Source: Candidatus Acidiferrum sp. (GTDB lineage: Bacteria > Acidobacteriota > Terriglobia > Acidiferrales > UBA7541). Taken from it: a stretch of 33,274 nucleotides of DNA. Within the stretch, counting starts at the first letter, position 1. The number at the start of each line of letters is the position of its first letter. Under the pieces are notes generated by a model that was not told where the DNA came from, did not search any database, and saw nothing but the letters and a program-made list of their open reading frames with translations. Shown piece by piece: positions 1-33,274 of this stretch. The stretch spans positions 1-33,274 of the forward strand of contig DASSYL010000585.1 of assembly GCA_035703315.1 (NCBI GenBank). Direction: 5' to 3'. The position numbers and the translations under genes were made by a program.

Positions 1-2
1 TT

Positions 3-335
3 GTGCGGTTGTATGAGCAACTGGAGCGGCTGAATCCATCGCCGATCGTGCAACTGAATCGCGCGGTGGCCGTAGCAATGGCGTCTGGGCCGGCGGCAGG
101 GCTTGAGCTGGTAGATGAACTTGTGTCCGAGCCCTCTCTGAAGGCGTATCACCTGTTGCCCAGCGTGCGCGGCGATTTTCTTTTTAAGTTGGGAAGGTTG
201 GAAGAGGCGCGCCGCGAGTTTGAGCGTGCGGCCGAGCTTACGCGCAATGCGCGCGAACGCAAGCTGCTATTGGACCGTGCGCTGGCGTGTGGCGAGGCAA
301 TGAAAAGGCCACCTGAAGGCGGCCGCTACAACTGA
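3..335 (+). CDS. ECF sigma factor (ECF42-like), C-terminal TPR region, 5'-truncated
   Basis: LYEQLERLNPSPIVQLNRAVAVAMA...YHLLPSVRGDFLFKLGR..EAR..F.RA is typical of the TPR extension of ECF42-type sigma factors; ORF is open at the window edge. Confidence 0.8.
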   Translation: MRLYEQLERLNPSPIVQLNRAVAVAMASGPAAGLELVDELVSEPSLKAYHLLPSVRGDFLFKLGRLEEARREFERAAELTRNARERKLLLDRALACGEAMKRPPEGGRYN

Positions 336-362
336 TCGTTGCCTTCGGGGCTCGCCGCGGTT

Positions 363-392
363 TTGCGGCTAGGAGTGGCGAAGCTCTACACT
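363..392 (+). promoter_or_regulatory. sigma70-like promoter of rlmB, probably leaderless
   Basis: TTGCGG (363-368)-N18-TACACT (387-392); ATG 8 nt downstream with no SD. Confidence 0.45.
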
Positions 393-400
393 GTCAACCC

Positions 401-1135
401 ATGGACAAACTGACCGGGATACATGCGGTGAAAGAGGCGCTGGAGGCGGCAAGGCCGCTCGAATACGTATTGGTCGCGAAGGGCCGGCAAGACACCCGCG
501 CGGAAGAAATCGTGCAGTTGGCGCGGCGCAATGGAATTCCGGTGCGCTTTGAGGAGCGGGCGCAGTTGGATCGTACTGCGGGGACGCGAGACCACCAGGG
601 AGTAGTGGCACTCGGTGCAGCGCGAACTGCGAGCACGCTGGAAGACATTCTGGCCAGTGCCAACAAAGAACAGGGAAAGCCGGGACTGATTGTGCTGCTG
701 GACGGGGTGGAGGATCCGCACAATTTGGGCGCGATTATCCGGACGGCGTTGGCGGCAGGCGCGCACGGAGTGGTGATTCCGGAGCGGCGTGCCGCGGGAT
801 TGACCGACACCGTGGCGCGTGCATCTGCCGGTGCGCTGGCGCATTTGCCGGTTGCGAAAGTTACGAATCTGGCGCGTTCGATGGAGGAGTTGAAAGAAGC
901 AGGCTACTGGCTGGTGGGATTAGACGAGCGCGCGGACAAGAACTACACCGAAGTGGACTACACGTCGCCGACCGGAATTGTGATGGGCGGCGAAGACGGG
1001 ATGCACGAATTGACGCGGAAACGCTGCGACTTTGTAGTGTCCCTGCCGACGAGCGGCCCGGTGAAATCGTTGAATGTGTCGGTAGCCACGGGCGTGGTGC
1101 TGTTTGAGGCGCTGCGCCAGCGGCACCAGCGTTAG
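401..1135 (+). CDS. rlmB: 23S rRNA (guanosine-2251-2'-O)-methyltransferase (SPOUT family)
   Basis: GIHAVKEAL, HQGVVA, LDGVEDPHNLGAIIRTA, SLNVSVATG motifs. Confidence 0.93.
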   Translation: MDKLTGIHAVKEALEAARPLEYVLVAKGRQDTRAEEIVQLARRNGIPVRFEERAQLDRTAGTRDHQGVVALGAARTASTLEDILASANKEQGKPGLIVLLDGVEDPHNLGAIIRTALAAGAHGVVIPERRAAGLTDTVARASAGALAHLPVAKVTNLARSMEELKEAGYWLVGLDERADKNYTEVDYTSPTGIVMGGEDGMHELTRKRCDFVVSLPTSGPVKSLNVSVATGVVLFEALRQRHQR

Positions 1136-1150
1136 ATTTCGAAATTTTCC

Positions 1151-1786
1151 TTACGTCGGTCGCACGCCCGCGAGCAGCGCCAATTCCAGCCATTTCCAGT
1201 GGCAATCCACATCTGCGAACCCGATGGCACCAAGCCAGCCGAGCTGCGTTTCTATATCCAGGAGCTTGTTCGACGGGTCTTCGGATTCAACGTTTTGGCC
1301 CAAGCTGGCGAAGAATTGTGCGTGCAAGCGAGGAGTGGGCGAAGAAACGTGGTCCAAATTGCAAAAGACGCCACCGGGCTTGACAGCTCGAAACGCCTCT
1401 TCATAGAGCGCGCGTTTGCGTTCGTGAGTCAGATGGTGAATGGCGAAACAAGAAATGACGGCATCAAATTCGCCAACATCGGGAAGCGGTTGGTCGAGAT
1501 TGTGTTCGCGTACGGAAACCCGCGGATTGCCCGAGAAACGACGGCGAGCGCGTACGAGCATGGCGGGAGAAAAATCGACGGCGATTCCCGACGCTTGCGG
1601 GAAACGCTCCAATGCGAGTGCCAGCAATCTGCCGTCGCCGCAGCCTAAGTCCAGTATCCTGGACGCAGCTTGAGGGATGCAATCGAGGAGCACGCTTTCC
1701 GCCTCGGCCCGGTGTGGTATTTCGTTCGCCACAGCCAGATAGCCTGTTGCGTGGTCCTCTTCCCTCCATTTGTTAACGCCCGACAT
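1151..1786 (-). CDS. Class I SAM-dependent methyltransferase (CmoA-like)
   Basis: ILDLGCGDG, VDFSPAML, FAIHHL, KPGG motifs; start placed at ATG 1786, just after the apt stop. Confidence 0.85.
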   Translation of the reverse strand: MSGVNKWREEDHATGYLAVANEIPHRAEAESVLLDCIPQAASRILDLGCGDGRLLALALERFPQASGIAVDFSPAMLVRARRRFSGNPRVSVREHNLDQPLPDVGEFDAVISCFAIHHLTHERKRALYEEAFRAVKPGGVFCNLDHVSSPTPRLHAQFFASLGQNVESEDPSNKLLDIETQLGWLGAIGFADVDCHWKWLELALLAGVRPT

Positions 1787-1790
1787 GTGA

Positions 1791-2312
1791 TTACTTGTCG
1801 TATTGGATGAGGGAAAAGACGTCGATGCCGGGAAGCTTCGAGCGGCCGTTGAGAAATGTGAGTTCGACGGCAAAGGCGGCGCCTTCGACCTCGCCACCAA
1901 GTTTTTGCACCAGTTGCGCCGTGGCGGCGGCAGTGCCGCCGGTGGCAAGCAGGTCGTCGCAGATGATGACGCGCGTGCCCTTTTGAATGGCGTCTTCATG
2001 GACTTCCAGCGTGTCGGTGCCATATTCGAGCGCATAGGAAACCGAGGCGGTTTTCGCAGGCAACTTTTTGGGCTTGCGCACCGGAACAAATCCGGCGCCC
2101 AAACGATAGGCCAGTGCCGGAGCAAAGATGAAGCCACGAGCTTCCATGCCGGCGACGACGTCGATGGCGTGGCCCTGGTAGTGATCGCACAGGCGGTCAA
2201 TCAAAGTGCGAAAGCCCTGTTTGTCTTTCAAAAGCGTGGTGAGGTCGTAGAACAGAATCCCCGGCTTCGGATAATCGGGCACTTCGCGTATCAGCTTCTT
2301 CAGATCGTTCAT
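1791..2312 (-). CDS. apt: Adenine phosphoribosyltransferase
   Basis: [39 protein letters not shown]. Confidence 0.97.
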
Positions 2313-2347
2313 GCGGGCGGCTCCCTCGCTGTTGCTGGTTTTTAAAG

Positions 2348-2641
2348 TCAGGAATCGTAAGTAATGCTGAACTCGCTAGAAAATTGCGAATCAATTTCGG
2401 CTGGATGCTCGATGACATTTTGCACCATGGCACCGCGCGGCCCTCGCTCCAGAAGGGCGCAGAGCCGCCTCAGCTTTTCGGCGGAGCCGATCGCGTAGAC
2501 TTCGACGCGGCCATCGCGGAGATTGCGAACAAATCCGGCCAACTGGAGGCGTTCGGCTTCGTCCTGGGTAAAGTAACGGAAGCCGACACCCTGCACGATT
2601 CCCGAAACGAAATAACGGCGTGCGATTTGCTCAGTGGCCAT
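2348..2641 (-). CDS. acyP: Acylphosphatase
   Basis: [12 protein letters not shown] and [12 protein letters not shown] signatures. Confidence 0.95.
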
Positions 2642-2800
2642 TAAAGGAGAAATTGTAGCAGAGGCAACGGGGCGGCCGAGCCATCGCGAGCCGCGGAGTG
2701 CGATAAACTGAACCCAGTTGCAGGAACGACAATCGGAGGCGGCGAAGCACCGCGGAAGCGCATCTTACCGAATATGGAAGCATACGGCTATTACAGAGCG

Positions 2801-3661
2801 ATGAATGCGGCCGCAAAAGCGATGCTCGCCGGAGCGCTGGCGCTTTTTTGCGGCGTAGTGGTGAAGGCGCAGGACACCAGCGGCCCGCTGACTCCGCCTC
2901 CGACCGAGGAGCACAACGTGCGCCGCGTCACTACGACGGATCCGGCCGCGGTTCCACCGGCACTGCCGCCAGCCGAAATCGTAAAGGCGTTTGCCGAAAA
3001 AGAGGACCGGTTTCTGCGCGCACGCGTGGGCTACGGCTACAAGAAAACGATCAAGCTGACGGAGTTCGGAAAAGACGGACAGCCTGACGGCGAATATCAG
3101 GTCGTGACGCAGACTACTGTGGATTCTGACGGCCGAGTGTACGAGAAAACAGTGGAGAAGTCGCAATCCAGCTTGCACTACATGGAAATTCTGCCGGGCG
3201 GCGGGCTGGCCACGCTGGCAAAGCTTCCCGCGTTTCCGCTGGTCACCAGCCAGCTGGCGAAATACGATTTGCGGTATGTCGGTGACGAAAAAGTGGATGA
3301 GGTCGACTGTTATATTTTCAATGCCAAGCCAAAATTGCTGGAGCGCGCGAATGCGCTGTTTCAGGGCGTGGTCTGGGTGGACAAGCAATACCTAGAGGTG
3401 GTGAAAACGTATGGAAAGTGGGTGACTGACCTGGGCGACATGCACCCGCAGGACTTTCCGTTTGTGAATTTTGAGACCTATCGCGAAAACGTAGACGGCA
3501 GGTACTGGTTTCCGAATTACTCGCGGTCGGACGATTTTGTGCATTTCAAGGACCAGAACATTCCCGTGCGGCTGGTCATCAAGTGGACGGACATCAAGCC
3601 GCTGCCGGCAAATGTACTTCCCGCGGCATCGCCCGATTCCGCTGGCAAGCCCAAGCCGTAA
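2801..3661 (+). CDS. Secreted beta-rich hypothetical protein, possibly LolA/MucB-RseB-like fold
   Basis: Signal peptide ending VKA-Q, Pro-rich linker, alternating beta pattern (YDLRYVGDEKVD, FQGVVWVDK); start could be 2774. Confidence 0.7.
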   Translation: MNAAAKAMLAGALALFCGVVVKAQDTSGPLTPPPTEEHNVRRVTTTDPAAVPPALPPAEIVKAFAEKEDRFLRARVGYGYKKTIKLTEFGKDGQPDGEYQVVTQTTVDSDGRVYEKTVEKSQSSLHYMEILPGGGLATLAKLPAFPLVTSQLAKYDLRYVGDEKVDEVDCYIFNAKPKLLERANALFQGVVWVDKQYLEVVKTYGKWVTDLGDMHPQDFPFVNFETYRENVDGRYWFPNYSRSDDFVHFKDQNIPVRLVIKWTDIKPLPANVLPAASPDSAGKPKP

Positions 3662-3681
3662 TTCGACCAAGAAAATGCTGG

Positions 3682-3710
3682 AGCCGGCCGCTCGAACGCA
3701 GCGACCGGCT
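3682..3710 (-). terminator. Hairpin between convergent genes, probable terminator of the phosphoesterase gene
   Basis: AGCCGGTCGCT/AGCGGCCGGCT stem on the minus strand with one G-U pair; U-rich run a few nt later. Confidence 0.4.
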
Positions 3711-3742
3711 TCAACTTGCTTACACCATAAGTGTGCAGGACG

Positions 3743-5770
3743 TCAGCGATTGGAGCCGTGACCTTCGAGCTGATCGCCGTCACGTTCGCTATTCCCGTGG
3801 CCTCGCTCGAACTGGAACAGATCAAAGAGATCGCCTATAGCCGGGCTGTTAAGCGGCACGTAAACATTGTCCGGCTCCGCGACGGGGTTGGGGAAATTGT
3901 CGCGGCTGCGTTTGCTGAGCGGTTTGAGCTTCCAATTGCGCTCGATGAATTTGAGGATGGACACGTGATCGGTATAAGTGTGGCTGACGTGCCCGCCGGT
4001 GGTAAATGGCGAAACCACGATGAGCGGAATGCGCGGACCATCACCGAAGAAGTCGAGGGGCTGGATGAAGCCGGAGTCGTAGTAGCCGCCGCCCTCGTCC
4101 ATGGTTATGAATAGCGCCGTGTCCGCAAAGAGATCGGGGTGCGCGGTCAGATGATCCATGATCTTCTTCACCATGGCTTCGAACAGGTCGAGTTTGGAGG
4201 AAGCCGGATGGCCATCGAGCAAGCCATCGGGCTTGACGAAGGAAACCGCTGGCAACGTCTCGTCGTCAATGGCAGCGAAGAAATCCGTGGTGTCCTTGAT
4301 GTGGGCAGCGCGCTGAGAAGCATCACCCATGATGGCGTTGGTGTAGGACTCGAAATTGCAAATGTTGCAGTAGGCAGCACCGACGAGCACGGTCGGATCC
4401 TGGGTGGTCGGATTGTGCTGCAACTGGACGGCGGCATTGTATGCACCGCCGTAGTAAGCCCAGGAAATGTTCTTTTCGTTGAGCGCTTCGCCAATCGTGC
4501 GGACGTTCACCGGCGGAATAGAGCCGCCACCGGCAATGCCCCCGCTGTCCACCGCGCCATCCGGAAGAAAACCCGGATTATCGTTGTTAACGAGATAAAA
4601 GTGGCCGGGCTGGCAGTTGGCTTCGATGTGGTGATGAAGCGAAGCCAGGTAGTCGCGGATCGGCTTGATGCCCGGTTGAGAAGGATCAGCGCATTCTGTG
4701 AAGTTGCCGTCGAAATTCAGGTCGACGGTATACACGTCGTCGGTGCCTGGCAGTGGATTGGGATTGGCGATGTGCGAGGGCGGTGTGGTTGGCGTGCCCT
4801 TGCCGTCGGACCAGAAGAAAGCATCACCGGAACCGAGCATGATATGGTTGGCGCCGGTACCACCCATCACCGACTGATGGAAGTTGTCGCTCATGGTGTA
4901 TTGATCGGCGAGGCCTTTCAACACCGGAACGTCCCCGGCTTGAACGTTATAGAACGCCATGGAGTTGCCGCCACCGTTATCGTCGATCGCTCCCTTGTTC
5001 GCGGGATCGGGAATATTTGTGTAGTTGGTGATGACGAAAGGATAGAGGTCGCTGAGGCAACCGGAAGGATTGCTTCGTGTGGCGTTCTTGACGTCGCAAT
5101 CGGATTGCTGCCACATCTCGAAAAGGCGATGGGTTGTGTCGCCGGTAAAGGAATCGTAGGGAAGATTTTTGCCCTTCAGCGGAAACGGGCCGTTCGGAAG
5201 CACATTAAAATTGTCGATTCGCGTGTCCGGATCGGGCTGGACGATCGTTTGCGGAAAGCCGCTGGCGGCTCCGGTGGTGAGCAAAGCTTCGTCGGTGGCT
5301 TCGAGCGACGGTTCAATTGCTTCCAGGACGTTTGTCGGCGTACCCGCGGGAATTACGGTTTTGGTCGGCGCAAAGTTCAGCGTGGGTTGGGGTAGGAGCT
5401 GATAGGGCGCTTTTTCGTTCTTGCCCAAGCTGATGAAAAATTCGCTTTTGAAAGGCGGGGTGGCCTGAAACTGCGCGGCCTGTGAAAAATTCGCCCCGGG
5501 CGTACCATCGGCCTTGATGATCCCTTTGGAAAGCAAGTTCGAGATCGTATCGCTGCTCTGCGGAACGTAAGTGGCAAAGACGTGGTCAAAGGTGCGATTC
5601 TCGCCGATCAGCACAATCACATGCTTGATGGGCGAGGTGGTGTCCGTCTTTTCCGCCTTGCTGTCCAGGTTCTGTGCGGATGCCGGAATCACGGCTAGCG
5701 ACCACGACAACAGGCCTGCGGCAATTTTTTTACGCCACTTCCACTTCGTTTGATGCGCGCTGTTCTCCAT
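3743..5770 (-). CDS. Secreted phosphoesterase (phospholipase C / acid phosphatase AcpA family)
   Basis: IKHVIVLIGENRTFDH, SDNFHQSVMGGTGANH, DEGGGYYD, GPRIPLIVVSP, DHVSILKFIE; signal peptide; GGAGG SD before ATG 5770. Confidence 0.9.
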   Translation of the reverse strand: MENSAHQTKWKWRKKIAAGLLSWSLAVIPASAQNLDSKAEKTDTTSPIKHVIVLIGENRTFDHVFATYVPQSSDTISNLLSKGIIKADGTPGANFSQAAQFQATPPFKSEFFISLGKNEKAPYQLLPQPTLNFAPTKTVIPAGTPTNVLEAIEPSLEATDEALLTTGAASGFPQTIVQPDPDTRIDNFNVLPNGPFPLKGKNLPYDSFTGDTTHRLFEMWQQSDCDVKNATRSNPSGCLSDLYPFVITNYTNIPDPANKGAIDDNGGGNSMAFYNVQAGDVPVLKGLADQYTMSDNFHQSVMGGTGANHIMLGSGDAFFWSDGKGTPTTPPSHIANPNPLPGTDDVYTVDLNFDGNFTECADPSQPGIKPIRDYLASLHHHIEANCQPGHFYLVNNDNPGFLPDGAVDSGGIAGGGSIPPVNVRTIGEALNEKNISWAYYGGAYNAAVQLQHNPTTQDPTVLVGAAYCNICNFESYTNAIMGDASQRAAHIKDTTDFFAAIDDETLPAVSFVKPDGLLDGHPASSKLDLFEAMVKKIMDHLTAHPDLFADTALFITMDEGGGYYDSGFIQPLDFFGDGPRIPLIVVSPFTTGGHVSHTYTDHVSILKFIERNWKLKPLSKRSRDNFPNPVAEPDNVYVPLNSPAIGDLFDLFQFERGHGNSERDGDQLEGHGSNR

Positions 5771-5958
5771 ATTTCCTCCAGGTCTCTCCTGTAGCTGCTC
5801 CAGGGCGGGTCGTAGGAGACTCTTGCAGCGAGGTTGCAATGGCATGAAGGACCGATTTATGGAGCGTGAACTTTAGTCAGCATGAGAAAGGCTGGAAAGT
5901 TACAAAAATGGGACAAGTAAAATCGCACTCAACGAGTCGAGCGACGAGCGGAGTTTCT

Positions 5959-6744
5959 TTATAAGGATTGGCCGAGACGCTGCTCGAGCTGTGTGCGGTA
6001 AGTCCTGCTGACGCGGGCGCGTGAGCCATTCTTAAGGACGACTTCGAATTCGCCGTGGCTAGCCGGTTCAAGCTGAACGATGCTTTCAATATTGACGATG
6101 GCCGAGCGGTGGATGCGGATGAAGCGCTGGGGGTCAAGCCTTTCGGCGATGTCGGTCAGCGAAGCACGATACAGGAACTCTTTTCCGGCCGCGTGCAGAT
6201 TGACATAGACGCCGGCTGCTTCAATCCAATCAATTTCCGCGATTCTGAGGAAGCGCGTTGTACCGGCGGATTTCACGACAAGGCGGTCCCAGCGGCGGAC
6301 TTGAGGCGGTGCCTTGGAAACCATCTGCAACATGCGACGGCCCAAGTCGCGCAGGGTGCGTTCATCGAGGCGAGACTTGACGCGCGCCAGGGCAGCTTCC
6401 AGACGTTCGTCGCTGAAGGGTTTCAACAAGTAGTCGAGCGCATTGGATTCGAAAGCGCGGATAGCGTGCTGGTCGTAGGCGGTGACGAAAATGGTGAGCG
6501 GCATTTCTTCCGCACCGACGGCTTCGACAACGCCGAGGCCGTCCAATTCGGGCATTTGCACGTCGAGGAAGACCAAGTCCGGTTTTTGCTCTTGAATCAT
6601 TTCGACGGCAGCGACGCCGTTTTCCGCTTCGAGAATGGCGCTGATCTGATTATCTTTTGCGAGCAAATCGCGAAGGCGCTGGCGAGCAGGAGCTTCGTCG
6701 TCGACGATCAACGCGCGAATGCGTTCAAGCGGCGGAGGAACCAC
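5959..6744 (-). CDS. LytTR-family response regulator
   Basis: Receiver motifs IVDDE, FLDVQMP, FVTAYD, DYLLKP; LytTR motifs FIRIHRSAIVN and VSRTY. Confidence 0.95.
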   Translation of the reverse strand: MVPPPLERIRALIVDDEAPARQRLRDLLAKDNQISAILEAENGVAAVEMIQEQKPDLVFLDVQMPELDGLGVVEAVGAEEMPLTIFVTAYDQHAIRAFESNALDYLLKPFSDERLEAALARVKSRLDERTLRDLGRRMLQMVSKAPPQVRRWDRLVVKSAGTTRFLRIAEIDWIEAAGVYVNLHAAGKEFLYRASLTDIAERLDPQRFIRIHRSAIVNIESIVQLEPASHGEFEVVLKNGSRARVSRTYRTQLEQRLGQSL

Positions 6745-7864
6745 GCGGATTTTCTCCCATTCGCTCCAGTGGCAACTTCAACGGTAGAAGTACTTCGACT
6801 TCCGTGCCGCCTTCGGCGCGATTGCGTACCGAAAAGTGACTGTGGCCGTTGGCATGCAGGCCGGCAATACGCTCGCGAGTGACGGAGAGGCCCAAGCCGG
6901 AGCACGCATCGAGGTTCCAACCTTGCGGCAGGCCAACGCCGTCATCGAGCACGCGGATTTCCAGCTGGTCGCCGATTCGCTCCGCGGAAACCATGACGCG
7001 TCCGCCCGAAGCCCTGCGCGATATGCCGTGACGAATCGCATTTTCCACCAAGGGCTGCACAAACAAGGATGGCACGGAGGCGTATTTGACTTCCGGAGCA
7101 ACGCGGATTTCTACTTTCAAGTTTTCGCCAAAACGGATTTTTTGAATCGCCAGATAGTGCTCGAGGAAAGCCATTTCTTCCGAAAGTGGAACTTCCTGAC
7201 GGTCCTTTGATTCCAGCGAAAGACGCAGGAGGTCGCCGAGATGTTCAATCATGCGACGAGCGAGACGCGGGTCGCGCTCCACTTGAGACGAAATGGTGTT
7301 CAGCGCGTTGAAGAGGAAATGCGGATCGAGCTGCATACGCAGCGCGTTGAGTCGTGCTTCGGAAAACTGGCGCTCCAAGCGTTCGCGGCGGAGTTCGCTC
7401 GAAAGATAGCGCCGGTGATATCGATAGGCCTGCCAGGCGCCAACGATCACCCAGTAGATCAGCCAACTCCAGAGAAACATGCCGCGAAAGGCGCTGGGAA
7501 GAAGCTGCGGGTTGCCCAACATCGCCCAGTTGCCGAGGCCGAACAAGGCCCGGACAGCCGCAAGAACGTAAACGAGGAGCGAAGTAAAAAACACGCTGAG
7601 AAAAAGATGCGCAGCAATGCGCCGGGAGAGTTGCGCTTCGGAAAATGGCAAGCGCAGATCGGCAGCAACGATCAGAGGGGCGAGGATGCCCCAGGACCAC
7701 CAGAGCGCCAATGACGCGAGCAGCGGCTGCCGCCAGCCGTTGGCCATGCTCATGTTGGGGAGAGCAAAGATGCAGCCGATCGTAGTCCAGCCGATTATCG
7801 CGACGGCGATTCGGCCGACCCAATTCATGAATGAAAGACTCTGCTGTTCTGACGAAACGAGCAT
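6725..7864 (-). CDS. LytS/YehU-type membrane sensor histidine kinase
   Basis: About 4 N-terminal TM helices; LRMQLDPHFLFNALN, QPLVENAIRHG, DDGVG, GLGL; start may be 7828. Confidence 0.93.
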   Translation of the reverse strand: MLVSSEQQSLSFMNWVGRIAVAIIGWTTIGCIFALPNMSMANGWRQPLLASLALWWSWGILAPLIVAADLRLPFSEAQLSRRIAAHLFLSVFFTSLLVYVLAAVRALFGLGNWAMLGNPQLLPSAFRGMFLWSWLIYWVIVGAWQAYRYHRRYLSSELRRERLERQFSEARLNALRMQLDPHFLFNALNTISSQVERDPRLARRMIEHLGDLLRLSLESKDRQEVPLSEEMAFLEHYLAIQKIRFGENLKVEIRVAPEVKYASVPSLFVQPLVENAIRHGISRRASGGRVMVSAERIGDQLEIRVLDDGVGLPQGWNLDACSGLGLSVTRERIAGLHANGHSHFSVRNRAEGGTEVEVLLPLKLPLERMGENPRGSSAA

Positions 7865-7927
7865 TTGATACGCGAAGGCCTGATTTGATTGTTGCCGCGT
7901 TTTGCCAGCCGCGCAACTCCAGCTCGC

Positions 7928-9049
7928 CTATTTGCGGGCGAGCTGGAGGCCGGTGACGTCATCGGGGCGAAGGATGACGGCCAATCCGTAGAAATTGGTG
8001 GCCACGGCGATGGCTACTTCGTTGTTGCCGGCGTTCAACGGCAACTGGAAGGAGCCGTTTTCGAGTGAGCAGCGGCCGTCAGGAGTTTTCCGTGCCGTCG
8101 CCGGCATGTAGAGATTTTTGTCGGAGTACACGAGCTTTCCGTTCACAAAGACCCACACTTCGCGTACCCACCCGATGGACGTTTTGACGGACTGGACTTT
8201 ATCGGAAGCGATATTGGTCTTGATCCAGGCCACAGAGCGGCGCGGGCGCTCCAGCGGAAGTCCATACAGGCGAGAGATGTTGACCAGGCCGCCGCGCTCC
8301 GCCGCAAGGGCTTGCCAAGCGGCAGATGGTGCGGGCATTTCGTCCAACGAAGGATCCTTGCCGGCGGGAAGTTCCGCCAACGGAGACAATTGCCAGTCGC
8401 GAATAAAATGGGGGTCGGTTGCGGTTGGATCGGGCTCGGCGTCCGGAGCGAGTCCCTCGGTAGCGTCGGGTGTGACCGAAAAATTGGAGAAGAATCCCGG
8501 ACCTTGTAGAGAAATCCCGCCTTCAGCGCTATCGCCTTCGAGGCGGCCGATTCTGAGCGAAGGCGTCTTTTCGTGGTTGACGTAGAGGTTCATGCGCTGG
8601 CCGGAGAGCACGATCTTGATGTGGTTCCACTCGCCGTCGCGGATGGAAGCCGATGACTGGTATTGCGGGAAAACGTCCCACAGAAGAACTCCGTGAGTCT
8701 GTGGCGCGTATTGCAGACAATCTTTGGATTCAGAGCACTTGCCGTTCGGACGGATGTAGAAATATTCGTACGAATTGTCGTCGCGGCGCCGGAAGGCGAG
8801 ACCCGTACCCATGGCGAATGGCTGAACGTCGAATTCAATGATGCCGTTCTGAAGAGTGATTCCTTTCGCGAGCGCCATGCCCTGGCGGAGTGCGATGGCG
8901 TCCACTCCCTGAATTTTTTCGAAGACGCCCGTGTCGGTCTGCCAGTGGTCAGGAGTCATTGGGACTTTAGTGGCCTCCGCGGCGGAGGCCACAGCCGCTG
9001 CGATCAACAGTCCAAAACAAACGGGCAGATACCGCTTCAGTTTCCGCAT
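7928..9049 (-). CDS. Secreted DUF1080-like (ConA/beta-jelly-roll) protein with a C-terminal beta-sandwich domain
   Basis: Signal peptide MRKLKRY...ASA; GEWNHIKIVLSGQRMNLYVN; C-terminal VWVFVNGK...LNAGNNEVAI; AAGGA SD before ATG 9049. Confidence 0.65.
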   Translation of the reverse strand: MRKLKRYLPVCFGLLIAAAVASAAEATKVPMTPDHWQTDTGVFEKIQGVDAIALRQGMALAKGITLQNGIIEFDVQPFAMGTGLAFRRRDDNSYEYFYIRPNGKCSESKDCLQYAPQTHGVLLWDVFPQYQSSASIRDGEWNHIKIVLSGQRMNLYVNHEKTPSLRIGRLEGDSAEGGISLQGPGFFSNFSVTPDATEGLAPDAEPDPTATDPHFIRDWQLSPLAELPAGKDPSLDEMPAPSAAWQALAAERGGLVNISRLYGLPLERPRRSVAWIKTNIASDKVQSVKTSIGWVREVWVFVNGKLVYSDKNLYMPATARKTPDGRCSLENGSFQLPLNAGNNEVAIAVATNFYGLAVILRPDDVTGLQLARK

Positions 9050-9302
9050 GGTCTGATCCTTTGGGGAAAAGCTGCGCGCTCTTCCGTGAGCGCAGGCTAA
9101 GACCGATCTTGGTCGACGGCGACGGGAATGTTGCCGAACGGAAGCGCGCGTCGTGGACGGGACACCGGCCGCAGCGAACCGGCTTGCAAAAATCGCTTCA
9201 TTCGTTTTAATTCGACAAGGACTGCGACACGGCAAGCGCTTTTTGGCATAATCGGCGTTTCGCGAATGAGAGTACAAGCCAGCTTGCTCTCAGGGGAGTC
9301 GT

Positions 9303-11063
9303 ATGATGCCGGAGCCGGAAGTCGATCTGAGCAAGACCTACGATGCGGTCGTAATTGGATCGGGCGCGGCTGGCGGCATGGCGGCGCACGTGCTGACCGG
9401 CAAGGGGCTGAAGGTGTTGCTGCTGGAAGCGGGCAAGAAGCTGCCCATTGAGCAGGAACTGCGCTCGATGGAATGGCCCTACGAAAATGCCAACCGCGGG
9501 TTTTTGCCGCCGGACTCCCATTCTCTGACCTTCAACGAATACACCATACGTAGACCACCATACGGCCCAGGATTTGAAAAATCGAAACACCTGCACAGTT
9601 ATATCGGCAGCGGCGACTACACGAAAAACATCGTGGTGGACGAGCGGGAAAATCCCTACACGGGAACGAATTACGCCTGGGTGCGGGCGCGCTGCCTGGG
9701 TGGTAAGACCAACATCTGGGGACGGCTTGCACTGCGCTTGTCGGATTACGACTTCAAGGCCAAGGACCATGACGGCTACGGCGAAAACTGGCCGATCAGT
9801 TACAGCGACATCGCGCCGTACTACGACAAGGTTGACCTGTATCTCGGCATCACCGGCGTAAAAGAAAATCTGGATTACCTGCCGGACAGCATCTTTCAGC
9901 GGCCCACTAAGTTGAATTGTGCGGAACTGACGCTCAAGCAAGGCATTCAGAAAATGGGCCGGGTGCTGACCCAGTATCGCGCCGGCGTAACCAGCGACGG
10001 ATTGACGCACAACAAGTATCGCACCCGCTGCTATGGACGCGGCGCCTGTTCACGAAAGGGCGGCTGCGACATTCACGCCGCATTCGACTCGCCTACGGGA
10101 TTGATCTATCCCGCGATGGACACGGGCAACCTGACGCTGCGTCCGAATTCCACGGTGCGCGAGGTGACGGTCGATCCCGCGACGGGCAAAGCCAGAGGCG
10201 TCCATTTCATCGATTCCCAGACGATGAAGGATTACCACGTAAAAGCCAGAGTCGTAATCGTGGCCGCGTCCACCTTGGAATCGGCGCGATTGCTGCTGCT
10301 CTCCAAGTCCCGCCAACATCCGAATGGACTGGCAAATTCGAGCGGGCACGTGGGTCACAATTTCTGCGAGCACGTGATGGGGCCGGGTATCACCGGCCGG
10401 GCCAAGGATCTGGTCGGCAAGCCGCCGACTCTGGATGACGGGAGGCCGGGCGGCTTCTATCTGACACGTTTCCGCAACTTGAAGGAGAAACACCCGAAGT
10501 TTATTCGCGGCTATGGATTTGAGGGTGGTAGCGGGAGCACGATGTTCCCCCGCGGGACGGACGCTCACGGATTCGGCGCCGCGTTCAAAGATGAGGTCCG
10601 GAAAAATCACGGGGCTTACGTTGAAATGGGCGGCTTCGGCGAAGTGCTGGCTCGATACGAAAATCACGTGGACCTGGACCCGGTGGTGAAAGACAAATGG
10701 GGCATTCCGGCATTGCGCTTTCATTACAAGTTTGGTGATAACGAGCGCAAGATGTGCGAGGACATGAAGGAAACGGCGAAGGAGATGTTCGAAGCCGCTG
10801 GGTTTGAAATCTCGCACGTAAGTGACCGCATATTGACGGAAGGCTGGTCGATTCACGAGCTCGGCACCGCCCGCATGGGCGACGATCCGAAGACGTCGGT
10901 GCTCAACCAGTTCGAACAATCACACGACGTGAAGAACCTGTTCGTCGTAGACGGCAGCGCCTTTGTGAACGCCAGTTGCCATAATCCGACCTGGACCATC
11001 ATGGCGCTGTGCTGGCGCTCCTGCGACTACCTGGTGGACGAGATGAAAAAGGGCAATTTGTAG
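9303..11063 (+). CDS. GMC flavoprotein oxidoreductase (glycoside 3-dehydrogenase large-subunit type)
   Basis: YDAVVIGSGAAGG FAD motif, RARCLGGKT, Cys cluster CYGRGACSRKGGC, HELGTARMG, NPT. Confidence 0.92.
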   Translation: MMPEPEVDLSKTYDAVVIGSGAAGGMAAHVLTGKGLKVLLLEAGKKLPIEQELRSMEWPYENANRGFLPPDSHSLTFNEYTIRRPPYGPGFEKSKHLHSYIGSGDYTKNIVVDERENPYTGTNYAWVRARCLGGKTNIWGRLALRLSDYDFKAKDHDGYGENWPISYSDIAPYYDKVDLYLGITGVKENLDYLPDSIFQRPTKLNCAELTLKQGIQKMGRVLTQYRAGVTSDGLTHNKYRTRCYGRGACSRKGGCDIHAAFDSPTGLIYPAMDTGNLTLRPNSTVREVTVDPATGKARGVHFIDSQTMKDYHVKARVVIVAASTLESARLLLLSKSRQHPNGLANSSGHVGHNFCEHVMGPGITGRAKDLVGKPPTLDDGRPGGFYLTRFRNLKEKHPKFIRGYGFEGGSGSTMFPRGTDAHGFGAAFKDEVRKNHGAYVEMGGFGEVLARYENHVDLDPVVKDKWGIPALRFHYKFGDNERKMCEDMKETAKEMFEAAGFEISHVSDRILTEGWSIHELGTARMGDDPKTSVLNQFEQSHDVKNLFVVDGSAFVNASCHNPTWTIMALCWRSCDYLVDEMKKGNL

Positions 11064-11071
11064 GAGGAGCC

Positions 11072-11692
11072 ATGTCGCTAAAAAATCCGATCGACTTCTT
11101 GCAAGACCGGCGGCAGTGGCTGAAAACTTCGGCGACCCTGCTAGGAGCGTCTGTGTTGCCGATGCCTGCCGAATCAACTGAGGCGGCGATGCAGCCTCAA
11201 TCCACGCCGAAGGCACCTCCTCGGCACGCACACGAAACACGATCACCTGCCCGATTTTTTACGCCGGACCAACACGCTCTAGTGGACGAACTGACCGAGA
11301 CCATCATTCCCGAGGATAGTCACTCAGGCGGAGCCAAAGCTGCCAGAGTCACGGACTTTATCGACAAAACTTTGCGCGAGACACAAGACGAAGATCAGAA
11401 GCGAACCTGGAAGGAAGGCTTGCCGCTGATTGACAGCATGAGCCGTCACTACAACGGCAAGTCTTTCCTAGACGCGTCGCCCGAAGAAAGGGTCGCGGTC
11501 CTGACTGTCCTATCCGAAAACGAGCGCATGACGGGCCTTCCAGAAGTGAAATTCTTCAAGGACCTGAAGCACCTCACGGTAATCGGCTACTACACGTCAA
11601 AAGTGGGCATTCACGATGATCTGCAGTACAAAGGCAACCGCGTCTTGCAGGAATACGTAGGCTGCGACGACCAAGCCTTGCCCAATACTTAG
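11072..11692 (+). CDS. Gluconate 2-dehydrogenase subunit 3 family protein (Tat-exported partner subunit)
   Basis: DRRQWLK twin-arginine motif; TIIPED..GAK.A.V.DFID; LTVIGYYTSKVG; AGGAGG SD. Confidence 0.88.
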   Translation: MSLKNPIDFLQDRRQWLKTSATLLGASVLPMPAESTEAAMQPQSTPKAPPRHAHETRSPARFFTPDQHALVDELTETIIPEDSHSGGAKAARVTDFIDKTLRETQDEDQKRTWKEGLPLIDSMSRHYNGKSFLDASPEERVAVLTVLSENERMTGLPEVKFFKDLKHLTVIGYYTSKVGIHDDLQYKGNRVLQEYVGCDDQALPNT

Positions 11693-11724
11693 TTAACAGT
11701 AAGTCCAGCTTAATCGGAGCAATC

Positions 11725-12846
11725 ATGGCAGACGGACCAGTGAAAGTCGGGATGATCGGTTCGCAATTCCAGGCGGACATCCAAGTTGTCTCGTTTCAGA
11801 GCGCGCCGTATGAGGCCGAGGTGGTCGCGGTCGCTTCGCCGACTCCGGGCAATGCCGCCGAGTTCGCGAAAAAATTCAACATTCCGCGTGTCTTCACCGA
11901 CTATCGCGAAATGCTGAAAGAGCGCGACATCGAAATGGTCTGCATTTGCGCGCCCAACGCCCTGCACGCGCAAATGACCAAAGACATCGCGGCGGCCGGG
12001 AAGCACATCGTTTGCGAAAAGCCGCTAGCCATGACCATCGCCGAAGGCGAAGAGATGATCGCCGCTGCGAAGAAGCATGGCGTATTGCTGATGTATGGCG
12101 AAGAACTTTTCTTCACGCCGAAATATTTAAAGGCGAAAGAAATGGCCGACGCCGGAGCTTTCGGCAAGATTCACCTGGTCAAGCAGAGCGAAAAGCATTT
12201 TGGCCCGCACAGCCCCTGGTTCTGGGACGTCAATCGTTCCGGCGGTGGCGCGCTGATGGACCTGGGTTGCCACGGCATCGCGTTTTGCTACTGGTTTCTA
12301 GGGCGCTCGCCGATTAAGTCGGTCTACTGTCAGATGGGCACGTACGTCCACGGCCACAAAACGAAAGCCGAGGATGAATCACTGTGTATCCTCGAGTTTG
12401 AAAATGGCGCGATGGGCATGGTGGAGAACAGCTGGGCCCGGCGCGGCGGCATGGACGATCGCATCGAAGTGTTCGGCTCTGAAGGGGTGACCTACGCCAA
12501 TCTACACATGGGTAACGCGCTGCCGACCTACAGTGAAAGCGGCTACGGTTACGCAGTGGAGAAAGCGCCTACCACGAAAGGCTGGACCTACCCGGTCTTC
12601 GAAGAACTGTGGAACTACGGCACGCCACAAGAGCTGATTCACTTCGCGCGATGCGCGCGCGGCAAAGAGACCCCAAAAGCCACTGGCGAAGACGGCCTCG
12701 TTGTGATGCATGCGTTATACGCAGGCTACGCGTCCGCCGGCGAAGGCCGCAAAATCGCACTTCCCTATCAGGCCCCCGCGGGCACCAAGAAGCCAATTGA
12801 TTTGTGGCTGAACGGTAGCGCACGCAAACAAGCGGCGCAACGCTAG
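11725..12846 (+). CDS. Gfo/Idh/MocA family NAD(P)-dependent oxidoreductase
   Basis: VGMIGS, PNALH, GKHIVCEKPLA, GGGALMDLGCH. Confidence 0.93.
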   Translation: MADGPVKVGMIGSQFQADIQVVSFQSAPYEAEVVAVASPTPGNAAEFAKKFNIPRVFTDYREMLKERDIEMVCICAPNALHAQMTKDIAAAGKHIVCEKPLAMTIAEGEEMIAAAKKHGVLLMYGEELFFTPKYLKAKEMADAGAFGKIHLVKQSEKHFGPHSPWFWDVNRSGGGALMDLGCHGIAFCYWFLGRSPIKSVYCQMGTYVHGHKTKAEDESLCILEFENGAMGMVENSWARRGGMDDRIEVFGSEGVTYANLHMGNALPTYSESGYGYAVEKAPTTKGWTYPVFEELWNYGTPQELIHFARCARGKETPKATGEDGLVVMHALYAGYASAGEGRKIALPYQAPAGTKKPIDLWLNGSARKQAAQR

Positions 12847-12933
12847 GACATTTTCCGCAAGGACGATTTGCATGTAGAGTAGCTGGGCAAAGACTGTCCA
12901 TTCCTTTTCGATTTTCTTTGGGGAGGTTCTTCC

Positions 12934-14193
12934 GTGCAGCTGCAAATGAGACTTCGTCTCTCCGTGATGATGTTCCTCGAATACTTCATCTGGGGTGCGT
13001 GGTACGTGACGCTCGGCACTTGGCTCGGCCAGACACTGCACCTCTCCGGCGATCAGATCGGCATCATCAGCGGTACCACCACCATCGGCGCGATTGTCTC
13101 GCCATTTCTCGTAGGTCTGATGGCCGATGAACTCTTTGCCAATCAGCATCTGCTCGCAGCCTTGCATGGCGTCGGCGGTGTCCTTCTTTGGTTCGCCTCT
13201 TCACAAACGCATTTCGCTCCAATGTACGCCATCCTAATGATCTATTCGCTGCTGTACATGCCAACGATGGCGCTCACCAACGCGCTGGCCTTCCGCCAGA
13301 TGAAAGATCCCAGCCAGGACTTCGGCGGAATTCGCGTCCTCGGCACCGCCGGGTGGATCGTCGCAGGGCTAACTATCAGCGCGATCAGCCGCATGGTTCC
13401 CTCGGTGGAGGCTACTGCGATCCCGATCCGCATGGCGGCGATCGGTTCCATCCTGTTTGGTCTGTACGCCCTGACTCTGCCGCACACGCCGCCGCTGCGC
13501 ACCGCTCACGGCTTTAAGATCAGCAACATCTTCCCGCCCGATGTCTTCGGTTTGTTCAAAGGCCGCAACTTCGCAATTTTCGCCGTCGCATCCTTCCTGA
13601 TCTGCATTCCGCTCCAGTTCTACTATGCGTTCACCAATCTTTTCTTGAACGAGATTGGTGTGCGGTATGTGGCCGCCAAAATGAGCATGGGTCAAATGTC
13701 GGAGCTCCTTTTCATGGTCACTCTGCCATTCTTCTTCAAACGCCTAGGCATTAAGCGCACGCTAATGCTGGGCATGCTGGCCTGGGTCTTGCGTTACGTG
13801 ATGTTTGGCTACGGTAACGCCGGCGCACTCTCGTGGATGCTCTATATCGGAATCATCCTCCACGGTATCTGCTATGACTTCTTCTTCGTCATGGGCCAGG
13901 TTTACGTGGATCAGAAGGCGCCATCAGCCTTGCGCTCCGCCGCCCAAGGCCTCATGACCTTTCTGACCTACGGGATCGGCATGTTCGTTGGTTCGCTGTT
14001 TTGCGGCCGTATTGTGGAGATGTATAAGACCGCAGGACCCGACGGCTCCGCCGGCCATGACTGGCGCTCGATCTGGATGGTGCCGGCGGCTGCGGCGGCG
14101 GTCGTGCTAGTGTTTTTTGCGCTGGGATTCCGCAATAAGGAAACGGACAGCCAGCCGGCCGCGGTTGCCGAAACGAGTGGCGCGAAAGCCTGA
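12934..14193 (+). CDS. MFS nucleoside:H+ symporter family (NupG/XapB-like) permease
   Basis: RLSVMMFLEYFIWGAW, IRVLGTAGWI, LPHTPP, GQMSE, LHGICYDFFFV; about 12 TM segments. Confidence 0.92.
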   Translation: MQLQMRLRLSVMMFLEYFIWGAWYVTLGTWLGQTLHLSGDQIGIISGTTTIGAIVSPFLVGLMADELFANQHLLAALHGVGGVLLWFASSQTHFAPMYAILMIYSLLYMPTMALTNALAFRQMKDPSQDFGGIRVLGTAGWIVAGLTISAISRMVPSVEATAIPIRMAAIGSILFGLYALTLPHTPPLRTAHGFKISNIFPPDVFGLFKGRNFAIFAVASFLICIPLQFYYAFTNLFLNEIGVRYVAAKMSMGQMSELLFMVTLPFFFKRLGIKRTLMLGMLAWVLRYVMFGYGNAGALSWMLYIGIILHGICYDFFFVMGQVYVDQKAPSALRSAAQGLMTFLTYGIGMFVGSLFCGRIVEMYKTAGPDGSAGHDWRSIWMVPAAAAAVVLVFFALGFRNKETDSQPAAVAETSGAKA

Positions 14194-14230
14194 TCAACGT
14201 TCCATTTGCGCATGCGCTTTAAGGATCGCG

Positions 14231-14893
14231 TTAGTCTTGAAAACGCGCGAGGGCCGCAGGTAGTTCGTCAATCGAATCAAGCAAAAGGTCCGGCTTGGCC
14301 GCGCGCAGGCGTTTTTCGGTAGGAAAAGGTCCGAGCACCGCAATCGCGGCTCGCACACCAGCGCGGCGCGCCATCTCCAAGTCTTCCGGCGAATCGCCGA
14401 CGTAAACCGTCTCCGCCGGACGCATTTCCATGTGACGCAAAGCCAACCGCAACGGCGCGGGATGCGGCTTGCGTAGTCGCGTGTCTCCGCTGCAAACGCG
14501 AGCCACGAAATGTTCCCAGAGTCGAAAATCGCGAAGCTGGCGATGCACTCGCCCTCGATCACCGCTGGTCACAAGACCAAGAGCGTGTCGGCGCGATAGA
14601 TGCGCAAGCACTCGCCGCGCTCCCGGCAGCAGCTTCGGAGCCTGTTTCGCGTAGTTCAACCGCCACAGCTTGTCGGCGACATCCCACTTCGTGCGCGGAA
14701 TTTTCGCTGCGCGATAAACGCGATACCAATTCGGCGAATAATTCGCTTCCAGCTCCGCCAGACCCCAGGGAATTTCGAGCGCGCGGAACATAGCCAGGTA
14801 CGCAGCGCTATCGGCGGCGTAGGAATTCAGCAGCGTACCGTCCCAATCGAAGAGCACGCCGCGAAGTGCCGGTGAACGATCTTGAGATTTCAT
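14231..14893 (-). CDS. HAD-superfamily phosphatase (Gph-like)
   Basis: FDWDGTL, VTS, KPHP, YVGDSPED motifs. Confidence 0.92.
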   Translation of the reverse strand: MKSQDRSPALRGVLFDWDGTLLNSYAADSAAYLAMFRALEIPWGLAELEANYSPNWYRVYRAAKIPRTKWDVADKLWRLNYAKQAPKLLPGARRVLAHLSRRHALGLVTSGDRGRVHRQLRDFRLWEHFVARVCSGDTRLRKPHPAPLRLALRHMEMRPAETVYVGDSPEDLEMARRAGVRAAIAVLGPFPTEKRLRAAKPDLLLDSIDELPAALARFQD

Positions 14894-14909
14894 CGAAGGA
14901 GCCTACACT
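14882..14909 (+). promoter_or_regulatory. sigma70-like promoter driving a candidate sRNA
   Basis: TTGAGA (14882-14887)-N16-TACACT (14904-14909); predicted +1 near 14916, at the base of an 11-bp closing stem. Confidence 0.55.
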
Positions 14910-14915
14910 CATTTT

Positions 14916-15060
14916 ACGGGAGTTGCCGCACTCGGGCGAGCAGCGCGATTTCGATACGAATCCGCGTATATCGAGGACATTCAAGGCGTCAGTTCACGCG
15001 CCAGGGGGATCGTTCGTTCCAATGACGAACCGTTTCCGCGGCCCACTCCGGCGACTTCTC
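14916..15060 (+). ncRNA. Candidate structured small RNA of unknown family
   Basis: Closing stem 14918-14928/15049-15059; internal hairpins 14949-14976, 14985-15002 and 15005-15037; G-U pairs all favour the + strand. Confidence 0.55.
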
Positions 15061-15125
15061 CTCATGACATGAACTGCGGATTGGGAATCTGGTACTTCAC
15101 GGCGCCCATACACTTTCACTGTAGC

Positions 15126-15163
15126 AAAAACGAAAGGGGCGCCGAAGTGCCCCTCTTGCGTTT
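15126..15163 (-). terminator. Rho-independent terminator of the TonB-dependent receptor, possibly bidirectional
   Basis: Minus strand AGAGGGGCAC-TTCG-GCGCCCCTTT followed by CGTTTTT, 17 nt after the stop codon. Confidence 0.85.
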
Positions 15164-15179
15164 CCGATTGATTCGCTTC

Positions 15180-18100
15180 TTAGAACTCGAAGCGAAGCGA
15201 GAGTTGTGCCTGTCGCGGATCACCGACGCCAACACGCAGGAAGCCGTTGAAGTCGAAGAGCGCTGGCGTGGACAGCGGGTTGATGTTGTTCTTGTTGTTG
15301 AACGCATTGAAGACTTCGACCTTGGGGATGATCGCGTAGCGTTCGCCGAAGCGGAACGGACGCGCAATGCCGAAATCAAACGTAAAGTACGCGTTGTCCT
15401 TGCGCAGCGAATTGCGGCCCGTGTCCACGCCGCCTTGGAAACGCGGCTCGGCGGTAATTGGTTGGGCCGAGTGCGCTTGCATACGGATGTTCAGGTCGAA
15501 GTGCGCCGGCAGATTGGCAACGGTATAGAAATTGAAGCGGTGCCGTTCGTCGCGATCCGAGTAGGAGTATTCCGAGGCCAAATTAAACAAGTTGGCATAA
15601 CGAAAAGTGAAGGGATCGCGTTCGTTGGAATCGTCGTCGTAGTCCTTCGAGTAGGTGTAGTTTGCGTCGAAGAGAAAACGATGGCTCATGCGCTTGCGGG
15701 CGCCGATGGTGAAGCCGCGGTAGAGCGACTTGGCAGAACTGACCGTGTCGGTGATCGCTCCAAGGTTCGGGAACGGCACCGCGACACCCGAACCGAATAC
15801 GGCGCTGGGATAGGTAACAGTGTCGCCGCTGTTCGGCACGCAAACGCCTGGACTAACGTTGGTTCCGCCGACAGTAGAGCAGTCAAAGCTGGGATCCACG
15901 CCGACGTTCGGATTGATGAAGCGCGTCAGATGCACGCCTTTGTTCCAGGTAAAGTCGGCGTAGACCGCATAGTCACCAATTAACTGTTGTTCGTAGCCGA
16001 CGTTGAAACTGTAGATGCGCGGGTTGGCATAGTCCTTGCTGAAAACGGTAATGTCCACCCCTGTGGGAATGGTGCCGGCCGGCGGCGGATTGTCGATTGG
16101 TGCAGCGTTGGTGCCAAATGCTGGTGGAGTTCCAAAGGTGGAACCGGCCGCAAACGATTGCTGCTGAACACCGTTTGTCGTGATGGCCCCGACCTGGGTC
16201 AGCATGTTTTGCCGCGCGTTATAAATGCCGGTGTTGGCGCGAAACGAGGACTTGCCATTGCCGAAGATGTCCCACGCAAAGCCAAGACGGGGCTGGAACA
16301 TTTTGTTCTGGTTATGAATGGTGCCGTCTGAGGGAAAATTCGGGTCGCTCAGGTTTGGTCCATACGCCGTCTGCGACGGTGGAATGACCGGATCCGGGAA
16401 TTGCTGCGCTTCCCAGCGGAGACCGTAGTTCAGCGTGAAGTTCTTGGCGATCTTCCAGGTGTCCTGCGCGAACAATGCGAACTCTTCGTTGGTGATGGAG
16501 GAAAATCCCGATTGGTCAAAAGTTTCTCCCTGCGTCGCGGGGCCGTGTTGCAGGAACAGAAGGAGCGGCCCTCCGACGGAACTTCCCGCCGCGCACGTCT
16601 CCCCAAGATCCTGAGTCACCCAACCGGTGAACGCACCGGCTTTGGTCAAGCATTCGCCGACACTAGGTCCAAATCCGCCAGGAGCTTCCGGCGATGCATA
16701 GTGCATGAATCCAATTGGGCTGTCGAAGATGTAACGGCCGGCAAAGAAGCCGCGGAAAATTTGCGTGTTCTTGGTGTGCAGCCATTCGCCGCCGACCTTG
16801 AACGTGTGTTTGCCGTGCACGATGGAAAAGTTATCGCGGATCTGCGTTCGCCACAGGAGCTCGTCCACGTTGGGGTTCAGGAAGAAGGGCTGGCCAAAAC
16901 GGAACGTCGGGCCAAAGCCCATGGCGGTGTCCGGAATGGACGTCGGATCAATGGTGTTGCGCGGACGATTCTCGCGTGAATACGTGAAGTGCGCCTCGTT
17001 CACCTTGTTACTGGAAATGGTGCTGAACCAGCTGGTGTTGAACACTTGAATCTTGCTTGGTCCTTCGATTCCGTTCGCGGTCGTGCCATAAGTCGGAACG
17101 TCGAAAGTCTGGTTGGGATTCTTGGACCAGTCAAAGCTGTAAGAACCGAAAAGCTGGTTTTTGGAATTAAAGTTGTAATCCACACGGCCAAACGCCGAAC
17201 CGTTGCGGATCGAATGATCGACGGGTTTTCCATCGTCTTCGCCAAAATTGGACTGCAGGAAATTCAGCACGCCCACGCGCTGGCAATCAGGGCTGGACAT
17301 AATGAGCGCATCCGCGCCCGAGCTACCGTCAAACACCGGGCTGCTGGCGCAGGGAGTCCCGAGCGGAACGCTCAAGTTCTTGCGGCTCAAGTCCTCGCGA
17401 ATACCTTCCGCCGCGCCAAAGAAGAACAGCTTGTCCTTGATAATCGGGCCGCCGACCCCTCCTCCGAACTGCTCACGATGAAAACCTTCGAGGGGCTCGC
17501 CGTCCGACGTCGCCGAGGTAAGTGCCTTCAGGCGCTGATATTCGAACAGACTACCGTGCAGATTGTTGGTGCCGGATTTGGTGATGACGTTCACCACACC
17601 GCCGCCGGTGCGGCCGTATTCGGCATTGGCGCCACTCGCCACGACCTGGAACTCCTTCACCGCTTCCAGCGAGATGTCCACGGCGGCTCGCTGCCCGCCC
17701 ATCTGTTCACCGAAAAAGCCGTTGTTGTAATCGCCGCCGTCCAGGCTGATGTTGTTGAAAATGCCGCGCTGGCCGTTGATGTTGATTTCGTCGCCGTCCG
17801 GCCCCTGTGAAATGCTGACGCCGGGCGTGAGCGTAAGCAGGTCCTCAAACTTGCGGCCGAGCACCGGCGTCTGCTGAATCGCCGCTTCCGATAGCGTCGA
17901 AGACGATTCGGTCTTGGTGGCTTCGATGACCGGCACGTCGGAAACCACGATTTGCGTGGCGACAGACGACACTTTCACCGTAACCGGAATCGTAAGCACC
18001 TGCCCAACGGTCAAATTCACGTTTTCCTGAAGGATGGTGGTAAATCCGGTCTTGGTGACCGTAATCGTATAGCGTCCCGGCGCGAGATTTAGAAACTGGA

Positions 18101-18308
18101 AATGGCCGTCGGCGTTGGTGGTTTCGGTACGGCTGAAGTTGGTGTCCAGATTCTTGATTTCCACCGATGCCTCGGCGACACTGCCCCCCTTCTCGTCGAG
18201 TACATCGCCCCGCACGCTGCCCGTGGTGAATTGCGCTTGCCCCCAAGCAGTTACCGCAAAAAGGAAGTACAGCGCCACCGAAATGGCGCCAGTCATAATT
18301 TTCTTCAC
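15180..18308 (-). CDS. TonB-dependent receptor, Oar-like, with N-terminal carboxypeptidase-regulatory-like domain
   Basis: Signal peptide; GSVRGDVLDEKG, plug motifs EAVKEFQV and AEYGRTGGGVVNVITKSGTN, LNYGLRWE, C-terminal RQAQLSLRFEF; GTG start at 18308 with a G-rich SD. Confidence 0.93.
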   Translation of the reverse strand: MKKIMTGAISVALYFLFAVTAWGQAQFTTGSVRGDVLDEKGGSVAEASVEIKNLDTNFSRTETTNADGHFQFLNLAPGRYTITVTKTGFTTILQENVNLTVGQVLTIPVTVKVSSVATQIVVSDVPVIEATKTESSSTLSEAAIQQTPVLGRKFEDLLTLTPGVSISQGPDGDEININGQRGIFNNISLDGGDYNNGFFGEQMGGQRAAVDISLEAVKEFQVVASGANAEYGRTGGGVVNVITKSGTNNLHGSLFEYQRLKALTSATSDGEPLEGFHREQFGGGVGGPIIKDKLFFFGAAEGIREDLSRKNLSVPLGTPCASSPVFDGSSGADALIMSSPDCQRVGVLNFLQSNFGEDDGKPVDHSIRNGSAFGRVDYNFNSKNQLFGSYSFDWSKNPNQTFDVPTYGTTANGIEGPSKIQVFNTSWFSTISSNKVNEAHFTYSRENRPRNTIDPTSIPDTAMGFGPTFRFGQPFFLNPNVDELLWRTQIRDNFSIVHGKHTFKVGGEWLHTKNTQIFRGFFAGRYIFDSPIGFMHYASPEAPGGFGPSVGECLTKAGAFTGWVTQDLGETCAAGSSVGGPLLLFLQHGPATQGETFDQSGFSSITNEEFALFAQDTWKIAKNFTLNYGLRWEAQQFPDPVIPPSQTAYGPNLSDPNFPSDGTIHNQNKMFQPRLGFAWDIFGNGKSSFRANTGIYNARQNMLTQVGAITTNGVQQQSFAAGSTFGTPPAFGTNAAPIDNPPPAGTIPTGVDITVFSKDYANPRIYSFNVGYEQQLIGDYAVYADFTWNKGVHLTRFINPNVGVDPSFDCSTVGGTNVSPGVCVPNSGDTVTYPSAVFGSGVAVPFPNLGAITDTVSSAKSLYRGFTIGARKRMSHRFLFDANYTYSKDYDDDSNERDPFTFRYANLFNLASEYSYSDRDERHRFNFYTVANLPAHFDLNIRMQAHSAQPITAEPRFQGGVDTGRNSLRKDNAYFTFDFGIARPFRFGERYAIIPKVEVFNAFNNKNNINPLSTPALFDFNGFLRVGVGDPRQAQLSLRFEF

Positions 18309-18492
18309 AATTCCCCCGTCACTACCCCGTTCCGCAGGAGTGGAAACTCCAGAGGTTGGAGAAACCAGCGGAATCCGTGACAACGAGTTTACTGGGTAGG
18401 AAGAAAGTAACGCAAGCGTGAAGCTGTGGAAAGTCGCAACTTGAGCTTTTGCTCAATCCAACGCAAATTTTGCGGTTGCGTTTGGCGCGGAA

Positions 18493-19044
18493 TCAAACGG
18501 CGAAGTAGCGAGTCGGAATGTTGTCGTCGCGATCGAATTCCAGATCTTCAAATGACGCAGCGATACCAAACCAGCCCGGCATGGCCGCGGGCTCCGTTCG
18601 CGCCACTCGGGCTTTGCTCACAATTACCACATTGCCGCGGCCCAGCGGACGGCTTACCAGCACCACTTCCAGCTCGATGGCGGTCTGCGACGCAAGATTT
18701 CTCGGACAAAGAAAAAAGACGCCGGAAGAGCTAATGTCGCGCGTGACCAGAGTGATTGGAAAATCTTCCGGGCGGCCATCAACGCTGCGCAGCCGTAAGG
18801 GAAGCCGCAGGCTGGCACGTGGGTATTCGCGCTGCTCCGGAAAAACGCCCACCGCGTGCGTAGGCACGCGCGCGAAACGTCGCACCGGATTTACCGGCCG
18901 CAGCGGCATCACGCGCAACGAAGGTACGCGAGGCGCCCCGATGGCGGGGGTGCCCGCAATCGCCGGAAGCGCCTGCGGGCCGAGCGAAACGGGCCGGACT
19001 GGGTATTCTTCTTCTTTTCTGACAGCTTGACTGGATGCGTTCAT
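18493..19044 (-). CDS. PilZ-domain protein
   Basis: EQREYPR (RxxxR) and RDISSSG (DxSxxG) c-di-GMP-binding motifs; Pro-rich N-terminus. Confidence 0.85.
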   Translation of the reverse strand: MNASSQAVRKEEEYPVRPVSLGPQALPAIAGTPAIGAPRVPSLRVMPLRPVNPVRRFARVPTHAVGVFPEQREYPRASLRLPLRLRSVDGRPEDFPITLVTRDISSSGVFFLCPRNLASQTAIELEVVLVSRPLGRGNVVIVSKARVARTEPAAMPGWFGIAASFEDLEFDRDDNIPTRYFAV

Positions 19045-19288
19045 GTTGCCCTCAGCGCTTCAAAAGCCCGCGCACGCAACTTCAGGTCGCCAAACATGGC
19101 CTAAATAAACGCCCGGCAGAAGTCGGAACATATACCCGAAATACTGTACCGAAACGGACTGTGAGGATGCCACTTACGGAACAGACGCGTCAATCTGTGG
19201 AAATCGACCTAAGTGTCCTATCATCAAACACTTGGTTTTAGTACGGGGTCGCCCGATCGGCCTCGAAATCCGGCTTCCATTTTGGTGC

Positions 19289-19317
19289 TCGACGTATCGG
19301 CCGAGACTCTCTAGAGT
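19289..19317 (+). promoter_or_regulatory. sigma70-like promoter of the EamA gene, probably leaderless
   Basis: TCGACG-N17-TAGAGT, then 5 nt to ATG 19323. Confidence 0.5.
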
Positions 19318-19322
19318 TCGCT

Positions 19323-20336
19323 ATGGCTCTTTCTTCCCAGGTCTCACAAGAAGCAGGTGTTATATCGTCGTTGCCATCCGGTCCTTCCACGCCGCCCTCC
19401 CGCGCGGCGGCGTCCTTTCTCGTAATTGCCAGTTTCTTGGCCGTTTACGTCATTTGGGGCAGCACCTATTTCGCTATACGCGTAGGTCTAGAGTCCTTCC
19501 CCCCTCTCCTGCTGGCCGGAACCAGACATATCGGCGCAGGCGTTATTTTGTATCTCTTGTTCCGCAAAAGCGGAACACGGCCCGCGAAGGCCCAATGGAT
19601 TACCGCGGCTATTACTGGAATTCTGCTGCTGTTTGGGGGCAACGGCGGGGTTTGCTGGGCCGAGCAGACTGTGCCCTCCGGAATCACGGCGCTGCTGGTC
19701 GCTACGGTCACCTTATGGATGGTGCTGGTCGACTGGCTGCGCCCGGGCGGACACCGGCCGTCGGCCCGCGTCCTGGCCGGAATCATGATCGGGTTCGCGG
19801 GACTTTTGATCTTGGTCGGCCCATTTCATTTAGGGAATTCGGGCCGCGTGAACCCAGTCGGCGCCGTAGTGTTGGTGCTGGCTTCGCTCTCGTGGGCTTG
19901 CGGCTCGCTGTACTCAAAACACGGCGCGCTGCCGAGTTCGCCGCTGCTTGGCGCGGGTATGCAGGCTTTGTGCGGCGGGGCCGTGTTATGGACTGTCGGA
20001 TTGCTGGCCGGTGAAGGGGCACACTTCCATCCGGCCAGCGTGACGCCGCGCGCGTGGCTTGCCGCGGCTTATCTGGTGGTGTTCGGCTCCTGCGTCGGCT
20101 TCAGTGCGTATCTGTACATCCTGAAAAAGAGTACCGCGGCGCGCGTAGCCACCTACGCTTTTGTGAATCCCATCGTAGCGCTATTGCTTGGCTGGGGCTT
20201 CGGTGGAGAAGGCCTTTCGGCCAGAATGCTGATCGCCGGAGCGGTGATCCTCACGGCCGTAGTGCTGGTAATTTCCGTTCCGCACCGCGAAACGTCGGAA
20301 GTTAATGGCGGATTGCCGGCACCCGGCGAAGCTTAG
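19323..20336 (+). CDS. EamA/DMT family transporter (YedA-like)
   Basis: VYVIWGSTYFAIR, PSGITALL, TYAFVNPIVA; about 10 TM segments. Confidence 0.92.
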   Translation: MALSSQVSQEAGVISSLPSGPSTPPSRAAASFLVIASFLAVYVIWGSTYFAIRVGLESFPPLLLAGTRHIGAGVILYLLFRKSGTRPAKAQWITAAITGILLLFGGNGGVCWAEQTVPSGITALLVATVTLWMVLVDWLRPGGHRPSARVLAGIMIGFAGLLILVGPFHLGNSGRVNPVGAVVLVLASLSWACGSLYSKHGALPSSPLLGAGMQALCGGAVLWTVGLLAGEGAHFHPASVTPRAWLAAAYLVVFGSCVGFSAYLYILKKSTAARVATYAFVNPIVALLLGWGFGGEGLSARMLIAGAVILTAVVLVISVPHRETSEVNGGLPAPGEA

Positions 20337-20410
20337 GTTGCCCACAACAATTTTGTTTGAGCGCAGTTTCCGGATAGCAACTGGCTCCTCCTTGCTGTAA
20401 TTTGGCGATT

Positions 20411-21520
20411 ATGAAGACCGCACCAAACACCCGGAGGGACGCTAAACTCGGCGGTCAGGACGCACGCTATTGGCGCGCCGTATTGGCCCGGGACGGCCGG
20501 GCTGACGGAGCGTTCTTTTTTGCGGTGCGCTCGACAAGCATTTACTGCCGGCCCAGCTGTCCGGCCCGGCGCCCGCTGCGAACCAATACCCTATTTTTCC
20601 AGACCAGGCAGGAAGCGGAACAACATGGCTATCGCCCCTGCCGGCGCTGCAAACCCGATACCATTCCGGCCAGCGTGCTGATCGTCAAGCGGGCCGCGCA
20701 AGTGCTGGAAAGCGAAATCGATGATCCGGTGAACGTGAACATTCTGGCGCGCAAAGTCGGCGTAAGAACCGACACACTGCGTCGTGCCTTCCGCCAGCAA
20801 ACCGGGCTCAATCCCAAAGAACTGGCGGCGGCGTTGCGCCTGAAAAGATTCAAGCGGTTGCTGCGTTCGGGCAACAGTATCGCCGATGCGCTGTATGCGA
20901 CGGGCTACGGATCGGCCAGCCGCGTTTATGAGCGCAGCGACGCGCAATTAGGCATGACGCCGGCAACATATCAAAAGGGAGGAAAGGGAATGCAAATCAA
21001 GTACACGACAGCCAAGTCAAGTTTGGGGGAAGTGCTGGTCGCGGCGACAGAGCGCGGTGTGTCGGCCGTTTATTTAGGCGACGCGTCGGCAAAGCTCACC
21101 AGCGAATTGCGCGAAGAATATCCGCGCGCGGAAATTACACCGGAAAAGGGTGCCTTTTCCGAATGGGTGGAAGAAATCGTGGCGCGCGTGGAAGGAAACG
21201 CCCCGCGCCGCGAGCTGCCTCTGGACTTGCAGGCGACCGCGTTTCAGCGCCGCGTCTGGCAAGAGCTGCAGCGCATTCCGCGAGGCGCGACGCGCACGTA
21301 CGCTCAGGTGGCCAAAGCCGTCGGCAAGCCGAGCGCCGTTCGCGCAGTTGCGCGAGCATGCGCGACGAATCCGGTCTCGATCGTTGTCCCGTGCCATCGC
21401 GTGGTGCGAGCCGATGGCAACTTGGCGGGCTACCGCTGGGGAATCTCGCGCAAGCAAACTCTATTGGAACGGGAACGCACTTCTGGCATCGCCACCGGCA
21501 AGATCAGCCGCGTGGCTTGA
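20411..21520 (+). CDS. ada: Bifunctional transcriptional activator / O6-methylguanine-DNA methyltransferase
   Basis: Zn-binding IYCRPSC...PCRRC, AraC-like HTH, FQRRVW, active-site PCHRV. Confidence 0.95.
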   Translation: MKTAPNTRRDAKLGGQDARYWRAVLARDGRADGAFFFAVRSTSIYCRPSCPARRPLRTNTLFFQTRQEAEQHGYRPCRRCKPDTIPASVLIVKRAAQVLESEIDDPVNVNILARKVGVRTDTLRRAFRQQTGLNPKELAAALRLKRFKRLLRSGNSIADALYATGYGSASRVYERSDAQLGMTPATYQKGGKGMQIKYTTAKSSLGEVLVAATERGVSAVYLGDASAKLTSELREEYPRAEITPEKGAFSEWVEEIVARVEGNAPRRELPLDLQATAFQRRVWQELQRIPRGATRTYAQVAKAVGKPSAVRAVARACATNPVSIVVPCHRVVRADGNLAGYRWGISRKQTLLERERTSGIATGKISRVA

Positions 21521-22220
21521 TCTTCGTCGCGTTTTTCGGCCAGTCTTGCTTGAAGCGGGATTCTTCGATCTTCAGATTCTTTTTGATGTCGCTATAGTGA
21601 AAAATGAAGTAGTCGCCGGATCCCGCTTCAAAAAATTTCTGCTGCAGCGGCAACCACGCTGACTCATCGACCCACATTTGTATCTTGCTGATCTGCGCTC
21701 GCACTTGATCGGTTTTAGGCGTCAGCTCCAGAAGCAGGGTCTTTCTGCCGTCGAGATCGTGTTCTCCTGAGAACTCCACATCAAAGCTTTTTTTCAGGTC
21801 TTCGCTGCGCGTTCCAAAGCCCAACCGTACATATTGATCCACTAGCGCGCGGTCCTTGCCGAGATCATATTCTTCAACGCGATTGATTTTGGGATTGTAG
21901 ATAGCCAGTGAATTCCCCGTGCGCAGGATGGTGCGCTGGTCGGGCTTGGCAAACTCGATCCGCATCTTTTCGTCTTTCTTCTGCAGCCACATCTGGCCTG
22001 ACTCCGTGGAAGTGTCCTTCACCACATCCGTGTATTTGATGTGTTCCACGTTCGCAGTCAGGGTACGAAAATCGCGCGCTCCCGCGTCCATCCGATCCAG
22101 CGTGGATTCCAGGGTCCATTTTTGTGTTGATTGCGCGGCGGCCAGGAGCGGGAAAAACAGCAAGAGCGTAAGAACGGCGCAAAGTCTTAGCTTGTTTTTG
22201 CCGGTGGCCTTCAGTTGCAT
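21504..22220 (-). CDS. LolA-like periplasmic lipoprotein carrier
   Basis: Signal peptide; FRTLTANVEH, KMRIEFAKPDQRTILRTGNSLAIYNP, LELTPK, MWVD pattern of the LolA fold. Confidence 0.75.
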   Translation of the reverse strand: MQLKATGKNKLRLCAVLTLLLFFPLLAAAQSTQKWTLESTLDRMDAGARDFRTLTANVEHIKYTDVVKDTSTESGQMWLQKKDEKMRIEFAKPDQRTILRTGNSLAIYNPKINRVEEYDLGKDRALVDQYVRLGFGTRSEDLKKSFDVEFSGEHDLDGRKTLLLELTPKTDQVRAQISKIQMWVDESAWLPLQQKFFEAGSGDYFIFHYSDIKKNLKIEESRFKQDWPKNATKIKPRG

Positions 22221-22341
22221 GGTTGAGTAGAGAAAGAAAATCCCCTCAAATCATCGTAGCACACTGATGAGACGCGCCGCCCACAGCTCGAGTTGCTGAT
22301 GTGGGGTGGCCCGCGCCAAATACTAGGATTAGGGCTATCCT

Positions 22342-22734
22342 TTACTTTTTGCGCAAAGTGACCTGATACGCGGTTACGCCGCCGTGCTCATCGCGCACCG
22401 CTTCCACATTGGTGATTTCAAAGCGACCGTTCTGCAGCGTCGCTTGCGCCCGTTGTAAAGCCCGGTGCAGTTCATTCTGAAGCTGAGGCAACTGCTCTGG
22501 CGGAGTCAAGATCCGCGCGTCCACTTTGTAGGTCTGCCGATTGCCTGATTCGCTCAGCAACTCAACCTGCGCGGATGCCGCCGGCATCACGCGCGTGGGC
22601 TGGTCGCGGAACCAGCGCACAGGCGTAAGCAGCACAAATACGAGAATCGCAATCACGGCCAGATCGTACTGCCAGGAGCCGCGCTCGTAGGACCAAAAGA
22701 AGATCCGCGAAAGAATTGGTCCTGGTCCCGCCAT
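22342..22734 (-). CDS. Hypothetical single-pass membrane protein
   Basis: FWSYERGSWQYD followed by a TM helix; starts 1 nt after the ATPase stop. Confidence 0.75.
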   Translation of the reverse strand: MAGPGPILSRIFFWSYERGSWQYDLAVIAILVFVLLTPVRWFRDQPTRVMPAASAQVELLSESGNRQTYKVDARILTPPEQLPQLQNELHRALQRAQATLQNGRFEITNVEAVRDEHGGVTAYQVTLRKK

Positions 22735-22735
22735 G

Positions 22736-23497
22736 TCAGTCCGCCGGAACTCCGTCCACGATGACGCCGTCGCGCATGTGCACGACCCGATCGAAATAGG
22801 TGACCGCCTCCGGATTATGCGTGATCATCACGATCGTCTGGCCGAGGTCCTTGTTCAGCTGCCGCAGCATCTGCAGCACAATTTCAGAATTGCTGGTATC
22901 GAGGTTTCCTGTCGGCTCGTCAGCTAATAAAATCTTCGGCTCGTTGATAATCGCCCGCGCGATGGCCACGCGCTGCTGTTCGCCGCCGGACATCTCCGAA
23001 GGCTTGTGAGTGAGCCGCCCCTCCAGCCCGAGCATTTTCGTCACAACATCGAATCGGTGCGGATCGAAACCGTCGCCGTGAATATATTGTGCGATGGCGA
23101 TATTGCCCTTGGCGGTGAGCGTCGGCAGCAGATTGAACCGCTGAAATACAAATCCAATCTTGCTGCGACGCAACTTGGTCCTCGCTGCGTCACTTAACTC
23201 ACTCAAGTCGTTGCCGTCCACCAAAACTTTCCCGCGCGAAGCCTTCGCTAATCCGCCAATCACATACAACAACGAAGACTTGCCGCAGCCCGACGGGCCC
23301 ATAACCGCGACCGATTCGCCCGGCAGTACTTCAAAATTCACTCCGCGCAGCGCCGGAACCTCGACCTTGCCCGCGTGGTAGAGCTTCCACAGATTCTCCG
23401 TCTTGAGTATCGGCTCCACGCTTCGTTTCCCTGCATTCCTTCCGTCAGCGCCCTGCGATGCCACGTGGGGCGCTGGTATTGTAGCCGCGATTGTCAT
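22736..23497 (-). CDS. ABC transporter ATP-binding protein, LolD/MacB-like
   Basis: [40 protein letters not shown]. Confidence 0.93.
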
Positions 23498-23533
23498 CAG
23501 TGCCTAGCAAACCGGCCTTTCACGATTTGATCC

Positions 23534-24634
23534 TCAGTCGAATGTCAAAGCCTCGACCGCGTCTTTCTTGCTCGCCACCCAGGCCGGATAACTGGCTCCG
23601 ATGACCGTGCCCAAAAGTGCGATCACACCGGCGCGTACGATCCATTCAGGAGTGATGCGAATCGAAAGCGTAGGAAAAATCTGCAGAAACACGCTGCGCG
23701 CCGCGTAGCTGAGCCCCACGCCGGCAGCGATGCCGCCCAGGCAAAGCAGCGCGGACTCCATCAGCAGTGTCCGCACGATAAAGGGCGAGTTCGCGCCCAG
23801 CGATTTCAGCACCCCGATATCGCGGGTTCGCTCAATCACCGTCGTGTACATGGTCAAGAAAATCACCAGCAGGCCAATCGAAACGGCCAGGGCGATCATC
23901 GCGTCAATAAAAATCTGCAGTCCCGGGATGTTCGTGGAAGTGTAAATTGAGAGCATTTCCTTGATTGGCCGCACGGTGTAGCCCGGCAATTCGCGGCCAA
24001 TGTCCTGCATCAGGTCTTCCGTGTGTTCGGGCCGCGTGCACTTGATCCAGAAAATCGAAGCTTTATCGCGCGCCCCGATCAGATCCTGCAACGTCGTGAT
24101 GGGAACGAACACCCGCGCGCCTTTGCCATGCTCCACGATTCCGGCCACGTGCCAGTCATTGTTAAAAAGATTGTACGTATCGCCCACTTTCAGCTTCTTA
24201 GCCCGTGCCGCCCAATCGTCCACCAGAATGTCGTTTGGCCCCTCGAAATCGTGGCCCGCAAGGAACACAAATCCACCTGACACCGCGCGGAAACTTTCCG
24301 GATCAATTCCGTAAATCACTTCCACGCCACCCGCCGAGTTGGACTGCAGCAGCGTCGGCGCGACGTCCTGCACGTATTTCAGCTCTTTCAGCTTGTCGGC
24401 GATTTTGATCGGCATGGGCGCGCCGCTGAATCCCAGCAGAATCGAAGCCGCGGGGGGTTGGACGACGATGTCCGCGCCGACGCCTTCGATGCGCTTGGCG
24501 GTTTCGGCCAGCAGGCCGGTAACCAGTCCGACGACCAGCACAACCAGGGAAACCTCCACCGCAATGGCCAGAATGCCGATGAACGTGCGCACCGGACGGT
24601 GGAACAGGTTCCGGACGATCAGTTCACCCATCAT
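23534..24634 (-). CDS. ABC transporter permease, LolC/E / MacB / FtsX-like
   Basis: RNLFHRPVRT + TM1, periplasmic domain, VIERTRDIGVLKSLGA, YPAW.AS..D.VEAL; ATG 24634 overlaps the upstream stop. Confidence 0.9.
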   Translation of the reverse strand: MMGELIVRNLFHRPVRTFIGILAIAVEVSLVVLVVGLVTGLLAETAKRIEGVGADIVVQPPAASILLGFSGAPMPIKIADKLKELKYVQDVAPTLLQSNSAGGVEVIYGIDPESFRAVSGGFVFLAGHDFEGPNDILVDDWAARAKKLKVGDTYNLFNNDWHVAGIVEHGKGARVFVPITTLQDLIGARDKASIFWIKCTRPEHTEDLMQDIGRELPGYTVRPIKEMLSIYTSTNIPGLQIFIDAMIALAVSIGLLVIFLTMYTTVIERTRDIGVLKSLGANSPFIVRTLLMESALLCLGGIAAGVGLSYAARSVFLQIFPTLSIRITPEWIVRAGVIALLGTVIGASYPAWVASKKDAVEALTFD

Positions 24635-25563
24635 CGCTTGTTGCTCTGCGTTTCTGGTCTCGGATTCGGGCCGTTCGCGGTAACGCGTACCAATTCCGAG
24701 CCGGCAGGCTGCGGAAGCCGGAACCGCGCCGCCTCCAGCTCGCCGTTCAAAACGACTTTCGTGATTTGAATGTCCAGTTTGTAGTCGTCGTGCGGCCGCT
24801 CGATGTGCACCGTGCGCGGAAATTGCGCCGGGCCGCTTGCCGGGAGCGGAGCATCCGTCAGCGGCAGCCAATTCGAATAGCGCACATCGGAAAGCAGTAC
24901 GCCCTTTGACCCGAAGGCTTGCAGCCGCGTGATACTCAAATCCGCCCGATCGAACCAGATCTTGCGGTAAATTTCCGTAAATCGGCCGCCGCGCAATTGC
25001 GTCAGAACGTAATAGCGCGCATTTTCGTCGTTGAACTCTTCGAGCAGCACAGCTTCTTCCTTGCGAATCTCCTGCCACAGCAGTGCGTCCAGCAGGTGTT
25101 GCGGTCGCAAATTCTCCAGCGGCTTTTCGCTGGCTCGTTCTAGCGCCACTTCGCCGACCAGAAACTTGTTCTTGGTCGGCAGCCACACATGGAATTCACT
25201 GCCGTCGCTGGCCATATCGAAAATCGTTTTCCCGATTACCGGCGCCTGCCCCACCATGCGCACGTTTGCGGGACGCGCGGCAAGCAAAAAAGCTTTTACT
25301 TCGTGATACTCCTGAATCAGGCCGGAATATTTCGACCCCGCGATAGCCTTTAGCTCCACCGTCGAATTGACGGCATTCACAGCAGACGAAAACGCATTGT
25401 ATTTCTCAAGCAGCTCTTCGCGCGTCGCATCCTTGGCTACCGGACGTTCCGCCTGCGGTACCGGCGTATTCTTCGAAACATTGCCGCGGCACCCGGCGGA
25501 AATCGCCGCCAGTGTCGCCACCGCCATCCACCATTCGACTTGTTTTCTCAGTGTTTTCGCCAC
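24631..25563 (-). CDS. Lipoprotein, predicted LolA/LolB-superfamily beta fold
   Basis: Lipobox ISAG-C; beta-rich (FDMASDGSEFHVWLP, RKIWFDRADL, YKLDIQITKV); GTG start. Confidence 0.7.
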   Translation of the reverse strand: MAKTLRKQVEWWMAVATLAAISAGCRGNVSKNTPVPQAERPVAKDATREELLEKYNAFSSAVNAVNSTVELKAIAGSKYSGLIQEYHEVKAFLLAARPANVRMVGQAPVIGKTIFDMASDGSEFHVWLPTKNKFLVGEVALERASEKPLENLRPQHLLDALLWQEIRKEEAVLLEEFNDENARYYVLTQLRGGRFTEIYRKIWFDRADLSITRLQAFGSKGVLLSDVRYSNWLPLTDAPLPASGPAQFPRTVHIERPHDDYKLDIQITKVVLNGELEAARFRLPQPAGSELVRVTANGPNPRPETQSNKR

Positions 25564-25581
25564 ATTCCGCTCAAATAAAGC

Positions 25582-25626
25582 AATCTAGCAACCACACGTG
25601 GAGCCGTCAATTCAGTAAGTTACTGA
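25582..25626 (-). promoter_or_regulatory. sigma70 promoter of the Lol-like operon with an adjacent palindrome
   Basis: TTGACG (25610-25605)-N17-TAGATT (25587-25582); TCAGTAA-G-TTACTGA at 25612-25626. Confidence 0.6.
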
Positions 25627-25632
25627 GCCCAG

Positions 25633-26235
25633 CTAGTTGGGGCGCACAATATGTACATTAAAGGACTGCGCCGCTGCCCGCAGCCGCCGCACCACTTCGC
25701 TCGGCCAAAGCGTTTCGCTCAGCAGCGTTACCCAGCCGTCGTCCAGTTCGCAAATGGCACAGAACAAATAGCGTCGGTAAGCACCTTGATAGGCGTCCAC
25801 GCCGCGGCTGGAAAGCTGGCCCCCCAACCCGGCGTCCTCCTCCTTGGCGCGCTCACCGGCACGCAACCCAAACGTTTCCCCCGCAAACCGCTGCAGAAGC
25901 TGCTGCAATTGCTCTTGCGGAGGCCGAGGAATCTCGAGGCTGCGCGATCCCGTTTCGTGAAACTCAATCTCGTGGCTGGCGCAAAACTCGCGGACGCGCT
26001 CCAGATGACTGAAAAAGTCCAGTACCAGGGTTTCAGCGTTGGCAAGCAGCGGAAACGTAGCCGCCCAAAATTCCGCGGCTTCCCTGCCGCGCACAGGTTC
26101 GCGGCTTTCCGTTTCGAGTAATTCGAGCCCCACGGCCTTGACGTCCACACCCAGATCGAGCGCCTGCACATCCAGCGAAAACGGCGGCAAGTCCAGCACA
26201 TCGTCCGGCGTCGACCCGTTTGCGGGACCGGTCAT
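25633..26235 (-). CDS. Hypothetical protein
   Basis: 200-aa ORF with ATGA overlap with the upstream gene; no motif recognised. Confidence 0.75.
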   Translation of the reverse strand: MTGPANGSTPDDVLDLPPFSLDVQALDLGVDVKAVGLELLETESREPVRGREAAEFWAATFPLLANAETLVLDFFSHLERVREFCASHEIEFHETGSRSLEIPRPPQEQLQQLLQRFAGETFGLRAGERAKEEDAGLGGQLSSRGVDAYQGAYRRYLFCAICELDDGWVTLLSETLWPSEVVRRLRAAAQSFNVHIVRPN

Positions 26236-26789
26236 TCTTCGTTTTCCGCTTCCGGAAATTTTGCGCGAAAATCCGGCGCCTGTTTGCGCACTTCCAGCCA
26301 GTCAAAGAAGGCGTCCGGGTTCTCCAGCCAGATGCGAAACCAGCTGGCGATTTCTTCCTTTTCGTCGCGCTTATGGGGTTCCACCTTCCGGTTCCGCGCG
26401 ATCATTTCCGCGCGGCGCTTGCCCAGGCGCGCTATTTCCATCACTCGATCGGAGGCGGCTTTTTCCTCGTGCGCGCGGAAGCGCCGCAGCAGTTCGTCGA
26501 GGCGCATCAGACTGACTTCCGCGTCGCCCAATGTCTTGAAATGCAGCAGGTCTTCGAATTCTTCCTCGAACTGGTCTTCGGCCTCCTCCTGTTGGGTGAG
26601 CGCCACCTTCCACCCTGCCGTCTCCAAGACTTCGATGATGTAGTCGGTGCCGGTCTTCCCTTCGGCGCCGTGGTCAGCCAACAGCTTTCGGCGCAGCTGC
26701 TCAATCTCCGCCGGCGTCCACTTTTCCGCGCCGATCGCCGCGGCGGCGCGCAAGATCATAGCCTTCTTGGTGTGCAGAGCTTCGGTCAT
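26232..26789 (-). CDS. Hypothetical all-alpha protein
   Basis: 185-aa ORF with ATGA overlap with mltG; C-terminal EIASWFRIWLENPDAFFDWLEVRK. Confidence 0.78.
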   Translation of the reverse strand: MTEALHTKKAMILRAAAAIGAEKWTPAEIEQLRRKLLADHGAEGKTGTDYIIEVLETAGWKVALTQQEEAEDQFEEEFEDLLHFKTLGDAEVSLMRLDELLRRFRAHEEKAASDRVMEIARLGKRRAEMIARNRKVEPHKRDEKEEIASWFRIWLENPDAFFDWLEVRKQAPDFRAKFPEAENEE

Positions 26790-27889
26790 TGGCCTGAACC
26801 CTTGCGCTTTTTCTCTTGAGAATTCTTGCGTGAACTCTGCGCGGGCGGAGCCGGTGGCGGATCGGCGGGTTGCCCGGCCAGCAAACGGCGATAGCGATTC
26901 ACGTTCTGGTTATGCTCAGCCAGCGTCGCACTGAAAAAATGCCCGCCCTGCGTGTTGGCCACAAAATACAGGAACGGCGTATCCGCCGGCCCCAGCGCCG
27001 CGCGCAAAGAAATTGCGCCAGGGTTGCCGATCGGTCCGGGAGGAAGTCCGCCATGCATATAGGTATTGTACGGTGATTCGATGTGCAGGTCTTTCCCGGT
27101 TAACGAGCCATTGTAGCTGCCATCCTGTTCCAGCGCATAAATCACGGTCGGATCGCACTGCAGCAGCATGCCCTTTTTCAGTCGATTCTCGAAAACGCCG
27201 GCGACCAGCAAGCGCTCTTCCGGCTTGGGCGTCTCGCGCTCCACCAGGGAAGCCAGCGTGACGGTAGAAAGCAACGGATGGCCATGGCCTACGCCCGTCG
27301 GGTCGGCCTTGGCGGCGTCGATTTGCGACCATTGCTCGCGAAATTTCTGCGTCATCTGTGCCACCAGTTCCTTGGCCACTGGATGACGCGCCAGCTGATA
27401 CGTTGCCGGGAAAAGAAAACCCTCCAACGTTTTCGCTTGTGGAGCCAGATCGTGAATCAGCTCCGGATTTTTCGCCGCCGTGAGGAATTCCTCCGCGGAC
27501 ATGAATTTGCCGGCTTCAAGTTCACGGGCGACGTCGAACATGGTTTCGCCTTCACGTACCGTAAACGGCCGCTGGTAAACCTTACCGTTGGCGACCGTCC
27601 AGAAAACGTCTTTTCCGCTGACCGCATGGTCGAAAAAATACTCGCCGGCTTGCAGTGTGCGCTTGGGATGGCGGCGAGCGTAAATCTCAAAAGCGATCGA
27701 ATTGCGAACAATACCTTCCTTTTCGAGCAGGCGCGCCACGCTGCGCCGCGATGCACCGTGCGGTATATCCACGAAAGTACCCTCGGCGGGATAGGTGCCG
27801 AAAGGCTTTTCCATGCCGTACCAGAAATAACCTGCGGCAGCCGTAGCTATCAGCAAAAGCAGCAAAAACAGCTTTCCCAGAAATTTCAT
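26786..27889 (-). CDS. mltG: Endolytic transglycosylase MltG
   Basis: N-terminal TM, LEGFLFPATY, LASLVERE, LQCDPTVIY, SPYNTY..GLPPGPIGNPG, LYFVA. Confidence 0.96.
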   Translation of the reverse strand: MKFLGKLFLLLLLIATAAAGYFWYGMEKPFGTYPAEGTFVDIPHGASRRSVARLLEKEGIVRNSIAFEIYARRHPKRTLQAGEYFFDHAVSGKDVFWTVANGKVYQRPFTVREGETMFDVARELEAGKFMSAEEFLTAAKNPELIHDLAPQAKTLEGFLFPATYQLARHPVAKELVAQMTQKFREQWSQIDAAKADPTGVGHGHPLLSTVTLASLVERETPKPEERLLVAGVFENRLKKGMLLQCDPTVIYALEQDGSYNGSLTGKDLHIESPYNTYMHGGLPPGPIGNPGAISLRAALGPADTPFLYFVANTQGGHFFSATLAEHNQNVNRYRRLLAGQPADPPPAPPAQSSRKNSQEKKRKGSGQ

Positions 27890-28398
27890 TCGCGTGCGCC
27901 CTCCGCAGTGGCGGCTCTGCGTTCCAGATATTCGCGCAAGATAATAGCTGCTGCCATCGAGTCCACGGAAAATTTTTCGCTGGGCTTTTTCTTGGATGCG
28001 GAATCGCTCACTTTCGACCTGCGCCCGAACTGTTCTTCCAGTTGCCGTTCGGCTTCCCAGCTGCTCAGCCGTTCGTCCACCATTTCCACCGGCACGCCAA
28101 TTTGTTTCCGCACTCGCTGCGCGAAACGTTCCGCCTCTTCGGCCATTTCGCCGCGTGTCCCGTCCAGGAGCAACGGTAAGCCCACCACGATAAATTTCAC
28201 GGAATGGTCGCGCGCTAGTTCGCGCAGCCGCCGCATGTCTTCATTCCGGTTAATGCGCTCCAGTGTGGCAAGAGGTTGCGCCAGGCCGTGCTGCGCGTCC
28301 GCGATGGCTATACCGATGCGCGTGCGCCCATAGTCAATCGCAAGGATCTGGCCGGCCGGCATCGCGGTTTTTGCAGGCTGCGCCGCGGATGGGGACAT
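27886..28398 (-). CDS. ruvX: YqgF/RuvX pre-16S rRNA nuclease
   Basis: LAIDYGRTRIGIA, VVGLP, VDERLSS, DSMAAAIIL; start set at 28398, downstream of a TATAAT at 28420-28415. Confidence 0.93.
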   Translation of the reverse strand: MSPSAAQPAKTAMPAGQILAIDYGRTRIGIAIADAQHGLAQPLATLERINRNEDMRRLRELARDHSVKFIVVGLPLLLDGTRGEMAEEAERFAQRVRKQIGVPVEMVDERLSSWEAERQLEEQFGRRSKVSDSASKKKPSEKFSVDSMAAAIILREYLERRAATAEGARE

Positions 28399-28424
28399 TC
28401 GCTTCACTGCTTCAATTATATCGT

Positions 28425-30026
28425 CTATGGCCTTCGCCCTCGCGCTCCGCCTTGCCATTGCTCCCAATATCCCAAGAGCCGCATCTGCTCATCCAGGCCG
28501 GTTTGCTTGACGATGGCGTCGAGTTCAGCGCGTGTGAGCCGTTTGCCAATGGGTTCGGTTCGGTCGGCAATTCCCCACGCCGTCAGCGCGGCAATCGCCG
28601 TGTTGAGCTTCAATTCGCGCTGATCCACTTTGTCAAAGGTATCGGACGCGGCGTGGTAGTTTGCCAGGTAGTTCGAAATTTCCTGGTTGGCGACAAACGT
28701 CGGAACTCCTTCGAGCAGAAAGTCGAAGTTGTCTGTTCCGAATGATGCGTCGGAGGTATGCTGCGTAGCGTTCCAGGTTTCCAGAGGCTTCAGAATCTGT
28801 TCAAGGGCAGGCAGCGTGTCGGTGCGGCCGCCAAGCGAGTAGCCAGAAACGCGGCCGCTCCCCGAATCGAAAATGATCACCGCGCGCATCTTGTCGAGTT
28901 CGGCGGAGTGGGATTTTACGTAGGCAAACGAACCGATAGTGCCCTGCTCTTCGCCAGTGAAAAGTACAAACCGAATCGTGCGCTTGGGCAGCACGCCCAT
29001 GGCCTTGATGGCGCGCGCCGCGTCGACGACCAGCGCCGCATTGCAACCATTATCGAGTGCACCTGTTCCGAGCTCCCAGGAATCCAGATGCGCGCCTAGA
29101 ACCACAACTTCTTCGGGCTTTTCGTAGCCGCGAATTTCGCCTACCACATTTTCCTGTTCCATCGGCCCGCCGGCTTCGTTGGGCATCGCCAGCTTCACGC
29201 GCACTTTCACTCGACTGGATCCTTGACTTGCGGCCACCAGACGAGCGAGACGAAGCGCATCTTCACGGGCGACGACGGCTTGCGGAATCTTGTCGATCTC
29301 GCCATTCAGCGAATTCGTGTGGCGATAAAGCAGCAGCCGTTCGCGCGCGCTAGTCCACAAAATTGCGGCGGCTCCTTCTTTTACCGCGCGCGAGATAATC
29401 CCCGGCGGCCGCATATACTCATTGAAAAGATCGGGCCATGTGGAACCTATCTCGCTACGGACAAGCAGGATCGCGCCCTTGAGATTTCCAGCGCGGGAAA
29501 TTTCAGAGTCGCTGCCATCACCGATGTCGATGACGTGAGCTTCAATACCAGCGCGAGGAGCAGCCGGCGACCAGCCTGTTGAAACTGCCCGCAAGGTTGT
29601 GCCGGCCGCACTCGCGGACGCCGGCGCAGTGATGGTGAGCCGCGTTGCTCCTTCTTTCCACGTTACGGGCAGCGCGTATTTCTCTGTGTGCACGTCTACG
29701 CCAGAGCCGCGGAACCCGGCTACGCCCCACTCGACCGCTTTCGCCATTTCCGGAGTGCCGGAGACGCGGCCACCGATTTCATCCGTCAGCTTGCGGAGAT
29801 TCTCGATCATCGGCGAATCGCCCAGGACAATCGGAATCAGTTTTGCCGCAGCCTGCGCGCACGAAGAAGCATCCGTGGCGGAACACGCGGTGGCACTCTG
29901 CGACGCCTGCAATTTGCTCAGTGCATCGGTTTGCGAGGGCGTCAGCTGCGCGCCGATCGGCATCGCGATCATGGTAATTGCGAGAAACGGAACCAAGCAG
30001 AACAAAGTTGCTGAAATTGTGCGCAT
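28425..30026 (-). CDS. Secreted M28 metallopeptidase (carboxypeptidase Q-like) with PA domain
   Basis: LTDEIGGRVSG, LGAHLDSW, GALDNG, FTGEEQG, YHAASDT; signal peptide from ATG 30026. Confidence 0.92.
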   Translation of the reverse strand: MRTISATLFCLVPFLAITMIAMPIGAQLTPSQTDALSKLQASQSATACSATDASSCAQAAAKLIPIVLGDSPMIENLRKLTDEIGGRVSGTPEMAKAVEWGVAGFRGSGVDVHTEKYALPVTWKEGATRLTITAPASASAAGTTLRAVSTGWSPAAPRAGIEAHVIDIGDGSDSEISRAGNLKGAILLVRSEIGSTWPDLFNEYMRPPGIISRAVKEGAAAILWTSARERLLLYRHTNSLNGEIDKIPQAVVAREDALRLARLVAASQGSSRVKVRVKLAMPNEAGGPMEQENVVGEIRGYEKPEEVVVLGAHLDSWELGTGALDNGCNAALVVDAARAIKAMGVLPKRTIRFVLFTGEEQGTIGSFAYVKSHSAELDKMRAVIIFDSGSGRVSGYSLGGRTDTLPALEQILKPLETWNATQHTSDASFGTDNFDFLLEGVPTFVANQEISNYLANYHAASDTFDKVDQRELKLNTAIAALTAWGIADRTEPIGKRLTRAELDAIVKQTGLDEQMRLLGYWEQWQGGARGRRP

Positions 30027-30078
30027 GGAAAAGTAAACCTCGCGGCTGCTGAATTTCGCCGAGTCAAACCGCGGAGGA

Positions 30079-30948
30079 TTATAGCTGTTCAAGCACGCAA
30101 TCCGTAACGCGGGCGACCTGAGCCATTTCGCCCACGTCGTGGACGCGCACGATGTGGGCGCCGTTGAGGATGCTGCCGGCGACGGTTGCGGCTGTGCCCC
30201 AGAGCCTCTGATCGGATGAAGCTGCCTTGCCATTTTTTGCGAGCGTCGCGCCGAGAAAGCCTTTGCGCGAAGTACCAACCACAATCGGATGACCAAGTTT
30301 GGCGAGCTCGGGAAGTTTGGCGAGCAGTTCGTAGTTTTGCAGAAAGCTTTTGCCGAAGCCGACGCCTGGATCAATCACGGTTTGTGATTTCGCCACGCCG
30401 GCTTTGCGCGCCACAAAAATAGAGCGCCGCAATCCCTCGACGACGTCTCTCAGAACGTCGCGGGCGAATGGTCGCTTCTGCATGGAGCGCGGACTGCCGC
30501 GCATGTGCATCAGGATGAGCGGTGCGTCGTACTTCGCGGCGATGCTGGCGAGCCCGGGATCCGACCGCAAACCGGAAACGTCGTTGAGAATTTGCGCGCC
30601 GGCGCCGAGTGCAATTTCCGCGACGGCAGATTTTTGCGTATCCACGGAAATGGGAATCTTGAGCTTTCCGTGAAGCGCTTCGAGAACCGGCAAAAGGCGG
30701 CGGAGTTCTTCGGCCGCGGAAATTCCTTGCGAGCCTGGGCGAGTAGACTCTGCGCCGATATCGATGATGTCGGCACCGTCGCGCTCTATCGCTAGCGCCT
30801 GAGCGACGGCCCGCTTCACATCAAGGAATTTGCCTCCGTCGGAAAAACTGTCGGGCGTGACGTTCAGAACGCCCATGAGCAACGTGCGTTCGCCGAGCTG
30901 CAAAATTCCGCTGCGCAATTTCAGGCGAAAAAGTTTTCGTTTGTGCAT
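30079..30948 (-). CDS. folP: Dihydropteroate synthase
   Basis: MGVLNVTPDSFSDGG, DIGAESTRPG, DPGVGFGK, GTSRK, VRVHDV. Confidence 0.97.
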   Translation of the reverse strand: MHKRKLFRLKLRSGILQLGERTLLMGVLNVTPDSFSDGGKFLDVKRAVAQALAIERDGADIIDIGAESTRPGSQGISAAEELRRLLPVLEALHGKLKIPISVDTQKSAVAEIALGAGAQILNDVSGLRSDPGLASIAAKYDAPLILMHMRGSPRSMQKRPFARDVLRDVVEGLRRSIFVARKAGVAKSQTVIDPGVGFGKSFLQNYELLAKLPELAKLGHPIVVGTSRKGFLGATLAKNGKAASSDQRLWGTAATVAGSILNGAHIVRVHDVGEMAQVARVTDCVLEQL

Positions 30949-30983
30949 CAGCCTTCGCTTGGCATCGGGGGGCGGCGAAAAAT

Positions 30984-31292
30984 TCAGTCCAGGTCGAAAT
31001 CGCGGATGGGTTTTCCGGCGGGCGCGTCCTTGGCTTTTTTCATGGCCTCTTCGAATTTTTTGGCGAGGATGTCTTCCTTATTGGTTTCCTGGAACCAGGA
31101 GTCGGCGAACTTGTCTTCGCGCTGGCGCTGCTGTTCTTGCAGGATACTGGACGCCTGGGTCAGGTCCACGTCGGGGCCTTTTTTGGGCGGCGCTTCGTGG
31201 GAGAGCACTGCGCCAAAAACGGGATCGACCACCAGTTTGGCCTGGCAGCAGGGGCACGTCACGTTGAGGTTGTCGGTGCCGCGTTTGCTCAT
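30984..31292 (-). CDS. Small hypothetical protein (CPCC motif plus coiled coil)
   Basis: VTCPCCQAKLVVD, charged helical C-half, ends KPIRDFDLD; TACAAT 6 nt before ATG 31292. Confidence 0.8.
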   Translation of the reverse strand: MSKRGTDNLNVTCPCCQAKLVVDPVFGAVLSHEAPPKKGPDVDLTQASSILQEQQRQREDKFADSWFQETNKEDILAKKFEEAMKKAKDAPAGKPIRDFDLD

Positions 31293-31514
31293 GGGGCCAT
31301 TGTACGACTGGTGGGGCAATGAAGAAAGCGGGCGGTGGCCGATTTCTCGACCGAGTGCTGCTGCTCCCGAGAGACGGATGGCTCTAAAGGAGTTAGTGGG
31401 GCTTTGCCGGGTGTACCGACACACTTCCATTGAACGTAAAATCGCCCCCAGTCCCCGAACCGCCAAAAAGAGAACGGACAGAGAAACCCGAAACAACCCG
31501 AAGACAACCCAAAG

Positions 31515-31539
31515 CCAAGGTTCACAAACCGAACCTGGG
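31515..31539 (-). terminator. Probable terminator after the PIN/TRAM gene
   Basis: AGGTTC/GAACCT stem (31518-31536) followed on the minus strand by U/G-rich sequence. Confidence 0.4.
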
Positions 31540-31549
31540 GCAGCCAGCG

Positions 31550-32647
31550 TTACTTGGTGGGGTCGGGATAGAGGGAGCGGCCGGGGCCGGGTTCGGTTGC
31601 GCGGGCGGAGCGGCCTGCGGCTGCGGATTGACGAAGCGGAGGAGGAGTATCCTGGCGGTCATCGATGCGGCCGAAGATCATTTTGCCGGCGGGGGTCTGG
31701 TGGACGGAGGTGACGAGGATGTCCACGGTTTTGTTGATGAGGCGGCGGGCGCCGTCGACGACGACCATGGTGCCGTCTTCTAGATATGCGACGCCCTGAT
31801 TGACTTCCTTGCCTTCGCGGAGAATGAAGACGCGCATGCCTTCGCCGGGAAGAACAGCGGGGCGCAAAGCGTTAGCGAGAAGATTGATATTGAGAACGCT
31901 GATGCCCTGGACGCTGGCGACTTTGTTGAGATTGAAATCGTTGGTGACGATTTTGGCGTGAAAGCGGAGGGCCAGTTCGACGAGCTTGCGGTCGACATCG
32001 CCGGTCTGGCCGGGAATGTCTTCGATGATGCGGACTTCGTGGGATTGCAGCTTCTGGATGCGCTGCAGGACTTCGAGGCCGCGGCGGCCGCGCTGTCGGC
32101 GGAGACTGTCGGGCGAATCGGCGATGGTCTGAAGTTCATGCAGGACAAATTGAGGAACCAGCAGCGGCCCATCGAGGAAATGGGCTTCGCAAATGTCGGC
32201 GATGCGGCCGTCAATGAGGACGCTGGTGTCGAGGAGTTTGCCGTCGGCGTGAACGGAGGGAGCGCCGGGGCGAAGTCCGAACAAGGCATTGAGCCAACTC
32301 GTCTTGAGCGACCCAAATTTGCGCGAGCCGAGTACGACGCCGGTGTAGCCGAAGGCCAGCAGCGAGGCGTACTCGAAGAAGGATTTGGTGGATTCCGGCT
32401 GCGAAGTGCGGGCGATGATGGCGGAAACAAGCAGCGCGGCTAGCGCGCCGAGAGTGCCACCAATAGCACCGCCGAGAAGCACTGGAGAAGCGGAGCGTTT
32501 AAGGCGATGTTCGATGATGAAAATTACGAGCGCGAGACCGAGACCAACCGCGGCGGCGGACCAACTGTGAAGGCCGAAGGGTGCGAGGCTGAGAGCGATC
32601 GCAGCAGCGGCGGCCGCGAGAGAACATCGAAGCAGCCAAAGATTCAT
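31550..32647 (-). CDS. Membrane-anchored PIN/TRAM-domain protein (YacL family)
   Basis: About 4 TM helices; PIN motifs LDTSVLIDGRI, VLHELQ, TNDFNLNK; TRAM motif GKEVNQGVAYLEDGTMVVVD; start set at ATG 32647. Confidence 0.92.
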   Translation of the reverse strand: MNLWLLRCSLAAAAAAIALSLAPFGLHSWSAAAVGLGLALVIFIIEHRLKRSASPVLLGGAIGGTLGALAALLVSAIIARTSQPESTKSFFEYASLLAFGYTGVVLGSRKFGSLKTSWLNALFGLRPGAPSVHADGKLLDTSVLIDGRIADICEAHFLDGPLLVPQFVLHELQTIADSPDSLRRQRGRRGLEVLQRIQKLQSHEVRIIEDIPGQTGDVDRKLVELALRFHAKIVTNDFNLNKVASVQGISVLNINLLANALRPAVLPGEGMRVFILREGKEVNQGVAYLEDGTMVVVDGARRLINKTVDILVTSVHQTPAGKMIFGRIDDRQDTPPPLRQSAAAGRSARATEPGPGRSLYPDPTK

Positions 32648-32761
32648 GTCACGCGAAAAGCGGGATGAATCGGAATTCAACGCGAGGTTCTGCCCTGAAT
32701 GGGCGGTATCGGGAGATCTAGACGCCAGTGGCGCCTCAGGTTCGGGCAAAGTGCGGTTCAT

Positions 32762-33066
32762 ATTCAGTGTCAGGACTTCTCTTCCCTGTGCCCAGAGAAG
32801 AAGCCCTGCCAGCACAACGTAGCCGTTTCAAGGGTTGTAAGACAAACCTACTAACGTTGCACCGCAAGGGTTTTGTAAAACCAACCTTTTAACCCTGAAC
32901 GCCTGCGACCTTTCAGCGCGGAGTTGCTGAGTGCAGCGTGTGATGAAGCCACAAGAACCCCGGCACCTTGTAGATCGTGTAGCACTGCAAAATCGATACC
33001 GCGATCCGCCGGGGCCGCGAACAGAGGTGGCCTTGGCGGGTAACTCAACAGCCTGACATGCCCCTG
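32762..33066 (-). ncRNA. Candidate large structured RNA or leader, family unrecognised
   Basis: Closing stem 33058-33052/32774-32768 enclosing four hairpins, two with GNRA loops; G-U pairs consistently favour the minus strand; promoter directly upstream. Confidence 0.6.
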
Positions 33067-33072
33067 AATTCT

Positions 33073-33101
33073 TATATACGCCTCGAGGCGGTGGGCGTCA
33101 A
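33073..33101 (-). promoter_or_regulatory. sigma70-like promoter
   Basis: TTGACG (33101-33096)-N17-TATATA (33078-33073), downstream of the alr stop. Confidence 0.6.
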
Positions 33102-33137
33102 TACGCGCGAGCAAGACGAGCAAGCCGTGAGGGGTGT

Positions 33138-33272
33138 TTAAGAGACGTAAATGCGTGGGACGCGGGCGCTGACGGCACAAAGCAGATCGGAGGTGACGGT
33201 GCCGATGCTGCGCGCGACGAGGTTGGCGGCGAGGACATTGCCATTGCCATCGGGGCCGTAAACAGTGGCGAT
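33138..33272 (-). CDS. alr: Alanine racemase family protein, C-terminal 44 aa (5'-truncated, not in the ORF track)
   Basis: Hand translation IATVYGPDGNGNVLAANLVARSIGTVTSDLLCAVSARVPRIYVS* matches the Alr C-terminus (GTIxYE..C....RVPR.Y). Confidence 0.8.
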   Translation of the reverse strand: MATVYGPDGNGNVLAANLVARSIGTVTSDLLCAVSARVPRIYVS

Positions 33273-33274
33273 AT

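What the first reader, a model, noticed from the sequence alone, without database searches (positions are those of the whole stretch)
32641..33101. Large, strand-specific structured RNA transcribed directly 5' of a membrane-bound PIN/TRAM RNase gene
Seen in sequence: the ~490 nt gap between alr and the YacL-like gene holds a promoter (TTGACG-N17-TATATA) followed by nearly continuous minus-strand pairing. A closing helix UGUCAGG/CCUGACA (33058-33052/32774-32768) encloses four parts: a ~125-nt rod (33050-33043/32932-32925, 33033-33027/32952-32946, 33016-33008/32964-32956, 33006-33002/32977-32973), a GAAA hairpin (32919-32905), a second rod (32899-32827) and a GGCA hairpin (32808-32771). A further domain follows at 32750-32689. 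Deviations from perfect inverted repeats are mostly G-U on the minus strand (A-C on plus), as expected from RNA-level selection. It lacks tmRNA, RNase P and SRP signatures. Established: PIN domains are RNases, TRAM domains bind RNA, and YacL-family proteins are poorly characterised. Inference: this could be a ~300-nt ncRNA that partners the membrane PIN/TRAM protein (conceptually like the OLE RNA-OapA membrane RNP), an RNAP-binding 6S/Ms1-like RNA, or a large regulatory leader.
Basis: partly seen in the sequence, partly recalled or inferred. Interest (0 to 1): 0.82.

Follow-up and report, generated by a model that had tools for sequence, protein, structure and literature searches.

The report
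Repeat-inflated mRNA leader, not large RNA
The proposed 300-base RNA is most likely just the front end of the neighbouring gene's messenger RNA: a roughly 100-base leader, predicted to fold over its own ribosome-binding site in related soil bacteria, that has been tripled here by inserted hairpin repeats.

Summary
The helices can be drawn and the promoter is conserved (67 of 71 orthologous loci), but the '300-nt ncRNA' does not hold. The region folds no better on the minus strand (z -1.8) than on the plus strand (z -3.2). The 'further domain' lies inside the PIN/TRAM gene, whose start is ATG 32761. Genus orthologues have leaders of median 102 nt; 305 nt is the longest of 52 measured. Rod 2 is two copies of a dispersed palindrome (46 genome hits, 0 in the control), which also sits in this genome's real 6S RNA on another contig. 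The closing helix is missing or broken in all 18 other long leaders. What is conserved in part of this Acidiferrales genus is a ~103-nt leader whose last stem is predicted to pair UUUU with the Shine-Dalgarno GAGG (fourU-like; single copy, always before the PIN/TRAM gene; no Rfam hit). In the window both arms survive, but a 143-nt insert separates the Shine-Dalgarno from the ATG and the stem is predicted not to form, so this copy is likely decayed or rewired. Modest novelty: an undescribed leader motif and repeat family.

The parts
33138..33274 (-). 3' end of alr (alanine racemase), stop at 33140-33138
   Evidence: Ends RVPRIYVS*; orthologue in G014 hits PF00842 and PF01168; the 45-aa window piece alone had no Pfam hit
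33073..33101 (-). Likely promoter: -35 TTGACG, 17 nt, -10 TATATA; predicted +1 near 33066
   Evidence: Pattern TTG[AG]C-N17-19-TATA in 67 of 71 protein-selected genus loci; missed by the strict sigma-70 scan; start site inferred
32762..33066 (-). 305-nt 5' leader of the PIN/TRAM gene (composite)
   Evidence: Longest of 52 measured genus leaders, median 102.5
33006..33039 (-). Ancestral hairpin P2 (predicted)
   Evidence: Kept in the three-sequence consensus fold; homologous P2 is 85% paired with 5 of 7 pairs showing double changes in 42 short leaders; model R1 hits 33067-32960 weakly, E 0.14
32985..32995 (-). Conserved anti-Shine-Dalgarno arm CGATTTTGCAG (four U)
   Evidence: Present with its partner in 33 of 71 genus loci, never the partner alone; 11-bp stem
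32919..32962 (-). Degenerate repeat-derived hairpin inside the loop of the ancestral stem (foot 32962-32956 with 32925-32919)
   Evidence: Foot keeps 5-7 of 7 pairs in 19 of 19 long leaders; the same position holds recognisable repeat copies in relatives, E down to 1e-7
32906..32916 (-). Ancestral Shine-Dalgarno arm CTGAAAGGTCG, now 143 nt from the start codon
   Evidence: Directly followed by one base and ATG in 17 of 19 long leaders, not in the window or G014; 10 of 11 pairs possible with the anti-SD arm, predicted probability 0.00
32869..32898 (-).
   Evidence: E 0.012 with a profile built only from other contigs
32831..32853 (-). Dispersed palindromic repeat, copy 2 (3' half of rod 2)
   Evidence: E 0.052, same profile
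32771..32808 (-). Strong but strain-specific GGCA hairpin
   Evidence: z -4.2; absent in G014; replaced with 32775-32871 by 18 nt in contigs of runs X3-X5, and four pairs broken without compensation in a second X5 contig (read by hand)
31550..32761 (-).
   Evidence: PF01850 and PF01938; ATG after the SD motif is in frame and open in 38 of 40 loci, and the window/G014 extension differs mostly at third positions, 15 of 30 changes; membrane location inferred from the hydrophobic N-terminal part

Best explanation
This is most likely the 5' untranslated leader of the PIN/TRAM (YacL-like) gene, made from a conserved promoter, in which an ancestral ~103-nt leader predicted to hide its ribosome-binding site has been inflated to 305 nt by inserted palindromic repeats. 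Ancestral mechanism (inferred): transcription starts near 33066; two variable hairpins P1 and P2 are followed by an 11-bp stem in which UUUU pairs with the GAGG just before the AUG, through four G-U wobbles, holding translation of the membrane RNase low until the stem opens. Heat (fourU-type thermometer) is my single most likely trigger (about 0.4), against a fixed damper (0.35) or a protein- or ligand-driven switch (0.25). In relatives, repeat hairpins entered the loop of that stem and left it intact. In the window's lineage a further insert landed between the Shine-Dalgarno and the AUG (shown), and the stem is predicted no longer to form, so the control is likely lost or altered here (about 0.6). 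Shown: synteny, promoter conservation, start codon, length series, repeat identity, separate 6S locus. Inferred: start site, folds, regulation.
For: Leader lengths 52-305 nt, median 102.5, n=52 of 71 loci; series of 90-115, 146-157, 202-221 and 305 nt among 61 distinct motif-bearing leaders. Both stem arms co-occur: 33 both, 0 3'-only, 3 5'-only with a derived 3' arm, 35 neither. All 11 pairs possible in 41 of 42 short leaders, mean pair probability 0.91 at 37 C; 10 of 11 in 19 of 19 long ones; probability 0.00 in the two whose SD is cut off from the AUG. Short leaders fold better on the sense strand (mean z -1.85 versus -0.47), the window's does not (-1.13 versus -2.37). Model R1 finds one hit per genome in 21 of 60 genus genomes, each at the PIN/TRAM gene positions, and 0 of 40 outside the genus. 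Repeat: 46 hits at E<=0.1 against 0 in the reversed genome, 44 of 46 intergenic. RNA-library contigs of close relatives pass the proposed 3' end, one reaching 32710.
Against: The SD stem has no double change in any of 11 pairs, so covariation does not support it; its 5' arm is invariant in A2 by selection, and kin are not independent. For the whole short-leader structure, double-change counts (12 pairs, 30 cells) are matched by the slid controls (12 pairs, 26-28 cells); only percent paired and the score exceed them. One short leader with a broken pair (L078) also has probability 0.00, and several others are low. Predicted opening needs 65-75 C. The motif is missing in 35 of 71 genus loci. No raw RNA reads: start, ends, strand and level are untested.
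Confidence: 0.75

Rival explanations
1. The expanded leader has been rewired in the window's small lineage into a new functional fold (H1 with or without H3 and a long-range closing helix) that controls translation or mRNA stability of the PIN/TRAM gene.
For: H1 keeps 8 of 8 pairs in L207 and 6 of 8 in G014; H3 keeps 9 of 9 in G014 through one-sided changes; closing helix probability ~0.57 in the window; the 5' end is also complementary to the start-codon region in window and G014 (seen in sequence).
Against: 0 of 52 consensus pairs show a double change and H2-H4 are not in the consensus; only three close sequences; H4 and the GGCA hairpin are broken or deleted in near relatives; minus-strand z not significant.
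Confidence: 0.12
2. The conserved element is recognised as sequence (a protein site on RNA or DNA, possibly for the TRAM domain itself), and the hairpin is incidental.
For: Nine of 11 pairs never vary and wobbles are not strengthened; an alternative 6-bp helix with the upstream bases has at least 5 of 6 pairs in 38 of 42 short and 19 of 19 long leaders; the 5' arm persists in the window although the stem is predicted not to form.
Against: The alternative helix has near-zero predicted probability in most leaders; perfect 11-bp complementarity over the SD and a compensating extension in long leaders are simpler to read as pairing; no binding data.
Confidence: 0.08
3. A discrete ~300-nt ncRNA that binds the membrane PIN/TRAM protein (OLE-like) or RNA polymerase (6S/Ms1-like).
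For: Conserved promoter; leader sequence of close relatives is present in contigs of three RNA libraries; no Rfam match.
Against: Not conserved in length or closure; DNA search finds it in 1 of 60 relatives, without the middle part; no terminator-like site; genuine 6S lies elsewhere; RNase P lies on another contig.
Confidence: 0.04

Closest known systems
FourU RNA thermometers (Salmonella agsA, SPbeta blyA; PMC10586365 passages, PMC3185406 abstract start)
   Same: 5' UTR with upstream hairpin(s) and a last stem in which four consecutive U are predicted to pair with the Shine-Dalgarno through G-U wobbles
   Different: Pairs GAGG rather than AGGA; gene is a PIN/TRAM protein beside alr, not a known heat-shock gene here; temperature response untested; in the window the SD is 143 nt from the AUG
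REP and TIR-type small palindromic repeats (PMC3733652, passages and section 16)
   Same: Short (about 26-35 bp) palindrome, tens of copies, intergenic, singles and dimers, patchy among species
   Different: No GTAG or CGTC end tag seen; only 1 of 39 placed copies between convergent genes; not the repeat flanking the Y1 transposases found in G020 and G118
6S RNA (RF00013) / Ms1
   Same: Rod-like folds can be drawn; own promoter
   Different: No Rfam match at this place; the 6S homologue is on contig C318 and at separate loci in 5 of 5 relatives
OLE RNA with OapA (recalled, not read)
   Same: Lies next to a gene for a likely membrane protein
   Different: No conserved large fold, no length conservation, no Rfam match

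Membership tests
fourU RNA thermometer | Four consecutive U predicted to pair with the Shine-Dalgarno in a 5' UTR stem | tested here: met
   Short leaders: 41 of 42 with all 11 pairs
fourU RNA thermometer | The sequestered SD lies at initiation distance from the start codon (window copy) | tested here: not met
   SD arm 32916-32906, ATG 32761; stem probability 0.00. Met in relatives.
fourU RNA thermometer | Stem opens in a physiological temperature range | tested here: inconclusive
   Mean SD unpaired 0.03 at 37 C, 0.21 at 65 C, 0.46 at 75 C; the validated blyA thermometer has an overall melting point of 69.4 C (PMC10586365)
fourU RNA thermometer | Heat-induced translation in a reporter, lost on U-to-C stabilisation | not testable with these tools
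   Needs a reporter assay
6S RNA (RF00013) | Match to the family model | tested here: not met
   No hit at E<=10 over 32500-33274; homologue found on C318:5446-5695
OLE, Ms1, RNase P, SRP, tmRNA and other Rfam 15 families | Match to a family model | tested here: not met
   0 matches among 4227 families; RNase P on C390
Large conserved ncRNA | Conserved length, closing helix and covarying pairs across orthologues | tested here: not met
Large conserved ncRNA | Discrete, abundant transcript with its own 3' end | tested here: inconclusive
   Only contigs were available; they run into the coding sequence; no terminator-like site
REP (GTAG/CGTC-tagged) | Short multi-copy extragenic palindrome | tested here: met
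   46 hits, 44 intergenic, control 0
REP (GTAG/CGTC-tagged) | Terminal GTAG or CGTC tag | tested here: not met
   Not in the seed alignment of 23 copies (by eye)
REP/TIR repeats | Copies flank a RAYT/TIRYT transposase gene | tested here: not met
   PF01797 in 2 of 5 genomes, none found in G000 (76% complete) or G014; their flanking inverted repeats are other sequences; one copy lies ~800 nt from one such gene with another gene between

The most novel reading that the evidence does not exclude
A previously undescribed translational switch controls a membrane PIN/TRAM RNase in this Acidiferrales genus: an invariant UUUU/GAGG stem with a competing upstream helix, opened by heat or by the TRAM domain binding its own mRNA. 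A new untagged palindromic repeat repeatedly enters the loops of structured RNAs (this leader, 6S RNA) without breaking them, and in the window's lineage has rewired the leader into a new long-range fold.
Probability: 0.15. Interest if true: 0.6.

Novelty: new member of a known kind. Interest (0 to 1): 0.3.

Why it matters
It removes a false large-ncRNA candidate and leaves two smaller testable things. First, a compact leader motif gives a handle on how the poorly known YacL-like PIN/TRAM RNase is regulated, and would be a fourU-type thermometer candidate in Acidobacteriota. Second, a lineage-restricted repeat gives a natural series (about 100, 155, 220, 305 nt) showing how hairpin insertions inflate structured RNAs; it also hid this genome's 6S RNA from an Rfam search.

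Tried and rejected
Rfam at gathering and E<=10: nothing. 6S search of the own genome missed the repeat-expanded copy; found by synteny. Strict promoter scan found no site. RNAalifold on 42 short leaders recovered only the SD stem, not P1 or P2; P1/P2 were drawn by me. NCBIfam gave no family over its cut-off. RNA runs X1-X6 held only 5-8% of the words; X1, X2 showed nothing on the leader, X6 nothing at all, and X5 covered the leader but not 32300-32728: contigs cannot rank levels, so none of this is used. X3 and X5 contigs stop near 32743, about one word length past a strain branch point, so I do not read it as an RNA end. Link of the repeat to Y1 transposases: not found. Single origin of long leaders on the coding-sequence tree: rejected, leaving repeated insertion or exchange of leaders open. 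My rod-2 register and first repeat-foot register were mis-set and are not used (foot redone). A look for the 16S rRNA 3' end in the genome found nothing, so the SD is named from general knowledge. Earlier scan notes: nothing in three look-ups. Paper searches listed no description of this leader or repeat; PMC2864571 main text has no PIN, TRAM or alanine racemase mention (supplements not read, and they may list such a motif).

Full report
Setting. The interval lies on the minus strand between alr (orthologue hits PF00842 and PF01168) and a gene with PIN and TRAM domains. The closest named relatives of that protein are Acidobacteriota records, several labelled Candidatus Acidiferrum/Acidoferrum or Acidiferrales. 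The genome is 76% complete. The gene was found in 88 of 121 genus genomes and 94 of 101 class genomes; an alr-like end lies upstream in 62 of 71 genus loci examined (one more locus was too short and dropped).

Observation check. The five listed helices are complementary as stated, and Rfam has no match. But the fold is not strand-specific: z -1.81 on minus and -3.15 on plus for 33058-32768, -2.35 and -2.12 for the whole finding. The gene starts earlier than assumed. Orthologues begin MSR or MNR right after a GAGG-containing motif; that ATG is in frame and open in 38 of 40 loci, and the window and G014 differ mostly at third codon positions over the 38-codon extension. The window's ATG is 32761, so 32750-32689 is coding.

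Promoter and length. The promoter pattern occurs in 67 of 71 protein-selected genus loci. Leaders could be measured in 52; the median is 102.5 nt and the window's 305 nt is the longest. A DNA search with the whole interval matched 1 of 60 relatives (G014), in two pieces with the middle missing. A 20-nt motif search added 7 of 260 genus genomes and 29 metagenome loci. Among 61 distinct complete motif-bearing leaders, 42 are 90-115 nt and 19 are 146-305 nt.

The conserved element. Short leaders end in an 11-bp stem that pairs UUUU with GAGG three bases before the AUG. Counted without selecting on the motif, 33 of 71 loci have both arms, none has the 3' arm alone, 3 have the 5' arm with a derived 3' arm, and 35 have neither. 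Nine of 11 pairs never vary and none shows a double change, so covariation says nothing for this stem. P1 and P2, drawn by me, show double changes in 12 of 14 pairs (3 of 500 shuffles reach this), but slid controls reach similar counts. Short leaders fold better on the sense strand (mean z -1.85 against -0.47). A model built from them hits once in 21 of 60 genus genomes, at the gene positions listed, and in 0 of 40 outside the genus (many hits are training sequences); in the own genome its only hit is 33067-32960 at E 0.14. Four U against the SD is the definition of fourU thermometers (PMC10586365, passages read). Predicted opening is late (SD unpaired 0.03 at 37 C, 0.46 at 75 C; the header mislabels the temperatures, which were 10, 25, 37, 45, 55, 65, 75), but the validated blyA element melts at 69.4 C, so this does not decide. 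An alternative helix with the six bases upstream has at least 5 of 6 pairs in 38 of 42 short leaders, mostly with near-zero predicted weight.

The added sequence. Rod 2 resembles other places in the genome. A profile built from 23 copies on other contigs finds 46 hits at E<=0.1, none in the reversed genome, and scores 32898-32869 and 32853-32831 at E 0.012 and 0.052. With crude gene calls, 44 of 46 are intergenic in a genome about 84% coding; 1 of 39 is convergent (p about 0.05). A strict pattern finds the repeat in 7 of 81 genomes, all in the genus. In long leaders of relatives, clear copies (E to 1e-7) sit in the loop of the SD stem, which keeps 10 of 11 pairs and a mean probability of 0.76. 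Only in the window and G014 does an insert also lie between SD and AUG, and there the stem's probability is 0.00. On a coding-sequence tree the long leaders fall in three groups, two with supported short-leader sisters; a single clade is rejected, p 4e-5 (27 of the 55 rows, group named after seeing the tree, many partial rows). Repeated insertion or exchange of leaders both remain possible. No mobiliser was found (PMC3733652 passages and section 16 read).

The closing helix is absent in 17 and broken in 1 of 18 other long leaders; H1, H2 and H4 fail outside the nearest kin. Among the three closest sequences H1 and the ancestral P2 are kept, H2-H4 are not, and 0 of 52 pairs show a double change. 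Contigs of close relatives in RNA libraries X3-X5 (three study codes, same year and habitat, possibly one campaign) cover the leader, replace 32775-32871 by 18 nt, and continue past 32768, one to 32710. They show presence only; DNA may be in those libraries. No terminator-like site lies at the proposed 3' end.

6S and others. 6S-like matches lie on other contigs in 5 of 5 relatives (E 8e-8 to 3e-6, just under the cut-off). The own copy is C318:5446-5695, with the same repeat in its apical arm; Rfam scores it as 6S at E 0.028 with a 69-nt insertion. RNase P is on C390.

Verdict. A composite 5' leader: real promoter, ancestral fourU-like motif, repeat-derived expansion, and some coding sequence. 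Not a large ncRNA. My paper searches (listings only unless noted) showed no account of this motif or repeat; OLE and Ms1 features are recalled, not read. The genome marked unpublished (G089) enters only genome tallies. Interest 0.3.

Noticed in passing
G000 contig C318:5446-5695 (locus L239): The genome's 6S RNA homologue, 250 nt, carries the dispersed palindrome in its apical arm, which likely explains why the Rfam genome search missed it.
   Followed up: yes
G000, 46 sites; G014, G020 and four other genus genomes: Untagged ~26-35 bp palindromic repeat family, intergenic, often in pairs, weakly biased away from convergent gaps and toward the sense strand; mobiliser unknown.
   Followed up: partly
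L157-L164 and 63 motif-less loci among L074-L153, 270 nt upstream of the PIN/TRAM match: Other genera of the family have AU-rich leaders with repeated TTCATA on the sense strand (82 against 7 reverse-complement): a possible second, protein-bound regulatory motif on the same gene.
   Followed up: partly
L050, L051, L055, L056, L059, L060, L069, L128, L139: A different clade of the genus has a GTG or ATG start preceded by a related-looking stem over GAGG with a C-A mismatch (by eye), possibly a diverged form of the same leader stem.
   Followed up: no
L224, L225, L226 (G014, G118, G177): RNase P RNA matches span 575-610 nt against a 367-position model, with several inserted hairpins unrelated to the repeat.
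   Followed up: no
L240, L241, L242, L246 (G020, G118): Y1 transposase genes flanked by 30-38 nt inverted repeats (TIRtron-like).
   Followed up: partly
window 31470-31535: Low-complexity GGGTT/TTTC-rich tract and a weak terminator-like site just after the PIN/TRAM gene.
   Followed up: no
window 30984-31292 (-), 26232-26789 (-), 25633-26235 (-): Three ORFs downstream with no Pfam family, one with a CPCC motif just before folP.
   Followed up: no
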